NCBI RefSeq assembly: GCF_009834535.1
Contig: NC_045696.1
Span: 75,208,001 to 75,272,000 of the forward strand
Source: Camelus ferus
Taxonomy: Eukaryota
Reading direction: 5' to 3'
DNA: 64,000 bases
Below, piece by piece: positions 1-64,000 of the stretch. Position numbers and translations under genes: made by a program. The notes under the pieces were generated by a model. That model was not told the origin of the DNA. It saw only the letters and a program-made list of their open reading frames with translations, and ran no database searches. The stretch's first letter is position 1. Every line of letters begins with the position of its first letter.

Positions 1-3000
1 TGTGGTTTCTCAGACAAACCAAGTGGAATCTTCTAAATGGACTTGGATATTTGCTGGGCTAACTTGAGAGTTTTTAGTATTCAAAGTGTTACTTATTCAG
101 CCAGATACTGTGACATTTTCAAAGAAACTGAGAGTTGGAAGGCCTCTTTGTTGGTGTTAGCACAAAACCAGTTTGTTGCAAATGGCTTGGCTCCTAGGGT
201 TTCTGTTAGACCGTTGCCTGAGCTGTATTTAGGGCGCTCACTTTTTCTGGGAAAGCTTAAAAATTTCCGGCTAATTATGACTTTCTAGAGATGGACCTAA
301 GAGTTGCATTTGCACCAAATTCTGTATGTGTCACAGCTATTGGAAAGGAAGGAATATATTTTACATGCAATATGAGTACCCAGTCTGAACACTGTGCTTT
401 CTTCTCAGCATTGCTAGATGTCAGCTACAGCCGCTGAATGCTTTTGGTTAGAGATAGACACTGTTAATTGTTCCAAAATGATACTTCTGTCATGCTTAAG
501 GATGGTGCCAGGACAGTCCATTTGTTTGCTCACCACGGGAAGGAGCTAAGTGTTAGGGTTTGCAGCTGCCTCACAAACTGCTGGACTTACAATGCAGTGA
601 ATAAAAGAGCGGAGCTTTGATGTCTCTCCAACTGGAGGAGGCTGATGAGTTTGTACAGACCTAAGTTGAAAGCATTATGTGGATGTCTAGTTGTTGAAGT
701 CACCATGGTGATGCAGATGCTGAGTGATGCTTCCTGTAATATCTCTGTGACCAGCTCTCTCACTGCATGGTCCAAGAAGGAATTGTTTTCTTAAATGTCA
801 CATTGTGTGGAAACCCTAAGGGGTAGGGAGAACCTATCCCTTCCTTTCTTCACATGCTTTTTAAATGAATTTACTCCAAAACAAGCAATAAAAGGGGCAG
901 TTGGATCTGTGCTAGTCCAAAGAGGTATTTATCAACCCCAAAGGATAAGGTCCTTAAGAAAAACATGGAGAAATTCTTCAGTAACTGATGAATAGCAATA
1001 GTTGCTTAAGTTAGATTTTCTAATTCTAGATCTCCTTTCCCCATATATTATCACTCCTTCCTTTTAAAGTAGTTTCTATTTCTTAGCAATTCTTTCGTCT
1101 TAGCATGTTATCAGTTGGCACTTAAGGGAACCTCTTGTCTCTGACTGACACCAAAATTTTCCTGCATCTCTCGTTGAGTGAAAATCAGAATTTTTTTCTT
1201 TTAAATTTTATAAGATAAATGGACAATTCATAGGAAAATTGGAAAGTAAATTCTGAGCATTGGTTTGTTTTGCTCCTTTACCTTCTCAGTTACACTAGTT
1301 TCTCTTCCCTGTGAATGTAGCACTTTTTCTCCTTCAACCAAAATCTGTGTTGGCAGAAGAATCTGATAAGAGTTTGTCCAAATTGCCTGTGGTGGACACC
1401 TATTGTTTTTTCCTTGCCCAGCACCCCTTCCTCTCTTATTTAACACATATCCATTTTCCTGTGGGGAATTATCTGACCCCCACCGGGTGGGGCTGCAGAT
1501 AACATGCCCTGATCTCCATCACTATGGGGGTGGGCCCAGTGGTGAACAGGTGATACGAAGAGAACTGGCATTTTTGAGGCCTGATGCAAATGCTGGGTTT
1601 TTCTCCTTTTCCCATTATAGACACAAGGGATTTTATGAACATGTAGTTGCTGGGGGGTCATCTTTGCTGGTATATGGAGATTACACAAAAGAAGAAACAG
1701 AGCTGAGGGAGAGAGAGAGAAAGAGAGAGACAGAGAGTTGGATGGAGGGAGATTTTTATTAAGAGATGTTGTGATGTCTACCTACAAAAATTTCTGGTCT
1801 GCTAGTAGTGCTAATAGGTGATGGGTTTGTGCAGAGGGCCTTGATGCTTTCTCCACAGCCTGATCTCGTACTACATTGGTAACAAGTCATATGACAACTT
1901 GCATGGGCTTAGGGATTAAATTTGTTTTAGAAGAACTTGGCTGAAGAACAAGTCTGAAAGTCCTAATTAAGTTATTATGTTGTTTGAGAGACCAACTTCT
2001 CTTCCCATCTAAATGAAACACCTCCTCATAAAGTCACTACTGGAATGCACAGAATGACATTCACTTTCAATTCCTTGGCACTGCACTGGAGAATGATACC
2101 TTAGCCAAGACGAACCCATGGCACAATTGTAGCAACATTTTGTTAGGAAAACATCTATGCTCCTAAGCAATCTGGTCACTTAGACAACAGTCTGGTTGTC
2201 ATAAAGTTGAATAAGGACGTAAGGTAAAATTTCAGATAGCGTTACTTCTCAGAAGGCCAAACCACACTTGAGAGGTGGTGCAGAATTAAAATTCACGTGG
2301 ACATTATAAGGTTTAGCTAGCTCATCAGTTTAACTCATCCATGAATGTTTAGGTTCTAATGGTTATATTATTAACCTTTTAAAGTTGATGTCATTTATGC
2401 TACCTTTATACATTTCATTTATGTCATAATTCTGTCTTATGTTCTAAACAAATGGAAATTGCTCTTTCCTTACACTCCTTCCATTTTTTAGTAAAATAAC
2501 ACTAATAGAGTAAGTAAGTAATAAGAATATTGATCTGGTTTTGTGTGGATTTAGTGAGTAGGTATTATAGGGAGTCAGATTTCAAATTATCAGGAAAATT
2601 TTTAACATTGTCTTATTAACTGATAACCTATGCCATTACTGGTAGGATTCAAGTAGTAACTATCCCTGTCTAGATGATCCCTGCTAAGGATTAGAAGGAT
2701 GCATTGGTGTGAGTTTTGGGCACAATGGCATTTTAAGTTATTCTAGCTCCAAGAAACCATATACTACTAGTGGTTATACTACTACTATTAATATGACTTC
2801 TACATTTTACTATTAATAGTATTAATTGCCATTTGGTAAACATCTATTATATACTACATATATTACTAGGCATTTAACATATACATCCTGATTAGGCTTC
2901 ACATCAACACTTTGTAGATATTATCCACACCAGTGTGAATTAGAGATCTGTTTTCTGTTTTTTCTTGTGCCTTATTTTGGTCCTTCTAGTAGATTACAAA

Positions 3001-3949
3001 CTCATTCTTAAGAGAGAAGTCAGTGTTGTATACTTTGTATTATTCCTTACAGTTGCTGCAAATGTAAAAGAGTGGAACAGATTCAACTGAAAAATTATCT
3101 GTTCAGTCCTCCTTCCCTTCCAAACCTCAGCATCCCTCAGTGTTATCTAAAAGATCCCAAAGTCATGGAAGTGGTTACCACAGTGGGAAAGCTATAGGTT
3201 GGGTATTTTCTCAGCTTTCTGCCATCTTAGTATCTGTGTAAGCTTGGGGAGGTTACTTAATATCTGAGCTTCAACATTGTCATCTGTAGGATGGAATAAT
3301 AATAGTGCTCCCTGTAATAGGGTTGTTATAAATATTAAGTTAGTTAACACATGCAAAGCATTTAAAACATTATTAGTCCCAGTTCTTTCTCCTTTAATAA
3401 TGAGTATCTAATTGTGTATACATTTAAATTACTTTAAGAGGTTGTTGCTTATTGGAATTCAAGAAGTCACTAGTTAACTCCTTTTCTGTGTTGTTATTTT
3501 GAGGTTTCTACATTTTTATCTGGTTCATCAGTTGGGAATTTTTAATTAAATTCCAGAGGAAAATAAAAAATAAAAAATAAATTATCTAGTAATTTTACTT
3601 GCATGTGTTTCACCCATAGATCACTTAAAGGGAAGCCCAAGGAACATTAAAGATTATAAATTTTTGTCTTTCATAGTCACAAAGATCTCTCTATCATCTT
3701 CAGAATTATGTTTTTCAGATGGAGTAGGAATCAAGTTTTCTATCATATTTTCTAAATATTCATAATATTGCTTATATGTATTTGAGTAATTAAAAGGGAA
3801 TTTTCTTTATAATCTCTTTAAATAACTTTAAAAACAGTTAATCGTATGTCTTTGGACTGCCATGGGCTTGTCAGCTGAGAATGCAAGAGGTATTCAAATC
3901 TTGCTGATGTAATGGATTTAAAAAAAAATTTAAATTACACATTTGAAGT

Positions 3950-5417
3950 CCTGATTATACCCTATGGATTTATTTGCTTTTGAAAATTCAAGCTATGAAT
4001 TACAGTATTGCAGAATACTTTCTACTTCATCAAATTAGTTTCACCATTCATTCCACAAATATGACTTGTAAAATTTTGCAATGCCTAGAAAACCTTGATA
4101 CTACAGTATAAAAAGGTACTTAAATATAGATGAGAAAGATAGATGTTTATCTTCTTCTTCTGATACTGATGTTAAATAAAAGATGGAATGTTTTTGTTTA
4201 AAACCAATCCCTCATTCCTCCCCTCCCCACCCCAAACACCACAAGTGAATGGCAATGTGAACAAAGGCTTCCTTTAAATCTGTTATTCAGTTAAACTGTG
4301 TGTTAGGAAAAAAAGATGTATATAAAATCTAGCAACAAAAAAGGGAACTGTAAATAGAAAAGTAAAACATGTAGAGGAGACAAATATTCTGTGCATATAG
4401 CTTTAAAATCCCAATGGGGAACACTTGTCAGAAAGAGAGACTACACACTCATTAATTTAAACATAAATTCCCAAAGAGCAATGTTCCAATGTGTTAATTT
4501 GCCACAATAGGTTTACCCATTGAAATCAGTCCACCAGTCTTGACCAGCAAGTAGGATCTTAATTTTACCATCTAATGGTTCAGTTGAAATGGAATAAAGA
4601 TTTTCACACAAATACCTTAGTAATGTAGACTTTCCTGGATTGTAATGAGCATCTATTCAACATTGTCAGTTTACAGGTAATGAAACTCCTGGTAAATGTC
4701 ATCTCCTCACACAGTAGCAAGGTCTTACATGGAAAAGGGCTCTGTTCATTTTCTATTTAAATCACAGGAAGAGATTACTGAACTGGTTAATGAAAACAGC
4801 TTATTTTTTGAAATCAGTTAAAAAATCTAAAGTTATGAGTAGAAAGTAGTAAAAGAAAAATAGCTGGCTGGGTTTTCCCCCTTCTTTACAGTGATAGGGT
4901 AGAAATATAAGGAAAATGCATAACGTGTTTTAGTTAGGAAATCTGGTCCCTTCACTTGCTACAGGGCTCAGTTTAGAGCAAGAAAAGAAAAAATATTTTT
5001 GACTGCAGCTTTAGTAAACAATGAATGATGAAAAATATTGCAGAAATACCTTCAAGAGATCTGACAATTCTGAGCACAGACCTTTTCACATTGATATTGT
5101 CTGTATTCCTCTAGGAAGCTTGGCAAATGAATAACTGAGCCCGATTTTGGCCGAAGGAGAGAAGGAAGTATTAGTTCTGGCATTGAACCAAGATTATGAA
5201 AAAAACCCAACCAACAAAAAACCCCAATTATTTCTTCTCCTGAATAATAAAGACATCATGTTTGCATATAGAACAGCTTTTGCATTATTGCTCTACATAT
5301 AAGAATATATTAAGGAACTCATAACAGACTGCACATTACAAACTTAAGGTTCTTTGGTGAAGAATGAAAGAAAACAGTATTTGAGCTTTAAAGAAAATGA
5401 TCTCATCCATTTTGCTT
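3950..5417 (-). other. KCNMB2: Probable KCNMB2 3' UTR (~1.45 kb)
   Basis: AT-rich sequence without evident interspersed repeats after the stop codon, ending near a minus-strand AATAAA. The end point is inferred. Confidence 0.55.
3969..3974 (-). terminator. Candidate polyadenylation signal AATAAA
   Basis: tttatt on the + strand at 3969-3974, with GT/T-rich sequence downstream on the minus strand. Confidence 0.5.
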
Positions 5418-5702
5418 TTATCTATTGATCCGCTGGATCCTCTCACAGAGCAGGGAGAGATACTGTGTGAGTTTCACCATGGCAACGATTGCCACGCCCC
5501 CAGCCATCATACATGTTGGCCAAAAGAGTGAATGGAACACCACATTGGAACTGTAGAGTTTGGTTAGGATGACACTCTTCTGGTTTCCTTCCGGGTCAGA
5601 ATAGCAGGAGAAGTGTTGGTACTTCCTGAAGTTTTCCATGACAACATTCACCAGGGACATGGATTCTTCGAAATTTTTTCCGCACTTAGGTATATAGGAG
5701 CA
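5418..5702 (-). CDS. KCNMB2: KCNMB2 last coding exon (CSYIPKCGKNFEESMSLVNV...LLCERIQRINR*, includes TM2)
   Basis: ORF 5418..5660(-) extended to the ttccacag|TGCTCC acceptor at 5703-5704. 285 nt. The four exons sum to 708 nt = 235 aa + stop. Confidence 0.97.
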   Translation of the reverse strand, partial: CSYIPKCGKNFEESMSLVNVVMENFRKYQHFSCYSDPEGNQKSVILTKLYSSNVVFHSLFWPTCMMAGGVAIVAMVKLTQYLSLLCERIQRINR

Positions 5703-5738
5703 CTGTGGAAAATGAGATAAACTGTCACCAGAAGATAC

Positions 5739-5756
5739 TGTGTGTGTGTGTGTGTG
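5739..5756. repeat. (TG)n microsatellite near the last-exon acceptor
   Basis: Direct read. Confidence 0.95.
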
Positions 5757-8700
5757 TTACTAGGAGGGGATGGGGTATTGAGGCCAACTTAATGATCTAT
5801 AAGATAACCTTGATGGCTATTCTTTTCATATTCAAACTAGTGCCTCCTAAAACCCTAAGAACTCATACACTGATAAAAACAATGTTTTTAGGTACCCGGT
5901 CAAGATGTACTTTGCTAGCTCGCTCATGCAGCTTAAATATTGATTAAAATCGGATAACTTCACTGGATTCTTTCTGCCATAGCAAAGCATGGTGAGTGTT
6001 AATTATTCCCTGTAGAACATACTTTTCCGTGGAATCAGAGTGTCAACCTTTCTGTCTTTGTCTATCCACAGCTGTCCATGTAATATTAGAAGCTACCAGT
6101 TCTCTCAGGGGAAGTAGTTTACTCATCTTTTTGACTTGGCTTAATTTTTTTTCATCCAAATCATCTTGGTCAACTTGATACTGTAGTCAAGAAAACAGGT
6201 ATCCCCGAGTTGCTAAAAAAGAATCTTGGAAGGTGTAGGGATATTGAATAGTTAAAGAGCTGTGATAAATGGTTCATGCCTAGTTAGCATGACAAGGTAG
6301 CTTTTTCCATAAAGCAAGGAAAAATAAGGCAAAATCAATTCAGTTAGTTTACTCTTAAATTGGCACCCATCTGAGAATTACAATATCTTTCCTTTGATCT
6401 TTTCACCTCTTATCTTTCTTCTATATATCTTCTATATATCTTTTCTATATATCTTTCCTTTTTTCTTTTTTCTACGTACTTATATCCTTTGACTTCTTTC
6501 TTTGCATCTCTCTTTTTCTTCCCTGCCCTCCCTCCCAGCCCTCACCCCTCTGTTATATTTTCCCCTCTGTTCCCTCTTCCTGCTCTTTCTCCTTCTCTCT
6601 CTCTCCTCTGGATACAGATGGAATTAAAGAAGTTTGTAGTTTTTCTTTTTATTATTTAGGGATTTTTTAAAAATACATTTTTCTTGATTTAAAAAGCAGT
6701 CTCTAAGGACATGAAATCTCTGTTACTCTCTTCTTTGGTCTGTAAATGAGCAGTGACAAAACTGATATAACAATGAATCTAACCTTTTAAAAAGTTAAGA
6801 AAAAAGTGATTTAAGTCACTTCTCTGTGAGATGTGCCAGTCCTTGGTTTACTCTTTCCCCTGTTTATGGTAGAGTGCTTCCCAATGGGAAAAAAAATCTG
6901 TCCCTTGTTATACACATTATCAAATAATTAATTTAACAGCTCTATTTGAATTAAATTGGTTTGTAATAAGATTACTGCTAATCTATATAGGATTTTAATG
7001 TGAATTAGAAAACTATGCCCCCTCTTCAAAATATGATTATTTTCTGTTGAAAAGTTGTAGTAATACACTGCTTTTATGGAAAAACCCCACATATTTTGTA
7101 TTACCAGTTTATAAGTTGTGATATAAATATTTACATCTATGACTTTTTACAATGTGATTGGTACACCTAAGATTGTACTGTACACAACTCACACAACAGT
7201 AAGCAGACAAACAATGAGGTGGGCTGTTGGTGAAATTTGAGGTACATTTATGGGAGCTTTGGGGTAGGATTCTGGAATTCCAGAACCAATTTAGACTTGT
7301 AGATTTCACAAGAAGAAAATATAAAAGAAATGGAATGAATTTTACTAATGGAGTATATTTGAATGACTCTTTCCCCTGACTTTATTAGTGGGTGTACTGG
7401 CACCTTGCATTGTTCACTGTGCTGTAATCATTGGATTATTTGTCTGTAGACAGCAGGAAGAGTCTTCAGTTAGTTAAGAATGGAGGATGAACATGTTGAC
7501 ATTTATCATAAACAAGTCTTAAAGTAATGTTTTCATACAAGGGCTGGTTGACACCTTCAAATTTAATCAGCTAGGAATAAGTGTGAGTATACTCATAAGT
7601 GTGAGCACTGCAGAGAGCTGGTACTAGCCCAGCATCAAGCATCTGAAAGTATTTCCAAGAAAGCTGAATTTCTCAGTGAAATATGAAGAAACTTAGTACG
7701 AAAATTGGCCTATGACTGCCTTGAAGCAAATTTTCTACCAACTGGATGCCTTCTGGATCAAAAGAGTTTAAAGCAGTAAGGGAATATCTTTATATTTTTC
7801 CTTCTTCAAAGCTGCCCAGATCATGTCTATAATTTTTTTCAATGCTTTGCTTCAAAAACATTAAAAAAATTTTAAAGACAAGCCATTTGTGGTTGAATTC
7901 AGAAAGAGCCAATTTAGAGTATGAATGCATCAGGCTTCTTTATATTTTGGTGCCAAGATAGCTTATAGTAGTAGTTTCAGTGGCTAATAGTACTAAGTTA
8001 TTGAAATGATCTCAATAAAAATGGCAGTCCATTAAAATGGAATTTTTTTCTTTTATGCTCTTGTGAATTTATTTGGCTTTAAAAATTTTTTTTTTAGGAA
8101 ACAGTTAGCAGCCAATGACAAAAATTTTATCACTATATAAGATTCTCCCAAATAAAATGAGATATGAATTACTTTTGAAACCATCTAGCAAGGTTGTAAT
8201 ACAGAAACTGCTTATTAAAGTTTTAAGCCATCAGGGTCTCAAATATTTATGTTTAGACTGACCAGATGAGACATGTCCCATACATGATCGGACTTGGGTC
8301 CTGAGGGCCAGTTGCACTTAGAAGTAAGTGCAACTCCATGTTACTAGTGGAGAAAACTTTCCTCTGCCCTTGTGTTTTTAGCTTTCTCTAACCTTGCCAC
8401 CCACTGCCTTTCAACACATAAGAGGTCTGGTTACCGTGTTACTGTGTTTCTGTAAGCAAGTTACTTGGCTCCTCAGAATCAACTTCTTTATCTATATAAT
8501 GGGGCTAATAGAGCCTTCCTGGCAGGGTTGTGTGAGGATTAAATGATGAATATGCATAAAACCTCAATAAATTTTCTTTAACTTATTTTCCTATTGGAAT
8601 ATCACATTTGTCCTTATGATCTTCTAAAGTCATTAACCAACTGCCACTTTGGTCTCTTTAAGGAGACCAAATTATATAGTTTTCACAGAAACTGTCCTGT

Positions 8701-11384
8701 TTGATGGCTGTTATCATGTGTTTCTTGCTTTTGTATCCAGAGAGATTTGACATTATGCTGAATCATATATTAGGATTCTAGTTTTCTGTTTCAAACTATA
8801 GCCATGTGTATGTTTCTGAGGCTGGTATAAATTTGGGTCAAGATTTAGTGATCTTATGATTTCACCACATGTTTAGAGGATAATTTCACATGATTGGTTT
8901 AGAACCCATAGAATTCATTTCAGCAAATGAAAACTTTTGTAAGTGATCTATGCTTAATTGAAAAAATGTAATATAGATTGAAAAGATAAAAATGCTAGCA
9001 TTTTTAGATCATTCTTTTTTTTGGTAGAAGTTACAGGCTAGATTTACTTTTAGACTGCATGACAGAAAACACAAAGGAACATGTGAATAGTAATTTTATA
9101 TACACAAGACCCTCAAAATATGTTAATATTATTTTTTACTGTGGCTATGTGTTATATTCTTTCTTTTGTGCCTAACATATGAATATATAAACCTAGCAAA
9201 ACTCTGAGGCAGCCATTCAGGGGAAGACTTATACTCGCATCTCTCTTCTTAACCCTGAATTGAGTTAATAACCCTCTGTGCTTTCTCCACTCCCTTAAGT
9301 TCTCTTTAGTATTGAAAACACAGAGATGGCCCTGCAGCATGACCTTTCTTCTCTCAGTTGAGAAAACAGCCTGGGTCTCGTCACCTTCTCCTGGCTGTCC
9401 TTTCCCTTATGACGAAGATCCAGCAATTTCATCTTCTTTCCAATTTTTCAGAAGCAACTGAAAATTTTCTTTTTCTAGCCTCCCAGAATCTTTCATATCA
9501 ATAGAGTTATTTTTATTCTTGTGATAGACAGAAGTTTTAAGAAAGTACCTGTAGGGCTTCTGCTTAGAAATGCTTCACTAGGCATGTGTGAAGCAAAGTG
9601 ACAAGCCTTCACCTTGAAAATAAAAGCTGTGGGGAGGAGTGGGGACAGTGAGAGGTGGGTGTTTGGCTGGTCATCCTTACTGGTCAGCTTCCTTTTCCTT
9701 TTGGTGGTAGGGAGGAACTCAAATCTCAGGATCACCTCAGAGGAAGGGTTTATTCTTCATTTGTTCTATTATAAAAAGGGCAGAGTCTTATTTCAGAGAA
9801 AGGTTAGTTAATGAAATCTAATCAATATTTATTGAGTGTCTATAATGTGCCAGGTTGTGTGCTGGATATAGGCATCAACACCTGTAGTTTAAAATATATC
9901 GTTACAGAGAAGTAGGAAAAGGGTAGGGGTAATGAAATGGGACCAGGAACAGGGCTGAAAAGGCTCTCAGTAAAGACTCTGCCCTTCACAGAAGTGGGCC
10001 ACAAATTTGTTCTCAGGACGCTGTGGTAGCTAGGGCACACTGGTCTCCAAAGCCCAGGACATAGAAACAAAAACACTGCTTGTGTGAAACATAAATACTC
10101 TTGGTTCCAGAGTCAGATGGAACTTTTTCGGTGCCCTCAGACAATGAATATTGTGCACATGTTTATTAAGCATGTATGATGAACCAGGCTTTGTGTTCTG
10201 TGCTGGAGAAGACTCAATCCCTAGGTTCAAAGGATGCAGAGATTCCCAGCTGGCAGCTTTGGAGTACTGTGGCCCACAACTATATTCTGAACTTTTGAGT
10301 TCTTTGAACATTAGTCATGGACAGAGGAGGTGAGATAGTAAATTGGGATTTTTTTTCATTCCCTTTTGAGACTTCCTGCTCCTTACCATCACTTTTCAAA
10401 AAGTGAATCCCACAAAATTTAGTTTAAACTTTTAAAATTTGTACTTCGAGCATCTGCTTGATTTTGGCAAGTGGGACTATTTGAAATATTTGGTAGAGGA
10501 GAGGAAAACAGTATTCACACTCTATTATTGCACTGTGGTTTCCTGCAGTTTTAAGATACAGGTCCCTCCAGAGATTTTCCTTTTCTGTTTCCCAGAGCTT
10601 TCACATTTATTGTCGCATTTCTGCTTGATGTGGAGTAGAAGAGATGCTTAAAAGACTTAGGAAATCCACTAATGAAATAGAAGCCATGTGGAGCCTCAGG
10701 ATTAGTCAATAACCACAATAGATTAAACCATGGAGCCGTCAGGTCCATTATGTATCCAGTTAGGCTGAGAGTAAGTCAGATATCTTATCTGACCTTGCCC
10801 TTCATGGTGGTCCTCCTTCTCAGCAATCGGAAAGGAGCAGGTTCCCTCTGCATGCTTTTCTTCTTGATGCTCAGTGCAAGCTGTTTGGGAGCACATTCTT
10901 CCCTTCATTTCTGCACAAAGGTGCCCTTAGCTGTGCCAGAATTCAGTTTTAGTGAGCAGTGACTAAATTTTGTCAATCACAGAAGCATTTCTGAATATAT
11001 GGTCCATAGGGAGTTTCTGAACATGTCTAATAAATATCTCTAAATTTAGATAATTATGGGGCTGTCATGGGTCAAAATTTCCAGGAATATTTCCCCCCTC
11101 TTTTCAGGGTGAATTTCTATTTAATATCCACTCTGTGTAAGCTGGTATTGAATATACAATCTTGACTATCCCTATGGATAGTTCTATTCCTTGTTCATGA
11201 CTTTTGCTTAATCCTAAGCACCTCTTGGAATATAATGAAATAGCATAGGTTATCACATATTGACTAAAATATACCATCAGAAGGATAATATTTTACAGAA
11301 TTTAGGTTTTTTTAAATCTATTTTTCCTTATTCTTTTAAGAGGATGCTCTAATGCTTTGCTTTTTAAGAGATAGCATGATAGAA

Positions 11385-11610
11385 GCAAAGAGACTTAGAT
11401 TTTAATTCAGAGCTAATTAGTGAATGTGTGACCCTGGGAAAATTATTTCATTTTCTGAGCTTAGCTTCATTATTGTGAAGTGGAGATGGTAGTGGTACCT
11501 AATATGTGGGATTGCTGCTGTAATTAAACAAATGAGCTCATGTAAAATATTTAGTACTATATAGTGCCTGGCACATTGTAAACTCTTGATAAAATTTGGC
11601 TATTATTACT
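11385..11610 (+). mobile_element. MIR SINE
   Basis: tgtgtgaccctgggaaa...ctgagcttagcttc...agtgcctggcacattgtaaactc. Confidence 0.75.
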
Positions 11611-11871
11611 TTAGGAATAGGGATTTATTCAGGATGAAATGTGATGATTTTTATAAAATTCTTAGTGTAGTGCTGAGCATGGAGTATATAGTAAACACTT
11701 AGTAATTGTGGATCCCTCTTTGTTTTCCCATTTAAATTCTCAGCTTCAATTTATTTTCTTCCCTTTTCTTCTTATCCCACCAACGCTGTGCAGAGGAACT
11801 CAATGCTTACAAGCTTTGATTAGAATTCCAGAATCTCAGCATCCAAGCTAAAAGCTAAACAAAATCTAAAG

Positions 11872-12069
11872 CAGTGGTTCTTCCATTGTCTGGAGACATT
11901 TTTAGTTGCCACACTTGGAGGGAGGGTGATGCTAGGTATCTAGTGAGTGGAGGCCAGGGATGCTGCTAAACCTCCCACAATGTACAGAACAGGTCTCCCC
12001 ACTACCCTCACAGACAATAAAGAAATATTCAGCCCCAAATGTTAATAGTCCTGAGGCTGAGAAATCCTA
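11872..12069. mobile_element. MER20 (hAT-Charlie) DNA transposon
   Basis: cagtggttct...tgtctggagacattttt...gaggccagggatgctgctaaac...gccccaaatgttaatagt...gaggctgagaaatcct, with tctaaa/tctaga flanks. Confidence 0.85.
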
Positions 12070-13249
12070 GTCTAGATGTGTATACCCCTTGGATTTGGGG
12101 AACCCAGAAGGCTTCAGACTTGGTGACAAAATGAGGGTGTGATGCTGGTTTGGAGTTATAAATAACTGGCTGATTTATAGCAGTTATTCTTCGCCCCAAA
12201 TAGCTGTCTTCCTCATGACAGTTATATATAAAATACCAAATATATGGTATTATACTACATAGCGAAAATGGATATATTTTCTTATTTTCCACAATTCTTT
12301 AAAAATCTACTCTTAAACCAGATGGGCATGTTTTTGGGGAATCTCTGGGTAAACAAGGTTTTAAACTCTCAGAGGAGATCAGCATTGAGAAATTTAACAA
12401 CCACAGTGAATTAATACTCAGTCACTGTTTGTGATTTCAGTGACAGCCTTGCAGCCAGGAGAGTCAGGGGCTCTTGAGCCTACTTGTAGCTCCCAGGGAC
12501 TGCTAGTCAGCCAGATGCTTCACAAGAGAGCATGCCAGCTTATCAGCTTAAGCAGCTTCAGTTGTAATGTTGACAAGAGGCTGGTCACTGAATTTAAAAA
12601 CTAAAGAAAAAGAATACATAAGAGAACATGAAAATTTAAAAATAAAACTCTTTTGGATATCTTTCTACAGAGAAGCAGACAGCTTGACTGATATCCTTTT
12701 GCTTCCTGTTGCCTCAGATCAAACTGTCAGTAGTGCCTTATGTATCTCAATAAAACCATGCCCATTTTTTGGTAACTATGGGAAAGACTACTACTTTTGG
12801 TGAGCTTAGGGGAGAGTAACAGGAAGGAGAGGTCAAGATAGAGAATATTTCCATTTTTTTCCCCAGGCATGTCCTGCATATTTTTCATGCTACATTAAGA
12901 TCATGGTTTAATGACATTTTGACATGGAGATAACTGTATTTTCAATGCATATATTTCTGATTAAAGGCAGAGGATAGCTATCCAGAGAGTGAAGAACTAC
13001 TGGGCTAGGAAGGGGAGCCTACTGTTTGGTGTTACCTTTCTCCTGGGAGTGTCTGTCAATTCTAGAAGGAGGAGGCTGAGATCCTAGAAGGCTGGGTGGA
13101 ACTTTTGACAGCCTTGCAGAGCTAGAAGCAGGGATTATCATGAAGGGCTATCAGGTGGGGGCCCTGATGACCACTATTCACTTTGGGTTGAGACTCTTAT
13201 GAGTTGAGTTCTAGGAGAAATGGTCAACATGAAGAAGACTGATCCTCAC

Positions 13250-14856
13250 AGGGACCTCAGTTCAAACTTGAATATCTTAACTCATGTAGTCAGAATGAGG
13301 TGATCATGAATGGCTGGTGTGCCTAGAGGCCTGGCAGAAGCAAATGGAAATAATTTTTGGAAAAATGACATCATAAAATCAACCTAGGCTTAAAATTGTT
13401 TTTTTAAAATATTTTTTTTCAGATGTGATGTCTGACATCTAATAAAAAAAATAAATAAATAACCAGACATTACAAGACAACATGAAAACAGCCAAGAAAA
13501 GAAGAAGAAGAAGAAGAAAAAAAAAACTAGAATAGGCACATAGGGGCTTCTGATAATGAAGTCATCAAAATAAACTTTCAAATAACTACAATTTTACTTT
13601 TTATCTTGAAGAATTTAAAATACAAGAATTAGAATATTACCCCCCAAAAAGCCTAGAAATTAAAAATATAATAAGAGAAATTAAGAATTCAATGGATGAG
13701 TTTAACAAGAGATTTGTCAGAGCTGAGGAAAGAACTGTAAATCCGAAGATAGGTCAATGTCTAGATTGAAGCTCAGAGAGAAAAAAGGAGGAAATAAAAA
13801 AGAGAGATGAAGAAACACAGGGGATACAATGAGAATACCTAACATATGGTCCATTGGAGTCCAAAAGGGAGAAAGGGGAAAGAACGAGAGCAGAGACAAT
13901 ATTTGATGAGGAAATTATTGAGAACCTTCTAAAACTGACAAAGAACATCAAGGCACAGGGAGAGAGGAGAGGCCCTGGGAACACTAATCAGGCTAAATAG
14001 AAATAAGCGTATACTTTGGCACATAATATAGTTCAACTGTAGAAAACCAAAGAAAATAGTCTTTAAAGTAGACCAAGATTACCTTCAGAAAAGTAGTAAT
14101 TAGACTGAGAGCTGACTTACAAATAGTAACAATGCTCACCAGAAGACAATGGAATGTCTAAAATGTAAGAAAGAAAATAACATCCAACTTAGAATTTTAT
14201 ACTCAGTGAACATATCTTTTGAGAATGAAAATGAAAAGAAAATATTTTCAGACAAATAATGCTGAAAGATTTATTTAGAGCAGATACTGCCCTAAATAAT
14301 TAAAGAGTTTTCTTCAGGAAGAAGAAAAATGATCCCAGATAGAAGGCCAAAGATAAAGAAAGGAATGAAGAACAAGAAAATGGAAAATCAGAGGGATACA
14401 TCTACTACTATAGATAGTATCTACTATAGATAAAAATAGTAATATCTACCTGTGCTTAAATAGATATAGAATAAAAATGTTGATACTATATAAATTGGGA
14501 AGAAAATAAATGGAGTTAAAATGTTTTAATGTCCCTCATTAGTCAGGATTGCATGCTGTAATCACTAAACACTCAAAAGAGTAGTAACAAATCATAATTT
14601 CCAAGAAAATAGAGGGGAAAATGGGCTCATAAAAATAAACCAGTGAAAAAAGGTCATCTTTTCATAAATGGACTTGGGCAAATGGCTATTTGTATGAATA
14701 AAAAAGAAACCCAGAAGCTTGACTTCTACATAAAAATCAATTCCAGGCAGATTGTACTCTAAACCTGAAAGAAGAAACAATAACACTTACAGAAGATCAT
14801 TTGGGAGAATGACTTCATGACCTTTGGATAGGTAAAGACTTTTTAAACAGGACAAC

Positions 14857-14900
<44 letters not shown>

Positions 14901-15225
14901 CACACACACACACAGAAAAGATAAAAGAAAAGAAAAGGAAAAAATATTGTCAGAATTTGGTTGCACTGAAATTAGAAAATCCTTTTATTTGAACACACCA
15001 TTAAGATACTGAGAGAGTGAAAAGGCTATATTTTGGGAGAAGATATTTACAACACAATGGTCCAGAAAAGTTCACATCTAGATTTGAAGAATTCCTGCAA
15101 TGAATATTAAGAAGAAACAATCCAGTAGGAAACTCAACAAGGGACTTGAACAGACATTTTACAGAAAGGATATTCAAAATGCCAATAAATTAATGAAATG
15201 GTCTAGATAATATTAGTCATCAGAA
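13250..15225 (+). mobile_element. Ancient degraded L1 (ORF1 region and ORF2/3' fragments)
   Basis: A-rich sequence with ORF1 relics (tccattggagtcc, tagactgagagctgactt, ccagaagacaatggaat) and ORF2-end relics (gacttgaacagacattttacagaaa). Boundaries approximate. Confidence 0.7.
14860..14914. repeat. (CA)n microsatellite, one interruption
   Basis: Direct read. Confidence 0.95.
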
Positions 15226-16873
15226 CTTCAAGGTTCTGATTTCCTGCAGTGCAGGAAATGTTTAATTTCTTTGCTCTCATGGTAGTTATGTGGGGGATCT
15301 CTGTAATAAGAGTCTGAGCTGTACTTTTTCATTTCTTACATGTTTCACAGTTAAAAGTAAGGTAAATAAACCAAACAATGACCTAGTATTGTGCTGACAG
15401 CAGATAAGATACTGGTCCTAAATTTTTAACGGAGACTTTCTCTGAAAGGTTCACTCCCTGTGTATAGCCTAAATAATGCGTTCACAGGGCTGCAGTCATA
15501 AAATGTCATAACGGGGAAATGGATATTGGTCCCACTTTTTGATGCCTATTTAACTTTGGCTAATTTTTAATTCCTTGGAGACTTGAGAGTTTTATAGGCA
15601 TTACTTACTCAGTCATTACATGACTATTAGGTCAGTTTTTATTTAAAAATCTGACTTAAGGGATTGTGAAAAATATACACTTTGTGATTGTGAGAGAGCT
15701 AAGCTATATTTGCAGAACAGGGTTAGGACTGGTATTGTTTGTGGGCACCACAAAGGAAAGGCAATCAGAGCAGACTTTTGTGTCCTCAGAGATATTTACA
15801 AGAATTCTTTTAACTTACTGTAATCAAAATGCAAGGTGGGTTTCCTAGTTTGTGTCAGTATATCACAAAACAAATCCCATGTTCTAGTATCACACTTTAA
15901 AGCTACTGCATTTTTTTCAGTACATATAGTCTATGTCATTTGAGTGCTGATAATTGTAATGAAAAAAAATTTTTAAGAGAAAGATCCTTATGATGAGAGT
16001 CAATTGTTGTATTGGAGAATGGCCTGTTGTCTTGATATATGAGTACTCTGGCCATCTAAATTGTTACCATAAATTCAAAACTTAGTATATTTAACTTAAA
16101 ATTGATAATGGCAGATTGATTCTGCTGACACTTTACTGGTCATCCCATGCCTTATAAATGCAAATTTTATATGCAGCTTTAACATAATATGTGTTTGTTG
16201 AGCCTCCAACATGTGGACTTGAATATATCAGTGCTGGAAAATTCAGCGTCTATGAACATAATATATAAGGAGATATACACACAGGCACATATATTGTGAC
16301 CATGGGTTGAAGATCTTGCCTGTGCTCTGCTCAACACTTTACGTACCCTGCCCTTATCCCCAGAATGACCTTACAAGATGGTCATTGTTATTGCCTTTTT
16401 AGAGAAAAGGATACTGAGGCTCAGAGAGGTTAAGTTACATTCCAAGACCACAAAACTAAGTGACAATGGCCATGGAAAATCAAAATAGAGTTTTACCGTA
16501 TGGCTCCCAGGTATATAACAAACATCTGGTTTTTGGCTTGTCCAACTCTGTCTAAGCTGCACATTTGCTTTAAAAGACTCAATCTATTTGTGTCTCAATA
16601 AGGATATGATGTCTATCCTTCTAAATGGAAGTAAAGGCTAAATCTGCACTGCCACAAAATCGGGGAATGATTTGACCACCAGTTGCACAGAAAATAAATG
16701 TTTCCTAAGCAAGATTCAAATACTGTAGTGAGTTCTACACTGGATGAGGCAGGGCTTGCTTCCTAATGGCATTTTCCTTTGAAATAGTGGCTCAGGGAAC
16801 GTCAGAGAGAAAGAGATGAGCTGGAGTGGAGCTGTTTGGGGTGAATGAGATGCAGTGTGTGCCAAGCTCCTAC

Positions 16874-17069
16874 CTTCTGATTGATTTTCATTGTCTCTTC
16901 TGTGTGGTAGAGAAGGAGCTTTTCGCCGGAAGAAGTCAGGTTAACGTACACCTGGAGGCAGGGGTACTGAGAGAGTTTCCAGCAGTCTGGACCACAGCTG
17001 AAGGAGCAGTTAAATGTTTCTGTGATGGTTGCATTCAGCAAGGTGCATTGAGCCTCTTCGGTCCACACG
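16874..17069 (-). CDS. KCNMB2: KCNMB2 third coding exon (SVWTEEAQCTLLNAT...ETMKINQK, extracellular loop)
   Basis: Lies within ORF 16802..17185(-). ctgtag|CGTGTGG acceptor and CAGAAG|GTAGG donor. 196 nt. Loop cysteines and three N-glycosylation sequons (NAT, NCS, NLT). Confidence 0.97.
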
Positions 17070-18791
17070 CTACAGAGAGAGGGCGAGAGTAAGCACAGGC
17101 CCAAATGCCAATGGCAAAGAAGGTGTAATGGGAGGGGATAATTTGTCAGGAACTTGACCTGAAAAATCTTCCAAATCTGTAACACAACCTACTTGTTAAC
17201 ATGTATGCCTTTGAATAGAGCAGCCTTAGGCTAACTACGATATAAACATAGATAAACTTTGCCTGGCATCTGAGAACTTTTCCAGTGACTTCCTTCGGAT
17301 TTAGTATCATCTTCTCCAATGCTTGCTTTAAGTTATATATTTTTTCCTCATCAGATTCACTGGTAAGCATAAGGCATCTTTTTGAATCACAACCTGCACC
17401 CAACCCTGAATCTTTACATTGTAAGCAGCTTCCAGCCATGCCCTGGTCCTCACCTCATGATGTCTGCCCAGTTTGTAGGCAGAGAGGTATAAGGGAGAAG
17501 GGGAGGAGAGAGGGCGAAAGAGTGGAGGAGCTTGAGGTCCAATGTGACAGATGGAAGGACAGTGATAGATTTCTTTAAGGGAGAAAAGTTAACTCCACCT
17601 TTTGGTTATACCAAGAGCAATCATTTGTTGCATCCCCCTTAACCCTAATGAGTGCTTTACATATACTATCTTCTTTTGTTTTCCCAACAACCCTGTAGAT
17701 TGGGTATTAATTCCTTCTAAAAGTGAGTGAATTGATGGTCAGAGAAACCAAATAACATGCAAGGACACTCAGCTAGTGTCTCTAATGCGCAGGCTCATTC
17801 CATGGTGCTGTGCTGCTGCCCACAAACACAGTGGACAAGAGGCCCTTCTGTGCAGATTAAGGGGCTCCTATCTGTGCCCTGGGACTCTCAATTAGAAAGA
17901 TTAAACAAACAAAAACCCTTCCAGCTGCCCATTGGTTAGCTTTTCATTCTGAAATATTTATAATTTTATGATAAAGGGTAATATTTGTGATTAGGAAGTA
18001 ACACACCCAGAATCAATGTTTTGCTTCTAGATATAAGGTGATTACTATAGTGGTCAGAAAACAGCATGTTTCTTTGAAAATTAATAACCCTTCTTTTTGC
18101 TGGACATGTGTTGACAGGGCCCCCTTTTCATGTCCAGTTTTATGTCAGGGCCAGGATACTAGCCCTGACTGCCTCTAAGGTGGCAAATTGTATTTTCCTG
18201 TAATGTGGGTGGTCAGATTTTGCTTACACGAGGAGGAAAAAAATCTTAGATGGTTCTCAGCAGATGTGAGTATCTGAAAGCAGTTTTGAAATCAGTGAAC
18301 TCTTGGGGCCTGAGGCATCAGCGCCTTCATTGAGAAGGAGCACAGCTGAAGGCATCAGAGAAACAGAGCAGAGCAGCCACAAATGGGAAAGATGCTGCCT
18401 TAATTTTAGTAAATTACTGTGTTTCAGCTGGATGTTGCTTCTAAAATGAAAGTATTAACTTAGGTGGGGAAATGAGTGCCACAAAATGGTTTGATTGTCT
18501 TTTGGATTTAAACCTCAATTTTTCATTTGAAAGAGCCTCGTTACTTTAAGCTGAAGCACTGTGAGACTTACCCTGTTAGTTATAGCAATGCTGGGTTTTC
18601 CTGTGCTCACAGTGTCCAATTTATGGACAACAGTTAGCTAGAGAGGTTGTGGAGATTTATCATGTGGCTTACGCAGGAGGGAACACACTTGCCATCTCAG
18701 TATTTAATTACTTCTTTATATTTTTGGTAAACCTAGTGCAAATAAGAAATGTTTAAAATCTGTTTTTTCTTTTTTAGAAGTTGGTGCATAG

Positions 18792-18966
18792 CAGTGTTTC
18801 TCAGCCTTGATAGCATATTAGAATCACCTGGGGGAACTTAAAAAGATACTGGTGACTGGGTCCCACCCCAGACCAATTAAATCTGACCCTCTGGAATGAT
18901 GGTGATGGGACCTGGGTATCAGTATTTTTAGTCTCTCAGGAAGTTAAAATGTGCGGTTGAGAACCA
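18792..18966. mobile_element. MER5A-like DNA transposon
   Basis: cagtgtttctca...cattagaatcacctgggg-like core...ggttgagaacca. Confidence 0.75.
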
Positions 18967-19039
18967 TTAATGTGTGGGGTGATGGAAGAGTGAGGTGGGA
19001 TGGAAAAGCAGTGAGGGTGGAGAATGGACAGAGATGTGA

Positions 19040-19250
19040 AGAGGCAAGAATAGAGATTCTGGAATTAGCAGGTTGTAAGTCTGAATCTTGGCTCTGCCAA
19101 TACTAAAGCTGTGTGACTTTGGGCAAATTACATCTATTTTAAGCCTCAGTTTTGCCATTTTCATGAGTATATGCCTACTTGCCTTATAGAATAGTTATGA
19201 GAATTAAACAAATAACATAATGCCAAGTCCCTGGCACGTAGTAGGTAGTT
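19040..19250 (+). mobile_element. MIR SINE
   Basis: gaatcttggctctgcca...gctgtgtgactttgggcaaatta...agcctcagtttt...cctggcacgtagtagg. Confidence 0.8.
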
Positions 19251-20259
19251 TATACCTACAGCTGTTTTTTAAAAATCATTGTTATTAAATAACATTATTG
19301 ATAAATGTTATGTGCTAGGCACTGTTCAAAGTTCTTTTCAAGAAAGTAGGTAAAGAAGAGGACTTCAGGCTGGTCAAGATGGCAGAGTGGTAGGACCACG
19401 AGCTTGCCTCTCCTTGTGACTACAGTGTAACCACAACTGAATGCCAAACAACCATCGAGAAAAGATTGGAACCTAGCAAAAATATAAAGAGCGAACCACA
19501 GCAGGATGGTAGGAGGAGCGTGCTTGTGATATAATTGGGCCCCCTACCCCCCAGGTGGGCAACCCACAAGCTGAAGATTTGTTAAGTCGCAGAGGCCCTC
19601 CCGCAGGAGTGAGAGCTCTAAGCCCCATGTCAGGCTGCCCAGCTCGGGTCTCAGCATTGGGAAGAGAAGGAGACCCCAGGACACCTGGTTTTGAAGGCCA
19701 GTGGGGCTTGGCTCTGGGAGCCTCGTGGGACTGGGGGAAACTGAGAGGCGTACATGGAAACTCACATGCACCAGGTCCAAGGGCAGAGGCAATGATTTCA
19801 TAGGAACCTGGGCCAGACCTGCCTACTGGATTTGGAGGGTCTCCTGGGGATGTAGGGGATGGCTGTGGGTCACTCAGGGGGCATAAAGCTGGTGGCAGAC
19901 ATTCCAGGAGTGTTAATCTACATGACTTTCCTGGAGGCTGATATCTTGATTGGATCATTAGCACCAAGACCTAGCTCCACCCAACAGCCTGTAGGGAAGC
20001 CTCAGGCCAAACAACAGACAGGGTGGGAACACAGCCACACCCATCATCAGACTTCCTAAGCCACAAAGGCCTCTAGACACAGCCCTGCCCACCAGAGGTC
20101 CAGGACAAAGCTTCACCCAGCAGTGGGCAGGCACCTGCTCCTCCTGTCAGGAAACCTGCATAAGCCTCTAGTCCAGCCTCATCCACCAGAGGCAGATACT
20201 AGGAATAAGAAAACAATAATCCCAAAGCCTGTGGAAGGAATCCACAAACACATAAAAAG

Positions 20260-21153
20260 ATGAGGTGGCAAAGGAATACCTCCCAGGCCAAGGCAAAAGA
20301 TAAAATCCCAGAAGAAGAAATAAGTGATGAGGTGATAGCTAATTTATCTGAGAAAGAGTTTAAGGTAATGATAGTGAAGATGTTCAGAGAAGTCAAGAGG
20401 AGTATAGATGCACAAAGTGAAGTTTTTAGCAAAGAGCTGGAAAATATCAAGAATACCCAAACAGAGTTGAAGAATAAAATCACTGAAATGAACAATACAC
20501 AAGAAGGAACCAAGAATAGACTAAATGAGGCAGAAGAACGGATCGGTGAGCTAGAAGACAGATTAGTGGAAATCACTACTTCAGAACAGAAAAAAGAAAA
20601 AAGAATAAACAGGAATGAGGATAGTTTAAGAGAACTCTCGGACAACATGAACCACTCTAATATTCGCAATGTAAGGGGTCCCAGAAAGAGAAGAGAAAGA
20701 GAAAGGACCTGAGAAAAATTTTGGAGAGATAATAACAGAAAAATTCCCCAACTTGGGAAAGGAAACAGTCACCCAGGTCCTGGAAGTGCAGAGAGTACCA
20801 CACAGAATCAACCCAAAGAGGAACACACCAAGGCACATACTCATCAAATTTACAACAATTAAGGACAAGAAGAAAATATTACAATTAGCAAGAGAAAAGC
20901 AACGAATAACATACAAGGGAACTCCCATAAGGTTATCAGCTGATTTTTCAACAGAAACTCTACAGGCCAGAAGGGAGTGGCGTGATATATTTAAAGTGAT
21001 GCAAGGGGGAAACTTAACCAAGAATACTCTATCCAGCAAGGCTCTCATTCATACTTGATGGAGAAATCAAAAGCTTCACAGATAAACAAAAGCTGAAAGA
21101 TTTCAGCACCACCAAACCAGCCTTACAACAAATGTTAAAGGACTTTCTCTAGT
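20260..21153 (+). pseudogene. Frameshifted L1 ORF1p
   Basis: ORFs 20260..20712 (coiled coil, ...RLNEAEERIGELEDR...) and 20753..21058 (RINPKRNTPRHILIK, ITYKGTPIRLSADFSTETLQARREW) carry L1 ORF1p motifs. Confidence 0.93.
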
Positions 21154-21212
21154 CATCAAACCATAAGAAAAGAGAACACAAAGAAGAAAGAGAAAAAAAG
21201 AGACCTACAAAA

Positions 21213-21745
21213 GATTGCTTTGGCTGTCTGAGGCCTTCTGTGGTTGCTTATAAATTTTGGAATTGTTTGTTCTAGTTCTGTGAGGAATGTCGTGAGTATT
21301 TTGACAGGGGTTGCATTGGATCTGTGGATTGCTTTGGGTAGCGTGGCCATTTTGATAGTGTTGATTCTCCCAATCCAAGAGCACAAGAAATCTTTCCATT
21401 TCTTTGTGTCATTTCAGTTTTCAGAGTATAGGTAACCTCCTTGGTTAAGTTTATTTCTAGATATTTTGTTGTATTTTGATGTTTTTGATGCCAGTTATAA
21501 AATTCTGGTTTTTGAAGTGGAAAAAAAAAGTGAATGAAGGGCAGCAAATGGCAAAGTCATCTTTTTTATAGGTGAGTTGTACTCCATTATATGTGTGTAT
21601 GAGTGTGTGTGTGTGTGTGTGTATAAATATACTGCATCTTCATTATCTATTCAACTATTGATGTGCACTTAAGATGTTTCCATATCTTGGCAATTATAAA
21701 TAATGTTGCTGTTAATAGCAGGGTGTATGTATCTTTTTGAGTTAA
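21213..21745 (-). mobile_element. Inverted L1 ORF2 fragments within the chimeric insertion
   Basis: ORF 21156..21386(-) [21 protein letters not shown] is L1 ORF2. 21541-21745 resembles the ORF2 C-terminal region on the minus strand. Confidence 0.85.
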
Positions 21746-21864
21746 TCCTTATTGTGTGGTTGGCTTTATTCCTTTGATAACTATGTAAGTTTAAGAAGCT
21801 AAAGCTCTAAACATTCTTAGAAACAATGAACAGTACATATATGTAAATTTAAAAACATATGTGC

Positions 21865-22394
21865 AGTAAAAAAAAGATCTATCAAGCCATGAAAGACATT
21901 GAAGAAACTTAAAAGACGGATTACTAAATGAAAGAAGCCAGTCTGAAAAGGCTACAAACTGTACGACTCCAACCAAATGACATTCTGGAAAAGGCACAGC
22001 TACAGAAACAGTAAAAAGGTCATGGTTTCCAGGGGTTTGGGGAGAGGGAGGGAGGGAGGAATGAATAGATGGAGCACAAGGGACTTTTAGGGCAATGAAA
22101 TTATTCTGTATGATACTATAGTGGTGCCTACATGTCATTATGCAGTTCTCAAAGCCCATAGAATGTTCAACATCAAGAGTGAACCCTAATGTAAACTATG
22201 GACTTTGGTTGATAATAATGTATCCATGTTGATTCATCGATTGTACCAAATATGCCACACTGATGAGGGATATTCAGGGTAGGGGAGAAAAATGTGTGGA
22301 TGGGGAGGGCTATGTGTGAACTTTATATTTTCTGCCCAATTCTGTTGTGAACCTGAAACTGTTCTAAAAGAATAAAGTCTATTAAAAAAAAAAA
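21865..22394 (+). mobile_element. Old L1 3' end (L1MC1-like)
   Basis: ctatcaagccatgaaagaca...gaaagaagccagtctgaaaaggctac...gagtgaaccctaatgtaaactatggactttg...aataaagtctatt-polyA, recognised from memory of the consensus. Confidence 0.75.
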
Positions 22395-22485
22395 GAAGAA
22401 GAAGAGGACTTCAGGATAGGTAAGTTGTTGGGGAGGAGGGAAAAGGGAGACAAAAGACAGTGTCCCAACCACCCAGTGGCATTAC

Positions 22486-22656
22486 CTCTGCATGTATGAG
22501 CGCAGGAGTGTGATTCCCAGCAGGAAGTACATCATGATGGAGCACACCATCATGGCCAGTCCTAGGAGAATGGCCCGGTCCTCTCCTGCTTTCAGTGCTG
22601 TGACAGTTTTCCTTTTGTCCAGGAGGTCGTGGTCCCTGATTTTTTGGTAAATATTT
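22486..22656 (-). CDS. KCNMB2: KCNMB2 second coding exon (RNIYQKIRDHDLLDKRKTVTALKAGEDRAILLGLAMMVCSIMMYFLLGITLLRSYMQ, includes TM1)
   Basis: tcag|AAATATT acceptor and CAGAG|GTAATG donor. 171 nt, in frame with the flanking exons. Translation matches BK beta-2. Confidence 0.97.
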
Positions 22657-22818
22657 CTGAGATTGAAAATAATACAGTCTTATGTGATGTCCACAGTTAA
22701 TTATCATACCCCTAGAGAGTAAATATCTGCCCAGGCCTTCCTAGTACAGAGAGGCTGAGAGGGGCCCTCCAAACCCACCTGAGTGCAATTGGATCCCAGC
22801 ATGTGACCATTATCTCCC

Positions 22819-22819
<1 letters not shown>

Positions 22820-22854
<35 letters not shown>
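22820..22854. repeat. (CA)n microsatellite
   Basis: Direct read. Confidence 0.95.
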
Positions 22855-22855
<1 letters not shown>

Positions 22856-24199
22856 CATTAATTCAAATAAATGGCAACATATTTCAGGAATCTGTCAGCT
22901 TAATACCTTATTTCCCCTCAGTAGTAATAGAAGTTAGCCTGGTTAACATTTTCCTCAAGCTTACAGTTGCTTAGGGCTCTGTCGGCTTGAGATTTATGAG
23001 AAATGAGATGTCCAGTGGTGACCCAGCCTTCTTTTCTTGTATGGTTAACACTTCAGTGAGTTTAGAAAAATGTCTGTCAAATCAAGACCACACTCCATAA
23101 ATCTGGAAATTTTATTAGTTGTTTTTTTTGTTTTTGTTTTTGTTTTTTTGAGCAGCAATCTACGGTAAGAAAAAACAGATTGGCATTAAACTGTCTCCTA
23201 GGTCAAAACCTGATTTAATGGCGTACTAGCTGTATGATCTCTACAAATTCCTCAGTCTTTCTCATTCCCTTGTGAAATGGAAGTAATATGTGTAACTACA
23301 TTGTTGTGGTTAAATGAGATGACATAAGTAGATTATCCAGGAGAATGACTGACATGATGTATTTAATAAATGTTCCCATTAAAAAATGGTGTGGGGAGCT
23401 ACAGCTTCCTGACATGGACATTAGAACATCCAAAAATCGCTACTATTCTTCAAAGAATTTCTAAAGGACAGAATGGCAAGGAAGTGAATAATATGGAAAT
23501 CTTATGAGTGGAGGGTTGGATTTGAAACAAGATCTGGAGGAGAAGGTAGAAAAGAAGTGAGGAATTGCAGGAGTGCTGGCTGGTTAGAGAGGTACATGAG
23601 AAGCATGGGAAGGAAGGCAGTGCTCAGGGATCCTGGCAAGGCAGGCAACAACCAAGGAGCTGTGGGGATCTCCTTCAGTTTCTATTTTGAGAAGGGAGCT
23701 TTGGATTGCAAGGGTGTGGGAGTGGGGAGCTGTTGGCTTTTAGGGCCTGGGAACGGAGAGGAGGACAAATAGAATGCTGAAAATGGAGAAGGAAACTCTT
23801 AGGCCATTTTTATTTTAAGCTTCAGACAGAAAGCCAACTAAACAAAAGGCAAACTTCAGATTTTTCCTTTGAAATTTTCATCGCTAGTCATTCTTGTTGC
23901 TTGAAAAAGAAACCAGAGTAGAATCTAGTGTAGAACTTTGCAGGGGAGGAAAGTGATGCCTGTTACTTGTACAATTGTCTGTATATTCAGGGCTTCTATT
24001 CAGTTTCATGCTCCAGGATGCCCTTACGGGGTTTTTGGTGGATATACATTCTGGAGGACTGGTTCATTATGGGCTGGTTGTTAGATATTTTGATTCCCTC
24101 TGGAGGTGTGAGAATGTGTATGGACTTAATATATTTCTATAAGGTTTTAAGGTAGAGTATTTATTAATCCAGTTATTAGAGTGTAAAGTTAACCAATTA

Positions 24200-24226
24200 G
24201 ATGATGATGATGATGATGATGATGAT
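24200..24226. repeat. (GAT)n microsatellite
   Basis: Direct read. Confidence 0.95.
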
Positions 24227-25149
24227 TTAGTTCTCTTCATGAAATAGTTAATACAAATCTTACGTGAGGGGCCTCTGTAGTGTAAGAATCATAGCTAAAT
24301 AGAGGCTTTGTTCCTCATCTTTTCATGGCCATGTCTTTCCTGGCTGCCTCCCACCCTCACTCACTCTTGGCCACTCCCTCTCATGGCCAGAATCTCTAAG
24401 AGTCCATCTTTTTCATTACTCTCCAGCTCCCAAGCCCAATGCCCCTGGACCAGCTGGCCTGCCCTGCTTTTGACTTCTGTGGGCTGGCCACCACCCATGT
24501 CTAAGTTCCTATTCTTTTCTGAGATTTTCTTTGGAAATGTGGGATATATCAAAGCTCTTAAACTTGATCCTTTATGAACCTGAATGAAAAAAAATAAATC
24601 AGTGCCCATTCACAGCTAAAGCCAGGTTTTTGAAGCAAGAAGAGACAGGCTGAGTCTGAGTGGTTTCAAAGACTTGCTGTAAAATAGTAATCTGATGCTA
24701 CTTTGCTGTTATTATTTATCAAAATGTATTTAATTCCGGTGGCTAACATTGAGATTTGCATTTCCTGCAGGTGGAAGCCAGCAAGGAGGGAGCAATAGTC
24801 TCAATTCCAGAGTAGTAGGCTGTCACACCACATTACTTATGTCAGTCTATACCCATAAAAGAGACACAGTGTAATCAGTCAGTTATGTCACTAGAACAAG
24901 CAGCATATAAAAATGATTCAAGTGAGTAATTTAAAAACAAATCACAATTTGGAAATGGTTAACAAATGTTCTTCATGTGCTCTGGAATGTGTAGAGAAGA
25001 GGAAACATGATTGGTTTCCACACAGGCTAAAACACATCTGGGAAATCAGGATATTACTCAGCAAAATGAAAGTGAGTGAGTGAGGTGGGACATACTCATG
25101 TAATTCATCAATAGATGATAATTGGATTAATAGATAAAGAATGAATGAA

Positions 25150-25914
25150 TGATTTGGAGGAACAAAAAGTTCAGTAAAAGTCCACAAACTTACCTTGAGT
25201 GCTGGTAACCTCTACTTACTGAGGCTATGGTCCCTAGCCAAAAGGAAGACTGACATAAAAATGTATCAACATAGGGTAGTAAATTCAATGAAGGAGCCAT
25301 TTATAGAATCAGTAAAGTAAAGGAGTAGTTTTCCCAGCTTGAGGGAGCAGGACAGGGAGCAAAAAGGTTACAAAAGGCTTCCTGGAGGAGAAATGCCTTA
25401 AACAGAATCTTCAGGATGAATCAGATCTAAACAAACGAGACAGGGAATCAAGGGTATTTCGGACAGAAGGAATCACATAAACAAAAGGGTGGAGATTTGC
25501 AACTGTGTGGTGACTAACAGAAACTACACAAATTTCACTATTCCTGGGATGAGTGTGGGACAGAGGAAGTGGGGCAGATGAGTTTGGGAAGGTAGTAGGT
25601 CATAAAGGGTTTTGTAAGTAATTTAAAGATCTTTATCCTATAGTTAATGGGAAGCTGGCAGAGAGTGACATGGTCAGAACTGAGTTTCAGATTGATCACT
25701 CTGCCTGCAGGGTGGAGATCAGATTACAGATGGAACCAGATTTAAATTAGGAAGAATTATGGGATTATTAGTGTAGTGTTGGCAAAGGATGATGAGGGCT
25801 GGATCAGACTGAGGTAGAATAGATGGAAAGAAAAAGATGTATGTAGAAATATCTAGTGGATACAACTTCTGGATTTGCTGATTGAGAGAATATAGTGGAT
25901 GGTGAGGATGTGAG
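25150..25914 (-). mobile_element. L2 fragment, interrupted by the young L1 and resuming after 27960
   Basis: ttcctggaggag, ctttatcctatagttaatgggaagc, agagtgacatggtcaga, gatcactctgcctgcag motifs typical of L2. Confidence 0.65.
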
Positions 25915-25932
25915 AAAAAGGATGTAGTTTAG

Positions 25933-27942
25933 GTCTTCTGCCCATTTTTGGATTGGGTTGTTTGTTTCTTTCTTATTATGTTGTATGAGCTGCTTATATA
26001 TTCTGGATATCAAGCCTTTGTTGGTTTCATCGTTTGCAAAAATTTTCTCCCATTCTGTAGATTGCCGTTTTGTTTTACTTACGGTTTCCTTTGCTGTGCA
26101 GAAGCTTGTAAGTTTAATTAGGTTCCATTTGTTTATTCTTGTTTTTATTTCTATTGCTTGGGTAGACTGCCCTAGGAGAACATTTTTGAAATATATACGA
26201 GATAATGTTTTGCCTGTGTTTTCTTCTAGGAGGTTTATTGTATCTTGTCTTTATATTTAAGTCTTTGATCCATTTTGAGTTTATTTTTGTTTATGGTGTA
26301 AGAGAGTGTTCTAGCTTCATTAATTTACATTGTTGCTGTCCAGTTTTCCCAACACCATTTGCTGAAGAGACTGTCTTTATTCCATTGTATATTCTTGCCT
26401 CCTTTGTTGAAGATTGGTTGACTAAAAGTTTGTGGGTTCACTTCTGGGCTCTCTGTTCTGTTCCATTGGTCCGTATGTCTGTTTTTGTACCAATACCATG
26501 CTGTCTTGATTACTGTAGCCCTATAGTATTGTCTGAAGTCTGGAAGAGTTATTCCTCCAGCCTCTTTCTTTTTCTTCAGTAATGCTTGGCAATTTTAGGT
26601 CCTAGGTCTTTTGTGGTTCCATATAAAGTTTATTATGATTTGTTCTAGTTCTGTGAAATATGTCCTGGGTAATTTGATAGGGATTGCATTAAATCTGTAG
26701 ATTGCCTTGGGCAGTGTGACCATTTTAACAATATTGATTCTTCCAATCCAGGAGCATGGGATATCTTTCCATTTTTTTAAGTCTTCTTGAATTTCCTTCA
26801 TCAATGGTTTATAGTTTTTTGTGTATAAGTCTTTCACCTCCTTGGTTAGATTTATTCCTAGATATTTTATTACTTTGGGTGTTATTTTAAAGGGGATTGT
26901 TTCTTTACTTTCTTTTTCTGTTGATTCATCATTAGTGTAAAGAAATGCAACTGATTTTTGATCATTAATCTTTAACCTGCTACCTTGCTGAATTCCAAAA
27001 ATGGGCAGAAGACCTAAACAAGCAATTCTCCAAGGAAGAAATACAAATGATCAATAGGCACATGAAAGAATGCTCAATATCACTAATTATCAGAGAAATG
27101 CAAATCAAAACTACAATGAGGTATCACCTCACACCAGCCAGAATGGCCATCATTCAAAAGTCCACAAATGACAAATGCTGAAGAGGCTGTGGAGAAAAGG
27201 GAACCGTCCTACACTGCTGGTGGGAATGCAGTTTGGTGCAGCCACTGTGGAAAACAGTATGGAGATTCCTCAAAAAACTAGGAATAGACTTACCATATGA
27301 CCCAGGAATCCTGCTCCTGGGCATATATCCAGAAGGAACCCTACTTCAAAAAGACACCTGCACCCCAGTATTCATAGCAGCACTATTTACAATAGCCAAG
27401 ACATGGAAACTGCCTAAATGTCCATCAACAGATGACTGGATAAAGAAGAAGTGGTATATTTATACAATGGAATACTATTCAGCCATAAAAATGATGACAT
27501 AATGCCATTTACAGAAACATGGATGGACCTGGAGAATGTCATTCTAAGTGAAGTAAGCCAGAAAGAGAAAGAAAAATACCATGTGAGATCATTTATATGT
27601 GGAATCTAAAAAAAAAAAAAAAAGAACATAAATACAAAACAGAAACAGACACTCATAGACATAGAATACAAACTTGTGGTTGCCAAGGGGGCGAGGGGTG
27701 GGAAGGGACAGACTGGGATTTCAAAATTTGTAGATACTGACAGGTATATGCAGAATGGATAAACAAGATTATACTGTATAACACAGGGAATTATATACAA
27801 GATCATTTGGTAGCTCACAGCAAAAAAAAAAATGTGACAGTGAATATATGTATGTTCATGTATAACTGAAAAACTGCTCTACACTGGAATTTAACACAAC
27901 ATTGTAAAATGACTATAACTCAATAAAAAATATTAAAAAAAA
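25933..27942 (+). mobile_element. Young 5'-truncated, 5'-inverted LINE-1 (camelid-type 3' UTR) with 18-bp TSD
   Basis: TSD AAAAAGGATGTAGTTTAG at 25915-25932 and 27943-27960. Minus-strand ORF2 at ~25933-26993 ([18 protein letters not shown]) and plus-strand ORF2 end ([15 protein letters not shown]...WYIYTMEYYSAIK). AATAAA and poly-A. Confidence 0.95.
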
Positions 27943-30900
27943 AAAAAGGATGTAGTTTAGATTTATGCCCAAGAATTTGACTTGGACAACTAGGGAAATG
28001 GTAGAGGGTTTTAAAACAGGGATCCTTATTTCCCTGCTCTTCAGGTTCCTAAGAGGGGATTTTTGCTGCCCTGGCTAAGAATGGAGAGGCGGATTGTGTA
28101 TTTATAGTTTCATTCCCCCAAAACATAGTGTCCTGAGCTCAGGTGAGGACTGACTAATCTGACTGGTGAAATAGACCAAAGTCTGACAGTCAGAGGCCCT
28201 GTCTACATTTTGGGTGAGTTTGAAGGTACACTGTTCATGGGAGGCACATTGTTTTCCCCATCCTTTTGGACTTGCCTTTGTTCAGGCCTGGTGTGCTTTG
28301 GCTTTCCCATCTCCAGGTAATAAGCCCCAGTTAGGGATGGGAGTGTCCACAGTTTAAGACTAAGTGGGTTAGCGAGGTGTCCCTCCCATGCTCAGTTCCC
28401 TTCAAAGATAGGGGGAAGGATCACCATGCTGTATTTTGGGCCTCAGGCCTAAACATCACCCTTCATACTAGGAAGCCGTGTACTTTGAAGGTTACTGTAC
28501 CACTACTAACAGAATGGATTGTTCATCTTCCTTTGGCTCTTTGTGTCTATTCTCTGTGAATCTATTTAAAAAGGGGTGTTGGGGGATTAGAAATAAGGGA
28601 ATGAAGGCTAGTATATTTCACTGAAGTAGAGCTCTCAGGAGGAATTATGAGTCTGGGGCATGACTACAAATTCAGTTTTGAATACAGGAGATTTTCAACA
28701 GTAGGTATAGAGCAGGAATTTGGATTTATAAGTCTGAAGCAGATCTAGCCTTGGCATGTCCTGGCAAGGCTGTATGTTTAAGCTCTGTTGGTGAACCATG
28801 AATCAATACGGTGGATACAAATCAACATTTATACTTGTTGACAATCTTTTCTACATATGCAGGGAGCATTCTGCCCAAATTCCTTTGGAGAATGTGAGTT
28901 ACTAATAAAACTACAAGGCAAAACCAAGTATAACAAAATATTTTGCATAAAAAACTAATTATCCAATAAAACTTGATTTTTACCTCAGGCAAAAATCAAC
29001 ACACTGCAGTTTTATTTCAAGCTCCATATTTGGATAGTTTCTTAAAGTTTGACATTAGTCCTGTGGCTCATAAGCAAATTATGTATGAGGTTATGCATAT
29101 ACAAACATGGGTATAAAGAGTAAAATGTGAAAGAAAAAATTTCCCCCTTGGCCTTCATCCATTTAAATTCAGATTCTCTTGATATTTAGCTGACAGGAAG
29201 AAATGTATTCATGTTAAGGCAGGGTAAAAGTCATTTATTAATTCGTTTATTCATTTGTCAACATCTTTAAGTCTTCATAAGATGAAACATACTGTGCCAA
29301 ATTCTGGGGAATACCAAGTATGAATTAGAGCTGTCCTGAGGGAGCTGGGTGAGATACCTATCATTACAACGCACTGTAATGAGACTTTTGGAGAGGAGCA
29401 CAAAAAGGAAGCAAGTCAATGTGCTGGGGGCTGATCTGCCAAAGAATCAGTTACTGAACTAATGCACCAAGATTAGCCAATTTGCCAATCTATTGAAGGA
29501 TCACTTGGCTAAAGGAGTAATATGCCCACTTTATCACAGATTTAACAAAGACTTATTTTAGGGAGCATTGTTGTAAGTATAGTAAATTAATTTGGATACA
29601 TTTTCCTTTGAATAGTTTAAGATGATATTTTAAAAATATAATTATAAAGTATATCCTTCTTATGAATACATTCATAGATATATCTTTCTTGAATATGTTT
29701 ATGAATACATTCTTCTAATAGATATAACAAAAATTTAGCATTTCATGTGGGAGCCTTTCAGTTTATGGTGATTTTTTTCCAAGTCTATTTTAGAGTCATT
29801 TGCTGTTTTGCTAACATTTTAGCATCACTGAGATTCTTGTGGCAAATTTCACATTGTGACTACTTTGATAGATTTGGCAGCTTTATCAATTAACCAAGAT
29901 TTGTTTCTCTTAACCATTCATAAGATTGTGGTAATCGATTTTGGATGGGAATTTTTAACAGCTTTTTGAAGTTTCTGTGAAGTTCTGTTTGAACAGCTTT
30001 ATTTTGTCCTTATAACAAAATGTTTAATATGTCTCTGCTCTTGTCCTGTTATTGGAACAGAAGGGATCTGATTAAGAATGGTGAGACCCTCTGCCAGGGG
30101 AAAGTTGAAGATCAGAATCAGCATGATGCAGTCTGGTGTGCTGATCCTAGAGAGGGGGAACCCAGGGGCAGAGAGGAAACCAGGAGCAGAGAGGAACCAA
30201 GGAGCAGAGAGAGCAGTAGGGCATGGGGTGGGGCAAAGTGGAGAAGACCAGGGAACAGGAGAGACCGGAGGTAGAGGGCATCTGGGACACAAGGAGGGAG
30301 AGGCAGAGGAGCAGAGAGATGGAGGGATAATGGCTGCAGAGACCAAGAGACAGAGGAAAAGGGTCTGAAGGCCCTAAATTTGGCCCCCCTGCAGCCTTTT
30401 TGGTCCCAGCTAATTCACAAAACTATGTAAGGTTACAATGATTAAACAAAGTTTTTGGTACATAACTAAATTTGATAAATTCACCATAAAGATCAACTGA
30501 CAAATGGATCAGTATTTGGCAAATTGGCTTTAGGCAAATTGTCTATCGCTGTATTGGTTATTCCTTGAAATGTGCATTCAGTAGATGGGTGATAGATAAA
30601 TTGACTCAGGACTGTGATTTATGAGCATGAATGTAGTTTTAATTCATGCTTAATTAAACCAAGATGGCCATAATTTGGTTTAAGTGGTGATGGTTAAGGA
30701 TCCTATAATAGACTGGATTGAATTTCCAATGAGCAAACAATTGTGAGGGGAATAGTATCCAGGCAGAATGTGAGAGAATAGGGTAGCTGAGTGTGGTTGG
30801 AATCTAGGATCCAGTGGTGGGGGATGGTAGGTAGGCTGGTTAGATAGGTAGTGGCCAGAGATAAAGGATTTTGTGTCTTCTGAAATTAGAGGAGCCACTA

Positions 30901-32544
30901 AAAGAATTGAAGCAAGAAAGTGCTGTGATTAGATTTGTACTTTGAAAAGCTCACTCACTTTAGTGCAATTGATTGTGTGGAGTGGTTTAACATCCGGAGG
31001 CTAAGAGACTGTTTCTGAAACCCTCTCAGCATTTCAGGTATTAGATAAAGAGGGGTTGAAAAAAAAGCAGTGGTAGAGGAGATGAAAATTTAAATCTGGC
31101 CATCATTTGTGTACAGAAGTAACCATGAACACTGGGTTTTAATGAGACTCTTTAGGTAGTCGGAGAAACAAAAGTCAGCAAAGGTATTTGAACTCAGAGA
31201 GGGCAGGAAGACAGGTCTGCAGTGGGTCCTGAAGCTGTAGAGAGGTGAAGGGCACTGGCAGGTGTAGGAAAAAGGAGGGAAGGTACGAATAAAGAATTAT
31301 GTATATCTGACACATCTTGGGGAAAGCCTTTCAGAAATCTGACCATAATACTTAACAGACGGGATATTTGTATTTATGCCTCTCTAGGCCTAGTGAATAT
31401 TGAGCTGCTCAAGAATTGGAGCCAGACCACATTCATCTTTGTAGGCTCAGTCCCTTGCATTTATTAGGAGTATGCTCCTTTTTGGGCTAAAAATGGCTTC
31501 AGTATGTTTAGTTGTGAGACAGCCAGCACAAGGAGGCTCAATGGCCAAGCAAAACCAAATAAATCAGAGAACCATGGCTAGAACAGACTCTTGGCTTCTC
31601 TCTTACTATCAGTGGCCACTGGATGCTACCACTAACACAGTTACTATTCTTTCTAGAAAAATTTCAAGGTTTTCAAGCACTGAGAGCTGTAGTTTCCAGA
31701 CTTCAAGGAAAAGTGCCTTCTGTTAGATCCTATGAGGTGAATCTTTGGGTCAATGGATTGCTGAATGCCAGCTGAGCTTAAACAGGCAGAGTTGCTATGT
31801 ATCCCTGCCCCAGGAACACAACCTGTAACCTCATGTGGCAGAGCTGGGAGTGACGTTGATTAAAACAGACATTTTCTGCCTTCTGGCCATCAGTTTTCTA
31901 TGTTTTTTGAGATGTGCTTCTTTGTATGGGTTTCCTCATCCTCTGTTAGTTCCAGATTTCATGGTTTTTCTTTGAGCTAGTGAGTATATATTTATATGGT
32001 GCAATTTGATCAGTTTAATTATTATTCTGTTTTTGATCTTTTAAGGCATACATTTCTTTGGGAGAAATGTGCTTTTGGGAACAAATGACAGTCACACATA
32101 ATATAGTCATTAACAAGAGGGGTTTGGTCTGTGAACCTAATGTTATTATTGTCAATTTATTAATTCACAGGATGTCTTATAATATTTTATGGAGAAGAGA
32201 ATAAGGATGAGAGCAAAATTATGGAAACAAAAGTTGGATTTATTTCTTTTTATTCCTGCATTTAACTTATCAGATCAATTTCCCAATGATATCTTAATTT
32301 CTAAGTCTCATTTCTTTTTACTTGATTATTAGCACATTAAATTTGATAAAAGTTTTTAGTGAAAAATAGGGAAGGAAACAGGAAATTATGTAAACTTATC
32401 ATTCAGATAAGTTACGTTGTTCTTATGACCTAAAGAGCCTTTGAGAAGTACTGCCTTTATACTCATCACATTATTTGATTCTAGTGCAACAATAGTAGAA
32501 ATAATTAACAAAAAAATAACTAGGATGACTCTATACATGGAAAT

Positions 32545-35110
32545 GACAATATAGTTCCAAAGAACTCATGGGTCAGAGAATAAAACATGATAGAAATTAG
32601 GATACATTTAGAAGTGAATAATTAAAAACACTATAGACCAATTAGTGGAATGTAGCTAAAGCAATACATAGATAGAATGACATAGTCTTAAATGTTTATA
32701 TTAGATAACAATAAAGTCTGAAAATTAATGTGCTAGGCACCCAACTTAGGAAGTTATAAATAGATTAATAGAACATATTAAAATAAAGTATAAGGGAGGA
32801 AATAATAAACATGAGCAGAAATAAATGAAATAAAAGAAGTACTATATTAAAGAATTAATGAAATCAAAAGTTAATTTTTTGAAAAGACTAATGGAACAGA
32901 CAAACCTCTGATGAGAATAAGAAAAATTAGAGAAGGCTCAAATAAATATCAGGAATTTGAAAACCATAAGTACAGATACAGAATGGATTAGAAGATAATA
33001 GAAGATATTAAAAACAATCTTATAGCAAGACATTTGAAAGCTTTGATATATAATTTAAATTAAATATATAGCAAATTCTTACAAATATATTGCTTATTGA
33101 AGCTGCTTCAGAAATAACTAGAAAATCTAAATAGTTCTAAATCAGTTAAAAAATTGAATCACAGATTTAAAATATCCTTATAATGGAAATACCACTTAAT
33201 CATTTATAGGTGAGTTCTACCTATATTATACAAATCATTCAGAGAATCATATTCATTCAGAGAAAGACTTGGTGACAAAGATGCCTATTTACTGCAAATT
33301 AATTAATAGCTTTCATAAAATTCCAATAAAAATCACCAGGGTTTTTCTGGTAAGTATGGTAGCCGATTGGATAAGCTGATTCTAAAGTTTATATGGGAGT
33401 GCAAACATCTCAGGATAGCAAATACACTCCTTACTACAAAAGAACAAGGTGAGCAACTTTTCTACCAGATATCAAGATGTATTCTAATGCTAAAGTTTGT
33501 AAGCTCAAGTGTGGTGTTTTTCTGAGGTAGACAAAATTGATCAGTGGGACAGGCTAGAGATCCATATCCATGCATATGTGGAAACCTAAATATGGTAGAT
33601 GTATACTTTTAGATCATTGGGAAAAGGATAAACCATCCAACAAAAGGTGCTGGGCAATTGGTTATCCATACAGAAAAAACTGGGTACCTACTTCACACCA
33701 CACACAGAAGTCAACTTCAGATGATTAAGGACTTAATTATGAAAGGCAAACCTACAAAATATTAAGAAAACTGTAAAGGAGTAGGAGGGTATTTCAAAAT
33801 GTTACAAATAATTGCTGAGAACACGTTAAAATTAAAAACATATGTTCATGAAAAGACATCATAAAGAAAGTGAAAACACAGGTAAACTAGGAGAAGCTAT
33901 TTGCACACGATAAACAAAGGGTTAATAGAAACTTTTATACAGGTTTTGAATAGTTTATACAGCATTTTAAATTGTTGCTGCAGGAGGGCTGGTCTGAGTA
34001 TTTAGTCTACTGTACTGTCAGAAAAGGAAATCTCTGTTATATCTTTCCTCCATCTCTTTCCCTCTCCTGGGCTCTAAACATTCACATGTAACTTTCCAAT
34101 CCTTCCTTTCACAATTTCCATCTCTTTATACTTTTCCTCTGGGTTTTAAGCTATTTCTTTCACTTTATCTTCCAGTTCTCTCATTTTGTTTTCAACCATT
34201 CTCAATGGTTACTATTCTATCCTCCATTAAAAAATTTTAAGTAAAAAAAGCCCAGACTTTTGTAAAGAATTCGTACAAGTCAATAAGAAAAAGAACAAAA
34301 CTCCAGTAGAAAAATGGGCCACCTATTTGAACAGGCATGTCACAGAAAAGGACTAGGTTCAGTCTTAACTACTAATTTGAAAAATGGAAATTGAAAGCAC
34401 AAACCCTCTGGATTGTTGAAATTTAAAACTCAAAAAAGCCAGAGCAATGAAGTCACATCTGCAGCTGCTTTGGAAAGTGATGGCATCGCCTGGGGAAGTG
34501 GAAGCTGTGTGTACTTTTGAACCAACCATTCCCAAGTTAGGTATGTATCCTGAGGAATGTTTGTACATGTGTACAAAGAGACATCCACGGGAAGTATTAT
34601 AGCAGCATTGTTAGTACAAAAAGAACTGGAAATAACACCAATGTCTATTAGCAATAGACTGGTAGAATAACTGGTGGTATAGTTATATAATGGTGCACTA
34701 CACAGCAGTGAAAATGAGTTACAGCTACTTATATCAGCACTGATAAATCATGGGACCATAATGTTTGGCAGAAAAAGTAAGTTGCAGAGCAATTCATATG
34801 GTATGATTCCATTTATATAAAATCTCCAAACATTCAGAAGTAAATAATATATTGTTTAAGCATAAAAATGTGACAAACTCATGAAGAAAAGCAAGGGAAT
34901 AATAAACAAAATTCGGGAGGGTAGTTATCTCTGGACGGGGGCTGGGATGGGGAGGAGGATGCTATTAGGGAAGCATCTCAAGGGCTTCAGAAATTCTGAT
35001 TGGTTTATTCTTTAAACTTAATGAAGGGTACTCATATGTTTATTATGCCATCATTCTCTGTATGTTAACATGTGATAAATTTTCCTTTGTATCAATTCAG
35101 TATTTAATAA
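32545..35110 (+). mobile_element. Ancient degraded L1 ORF2 and 3' end (L1M/L1ME-like), interrupted around 33930-34240
   Basis: Relics such as tggaatgtagctaaagca, aagctgattctaaagtttatatgg, gaaaaatgggcc...ttgaacaggca and tatgattccatttatataaaa. Boundaries approximate. Confidence 0.7.
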
Positions 35111-36404
35111 AAGCAATCCAAAGAATATTTGATAAACACTCAGCCATAATATCTTTGGCCAATAACCTCTCTCTTCTTTAATTTTTAAATTAGTTATTGC
35201 TGCTGTTGTTTTATTTGCCTCCTGCAATTTAAAAATTAACATCGGCTCACCTAACAAGGAGGTTTGTTCAGAGAAGAAAAAGTATTTCTTCATCTTGCTG
35301 GGGTTGTGGAATGGAGGCTAAGGATAGAAACCAGTGTTTTGCATATATAGAAAAAGGACTGTCTTTGAATTAAAATCATGGAAAAAATACAAAATTGACT
35401 TCAACTTCCCTTGAGCTATAAAAATTAGGTTTCAGAATTTTCAGTGGACTTTTGCTTCCACTTATTTCTCTACCTGTCTGTAAGCTGGTTTTCTGATGTT
35501 CCATCTCTTAAGGAATCCCAGGGAAGCCAATATCCTGACAAGTTTGGCTCTGGTCTCACAATAGGCAGTATGGAATGGAGCTGAGGATTTTTGACTGCCT
35601 GGCCTCTGGGATTTCTGGGGGAACACAGCTGAAGAAGCTGGACATACAGAGGCCAGGTTTGCAGAATAAGAAACTGAGGGTAGAACAATTACGAGCCATT
35701 CTGGGCAGTGCTTCCAGAAATCTAGTTAATTTATTTCTGAATAATTAACTTGAGGACCTTAATTATCTAGATTTATTATCAGCCACCATCATCTTCCTTA
35801 TCACCATGATTATTGCCACCAAGAGTATCTTAAGCAGAGAAGTCAATTTTAAAACCTGAGTCTTGTTCTACAAGACTGAGAATTAGGCAGTGAAGATGAA
35901 ATTGTGGTCAAGAAAGAGGTATGGACAAATGAACCAACAACAAACTAAGCATACTGACTTAGTGGTAGATTCTGTTGCTTTATTTGTTGGCTGTTTTTCC
36001 ATGTGTCTTTGACACTGTAGGCCAAAGTCATGCAGATTAGTTTCATAAGCCTTGGCATCCCCATCCCATAAATAAAGCTTGCTGAAACTGATTTGTTTGT
36101 AGTCAATATTTTAATTATTTAAAATCCCATAGTTGCTGAAATCATGCTTTGAATATAAAAACATAAAAGTAGTAATTTAAGAGTTTTATGGAATCTTATT
36201 GGTGCTGAATATGAAGCTAATTACTTCTTTTAACTCCACAAATATTGCCAATATATCAAATTCACATATTTATTATCTCCTTTGATATACAATTTTCAGC
36301 TCCACTTTAACACAGTTTTCCCCTTGTGGGCTTGGCTGTTTACTGCTGCTCCAAATATCTCATGTTTGACAAGGGCCTATGTAAGCCATGGGGTGCAGGG
36401 GAGA

Positions 36405-36590
36405 GAGTACAGCCTTGGGTTTAAATCTTGATTCCATCACTGGCTAGTTGTTGGACCCTTGGAAGTTATTTAAACTCTCTAAGCCTCAGCTTCCCCATCT
36501 GTAAAATGGCATACTAATCTCTATCTTGTAAATTAGAAGAGGGCAGTTTAGGAAAACATGTAGCGCACAGTAATTGCTTCTTAACTGTTA
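36405..36590 (+). mobile_element. MIR SINE
   Basis: gggtttaaatcttgattcc...ctctaagcctcagcttccccatctgtaaaatgg. Confidence 0.75.
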
Positions 36591-38334
36591 ATTCTTTTGT
36601 TTGTAAAATATATATGTATATATAGCAGAATGCATTTAATTACTCAGTGAGAATAAATAGAAGGTGAAACAAATACATCATGCTTCACCTGCTCTGATGA
36701 AACCTTCAGAATCTAAGGAGGACTGGCCATTGACAGTTATAGTATTCTTGTAGGGCAACAAAATCTCTGCCGTTCTGCACCATCACTGGTAGTAAACTTT
36801 TTTTCACAAAATTCCACAAAATATGAAATTTTAAAATGACACAGTTTTATGGTAAAGATCTTGCTGAAAGATGATTCAACTTAGTTGCTTGAAAGCAAAT
36901 GAAAATAACTTGATTAAGCATTGAGAAAAAGCATGTGAAAACCTAGAGATAAACAAAGAGAAAATTTTCAGTTGATCTGCTTGTGTCATGATGAGCAACA
37001 AGACTTTGTTCAAACACTAGTTGCCTTCTGAGCTGTAATTTAAACATTATATTATTTTTTCCATAATTAAGATAATATAACATATTACAAAGTATTTAGA
37101 AAATGGAGGAGTGAAAAACATACTTTTCCTGCCAGGCTTTTTCCTATGTATTTTTTTTCTTGTGGCTGAAATTATAGTTTGTATGTAATTTTTCAACTTG
37201 ATTTTTCAGTTAATATTATGTCAAAACATTTTTAAGTGTTAAGTAATATATTATAGTCCATGATTTATTTAACAGATTTTCTATTGTGTATATTGAAGTT
37301 GCTTCTGAATTTTTGCTGTAGTATATAATTATTGTGAAAAACAATATTGCTTTCAGAATTTTTAAAGAATTTTACCTGTAGGTAAATACAGATTTTTAAA
37401 AGGAAAAATAGGAATACCAGCTCTCAAAACTCATACTCAAGTAAACCTCCCTCAGATCCTTCTTCTTATGCCCAACACCATTTATCAATTCTGGTTTCTG
37501 TCAGATTCTGCAGGCAGGTAAGCCTTGCTTAAGTTGCAATATGTTGGTATAGGAAGTTCTGTTTAAAATTTAGCTTCAGCAAACCCAAGCAATAGTACCA
37601 GCTCAATAAGAAAGAGAGAAACTCAGAAAAAAAAAAAAAAAAGAAACCAAATATTTAAAAATGGCTAGATAATTTTATGAATGCATTTACTCCCAAGTTG
37701 AAAGGCTATTTTGAGCTGCATAATTGTCATTTTGTCTTTTATTAACACTGCCTTTGCCTTTTAATCTTTTTTCTTATTCCCCCATTTCTCCCTGACTCAG
37801 GCTCTTCTTCCAAGAAGTTTGAGAGTTCCATGAACTTGTCTATTCTTTTTTTCATTCTCTCTTAGTTTTTGTTTTCCTTCTCTACCATATGTCTAGTGCC
37901 TTGAACTGCAGTTTTCATTACTCCAGTTCAGTATTTATTGAGTAATTACTATGTGCTAGGTACAGTGGTAGATGGGGAAAATTCAAGGGAGAGTACAACA
38001 CACAGTCTGTGCTGGTCAAGAGGATGGTGAAAAGTCTGACTGAATGCCTATCTAAAGGCAGAGGTGGAGCTAGCTAAGTGACGAGTATGTATATGTGCAC
38101 GTGTAAAGGGCATTTCTAACAGAGAACAGCCTTTGCTGTTGTAGGAGTGAGCATGGAGAGTGCAAGGAGGATGAAGGCCAAAGTGTCTGAAACCCTGTTC
38201 CCTCAATGTAGAACACATCCACATTAACACTTGCAAAATACAAAGCTCAATTGCCCAATGATTTCCCACTGGCATCCTCTCTGGGTAGTTGGGTCAAATG
38301 ATTCTGAAAAGCCCCCAGAGTTCCAGTGATTTAC

Positions 38335-38390
38335 CTTTTCTCATCGTGTCTGTAAGTTGAAGAGGTCCGACCACTGGTCCATATGAACAT
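38335..38390 (-). CDS. KCNMB2: KCNMB2 first coding exon, CDS part (MFIWTSGRTSSTYRHDEK-, N-terminal inactivation ball)
   Basis: Manual translation of the reverse complement gives ATG TTC ATA TGG ACC AGT GGT CGG... AAA AG|GTAA. The MFIW N-terminus is characteristic of BK beta-2. 56 nt, phase compatible with the next exon. Too short for the ORF track. Confidence 0.97.
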
Positions 38391-38457
38391 CTTAGAGGAT
38401 GTTGGTCCAGAGGCTCCTTTCCTTATGGTGGAAGTCTTGGAGGAATGGCGAAAAGAC
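38391..38457 (-). other. KCNMB2: 5' UTR part of the ATG-containing exon (67 nt; whole exon 38335-38457, 123 nt)
   Basis: Acceptor ...gtacctcttctag|GTCTTTT on the minus strand at 38458-38460. An acceptor implies a further upstream non-coding exon, which I could not locate in this window. Confidence 0.85.
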
Positions 38458-38586
38458 CTAGAAGAGGTACATACTGAAGTTAAAGATTCATTACTTAAAG
38501 TTTGGGGGACTCTGTGTCAACAGCAAACAATAACTCTCAGAGGACTGATCATTTAAATAAGACTAAGTTTCTTTTGCTGTGGGGAA

Positions 38587-38735
38587 GTTGTTCTCAACCC
38601 TGGTTGCATATTAAAATCAACTGGGAATCTTTTAAAAAACACTGAAACCTGGGTCCCTCCCTCAGAATTGTGCATTCAGTTTTTTAAAAAGCCTTTCAGT
38701 TGTTTCTAATGCACTGTTAGGATTGAGACCCACTG
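38587..38735. mobile_element. MER5A-like DNA transposon just upstream of the ATG exon
   Basis: gttctcaaccctggttgcatattaaaatcaactggg...gattgagacccactg. Confidence 0.65.
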
Positions 38736-39643
38736 CCTTAGGGAAACATGGTTTTCTAATTGATGTTATTATCATATTTCCTCCAACACATCTCCTCTAT
38801 AAATATAATTTTGGCACAGCCTAGTGTTCTATATTTTTTCAAAATTCTGATTTGGGTTTGGATACTAAAATTCTATTTCCTATTTCTCTGTTCCTCTTCA
38901 GACTGTTTTCCTTGATGCTGACAGATGTGACATGTTGGTGATGAAAGATCATATTTTAAATGCGCTCTATTGCCACAGCTGTGGGTTCATCCCTTGGCTG
39001 CTGAGTCCCTGAGAATATCACCGTGCAGCAGCAGCAGATGTTCTTTGGCTCCTAGAGGTTAGGCTTGTAGGACCGAGAGTTCCTACAAGATAATAGAGGA
39101 ATATTGTGTTCCTTTGGTTATGACTTGGCTTGGGGATTAGTTCTTACATCTTGAAGTTAGAAATATGCAATATCATAGGAATCTTAATCACGTATAAAAG
39201 CTAAAATGATATGTAACAAATAGAACAAAGGAAGGAAGGTGATTCTTCATGGGTACATAGTCACCTGTGGCTTTCTTTTTGGCTGAGTACATTATTACTG
39301 GTAAACATGAGATTAGAAATAATATCAACTATTATATACTATATTAGCTACAACATGGTAGGCAATTTGCATATTTTATCTATGTATCTATGTATATATC
39401 ATGAAATGCCTATATCTATATAGACATAGGCATGTATATGCCTATATCTGTGTTCTGCTTATATTATGAAAACCCTGCAAGGTAGATGATGCTACGATTT
39501 CCAGATTACAAATGATGCTTCTAGGAGATTGAGCTATTTGCTCACATTAACAAAAGGTGAAAAAAAAAAAAAAAGAAAATGTGGAGCCATGTCTGCATGT
39601 CCCCAATTCTCATTCTTTCTGGAGAAAGACACATAGTCTAGCC

Positions 39644-39795
39644 CAGTGATTCTCAATGTGCATATGGTTATCTAGGGATCTTGTGACCATGCAGATTCTG
39701 ATTCAAGGAGTTTGGGGTGGGGCCCAAGGGTCTGCATTTCTAACAAGCTCTCGATGATCCTGATATTGCTGGTCTGTAGGAAACACTAAGCAGCT
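39644..39795. mobile_element. MER5A-like DNA transposon
   Basis: cagtgattctcaa...atgcagattctgattca...ggggtggggcccaag...tctgcatttctaacaagctc. Confidence 0.8.
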
Positions 39796-42069
39796 AGGCT
39801 CAGAGCAGGTGCTCAGAGTCAGTAGTTGGTTATTGGCCCCCTCCCCTTTTTTTTCTGTTTAGCCTTGAGAAAGTCACTTATCTTTTCTAGGGTTTAGTTG
39901 TTTTTAATCTGTAACATGGAAAGTTTGAAATTGATAACTTCTGAGATCCCTCTCCAAAATTTTGCTCCAAAATTTTGTGACTCATTAAATTGAAGAATGT
40001 ATTTTGGAAGTAGGTCCAAGAATGGATCTCCTTCTATAACCCTTGGGTCAGCATCAGAGAAAGAAGGAAAAAGAGGCCATGGGAGGTGGTAGGGGTTTGA
40101 TAACCAGTAGAGATGCAGGAAGTCATACTTCTACCCTTGGTCTCCTGGGATGAATGGCAGGAATGAAGGGATACACCTGAATGGATACCCTAGACAGTTT
40201 CAGAAATATGTAGAAGTTGAATCTGCTAGCTCTTTAAAAGACTTAGATCTGGAATATTTAAAGTTATTTAGGTTCCCTTTTGAAAATCTTTAAAACAGAT
40301 AAAATCGAGTAGGGATTCAATTTGTTATTAAAACTAGTCAGTCTTCAGGAAATAAAAATGATTTTAATGTAACCTGAATGAACTACTTCATAAAGGATTG
40401 GCTTAAACTTTCAGGAAGCTATTTCAACATTGACTCTGATTGGAATCTTCTGATCACTATGGTCACTCTTCAAGGGTTGAGTTGGAGCAAAGAAAAGTGA
40501 CACACTTTAAGTTCAGGTAAAGCAATAAATTACTGAGCTCCCATCTTGTTACTGGTTAATTAGCCAGCATTTAATAGACACACTGTCCATACAATAAATG
40601 CTTTGAAATCATTCAAAGTGAGAGAGCTGCTGTGATATTAATATACTTAGGCTACTTTCCAGACTCATTATTCCACCATCATACCCTTGCTCTGTTGTTT
40701 GAAGATGATACGGAAAGGGAGAGATGAAAGATGTATTTATTCTAATTAACTGTCCAACGTTTGTTGAAAGGACTTAATGACTCCTCAGCTTATTCTAAGA
40801 GCGGATTTGGTGTTTCTCCACCCCAGTTTTCTTTCACAAACTGTTATTTAAAACCTGTTAAGTTCGTTGTTAATTAAAATGAAAGGAGTAGCTGCTTTAA
40901 AGACAACAGTATAAAGGTTCTATGGAGATTGAAAAAAAGTTTCAGGCTTCAAAGAAACACGTTGAATATGTTAATGGTACCTGGTTGGGTGGTTCTCTTA
41001 GCTCAAATGCAACCCTCTTGAACTTCTTGAGTAATTACCTCAATTCTGTTTATTTTATAAGACAAGAAACATCTCATTTGAATTGTGATTAGGAAAGTGA
41101 TATAGGGACAAAAAAGCACTTTATCAAACTTTGTAATTTGGAATCCTAGTACGAAAAAGAGATCTGTGTTAGTGAATGCACAGGGCTGAGGGGGAGGAAA
41201 CCTGGATCTAATTCCATCACTAATGACCTAGGAACTGGGGTGAACCTGGCTGAGCCATGACTATATGATTGCAGATGAGTATGGTCTGAAAACTAGATGC
41301 CCTAAAAGATATAATCTCAGCCTTGAATGAAAGTAGGAGTCAGGGAGATTGTAACATTTTTTTGTCTCAAGAACTTATAAAGGGCTCCTTTCCATTTCTG
41401 AAGCACACACCTCCGTAGGTTTCTACTTCCCTGACTCAGTTCATGGTTTCCCTCTGCTCCCTTCCCTGCTGGGTAAATGAGTTTCTCTGTTTTCAGGGCC
41501 ATCTCAGGTGCCATCTCTTCTGTGAAGCCTTCTCTGACCAACACAAACAGCTTCCTGAGCTCTGTTCCCATTTCTTGGTACTCACCTCTCACAAAGCAAG
41601 GCATAGTTTATCCTGCTTGTATGCAAATCTGCCCCCCCTGCTAGGCCATGGGCATTCCAGGGCAGGGCTGTGTCTTTTGCACCTTTATTGCACAATGCAG
41701 GACACACAGTGACATACTGGTTGTGTTTGCTGTCTTGACCATCTAAATATCTTTTGGTGGAAAGCGTGACTGAAACAGCACGTAAAACATTGACCAATTT
41801 AAACTAGTTTTGCTTTCTTAAAACAGGCTGTTGATTAATCAAACCTGGAGTTATTTTACAGAGACAGCACTGTGCATGTACAAGGCAGAAACCCATGTCT
41901 CTTGGATGATCCTGGACCAAGACTCTTTAGTCTGCGGAACTCAAAGAATAGAGACGTTGCCATTGGAGCCCTTTATGAAGTGAGAAGTCTTTCAATAAGG
42001 AAAATCTGGCTTCCAGGAACATCAGTAGTTTATATGGACTGATTCGAGGCTAGCCAGTCAGCTTCCAAG

Positions 42070-42251
42070 TTTGAAATTCCTGTAGCCCTTTAAATTTCAC
42101 TCCATCTCTGGACCTGGGAGACAGATTTGAGAGCCTTGCCTCGTGTTTTCTCGCTGATCAACCTCACAATAAAGCTCTTTCTTTTCTCAAAAGCTGGTGC
42201 TATTGTATTGGCTTCTGTGCAGTTTGGGCAGCAAGCCCTTGCTTGGTAACA
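42070..42251 (+). mobile_element. Partial ERV LTR (R/U5 end)
   Basis: gagacagatttgaga...caataaagctctttcttttctcaaaagc...tattggctt...ttggtaaca; poly-A signal and a CA terminus. Confidence 0.55.
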
Positions 42252-42924
42252 AGACCACGGGTACTGATTCTGGCCTCCTTTGCTATGGCTCAAGACTGCT
42301 GGGTGCAGCCACTGTCTTCTTCCAGATTGTTCCTTATTAGCTCGGGATATGGTTCCTTCTTCCCACTCCCCACATCCTCTCTTTTCTTCCTTTGATTGTC
42401 CTGCTCCCTCTGTTCCTTTCATTGACTTGGACAGAAAGTTTCTACTGCTTGCTAAATTATCACTCAGGAAGTTTTCTGTAGAAAGCCAGCATGATCTAAT
42501 GAAAATGTGAGCAGGAGAGTCCAATGGGGTGTGCTCGTTTGCCTCAGCTATGTAGGTAGGAATAGTTTTATAGTTTCCTCAACTATAAATATGGGATTAA
42601 TACTACTTGCCTTTCTGGGTTGCTTGGAAGATTAATGAGTTAATAGATGCAAAAGTACCTAAAGTAAATCAAGGCACATACTAAACACTAGTTTACTTCT
42701 TTTCCCCTCTGTTAATTTTAAAAGTGGATGAATTGGATTTTATCTTTCTGTTAAAATATCCAATTAAGTTGCTTTGTATTTGTACATTGAGACTATTGAT
42801 TTTTTTTTTCCCTTATGGGTCAGTGGCAGACGAAAAACAGTTTTCTGAGATATTGAGATAATGAAATCTGAAGTACTTCCTCATTCACCTTGATACCCAA
42901 ACTGAGCAAGAGGAGCATAAATGT

Positions 42925-43100
42925 GGTACCCCTGAATATGCGCTGTACATTAGAATCATTGGACAGAATTTTAAAAAATCTTGGTGCCTAGATCTCAAGC
43001 CAGACCAGTGAGAATCTCTCGGGGTGGGTCCCTGGCGTCAGAATTTTTAAAAAAGCTTCCCAGGTGATTCTGATGTGAAGATAACATGGGATGCCCTGCT
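42925..43100. mobile_element. MER5-like DNA transposon
   Basis: cattagaatca...gaatctctcggggtgggtcc...aagcttcccaggtgattctgatgtg. Confidence 0.7.
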
Positions 43101-45599
43101 ACACACTCTCAGGCTCTGGTTTCATTTGAGTTCTTATGGAGACTCCCTCTGCTTCTAGAAGCTTCAGCTGAAGACTAACGGTTCTATGAGTGCCTCTCCG
43201 TGCAGTGGCTTCTCATTTCCTATCAGTGCCGAGGCCTCGAAGTGATAGCTGTGAGGACAAGTGGCATATGAAGCAGGGAAAGAGCAAAGTAGATGCAGTT
43301 TTCTAGTGTCAGTGGCCTTGAGCTATGCATATGGGATACTCTGAATGCACTCTGCTTTATCAAACAGCAAGCCGGAGCCAGTGGAACTATTTAACACTTT
43401 ATTACATGTCTAATCTTGTGTAAAATTGTAACACTAATGACATCACAGCAGCAACTTAAAAGGTCACTCTAAGTACAGAAATTCAGGAAATCTTCTAATG
43501 TGTGAGACTTTGTCTTTTGCAGACAGCAAATTATATGTTCTCCATAGGGATTGAATTGTTTTGACTCCATGGCCTTTGGAGGGAGAAACCAAATGTATGG
43601 TGATAATTTTAGACCTGGTGATTTAATTTAGAAAACACTGGTACTTCTTATTAACAGAAGTTTTAAATAACTTTGGGATGTTTTCTTCCAAAATGAACTA
43701 CTACACCTTGTCTTAATTAATTCATTTGGGTGTCGGTCTGACAATATTTATAAGTGCCTTCAATGTGCCAGGTGGTCTACCGGTGCTGCAGGCACCAAGC
43801 CACCCATTTCTGCTTCTGAGATAGTTCATGGAGAAGTCAGAATAACAGATTGACATTTGCACTATACCGGAACTGCTCTTTCTAAGAGTGCTATGATTCC
43901 CAGTGAGTATGCCCAATAGCTTCTTATCTTTCCACACCTTATTTAGCCTCTCAGCTTGCTGAAATTGATATTTTTGGTTATTTCCTTCTTCTAAAAATGT
44001 TTTACAATGCTGACTTACAGGGCAATGCTCTCTTGGTTCTCTCCCTCACTCTCTAGCTGCTTATTCCATTTATTTGCTGGATTCCTGTTTCTCTATCCAT
44101 CCATTAAATGTTATCATTTGGGGCACTAGGACGTACTAGTGAATAGTCTCTTGACAATGCGTCATTAGAGGAATGTAAAGACCTTTCTCCCCTATTTGTT
44201 GCCTGGAAGACAGAGTGAATAGTTCCATTTGCTCTCCACTTGGAGAGGTAAAGAAGTGTACCACTGAACACCGTAGCCTCTTTGAGAAGAATCAAATAAG
44301 AAAGAATGATTATTTGAATTTTTATCGCAGGCTGCTTTTCAGTAGCTGGATTGATCACATATGGACGCCTCTGGCTGAAGATGGGTGTGGGAGTCACTTA
44401 TGACTTCTGCCACACATGTGGGCCAACTATTGTCCATGTAATCATGTGTTTGACTTCAGATTCAGGAGGACACAGTTCAACTTAAATAATGTAGCTGTCC
44501 TTTAGCCTGCTAGTGACTTGGCTCATTGAGTTCAGCAATTCAGAGACTCTGGGCTTCTAATCTTCACTCTGTCACTGAGTAATTGAAGAACTGCAGGCAA
44601 AACACTCCTTCCCCTGCCCTCCCCACCCTCCGCGTTGCCACCTATGAAAAAGATGACCGTGGATCTGAACTTTATTCTTTTAGTTAATTCAGCATTCATT
44701 TCTTCATTCAACAAATATTTATTAAAGGTGTAATTTATGGCAGGCACTGAGCCTGAGTATTGGGAAGAGATTGATGAATACAACCAGTATGACCCTTCTT
44801 TTATGGAGCTTATGGTCTTTCTAGACAAGGAGACAGACTGATCAGACATAGTGTGTATGCAATAAGTTTTGCATGTCATCTACAGTCATAAGAGCTATCA
44901 GAAATGATGATCTCAGGGCTTAGCTGAAAAAATTTCAAAACTAGTTTCAGGTTGAAATCCCTCCATAATTACCATAGCTCTACAATGAAGTAGTTACATA
45001 ACCTAAATACACTGTTAAATTTCCCTGAGTCTCATTTTCTTCATCAAGAAAATTGAAGTAATAACAGATACCATAAAGAATTGCCATGCAGATGATTTGA
45101 AATAATGTATGGTATTGAGTAGGTATTCAGCAAATGCTACTGTTTTCCATTTGGAGGAAATAGGAGAAAAAAAATTTTTTTCCAGATTGGCCATACCAAT
45201 ACATCAAACCCTTCTGTTTAATTTTTTTTTTAATTCTATGCAGAAATGGAAAACACATTTCTACACGGTCTTAATTAGTCCACTATTCCATAATTCATTT
45301 CTTACTGAGCTTTTCAAGTGGATAATCACATTTGATGTTCAGTTTGATTCCCTCCATGCTACATATTTAAAACCAGTTTAATTGTTAAGCATTCACTCTA
45401 CTGGGCATCACACATACACAGCTGGTGTGAGAAAACCTGCTCATCACTTACATGTGCTTTTTAGATTGGTACAAATGACAGATTTATTCTGAAACCATCC
45501 ATCTCTTCTTGGTGAATATGGTTTAACTCTTGCTTTTATTTCAATTGAAAATCAAGGGAGGTAAATTATAACAAGAGCTTTTAATAGAACTAGAAATGA

Positions 45600-45835
45600 C
45601 AATAATAAACATAAAGGTATGAGGTACTTCTCTAGATCTGTATAAATAATGCATTTATATGCATTGCTTCATTTGATTCTGACAGTAATCCTTATGAGAT
45701 CTCTCTCTATTTACCAGACGAGGGAACAGATGTTCAAAAAAGGAGGTAAATTGTCTAAGGTCACAAAACTATTAAGTGTGAAGTCAGAATTTCAACCCAC
45801 GCCTGTCTGACTCCGAAACCCATGTTCTCTCAACC
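45600..45835 (-). mobile_element. MIR SINE
   Basis: cttcatttgattctgacagtaatcc...aaattgtctaaggtcaca...gaatttcaacccacgcctgtctgactcc. Confidence 0.7.
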
Positions 45836-46034
45836 TGAACATTTTTGCCAAGCAAACCAAGTGCCACAATCCATATCAAATGCATTAAGGGTGCTAAGTG
45901 TTGGTGGCAACATTCACTCATTTCTACTTTGAGTACCACATTCTGCCTCATATCAAACTTAGGGAGGGAAAATGAGAGTTGGTGGAAGAATATGGCAGGA
46001 GTGAGAAAAGGGCAAGAAAGTAAAGCATAATGAT

Positions 46035-46215
46035 AAGAGCATGGATGGGTGGGTCCCAAGTCAGGCTTTGTTCCTTGTTATCTATGTGGTCCTGGGTAAG
46101 TTTCTAATATCTCTTTCACCTCTGTTTTCTCTTCTGCAAAATGAGGATGATAATCATAGTGTATTTCTCATAAAGTTTTTGTGAAGACTGAGTTAATATA
46201 TGTGGTGTGCTTTGT
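46035..46215 (+). mobile_element. MIR SINE
   Basis: tgtggtcctgggtaagtttc...cctctgttttctcttctgcaaaatgaggatgataat. Confidence 0.7.
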
Positions 46216-48188
46216 GAAACTAGAATGTAAGAATGTCATATTGTATCAGTACACTATATATATAACATGAATATATGCAAATTAATATACATATCTATGT
46301 TAATATATGGCTACATATGACATCATATAATAATATGTGTGAGTTAATATATGAAAAGTACAACATGGTAGGAATTAAGTATATTATTACCTCTTGGGAA
46401 TGGGTTAAATATACATTAGATTTAGAAGATATTGGAATCTGTATAAAGGTTCACACCATTAAATATATTCAATAGACATTCATAAATGTGGTCTTTAGTT
46501 TTTAATGGAGAGAAGAGTGGAGGAAAGAGTGAGCCATTGAAGCAGCACTGCCATTAACTAGTCTCTTAACTGAGGCCCTTTGCCTCCTGGCCCCCTACTC
46601 CTCAGATGTAATGTGAGGAAATTGAAAGACATGACCCTCAGTTTCCTTTCATCTGAAAAATTTTATTTTATTCTGCTTTGGAAAATTGCAATCAAGGTCT
46701 GTTCCTATGACTTACTTGACTTCTAATTTGTCTCTGGTTAGATATAATTTCTCTCTATTTTGCATTCTTTTGATTCCTTAAATGCAGTATTCAGTAATGC
46801 TCATGGGAAATCTAACAAAGTAGAGGGAGGAGAGAGTAGGCACCAAATGGAAAGGTGAAGTGAAAGCCTTCCAACGATCTTTGAAAAGGGTTTTTATGGA
46901 TTCAGGCAATGCTCTAGAGCTGGACATCTTGGGCAGAAACCTTGTTTTTGTTGTCAGGATTCCAACAGTCTCTTCCACAGGATTTCTTCCACTCTCCATG
47001 CTGCCTCCTCATGTAGCCCCTTCTTTAACCCACTGGTTAAACCACTGTTCTATCCCTAGGGGAGCTGTGACGATGGGAATTTTAGGTGCTATGACAGGTT
47101 GGTGAGGGAGATATTTGGGGAAGCAAGAAAATATGGTTCATAGTTCCTACTCTGTCCAGCTGTGGTGGTCGTTGGGTGAACTATAATCAAATTTGTCTTT
47201 CCCAGTAGGTGCTCTGAACTGACTACTGATAATATATGTAAAATTCTACTCCTGGAGGAAACCAGCATCCTCAACTCAGTGTTCTCAACATCAAATCGAG
47301 TAACCCAGCCCTTCCTTTTTGCCATTGGAGCAAAGATCCCTGTTTTATGTTCATGTCTTTCATATGCAACAGTGGTGAGAAAACATGAACTCTGGAAGTA
47401 GAAAAAACTGAGTTCAATTTCTGGCCTTTTTTCTATCAATTTATTGTGAGGATTAATTAAAATAATGAATCTGACATTATTAGCAACTATTTATCTATAT
47501 ATATATATATAGCTATTTATTCACGTTCATAAATAAATGTTTATTTACTTATGTATCCTAATATATCTAGTATGCCAAATTAAGACCATTATTCTGACTG
47601 AAGGGATTTGAGACAGAATTCAGAGTAGTCACTGAATATTGGCATTTTAAAGCTGGAAGAGCTATCAGGTATTCTAGGCCATATGCCAGTATTGAGACTT
47701 GGTGTATTTTGATTTTCTTAGTTCACACAGTTAAATATATTCAATAGACATTTATAAATGTGGTCTTTAATTTTTTTTAAGGCTGTGGGTAAAAGGCAAA
47801 TGTCTGTAATTGTAAAAGTAGGTTTTCACAATGGAAAAGGCACTAAGCAGGCAAAGGAAAAGATATTTTAAATTGTAAATCCTGTTTTAACCTAGTGGGA
47901 AGGGCCTGTTCTTGAAGATAAAAGAAAAAAAAAAACCTCAGCAATAGGAGTTGTAATTCTTTTTTGATGGATACAGGTTGAAGAAAAACCTATTCAAACT
48001 GCTTGGATTCTATAGTGAAAGACTCTTGAGAAATATTAAACTGGATATTTAGTCATCTTTTAAACCTAAATTTTCACAGTTGTCTGGGAAGTGCCTGATG
48101 TGATGATTCAATTACTGAGGAAGCTCCATAAATAATATAAATACCTTGGAAGGGTTTGATTAAAGAGCTCAAATCTACATTTTGTAGC

Positions 48189-48280
48189 TTTTTTTTTTTT
48201 TAATAATTTAATAGACTTTATTCTTTTAGAGCAGTTTCAGGTTCACAACAGAATTGAGCTGTAGATACAGCGTTCACACA
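48189..48280 (-). mobile_element. Third short copy of the L1MC-like 3' terminus (poly-A end)
   Basis: poly-T then aatagactttattcttttagagcagtttcaggttcacaacagaattgagc...gttcacaca, repeating ~48500-48575. Confidence 0.9.
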
Positions 48281-48381
48281 GGAGAGGACCGGGCCATTCT
48301 CCTGGGACTGGCCATGATGGTGTGCTCCATCATGATGTACTTCCTGCTGGGAATCACACTCCTGCGCTCATACATGCAGAG
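48279..48381 (+). pseudogene. Inverted partial copy of the KCNMB2 TM1 exon (GEDRAILLGLAMMVCSIMMYFLLGITLLRSYMQ) with its splice donor
   Basis: Reverse complement of 22486-22588 with 1 mismatch in 103 nt (CTG vs CTA, synonymous). Followed by GTAATGCCACTGG intron sequence. Confidence 0.95.
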
Positions 48382-49192
48382 GTAATGCCACTGGGTGGTT
48401 GGGACACCGTCTTTTGTCTCCCTTTTCCCTTCTTCCCAGCAACTTATCAATCCTGAAGTCCTCTTCTTCTTCTTCTTCGTTGTCTTCTTTTTTTTTTTTT
48501 TTTAATAGAACTTTATTCTTTTAGAGCAGTTTCAGGTTCACAACAGAATTGAGCAGAAAATACAGAGTTCACACATAGCCCTCCCCATCCACACATTTTT
48601 CTCCCCTACCCTGAATATCCCTCATCAGTGTGGCATATTTGGTACAATCGATGAATCAACATGGGCACATTATTATCAACTGAAGTCTATAGTTTACATT
48701 AGGGTTCACTACTGATATTGTACATTCTATGGGCTTTGAGAAATGCGTAATGACATGTAGCCACCACTATAGTATCATACAGAATAATTTCATTGCCCTA
48801 AAACTTCCTTGTGCTCCATCTATTCATTCCTCCCTCCTTCCCTCTCCCCAAACCCCTGGAAACCATGATCTTTTTACTGTTTCTGTAGCTGTGCCTTTTC
48901 CAGAATGTCATTTGTTTAGAATTGTACAGTTTGTAGCCTTTTCAGACTGGCTTCTTTCATTTAGTAATCCGTCTTTTAAGTTTCTTCAATGTCTTTCATG
49001 GCTTGATAGATCTTTTTTTTTTACTGCACATATAATTTTAAATTTACATATATGTACTGTTCATCATTTCTAAGAATGTTTAGAGCTTAGCTTCTTAAAC
49101 TTACATAGTTATCAAAGGAATAGAGCCAACCACACAATAAGGATTAACTCAAAAATATACATACACCCTGCTATTAATAGCAACATTATTTA
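48279..49192 (+). repeat. Inverted segmental duplicate of 21697-22588
   Basis: Colinear match through exon, intron, (CTT)n/poly-T, L1MC-like 3' end, ~120 bp unique sequence and ~50 bp of L1 ORF2 end. ORFs 21791..22159(-) and 48729..49073(+) are near-identical. About 95% identity by eye. Confidence 0.95.
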
Positions 49193-50529
49193 AGATCTTG
49201 GGTTCTACATTCAGGACTAAGAATCCGGGAGACTAACCAAGAAGATAAGTGACTGACAGAATTTGAAATCCTATTTATTCTTTAACCCACACATCTATCC
49301 CTAAATTGGAAAGAGGCAACATAGATCAAGCAGAAGGGGTTTCTTTTACCTCTCACTTTCATTCCTTGCTCTGTGACATGGGATGAGTTAATTAACCTCT
49401 CTGAATCTCAATTTCCTTATCTGTAAAAAATGAAGGTTGTAATATCTATCTCCAACAATTGAAGGAGGGAGAAACTGATAGCCAAAGAAGAGAAAAAATG
49501 TTAGGAAGACTTTCTGAAAAGGACAGTTGAATAGGCTCACTGATGTGAGCATCGTATGTGGGGGTTGGGTGAGAGATTGGTGCTTCCTGAAGCAGAGGTC
49601 CATGTTTATATAGCAGTGGTGGGTGTAGAGCTGTGAAAAGCAAGTTTGGGAAGAGTTGATAATTGATGCAGTGGGATTCATCATTGCACTTTCCTTTTGT
49701 TTCTTAAATATTAATATAAGATGAGTCTCTCTTTTAAAGCAGTGATTCTTAATCCTTTCCCCTTCATGATGCATATTTTCTTGCACTCCACTCCATGGGC
49801 ATTATCAAGGCCAGGCTGCAGAATAGGCTCCCAGTTACGCTATCCTATTCATAATCAGTCACAGCACACTGTGTCTTGTCATCCCAGCTGAAAACTAATG
49901 ATTAAATTATTACATTCTTGTGGGGGCGGTGGTAAGGAAGAGTCCAGTGACAGGTACCAGGAGCTGAGTTCGAATGCTAGAGCTATAGGGGGTGACATCC
50001 TAACTGGCTAGTCCAGAGCCAGCAGACAAATCCAGGTCAAAGAGTGAAGTGCAAGTGCAAAGTCTAACATCAAGGTTCAATTCAGATTCAAAGACTGGCC
50101 TCAGTGGGTTCCCAGGGGAGAAAGGTGGTTCAGGACCATGGAGAACAAGATGCTGGCCTCCCCTACTCTCAGGATTTGAGAGGATTTAAGACTTGCTTGG
50201 CTCTAGGATGCAAGGAGTAAGCCTGGAGCAAATAAGGAGAGGGTCGTGGCACAACTGAGACAGACTTGGAAGCAAGTGCCTTCCATCTTTATTGGTCACT
50301 GTGTGATTTTTTGCTTTCCTCCTTATTGACCGTGTGGCTTTGAGTTGGCAATTAAGCGTACCTTAGCCTGTTTCTTTATTTTTAAAACGAAATTATTATT
50401 GGCATATAGAAGGAACTCAACCAAGTAGCTCTTCTTAATGGATTTACCTCAAAGCTTCAAGTTGTGTCAAGGTCAAAAGATGACCCATTTATTTCTTTCT
50501 GAACTTTCTCATCTTACTTCAACTGAAAC

Positions 50530-50687
50530 ATAAGATCAAAATAAAGCTCTCCTCACACTCTCTTTTACCATATTGCTTTCAAAATAAAGCTCTCCTCACA
50601 ATCTCTTTTGCCATATTGCCATATTGCTTTCATATAAGATCAAAATAAAGCTCTCCTCACACACTCTCTTTTGCCATATTGCTTTCA
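50530..50687. repeat. Imperfect tandem triplication of a ~45-55 bp unit
   Basis: caaaataaagctctcctcaca...ctcttttrccatattgc occurs three times in succession. Confidence 0.9.
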
Positions 50688-53600
50688 TGTTTTTTGATAA
50701 ATATATAAATACTGCTTTATATATTTGAATTAAAGTATGAAAATAAGCACTGAAAGCAAATTGTTGAGAAGGAAAGTGGCCATTGTTTCTTTCAAGGAAC
50801 TTCTGTAAGTAATAAAAGGAAATGCAGCTGCAGTAGCTAGGGATAGCTGCCACTTGAGGACATTGGCTAGAATTGTCCATCATGAATCATGGAGCCAGAA
50901 AGATTGTTTCGGATGTTGGGGTGTATCCTAGATCTGGAGTTTACACAGCACTGGGGAAACAGGTTTATTGAGGGAGACTGGATGACAAAGCAACCTAAGC
51001 TAGCATTGTGACAAACATTTATGCTTTACGGGCTTTACCAAATGTAAACATCTACTTCCTGTTAACTGATGGGTTAAGCCTTCTGTCATCTGAGACTCAT
51101 AAGATCTTTGGAAGTTATTCTTCAGCCCATTATCTGATGCATCAATCCCTTTAGAATACTCTAAACAAGAAATTATCCAACTATTGGTTAAACTCTAGTG
51201 GTAGGGAACCCACTTTCTCTGGAGACAACCCCTCCAGTTGTTGGACATTTCTATTTAATGGAAAGTGTTTCCGTAGTATGAACTGGAATCTGTCTTCACA
51301 GCGTTCCACTATTGTTCCTGATTCTACACTCTGGATTGTTCTCCAGATGTTTTAGTGTAGCTGTATTATCCTGCCAGTACTTCTTCACTGTAAACTGCAT
51401 GTTTTCCTACTGTTCTTTATGTAACATGATCGCAATTTCTTATCTTATTTTAGTCACCTCCTCAGGCCATGTTGCGTTGATTAATGTCTCCCCTAAAGTA
51501 TCATGGACATAATAATACTAAAATTTGTTATTTAATACTGCTTTATATATTTGAATTAATTTAGTTGCCACAGAATTTTTAAACAACAGATACTCGTATC
51601 ATTCCTGTCTTCCTGATGAGGAAATTAAAGTATAAGAACATTAAATAGCTTGCCCAAAGTCACAGAGCAGGAAAGCAGAGGAGCCAGGATATGAATCCAG
51701 CAGCTGGCATTTAGAGGCTACACTCTTAAACAATGTAAAACTCTATTTTCCTGAATATAGTACTTCTAGTGTCATCTGATTAGTGTTGAGAATGGCAAAA
51801 CTGAAACTTCTTTCTATTTAGGTATCATGAGATCACATTAACATTCTTGGCTGGTATGTTTGATTGTGATACATACAGGAAATCCTATAATGCTGAAAAT
51901 TCCACACCAGATTCTAAAGTTCCACACTTGCCTTGCAGAAGCCATGCAGAGGTCCTGGGCTGTATCTTGAAGATGATACAGTCCTTTTATGCATTTTAAA
52001 AAACTTTATTTTGAAATCCATCACACATTTTTTAAGCAAGGGAGCAAGCAACATGATCATATTTATATATTTGAAATATTACTCTGAAGGTAGTGTTGAG
52101 GTTAAATTAGAGCAGGATGAAGTGATAAGCAGGAAATTAGATGGTGGTGGCAACAATCCAAGCAAGAGCCGAAGAAAGAAGGGACAACAGAGGAGGAAGA
52201 GATCCAGGCAGCGTTTGGAGATGTCAGGCCAGGATTTGGTGGCTAACTGATAGAAAGGCGACAAGGTGATGGAAAGAGGATGTAAAAACAATTTCCAGGT
52301 TTCTCACTGGAGACTGTGTAGATGGTGACAGCATTAACTGCAGTGGGGAATGTAGTGAAAGGACTGCTGCTCTGGGGCACGGGTGGGGTGAATGGATATG
52401 GGGGGGAGGTGAGGAGGGGTTGAGAAAGATAAAGAAAATGCCAAGTAAAACATCCTGGGGAGAGGGCTGTAGGCAGTGGATGTGTGCGGGGACTCAGAGG
52501 GAAGCGCCAGGTGTAGACAACACGCTGAGGTTTGGCTTTTGTTCTTGGGAGCCCCGGAGGATAAAGCCCCGGAGGATAAAGTCCCTGAGCTGCCCTTGAT
52601 GTCTTGCTGTGTCAAAACTCAAGCAAAATGATTCTAATTTTCTTTATCGCCTTGTCAGTTGTAAATGAATTTGCATTTACATAAGGAATAACATGTTTGA
52701 CAAGAGCCATATTCATCATTTCAAAATGTTCCCCCAAATACTCTAGCAGGGTGACCATTTAGTATAAATGATATATCTGACTATGGTAAGTGATAATCTC
52801 TCAAGAAGAAGAATTTCTATTTTAAGAAGCTGTTATTTTTAGTGTGAAATACAGGGCATTTAGGTTTCAGTAAAATAGGAGTTAAAGTTCTCTTTAATCT
52901 AATGTGTAAGTGTTATGTCATTCCTCCTCAACAACCTTTCTAAAAAAAAAGTATTCTCCTTTCCTTTATCTTTTAAATAGTTTCTGTGGGTTCTCATTTA
53001 TTGATGCATTCATTTATATAATATTTGTTCGGAACCTACTAGGTATCAGATAGCACACTAGATGTGAGGGATTAATTTACTGTTTTTGGCCAGCATCAGG
53101 AATGTGGGATGTCTTAAAAGAAATCAAGTACTTCAGCATAACAGTGAATTCGGTTAATTGGCAACGAATATTAATTGAACTTCTGATCATTTTTAATAGC
53201 CTGTTTTTTTCTCATGTGAATCACATATTAGCTCTTGCTCCAGAAAGAAAAAAAAAGTTATGATATGTCTCTAAACTTTGGATGCATTTCTGGAATCGGG
53301 CTGCAAATACTACCTGGCATAGGGAAAAGTAAGCCAGGTTGAGAAAGTAGTTCTATTACCTGCATTTGTATGAGGTTGGTTGTGGGAGACCTGTCAGCCT
53401 CTGGAAGTTGAAATCTTTTGTTACCTTAGAGAAGAGCTTCTAGTTAAAATAAGGTCAAAGAGGCAAGGAAAACAGTGAGATGGTAGATAGAAGAAACACA
53501 CATTTGACCTTTAACATTGCCCTAATTATTTAAATGACATATAAACTGTCAGGATAGTTTTGAGCTATTATCCCTACTGTCTGCTCATTTTGGATACATT

Positions 53601-53908
53601 CTTAATAACAATGGGAGGGAGAGGGGTGGTAAAGTTATCCTAAGTTTAAATGGAGAAAAAGGAAGTTCCTGCACTTCTAGGAGTAGTTCTTGCCCACACC
53701 TCTCCTGGAATATGAATGAGAGCAGAGGACTTTCAGCCCCATAGTGGATCAGAGTTCCTCTCTGTGTAATTTCTCACAGAGCCACTGTCTTACACCATCG
53801 GATTCCCTGAATCCCAGGTCTTTTCTTCCTTGGACCCTCCAGATCAGGCTGATTTCTCAAGACTGTGAGATAGAAAAAGGGGATCTATGGAACAGGGGCC
53901 TGAGACAT

Positions 53909-54274
53909 TGTTATGGACTGAATGTTTCTGTCCTCCTAAAACTCATAAGTTGAAATCCTAACCTCCAAGGTGATGGTATTAGGAGGTGGGGCACTTGAGA
54001 GGTGGTTAGGTCATGAGGTGGAGCCCTCATGAATGGGGTTAGTGTCCTTGCAGAAGAGACCCCAGAGAGCTTCCTCAGCTCTTCCACCACGTGGGGACAC
54101 AGTGAGAAGATGGCCCATCTGTGAATCAGGAAGCAGGTCCTCACCAGACATTGAATCTCTGGTGCCTCGATCTTGGAATTCCCAGCCTCTAGAACAGGGA
54201 GAAATAAATTTCTGTTCTTTATAAGCCACCCAGTGTGTGGTATTCTGTGATAGCAGCCTGCATGGACTAAGACA
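53909..54274 (+). mobile_element. MaLR solo LTR (MLT1A-like)
   Basis: tgttatggactgaatgtt...gttgaaatcctaacc...gagaaataaatttctgttctttataagccacccag...gactaagaca, with TG...CA termini. Confidence 0.9.
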
Positions 54275-55489
54275 GGCACAGGAAGTGCTCTGTAGATCTG
54301 CTTCTTACACTGCTCATCCTTACTTCTTTTACCTTCCATCTTCCCAAGGCTCAGTGTGAAGAGAGGTGTAGCAATGAAGGGTAGGTCTGTAACTGAAGCA
54401 AAAGATCCTGCCCTAGAAGAAGTTGAGTTAATATTTTTTAATAGAGGCACACTGAACATTTGCTCTGTAACTGAAGTGAAGATTTAATGACTTTCTCTCT
54501 GAAAATGAGAACAGGTGGGTGGGGAACTCCCTATCTCATGCAGCTCAGCAATTATTTCAGTGAAAGAAAATAAGGTATAACATTTTGGATGAATGTGCCT
54601 AGTGAAGTTGCAGAGTCCCCAAAGGGGAAATTGATCTGAAGAATGGATTAGTGAGAAGAGTGAGGAGGAAGAGGCAGTGAACATATATTGTGGTCATTTC
54701 CAAGACAAGCACATTCTCCTCACTGCATTTCAGTAATGATCACATTCTGGTGTAAGACTGTCCTGTTCTGTTAAAAATATATTTGGCTGAACAAAGGGGT
54801 GAAGCCTATTTGATTATTCTGAAGTCAGATTCAAAAAGGGAGGAAAAAGCAGCAGGCCTGATATAATTTTTTTACTACTACAAAGAAGTAATCACCTACG
54901 CAAATATGTAAGGGTCATATTGATTAGTAAGAAAGCAAAGAGTGGAGTAAATCACCAAGGATAAGTAAAAGAAAATAAGGAAATAAAATGTGTTCAGTAA
55001 GTATTAAGACTGGAAATCAGGAATCTCTAGGCCTTGAGCATTGGTAACAGAAAGAGAGGACTTGAAGCCTTTTCTCTTGCCCCTATTCCTCACTCAGAAG
55101 AGCTGGCATGACTGGTGGATCTGGAAGCCTGCCTGGGGCCTGAAGATACCCTTATCTATGTCAGCTTTCCCTCGTGCAAAGATTGAATATGCAAGGGCAA
55201 CCAGTAGCAATAAGTAATACCTTCTCTTTCTGAAATTGTCAGCAGAGCTCAGAGCTTTGAAATCTTTGAAGTGACAGAGGCAAATGGTGTGGCTGCCGCT
55301 GGCTTTGAGTTGCAAAGAAACCACAAGGGGAGTTCAGGGTGGACTAACTCCCTGATTGGGTGGGTACGAGATGGTAACTAAGGACCAAATTGATCTGAGA
55401 TGAAAAGCGATTATTACTGGTTAGATAAGACCCCTGACTACTCCTGTATGCTCTAGTTCTTTAAAACTTTCCTCAAATAAATCATTTTT

Positions 55490-56395
55490 TGGACAAATAT
55501 TTATTAAGCACCTATTACATACAAGTCATTGTTATCTGCATAAGAAAATTTAGCAGAGAATGAAACAGAGCCTTACAGAGATACTAAATTAAACCAGATG
55601 AAATCATAGATATTTGATCATTTTTGACCTATGCAAATGGTAATTTCACATGGTTCAACCTAGTACATTCAAGTGGAGACAAAGAGATAAGATAAATAAG
55701 ATTATATGTATATCATGTCAGTTGATGATAAGTGCCCGGGAGAATGTTCCACAGGGTAAGGTGGGTGATGCTGTGGGAGGAGGAGGATGATAACTTATAT
55801 ACAGCAGTCAAGGCAGCCTCGCTGAAAAACTGACATTTGATGAAGACTTGAAATGGTAAAGGATTTAGCCAGTGGTAAGAGGTAAGAGATTTCACATTCC
55901 AGGCAGGAGGATGTCAAGCAGAAGCATGCCGAGCTGATCCTGTACTACTGTTTTTGAGGAACAGCAAGGAGGCAAATGTTCACATGGCAAAGTGAGTTAG
56001 GGGGACGTGGCTGGAGGTGAGTTAGTGAGCTAGGAGGCAGCAGATCATGAAGGGGCCAGTAATCAGTGGGCAGGACTTGGCTTTGCTTTGAGTGACAAGG
56101 GGAGTCATTGCAGGACTTTGAGCATCGGAGAGACATGATTAATGTAGATTTTACTGGAATTGCTCTGCCTGCTGTGTTGAGAACAGACTGCAGAGGGCAA
56201 GGGTTGAAGCAGGGAGTCCTGTTTTGAGGTTGTAGAAACAGTCAAGACGAGATGATCGACTTGTGGAGCAGTACGGTAGCAGTGGCAGTGCTGAATATAT
56301 TTTGAGGGTAGAGCTGACAGGAATGACTGAGAGTTTATTGTATAGTGTGTGACAACAAGAGGAGGAAAGGATGAGTCTAAGATTAATCTGCAATT
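55490..56395 (-). mobile_element. L2 fragment
   Basis: caaatatttattaagcacctatt; tgacatttgatgaagacttgaa; tgaggaacagcaaggaggc; ggagtcattgcaggactttgagca. Confidence 0.75.
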
Positions 56396-58896
56396 TTGCT
56401 GTTATCAAGTAAACACATAAATTATCAAGCAAACAGATAATTATAATTTCATGAGTATTTCTGCTCTTAAAATCTCTGACTAGATCTTTGTGTAATTGTT
56501 TTTCCCAAGAGTAAGTGTCAGTTGCACTTACCCTGTGCTTTTAGGCATCTTTATTCATCTACCTGAAGAGTAATCTTGGTACCAACAACACATAAAGGCT
56601 AAGAGCCAAACAGACCTGGATTCTGACTCTGCCAATTAGCAGTGGTGGGGTATGTTTTCTGGAAGCTAGCAAAACCTACTTGGAGTGGTGGTTATGGTTA
56701 AATAACATAATGCATATAATGAGTCCAGCAATAAAAATTGTATGTAAATTTCAGTAATAATAACACATGTATGGCCACTACTGCTCTCTGTAACACCTTC
56801 ACATATTTTATCTTATTTTAACCTCTGGATCTTTTATGCTGAGAACAATTTTACAGTGGTTTGTTTTTTTAATGTTGGTAAAAATAATGATCAATCTGTC
56901 TCACAAATTTCACTAAAATTTTGGGATATTTATAAAGTATATAAAAGTAATGAAGTAAAAACTGTGGTAGGCTCTGTCTGGTTCCTGGCCTCTGCATAAT
57001 GCCTCCCTTAGTCCACCTTCTGGCCGCTCCTGACTTGAGGCAGCCTCTCCTGATCAGAACTTTGATGCTTAAGTGCCACTGATGCTCTGTCTCTTGAATT
57101 TCTAAGACATTAAAACTAGATTTCTGCCTTAATTGCTATCCCCCAATTCCTATAGATGTAACCTAAGTATTGTCTTTTGTTCCTGTGTGAGAACTGAGTA
57201 CCTGCCTTCTTCTTATCACAACCTCTCTCAACCTGGAGCTTGATTCTTGAATACCTTCCTGGTGACCAGGACCCTATAACTAGAGTAACCATAGGACTTG
57301 TTGCCTGAATTGGAACACCTCTGAGAGTGAATGGGGAATTATTAATAACTATGCAGGGACAGTCCTATCTTTAACTGTCTGGATTGGCACGGCGCAGTCC
57401 AATTTTTGCTGTTGTTTATTGGTACTTCCTTTCACTCTCAAATTGTCCCTGATTTGGACAATTAATTGTGTAACCCACTGGCTGAGTTACAGACAAGATG
57501 TTTTTCTGTTAAAGGCTAACTTTATCAGAGACTAAATTCCTATATAATACATGGATCTGTTTCTAAATTATACTCTGGTCCATTTATATAATTTTCTTAT
57601 TCTAGCATCAATAAAGTTTTGATAACTAGCTTTATGATATATTTTAGTATATGAGAGGACTAGTGCATCATTTTTTTTCCATTAAAAATTTCTTGGCTAT
57701 TCTTTAGTATTTATTCTTCCAGATAAGCTTTAGAAACAGCTTGCCAAATTACTGTTTTAAAAGACCTTAGGACTTTGATTGGAATTTCTCTGAATTTTCA
57801 GGTGAATTTGAGGAGAATCAACATTTTTACCAAATCAGATGTTTGTGTACTTCCTGCCTGGACTTCTGTGTATCATTGCTAACTGTGGATTTGTAATTCA
57901 CATGCTCTGTTCATGTTTGGGGGTATCCCACTGTTTGGATTTGTTGTCTCTCTCCATAGTTATTATTTTCACTACATACTGGATCTCATGCTTTGCACAA
58001 GCTGCACATCTTTAAGGGTCTTCATCTGGGTCAGACCCCATTTCTATCTGACCCCAGCAGGGGTCTTTTCCACTTTCACTGGTATAAGAACTGGTCATGC
58101 AGGGACAAACACAGGACATGATAAAAAGTACTTCCACTAAGCAGTGAAAGCTTTCCCTACTGTTAGTGAACCTAAAAATGCATTTATGGGAAAATAAATG
58201 CAATGGGAAAATAATGGTCAAAAAATCAAATGGTTCCAATGAATTCAAGGCAAATTCAAGGCCATACATACCAGGGGTGAAAAGCTAAATTGATAAGGCT
58301 GATTAAGGATGGTGCCTTTGGAAACTGAAGCAGTCTTAGCACTGCAAGCAGCAGGCTACTTTCCAACATTATCCTGCAGGTCTGTTTAAGGTTCACAGAT
58401 TGTGTACATGAAACTGTTTCTTCCTTGGAGGAGGGATCGGTGGTATTTGTTAGGTTTATTTTACTTTGCACATTAGATAGCCTTTCTGGGAAACTTTGGG
58501 TATTGCTGTCACTTTGCTGTTCAATGTTAGTACATCACTGGGAGTCCTTCCCTTTCAGGCTTCGCTCGTGGGAAAATAAGAGAAATGGGTGAAAATTAGA
58601 AACACTGAATTGATGATTCTGCCTTAGTTTTTCTCTTGCTCTGTGAGCTAGAGCTGGGGCTCTTTTATTATTCTCCTTGTTAATGCAAGGGGAATTAAGA
58701 CATAGGTCAGTGGGATAAGTGAGGAGAAATGCAGACCCGCTGCCTGAGCAGTACATGCTCATTGCCTCCCCCTAGTAAGGGCAGGGCTCCTTTATAGAAG
58801 TAAAATGGCAAAGCAGGTGTCCTGAGAGCGCTGCCTCTTGACCTTTTAAAATCCGTGTCTCCCACAGTGCTTTTCATTCTGTTTCTGACTAGTCTT

Positions 58897-59765
58897 GTGT
58901 GATACTGTGATTTATAATACAAAGTAGATACTTGGTTTTCATCCCCATTCTGGTGCAAGCATGTAAATCCCTTGGAATTTCCCAAGTGAGAGAGCAGTGA
59001 AAGTGTCTTTTTTATGTTAATGAGGTGATTTTTGGAAAGTACCTAAGGATGGGGCTGGTTGCCAACCTTGTGATTAGAGGGTTGGAAATTTCAGTCCTAC
59101 CCCCCAGACCTCAGGGAGAAGAGGGGGGCTGGAGGTTGGCTCAATTGCCAATGACCAATGATTTAATCGATCATGCCTATGTAATGAAGCCTCCATAAAA
59201 ACCCAAAAGAATGGAGTTTGGAGAACTTCCAGATTGGTGAACACATGGAGACTGGGGAAAGAGGTGTACCTGGAGAGGGCATGGAAGCTCCACACCCTTT
59301 CCCCATACTTTGCCCTATGTATCTCTTCCAACTGGCTATTCCTAAGTTATCTCCTTTTATAATAAACTGGTGATCTAGTAAGTAAAATGCTTCTTTGATG
59401 AATCTGCACCGGGGGTCTTGGGAACCTCTGATTTATAGCCAGTTGGACAGAAGTACAGGTGATAGCCTGAGTTTGCAATTGGAATCTGGATTGAGTTGCC
59501 AAAGAGGGGATCACTGGAACCTCCATCCAGTAGCTGGTCTGTCAGAAGCGCAGGTAATAGCCTAGGCTCACTAGTGGCCTCTGAAGGTGGGGGACAGTCT
59601 TGTAGGACTGAATTCTTAACCTGTGGAATCTGATGGTATCCTTGGGTCAATAGTGTCAGAATTGAGTTGAATTGTAGGACGCTTTACTGGTATCCAAGAA
59701 TTGCTTGGTGTTGTGTGGGAACCCCCCACCCCTCCCCCATGTGTAAATTGGGTCCAGGAACCAAA
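58897..59765 (+). mobile_element. MER21-like LTR
   Basis: tgtgatactgtgatttataat...gattagagggttggaaatttcag...caatgatttaatcgatcatgcctatgtaatgaagcctccataaaa...gatagtgtcagaattgagtt-like end. Confidence 0.75.
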
Positions 59766-60437
59766 AAGACCTTGCCAGCCAAGAAAATTCTGTCGAGTTT
59801 TACTTTCAATAATGTATATTACAGAAAAGAAAATAAAAAACCCTGAATATGGTGAATATGCTTTTTTTCAAACGATTTATATAGTAGTACTTCTTTGATT
59901 TGAGGTAACTGTTTAGAGTGCAGTATGTAGGATTCAAACTGCTCTGAAGATTTTATGGCTTTAAAAATCCTTAAGGGTGCTGAAATTTGCAAGATGGAAA
60001 AAATGGTGTCAAGTGTCCTGGGCTGGGATGTATGAGAGGATCTTAGTCTGTGGAGTTGGTGGAGAAGGACAGGAAGCAGAATCAGGCAGAAACTCATTAA
60101 CCAAGGCAGCACAGGGATTGGGGGAAACTGTAGCAGGGAAGCAGATGGCCCAGGCATCAAGGTTTGAGTTTCAGGACAGAGTAAGTGCTCAATAAAGAGT
60201 TGCTGAAAGAATCTCTGTATAAATTGTTCTGGGGGAATCAGTCTGTACTTAGATTTCTATCCCAATGCAGTGGATAATGGGAGAGGATATCCTCCCTGGG
60301 AAAAGAGACTTGGCAAAAGCTAGACTGGGCATCAGCCAAATTGAATGCAGACACTGCAGCCCATGGTTAGGCCAATGATCAGATCAAAGGAAAAAGTGTT
60401 TGGACAAAAGCCCTGCCTGATGGATTGGCCCCATATG

Positions 60438-60439
<2 letters not shown>

Positions 60440-60469
<30 letters not shown>
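60440..60469. repeat. (GT)n microsatellite
   Basis: Direct read. Confidence 0.95.
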
Positions 60470-60471
<2 letters not shown>

Positions 60472-63049
60472 GGGGTGCATCATCTCAGGGCTAAAGAGGC
60501 ACAAACCCACATACAACCTAGGCATTGGGTTGTAGATACCATTTTGGTCTTAACTGAGATTTTGTGGGTGAGGAGAGAGAGAGAAGGTGGATGGGGAACA
60601 GTGGTTCTAGTTGTGGTCTCTGATCCTAAATCTGAAAACCAAACCTAATCCCTGGTCCTATTCACACAAGGGTTGTAGATGGATGAAGAGGATCTTTGAG
60701 GCACTGGCTCCTTGTACAGTAAGTTCCCACCTTTAGCATCTCTTCAAGAGTTTTACATGAAGAATTACTTTTTAAGAGTTTGGCTTGTTTTTGTTTGTTT
60801 GTTTTTTTGCAACACATGGAAAGACATTGCTGAAGTAACAAAATATGAAAGTAAAATAACAAAATATGAAAATAAAATGACAATCCAAGATAAGAGTGCA
60901 GTTGTCACAAGATAGTTAAATTAATTGCCAAATCGTTTTCATAAAAAGTATTTTTCATAGGAATCTGGAAGAGGGAGATGTCTCTTTTTTTTCTGGAAAG
61001 CTGAGGGAAAATTTTATATGGGAGATGGGATTTGAGATGAATCTATGTTTCAGTAATATTTGGAGAGGCAGAGAGGAGTAGAGGTGCACAGAGATGGATG
61101 CAGAAAGGAAGAAAAGCATGAGGTGTATTGCAGGGATGGTGTATTGGAGAAGAGAGAAAGAAGGAGAGAGAAGGGGACAGAAGAAGGTAGAGTATAGAAT
61201 AGAATATTTGTGTAGGAAAGATAAGGAAAATTTGTCTTAGAATTGCCATCTTCTCAGTAGAAGTAGGAGAAAGGGCACTTAAACATGAGGAGAGCAGAGG
61301 TGGGACTGAGGGTTTGATGAACAGAGAGAAGGTGTAGGAGAGCAGTTTTTGAGGGGATTTCTCTGGGGACTAGGGAACAGACGAGTGATTAATAAGTCAT
61401 TGCCTAGTACAAAATCAGGAAGGATCCAATTTCAGCCTTGGGCCTCCAAACACACACGTACACACGCACAGACACACAACCAAGCAGATTCTAGCAGTGC
61501 TGCTCTAGAAGCCTGACTCTGGCATCTGTGAAGAGGAAGTAGGTTGGGGCTGTGGGAGGAGGATTGGTGACAGGTTGTGCAGGAGGCGAGCAGACCCCTG
61601 TTTACTAAAGTAAATGTCCTTTTCTAATCACATCTCTTGCTCTCTTTAGAAAAAATTAAAAAAGGTAGAATGTGAAAAGTCAGCAAGAAATGGGAGGCAG
61701 TTTTATTTTACAAAACAGAAAATGAGCAAGACTATGACAAGTCGCCTCTCAGCCCGTCTCGTAAAGAGGGGACGAGAGTAGTTGGCAGATGGCAGGCATC
61801 CTTTTCTAGCATACAGTGCTCAACGCTCCTGAGGGGCTGTAGTAGCCACAACAGTGCCCTTTAGGAAGAAAAGAGTGGACTCCAGGGGTCAACACCCAGT
61901 CTCACACTCTGGGATGATTGTTTCTTTGGTGACTACTTCACGAGAAGGCAAAGCCACCATTACCTGATGAACAAAGTATAATTTGTAAGCAGTCAAGAAC
62001 AATTTTAGTTGAATGTACGTACACTGTAATTTACTCAGGATTCCTGGACTTCATTATTCATTCCAGACGTGAAGGAGGGGCAATAAATATACTATTTCTT
62101 TTTCTTGCTGTTCTAAATTTAGTTTATTGTTCTCGTTGATTGATTTTCATAGGGTCACACGAAGTATTACAGCTAACTTACACTGGTTCAGTTATCTGAG
62201 TTAAATGACAGTTTAAACACCCTTTGCTTCTACTTCCATTTTATCCTGTGGCTAATACAATGGTGTGGGCCAGGAGAGAGATTTTATTCTTTGTTTGTTT
62301 GTTGTTAAAGTTTAGTTTCAATATATGCATATCATTCTGGGTTATGCAAACTCAGAAGAACTCCCATCATTGGTAACGTGGATTGCTCTTGCATTCATAC
62401 TAGTCTCATGATGATCTGTGTTGGGCATTAATACTCAAGATAGTTGCTCTGATCCTTGTCCCTTGACTCTAGGAGGTAATATGTTGTAATGGTCATGTAT
62501 TAAGGATGTCTGCTTTTTGGGTGGCAATTCATGAAAAATCAGTTTGTAATTCAGTGAGTTTATTTGCACAAAGATCCAAATATGCAAAATCATTTGTTTC
62601 TAACAAATGGGAGATTTTGTGTTTGATTGGCAAAATGGTAAGTGGTGTGATGAAAGAGCACTGGAATGTGAATCAAATAATGGGAAGTTAATTCTTCATT
62701 CACTGTCTAACCTTGATCATTTAGTTTTCTTGAGCCTTGGTTTCCTTACCTGTAAAATAATCCTAATCATGATTTGCATCTTATAATGGTCTCCTAGTTT
62801 AAAATAAGTTTCATATCTGTCACTCTATTTAAAAGTGACAATACCTTGTGAGTGTTGACTTAGTTACTATTAGTTTCATTTTTTTCAGATGATAAAACTG
62901 AGGTACTAAGGGGTTTTCCAAGTCATGCTGCTAGAAAATGGCAGAAGTGTAACATGACACACAGTGTCCTACTTCCAAAGAGATTTGTTCTACCATTCCA
63001 CGGTATGGTTTTTGGCTTGATTCCCTTACAAAAAATGGCTGAGAATCAA

Positions 63050-64000
63050 AAGGTATGATCTAGTCTTCCTCTCCACCTCAGCCACTGACTGTCATGATCA
63101 CACCCTAAATTTTATCATCACCAGTAACTGCATCATCTCAGAAATCTTGATTTTGAGCATCCTACTCCCTGGTCTATATGTTTTGAAGCTTATTTATTCC
63201 AAGATTCTCCCCAATAAATTTTTGATCTTAATGAGTCCCCTACCCAACCACTCTGTCTTTTTTCATTATCTGTAAACCTCTTACCTCTTCCCTTTATTTA
63301 CCTCTGTAATTACCTAAGTTGATTTCATGGTCTTTCACTGTATCTCCCCCTTGTAGGATTCCATAACTCCTTTGCCTCACTGTCCATTCATTGTATTTGT
63401 CAGACTAAACTCCAGCATTGGGTGAAAACAGCTATCCATCTTTTCTGTTCCTGTACAGTGACAACCAAACTTTTCTGAAGAAAATCACAAAGCCTGATAC
63501 AGTGGTTTTACATTAAATAATGACTAAATTTCAAATGGCATTCAACCACCACTTACAGATCCCTAGTGCATTCAGCTTGTTTCTCTTTGAAACAATTAAT
63601 TCAGAGCTTCACTTCTCTTGTCAAACAAACATCCCACAGTGTCTAGTTTCCTAACTGATGATCTTGCCTTTTCCACCACAGATCTATACACTTGCTGGCA
63701 TCTGTTTTCACTTCTGTTTTTCCTTGTGGGACACTTGCCCTGCTCCTATCCAAGATCTTACCCTTTATTGTCACTCAGGGTCCTTTTCTCTCCTATCTTG
63801 GAAATGATTTCTCTCCTTCAGTTATTCAGTCTCCTCTCTTCCTCTTACTTGATCAATGCAATCAGCAGGATTCTAGAATCCTCCATAAAAAAAAAAAAAA
63901 ACAACAAACCAAAAAATGTTTTCTTGATCCTGCATCTCCCATTAGTTACTTCTTTATTTTTCTGCTCATCTTCATAGCAAAACTTTTCAAAGGAGTCAAA
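63050..64000 (+). mobile_element. L2 ORF fragment
   Basis: Pyrimidine-rich L2 relics (catgatcacaccctaaattttatcatcacc, gactaaactccagcattgggtgaa, ctgatgatcttgcctttt). Confidence 0.6.

Follow-up and report, generated by a model that had tools for sequence, protein, structure and literature searches.

L1 3' transduction and the shuffling of exons by L1 were reportedly described by Moran, DeBerardinis and Kazazian in 1999. Inverted Alu pairs in introns promote loop-out exon skipping or circRNA formation. The editing-site complementary sequences for ADAR, known for GRIA2 and Gabra3, are conserved and sit near the exon, in most cases within the neighbouring intron. In 3'-L1 chimeras, as outlined in PMC13174262, the L1 3' segment is preceded on its 5' side by another RNA of like orientation, through template switching or RNA ligation; the 3'-LINE-1 chimeric insertions named there include U6/L1, mRNA/L1 and Alu/L1 types. 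The AluY/AluSx1 pair of TBXT is cited in PMC13019027 as an inverted intronic pair with loop-out exon skipping. Half-L1 (HAL1) elements are characterised in PMC4859970, after Bao and Jurka 2010, as non-autonomous, ORF1-only derivatives of L1.

Here we analysed a 64-kb stretch of DNA (the window) in which the 3' part of a coding exon of KCNMB2, together with its 5' splice site, is present a second time in inverted orientation. We consider it fairly probable that the L1 machinery produced this duplicate as a chimeric retro-copy of a read-through transcript, that it is not a purpose-built regulator, and that it is most likely neutral.

KCNMB2 exons in the window

The host gene was identified by Pfam as KCNMB2, on the minus strand. 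The ball domain, KcnmB2_inactiv (E 4e-07), was found in the ATG/inactivation-ball exon (38335-38457, minus strand), which has its ATG at 38390 and a visible acceptor and donor, and CaKB was found in both exons downstream. These matches bear out the first-pass annotation of the sequence, which had named the gene as a beta-2 subunit. The TM1 exon (22486-22656, minus strand, 171 nt) was placed by sequence, translation and junctions, with the acceptor cag/AAATATT and the donor CAGAG/gtaatg. Exon 3 (S/VWTEE...KINQK; 16874-17069, minus strand, 3' end approximate; CaKB E 3.2e-27) follows the acceptor ctctctgtag/C. Translation of the exon joins agreed with the earlier reading of TM1 as a 171-nt exon that can be skipped in frame (...HDEK-S-VWTEE...).

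The ATG exon has a canonical acceptor (cctcttctag/G at 38458/38457), and therefore at least one exon lies upstream. None of the 64 bins across the window was CpG-island-like, and the promoter search gave no transcription start site (TSS). At the DNA level the ATG exon sits between the two repeat arms described below, at distances of ~9.8 kb and ~15.7 kb from them. It is separated from exon 3 by more than 20 kb. An Rfam search of the window returned no matches, and none of the papers listed by a literature search on exon skipping, retrotransposons and inversion in KCNMB2 mentioned the gene. A human antisense lncRNA, KCNMB2-AS1, is already named in print.

An inverted duplicate of the TM1 exon and its splice donor

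BLAST aligned 21697-22588 with the reverse complement of 48279-49192 (49192-48279) in a single gapped alignment. Of its 915 columns, 38 are mismatches and 24 contain gaps, which leaves an identity of 93.2%. The two arms are inverted relative to each other and 25.7 kb apart. A repeat search recovered three ungapped inverted pieces, at 21868-22405/48483-49020 (538 nt, 94%), 22359-22588/48279-48508 (230 nt, 90%) and 21697-21802/49087-49192 (106 nt, 97%). When the arms were aligned as a pair with MAFFT, 38 of 891 aligned positions were mismatched (95.7% identity, K2P 0.044), and 20 of the 24 gap columns fell in the A-tail/(GAA)n microsatellite. In the same alignment, the exon part (22486-22588) showed one difference between source and copy in 103 positions; the stretch made up of the donor and 75 nt of intron showed 6 in 75, and the L1-derived part 31 in 687. 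The lone exon mismatch, at source position 22563, sets CTA against CTG, both of which encode Leu (frame read by eye). The first-pass annotation had reported this duplicate, with one mismatch in 103 nt of exon and six in the donor and 75 nt of intron, and its coordinates and mismatch counts proved exact.

Self-BLAST of the whole window returned just two inverted pairs at E<=1e-10, both part of the present structure, and no other substantial inverted pair was found within the 64 kb. In the 2.09-Gb assembly, the unique 192 nt of exon and intron occurred at two places (2 candidates, 2 scored), which are exactly the two arms. The arms are separated by 4 indel events (BLAST) alongside the 38 substitutions. 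Private substitutions in the L1 part number 14 on the source arm and 22 on the copy arm, the microsatellite differs in length between the arms, and the window that contains both arms has no N. A collapsed or duplicated assembly segment is unlikely because of the private substitutions on both arms and the unequal microsatellite lengths. The earlier argument that divergence speaks against an artefact thus held, and the duplicate is, as far as sequence can show, no assembly artefact.

The source arm carries the end of a full-length L1 derivative

The first-pass annotation had described the remainder of the duplicate as ~0.7 kb of further intron. That it is duplicated was correct; its nature was not recognised, and Pfam domains and a target-site duplication (TSD) mark it as the 3' end of an L1-derived retroelement. 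This source element (19370-22398, plus strand) is a full-length, 3.03-kb, ORF1-only L1 derivative (half-L1-like), identified by L1 ORF1 Pfam domains, its TSD and its relatives. It lies antisense to KCNMB2 in the intron directly downstream of the TM1 exon and is flanked by the 17-nt TSD AAGAAGAGGACTTCAGG, of which the 5' repeat (19353-19369, plus strand) matches the 3' repeat (22399-22415, plus strand) perfectly; BLAST found the 3' repeat inside the copy as well. The element ends in AATAAA...A11, and 70 nt separate its 3' end from the TM1 exon. The Pfam L1 ORF1 domains Tnp_22_trimer, Transposase_22 (E 4.6e-23) and Tnp_22_dsRBD were detected at 20209-21055.

The element shares its 5' end with relatives, the alignment beginning at 19373 in all three extended family members, and six of ten relatives were collinear with the source element from ~20.2 kb to 22.4 kb. 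Its 3' 688 nt had at least 6138 candidate copies in the genome. An L1 ORF2 needs about 3.8 kb. Since only 3.03 kb lie between the perfect TSDs, there is no room for ORF2 in the source element, which thus combines an L1 5' end, ORF1, no ORF2, an L1 3' end and many copies, as in a half-L1. We conclude that the source element is a bona fide full-length retro-insertion; it may belong to an independent, lineage-specific ORF2-deletion family. Besides the L1-derived 3' 688 nt of this element, the source arm (21697-22588, plus strand) includes the A-tail/(GAA)n and the TSD, then 70 nt of intron followed by the splice donor and, in antisense, 103 nt of the TM1 exon.

The copy arm descends from the source locus

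On the minus strand, the copy arm begins with an L1-derived part (48503-49192), 5'-truncated at the match to source position 21697, as delimited by identity, shared derived sites and the ends of the family alignments. Past the AATAAA and A-run, the copy continues into the source TSD and from there into intron (75 nt) and exon (103 nt). The copy of the source A-tail, (GAA)n and TSD occupies 48457-48502 (minus strand), with the microsatellite expanded (BLAST; 20 gap columns). The 75 nt of intron, including the donor gtaatg, were assigned to 48382-48456 (minus strand; 6/75 mismatches) and the 3' 103 nt of the TM1 exon to 48279-48381 (minus strand; 1/103 mismatches); both are antisense on the gene strand.

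The L1 part of the copy was 95% identical to the source, compared to 91-93% for other family members (40 scored of at least 6138 candidates). Source and copy share 17 derived sites, spread over 21747-22300; of 10 other family members drawn from those 40 scored matches, at least 70% lack the derived state. For all ten family loci, the alignment to the copy ends at 49190-49196; on the source, six of the ten extend about 1.5 kb further upstream than on the copy. Because the 3' TSD of the source, the intron, the exon and the 17 derived sites are common to both arms, the copy derives from the source locus and did not arise independently. An independent insertion of the same family at 48.5-49.2 kb was rejected, since it would explain neither the 17 shared derived sites nor the unique flank that both arms have. 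Mammalian neutral rates lie between 2.2e-9 and 1e-9 per site per year. At these rates, the K2P distance of 0.044 would correspond to an age of ~10-22 My for the copy.

The exon fragment is joined to a second L1 tail

The exon fragment abuts a second L1-family 3' terminus directly, at cctctcc-TG-tgtgaac, with a 2-nt overlap and no A-tail between. This second tail (48189-48280, minus strand), recognised by sequence, BLAST and the family loci, consists of ~75-88 nt with AATAAA, then ATTATT and A13; the terminal A13 run, at 48189-48201, comes after AATAAAGTCTATTAAATTATT. It was 84% identical to the source tail and 89% identical to the copy's own internal tail, and was matched by the last 64-94 nt of all ten family loci. 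Among 1260 candidates in the genome, the 39 non-self matches that were scored were 88-95% identical to it.

The flanks of the copy contain a possible TSD, AATGTAGA. Its 5' repeat is at 49204-49211 (minus strand), with 11 nt (ACCCAAGATCT) between it and the insert, and its 3' repeat, at 48174-48181 (minus strand), comes after A13-GCTAC-AA. This 8-mer is common to both 40-nt flanks; 110 of 5000 random pairs of flanks from the window shared at least 8 nt (P ~0.022). The target site, TG/AATG, agreed with the endonuclease motif TT/AAAA at 3 of 6 positions (by eye).

The 190 transduced nt contained none of 12 poly(A) hexamer variants; on the transduced strand, AATAAA next occurs 278 nt past the breakpoint. 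The breakpoint is not a polyadenylation site, and a template switch or ligation is therefore favoured. Classical 3' transduction was rejected as the full explanation, as neither a poly(A) signal nor an A-tail ends the transduced stretch. Splicing of a read-through RNA onto a downstream L1 tail was also rejected; no GT/GC...AG was seen at the breakpoints (by eye).

A probable origin as a chimeric L1 retro-copy

The structure can be ordered into three steps. In the first, the 3.03-kb L1 derivative inserted antisense in the KCNMB2 intron, 70 nt from the TM1 exon, with its 17-nt TSD. In the second, the element would have aged by ~2.5% before giving rise to a transcript that failed to end at the element's AATAAA and A-tail and continued over the TSD and through the intron into the TM1 exon, in antisense. 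In the third, as the structure suggests, target-primed reverse transcription (TPRT) ~26 kb away would have started at the poly(A) end of a different L1-family RNA. Some 88 nt later, synthesis would have moved to the read-through transcript at the TG overlap, either by a template switch or because the two RNAs had been ligated beforehand, and reverse transcription would have halted 0.9 kb further on, leaving the 5' truncation. On the gene strand, the order of the product is a 5'-truncated L1 3' end, an internal A-tail, the TSD, 75 nt of antisense intron, 103 nt of antisense exon, the L1 tail and A13.

The following points count against a chimeric retro-copy. The candidate TSD is weak, being 8 nt long and 11 nt off the 5' junction, with GCTAC-AA before the 3' repeat. 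The order of events is left unsettled by the second tail, which is 88-95% identical to other copies; since it looks no younger than the family at large, it may have been present first. Finally, repair of a break at the DNA level would yield an identical structure, and a single genome was examined.

Such a repair would presuppose a short L1 fragment already in place near 48.2 kb, with a double-strand break inside it or at its 5' edge. The inverted element 26 kb away would serve as the template, ~0.9 kb being copied by synthesis-dependent strand annealing or microhomology-mediated templated repair; synthesis would overrun the end of the element into intron and exon, and the new end would be joined via the 2-nt microhomology. 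We regard this course of events as possible but unlikely. It would account for a 3' junction that has the TG overlap only and no A-tail, for a candidate TSD that is poor and displaced, and for a second tail that, at 84-89% identity to the other two tails, has the look of the family's age and may pre-date the event. The geometry is also favourable to ectopic repair, with the arms on the same chromosome, 25.7 kb apart and inverted. However, the shared derived sites extend as far as 21747, no more than 50 nt from the 5' boundary, and the target has no L1 homology beyond 49196, so that nothing homologous would be available to prime invasion and both junctions would have to be non-homologous. The break would also have to fall exactly at the 5' edge of the L1 tail, and TPRT usually leaves a signature of this kind, a 5'-truncated L1 end and, after it, a 3' L1 terminus with an A-run.

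Possible effects on KCNMB2 splicing or editing

The first-pass annotation had proposed that the copy is a lineage-specific cis-antisense splicing modulator, which would, if the first exon lies beyond 49.2 kb, pair with the TM1 exon and its 5' splice site, loop out the ATG exon and cause skipping of TM1. We consider this role, or a variant in which both exons are skipped, highly improbable. The part of the proposal concerning a duplex that buries the TM1 5' splice site is thermodynamically feasible for the unique 178 nt: the predicted, near-perfect duplex has an energy of -360.1 kcal/mol, compared to -56.0 and -65.7 for the single strands, with 172 intermolecular pairs and all nine positions of the donor GAG/GUAAUG paired. 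A long double-stranded RNA over the 5' splice site could form, according to this model, if the intron that contains the copy persists until the TM1 exon is transcribed. The pair is the sole long inverted pair in the 64 kb, so no competing partners are available; skipping of TM1 would be in frame; and the acceptor on the ATG exon places the start of transcription somewhere upstream. Inverted intronic repeats that drive loop-out skipping are documented, with the AluY pair of TBXT as an example in PMC13019027. In the systematic loop-out study described in that source, however, flanks were within 5 kb, whereas the present arms are 25.7 kb apart. The copy's intron, upstream of the ATG exon, could moreover be removed by co-transcriptional splicing while the polymerase still had ~16 kb to go to the TM1 donor, and a beta-2 subunit that lacks TM1 would probably have the wrong membrane topology.

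The pattern of mismatches between the arms gave no signal of selection for complementarity. The donor-side intron is the most diverged part (6/75), and purifying selection acting on nothing but the real exon would be expected to leave a single mismatch in 103 nt (P(<=1) ~0.31 when the copy alone can change). An origin as a by-product of retrotransposition also requires no function. Judged on these features, the copy is most likely neutral, and we treat the built-in splicing modulator as an open conjecture and, for now, unsupported speculation, not as a finding.

In a wider form of the same conjecture, in those transcripts that retain the upstream intron, the copy would act as a near-perfect 178-nt antisense guide against the gene's own TM1 exon and donor, either masking the donor, with skipping of TM1 or of the ATG exon and TM1, or recruiting ADAR to recode TM1 codons. 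This too is very doubtful. If the donor were masked, fewer inactivating beta-2 subunits would be expected; if ADAR recoded the exon, the locus would present a newborn editing-site complementary sequence whose mechanism of birth is visible.

Public sequencing runs were searched for words of a 1301-nt query, and 20 of 24 rows contained part of it. The word shares were 0.45-0.54 in DNA runs of five organisms and 0.51 and 0.44 in two RNA runs. L1-family sequence, of which thousands of near-copies exist, makes up ~60% of the query, and DNA and RNA shares were alike. We therefore take these to be family words; they were discounted as support for the locus, the junctions, expression or the range of species. 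That the shares are probably not locus-specific leaves room for a mis-joined or falsely duplicated assembly segment, but such an artefact is vanishingly improbable given that the arms differ by 38 substitutions and 4 indel events, that each has private changes, that the microsatellites are unequal, that the ends are biologically coherent (L1 truncation, L1 tail, A13) and that a single 64-kb stretch without N contains both copies.

Comparison with known systems

Read as a chimeric retro-copy, the locus would be a clean, datable example of L1-type machinery moving a piece of a coding exon and a splice site. One locus would then display every step, from the full-length source and its perfect TSD, via read-through and the join with a second L1 terminus, to the 5' truncation. 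As a worked case it can illustrate both chimeric L1 insertion and transduction, and it warns annotators against calling the exon fragment a pseudo-exon. If the antisense copy does act on the pre-mRNA, an exon-complementary regulatory or editing element could arise in one step, and the supply of the BK beta-2 subunit that confers inactivation would be altered in one mammalian lineage.

The source element resembles HAL1, as sketched in PMC4859970, in having an L1 5' end, ORF1, an L1 3' end and a family of many copies; it is set beside HAL1 by structure only. At the RNA level, an intronic complement of a coding exon could render the exon double-stranded, as in the editing-site complementary sequences for ADAR, a likeness seen in the sequence and in the predicted thermodynamics only. 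Unlike those, the KCNMB2 copy is a young sequence at a distance of 26 kb, two introns upstream, and carries no conservation signal. As with inverted Alu pairs, a lineage-specific retroelement insertion makes a putative exon-enclosing inverted pair within one transcription unit. In contrast to Alu pairs, one arm in KCNMB2 contains the exon's own 3' part and 5' splice site, and the arms are 25.7 kb apart instead of a few kb. At ~9.8 kb and ~15.7 kb, both arms are also further from the ATG exon than the 5 kb covered by the systematic study in PMC13019027.

The copy also resembles L1 3' transduction. A weak poly(A) signal was bypassed, so that the L1 3' end and tail are followed by the unique 3' flank of the source, and this flank, the source TSD and the exon moved with a 5'-truncated element. 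The copy differs in that its transduced stretch has no poly(A) signal or A-tail and ends in a second L1 terminus, and in that the exon is antisense and partial.

As in the 3'-L1 chimeras outlined in PMC13174262, the copy has a foreign segment joined 5' of an L1 terminus, in the same orientation and with a short overlap, and it has a terminal poly(A) and no A-tail at the internal junction. The target-site features given there are a TSD of 7-17 bp and TT/AAAA; the copy shows an 8-nt candidate TSD and agrees with the motif at 3 of 6 positions, so that neither its TSD nor its endonuclease motif is clear. Unlike the chimeras described in that source, the copy landed inverted in the same gene, and its 5' partner is not a small RNA or an mRNA but a read-through of an L1-derived element with host intron and antisense exon.

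An inverted copy of the TM1 exon region lies upstream in KCNMB2

The first-pass annotation described an inverted duplicate, in which a copy at 48279-49192 repeats a source arm at 21697-22588 farther downstream in the minus-strand gene KCNMB2. Gapped BLAST placed 21697-22588 against 49192-48279 in a single alignment (915 columns, 93.2% identity, 38 mismatches, 24 gap columns), confirming that the duplicate is real and as described. It merged the three ungapped inverted pieces returned by a repeat search, of 538 nt (94%), 230 nt (90%) and 106 nt (97%). MAFFT alignment of the two arms showed that an A-run/(GAA)n microsatellite accounts for 20 of the 24 gap columns, and gave a substitution identity of 95.7% (38 of 891 differ; K2P 0.044). 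The mismatch counts first reported (1/103 exon nt, 6/75 intron nt) were reproduced exactly. Uninterrupted identity between the arms reaches 103, 99 and 97 nt in the three longest blocks. Recombination between the arms would invert a 25.7-kb segment containing the ATG exon.

Self-BLAST of the whole window at E≤1e-10 revealed four short direct pairs and just two inverted pairs, both of which belong to the source/copy structure. For an intron-rich mammalian region, the window has unusually few repeats, and the inverted duplicate is conspicuous against this background. A 43-nt unit is repeated in tandem (2.0 copies, 95% matches) at 50536-50619, ~1.3 kb upstream of the copy. An Rfam search of positions 1-64000 gave no match.

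Four minus-strand exon translations were submitted to Pfam and three were recognised: the KCNMB2 ball-and-chain domain in the ATG exon (38335-38457, E 4e-07) and the CaKB family in 16805-17188 (E 3.2e-27) and 5421-5756 (E 1.2e-35). For the TM1 exon (57 aa), Pfam returned no family. This 171-nt exon (22486-22656, minus strand) has the acceptor cag/AAATATT and the donor CAGAG/gtaatg. The joined exons translate to ...HDEKRNIYQK...SYMQSVWTEE..., and leaving out the TM1 exon yields ...HDEKSVWTEE... with the frame kept, as had been proposed. The good acceptor of the ATG exon implies at least one exon further upstream. The first exon was not located within the window, and none of its 64 1-kb bins was CpG-island-like (CpG observed/expected >0.6 and GC >0.5).

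The source is a half-L1-like element

The 0.7 kb initially taken for further intron proved to be the 3' part of an L1-derived element, which has ORF1 remnants, an AATAAA-type end with A-tail, and a target-site duplication (TSD). Pfam detected the ORF1 remnants on the plus strand from ~20.2 kb to 21.05 kb (Tnp_22_trimer, Transposase_22 (E 4.6e-23) and Tnp_22_dsRBD). The element terminates at 22371-22394 with AATAAAGTCTATT followed by A11. Right behind the A-tail, the 17-mer AAGAAGAGGACTTCAGG at 22399-22415 recurs at 19353-19369, and the pair is a perfect TSD flanking a 3.03-kb element. The defined 5' end reads GGCTGGTCAAGATGGCAGAG..., and alignment begins at 19373 in all three relatives that were extended upstream. 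Among ten sampled relatives, six align collinearly with the source from their own locus edge (20186-20252) to 22385-22403, and the remaining four start at 21280, 21401, 21620 and 21683. For the source's terminal 688 nt, the 2.09-Gb genome contains at least 6138 candidate copies; among the 40 that were scored, unrelated ones are 91-93% identical to the source. Because of its TSD, common 5' end, collinear relatives and copy number, we conclude that the source is a full-length element from an abundant 3.0-kb family of ORF1-only (ORF2-less) L1 derivatives, like the "half-L1" elements so termed in PMC4859970. It is antisense to KCNMB2, and its TSD end lies 70 nt from the TM1 donor. A (TG)n microsatellite occupies 21600-21625 within the element, just upstream of the copy's starting point.

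The copy derives from the source locus

BLAST showed that the copy includes the source's A-tail, 3' TSD, intron and an exon fragment. The unique 192 nt (intron and exon) had two candidates genome-wide, both scored, and none beyond the two arms. In the L1-derived part, 17 states distributed across 21747-22300 are common to source and copy and missing from at least 70% of ten other family members; private changes number 14 in the source and 22 in the copy. Source and copy are 95.2% identical, compared to a mean pairwise identity of 93.5% for the ten comparison copies. This sequence comparison indicates that the copy derives from the source locus. From the shared states and private changes, ~2.5% private change accumulated in the source before copying. 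The arms would then have diverged by about 4.5-5% since. Mammalian neutral rates are 1-2.2e-9 per site per year, which suggests that copying took place roughly 10-22 My ago.

Possible effects on KCNMB2 RNA

The inverted arms had been proposed to act as a cis-antisense splicing modulator. For the unique 178 nt, a duplex with 172 intermolecular pairs and an energy of -360.1 kcal/mol is predicted, compared to -56.0 and -65.7 kcal/mol for the separate strands; it pairs the TM1 donor at 9/9 positions. Self-BLAST found no long inverted partners in the window that would compete with the arms. The arms are 25.7 kb apart, whereas flanks of ≤5 kb were considered in the systematic study of loop-out skipping outlined in PMC13019027. 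The copy sits in the intron preceding the ATG exon; this intron can probably be removed while ~16 kb are still untranscribed before the TM1 donor exists, which counts against a role. The divergence pattern gave no sign of duplex protection, the donor-side intron being the most diverged part (6/75), and the exon's single mismatch is expected if the copy alone was free to change (lambda ~2.4, P(≤1) ~0.31). An effect of the copy on splicing or editing as a cis-antisense sequence is physically possible and testable, is currently unsupported, and appears very improbable. A more mundane effect may come from five gene-sense (minus-strand) AATAAA/ATTAAA hexamers that the copy brings into the intron upstream of the ATG exon, at 48517, 48506, 48222, 48212 and 48204, which are possible premature polyadenylation sites.

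In public sequencing runs, the word share of the copy-region query (48100-49400) was 0.45-0.54 for DNA and 0.44-0.51 for two RNA runs labelled as reproductive-system samples; these shares were not counted as evidence for the locus because L1-family sequence makes up ~60% of the query. The RNA-run words could stem from intronic RNA of KCNMB2, from transcribed copies of the L1 family or from DNA carry-over.

The junctions point to a probable chimeric retro-copy

At the copy's 5' edge, likeness to the source begins at TAAATAATG, inside the element, and all ten family loci cease aligning to the copy at 49190-49196; this boundary is an ordinary 5' truncation. At the other end, the exon fragment ends ...CCTCTCCTG and is directly followed by TGTGAAC...AATAAAGTCTATTAAATTATT and A13, with only a TG overlap and no A-run at the junction. 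All ten family loci match this second tail with their terminal 64-94 nt. Its identity is 84% with the source's tail, 89% with the internal tail of the copy and 88-95% with the 39 scored genomic matches besides itself (1260 candidates). The 8-mer AATGTAGA is common to both flanks (49211-49204 and 48181-48174); 110 of 5000 random flank pairs drawn from the window shared at least 8 nt. Since it stands 11 nt off the 5' junction and comes after GCTAC-AA at the 3' side, we rate it only as a candidate TSD.

We conclude that the duplicate is real and old and is probably an inverted retro-copy made by the L1 machinery, comprising sequence of an exon-adjacent retroelement and part of the exon. Read-through RNA from the source would have been joined to the second L1 tail by template switching or RNA ligation. 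DNA-level repair that was templated by the inverted source arm and used microhomology for joining to a short L1 tail already in place would yield the same product, but we rank it lower because the target has no remaining homology past 49196, the shared-derived sites extend to within 50 nt of the boundary, and the break would need to have occurred precisely at the tail's 5' edge. Classical 3' transduction fails as a full explanation: a search of the 190 transduced nt for 12 poly(A) hexamer variants found none, and the nearest downstream AATAAA on that strand lies 278 nt past the breakpoint, which is therefore not a polyadenylation site.

A retro-copy of this form resembles the 3'-L1 chimeras outlined in PMC13174262, which arise during target-primed reverse transcription when templates are switched or RNAs are ligated. 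In these chimeras the sequence of another RNA immediately precedes, in the same orientation, a 3'-terminal L1 segment, and a terminal A-tail follows. The arrangement of the copy fits the layout published there.
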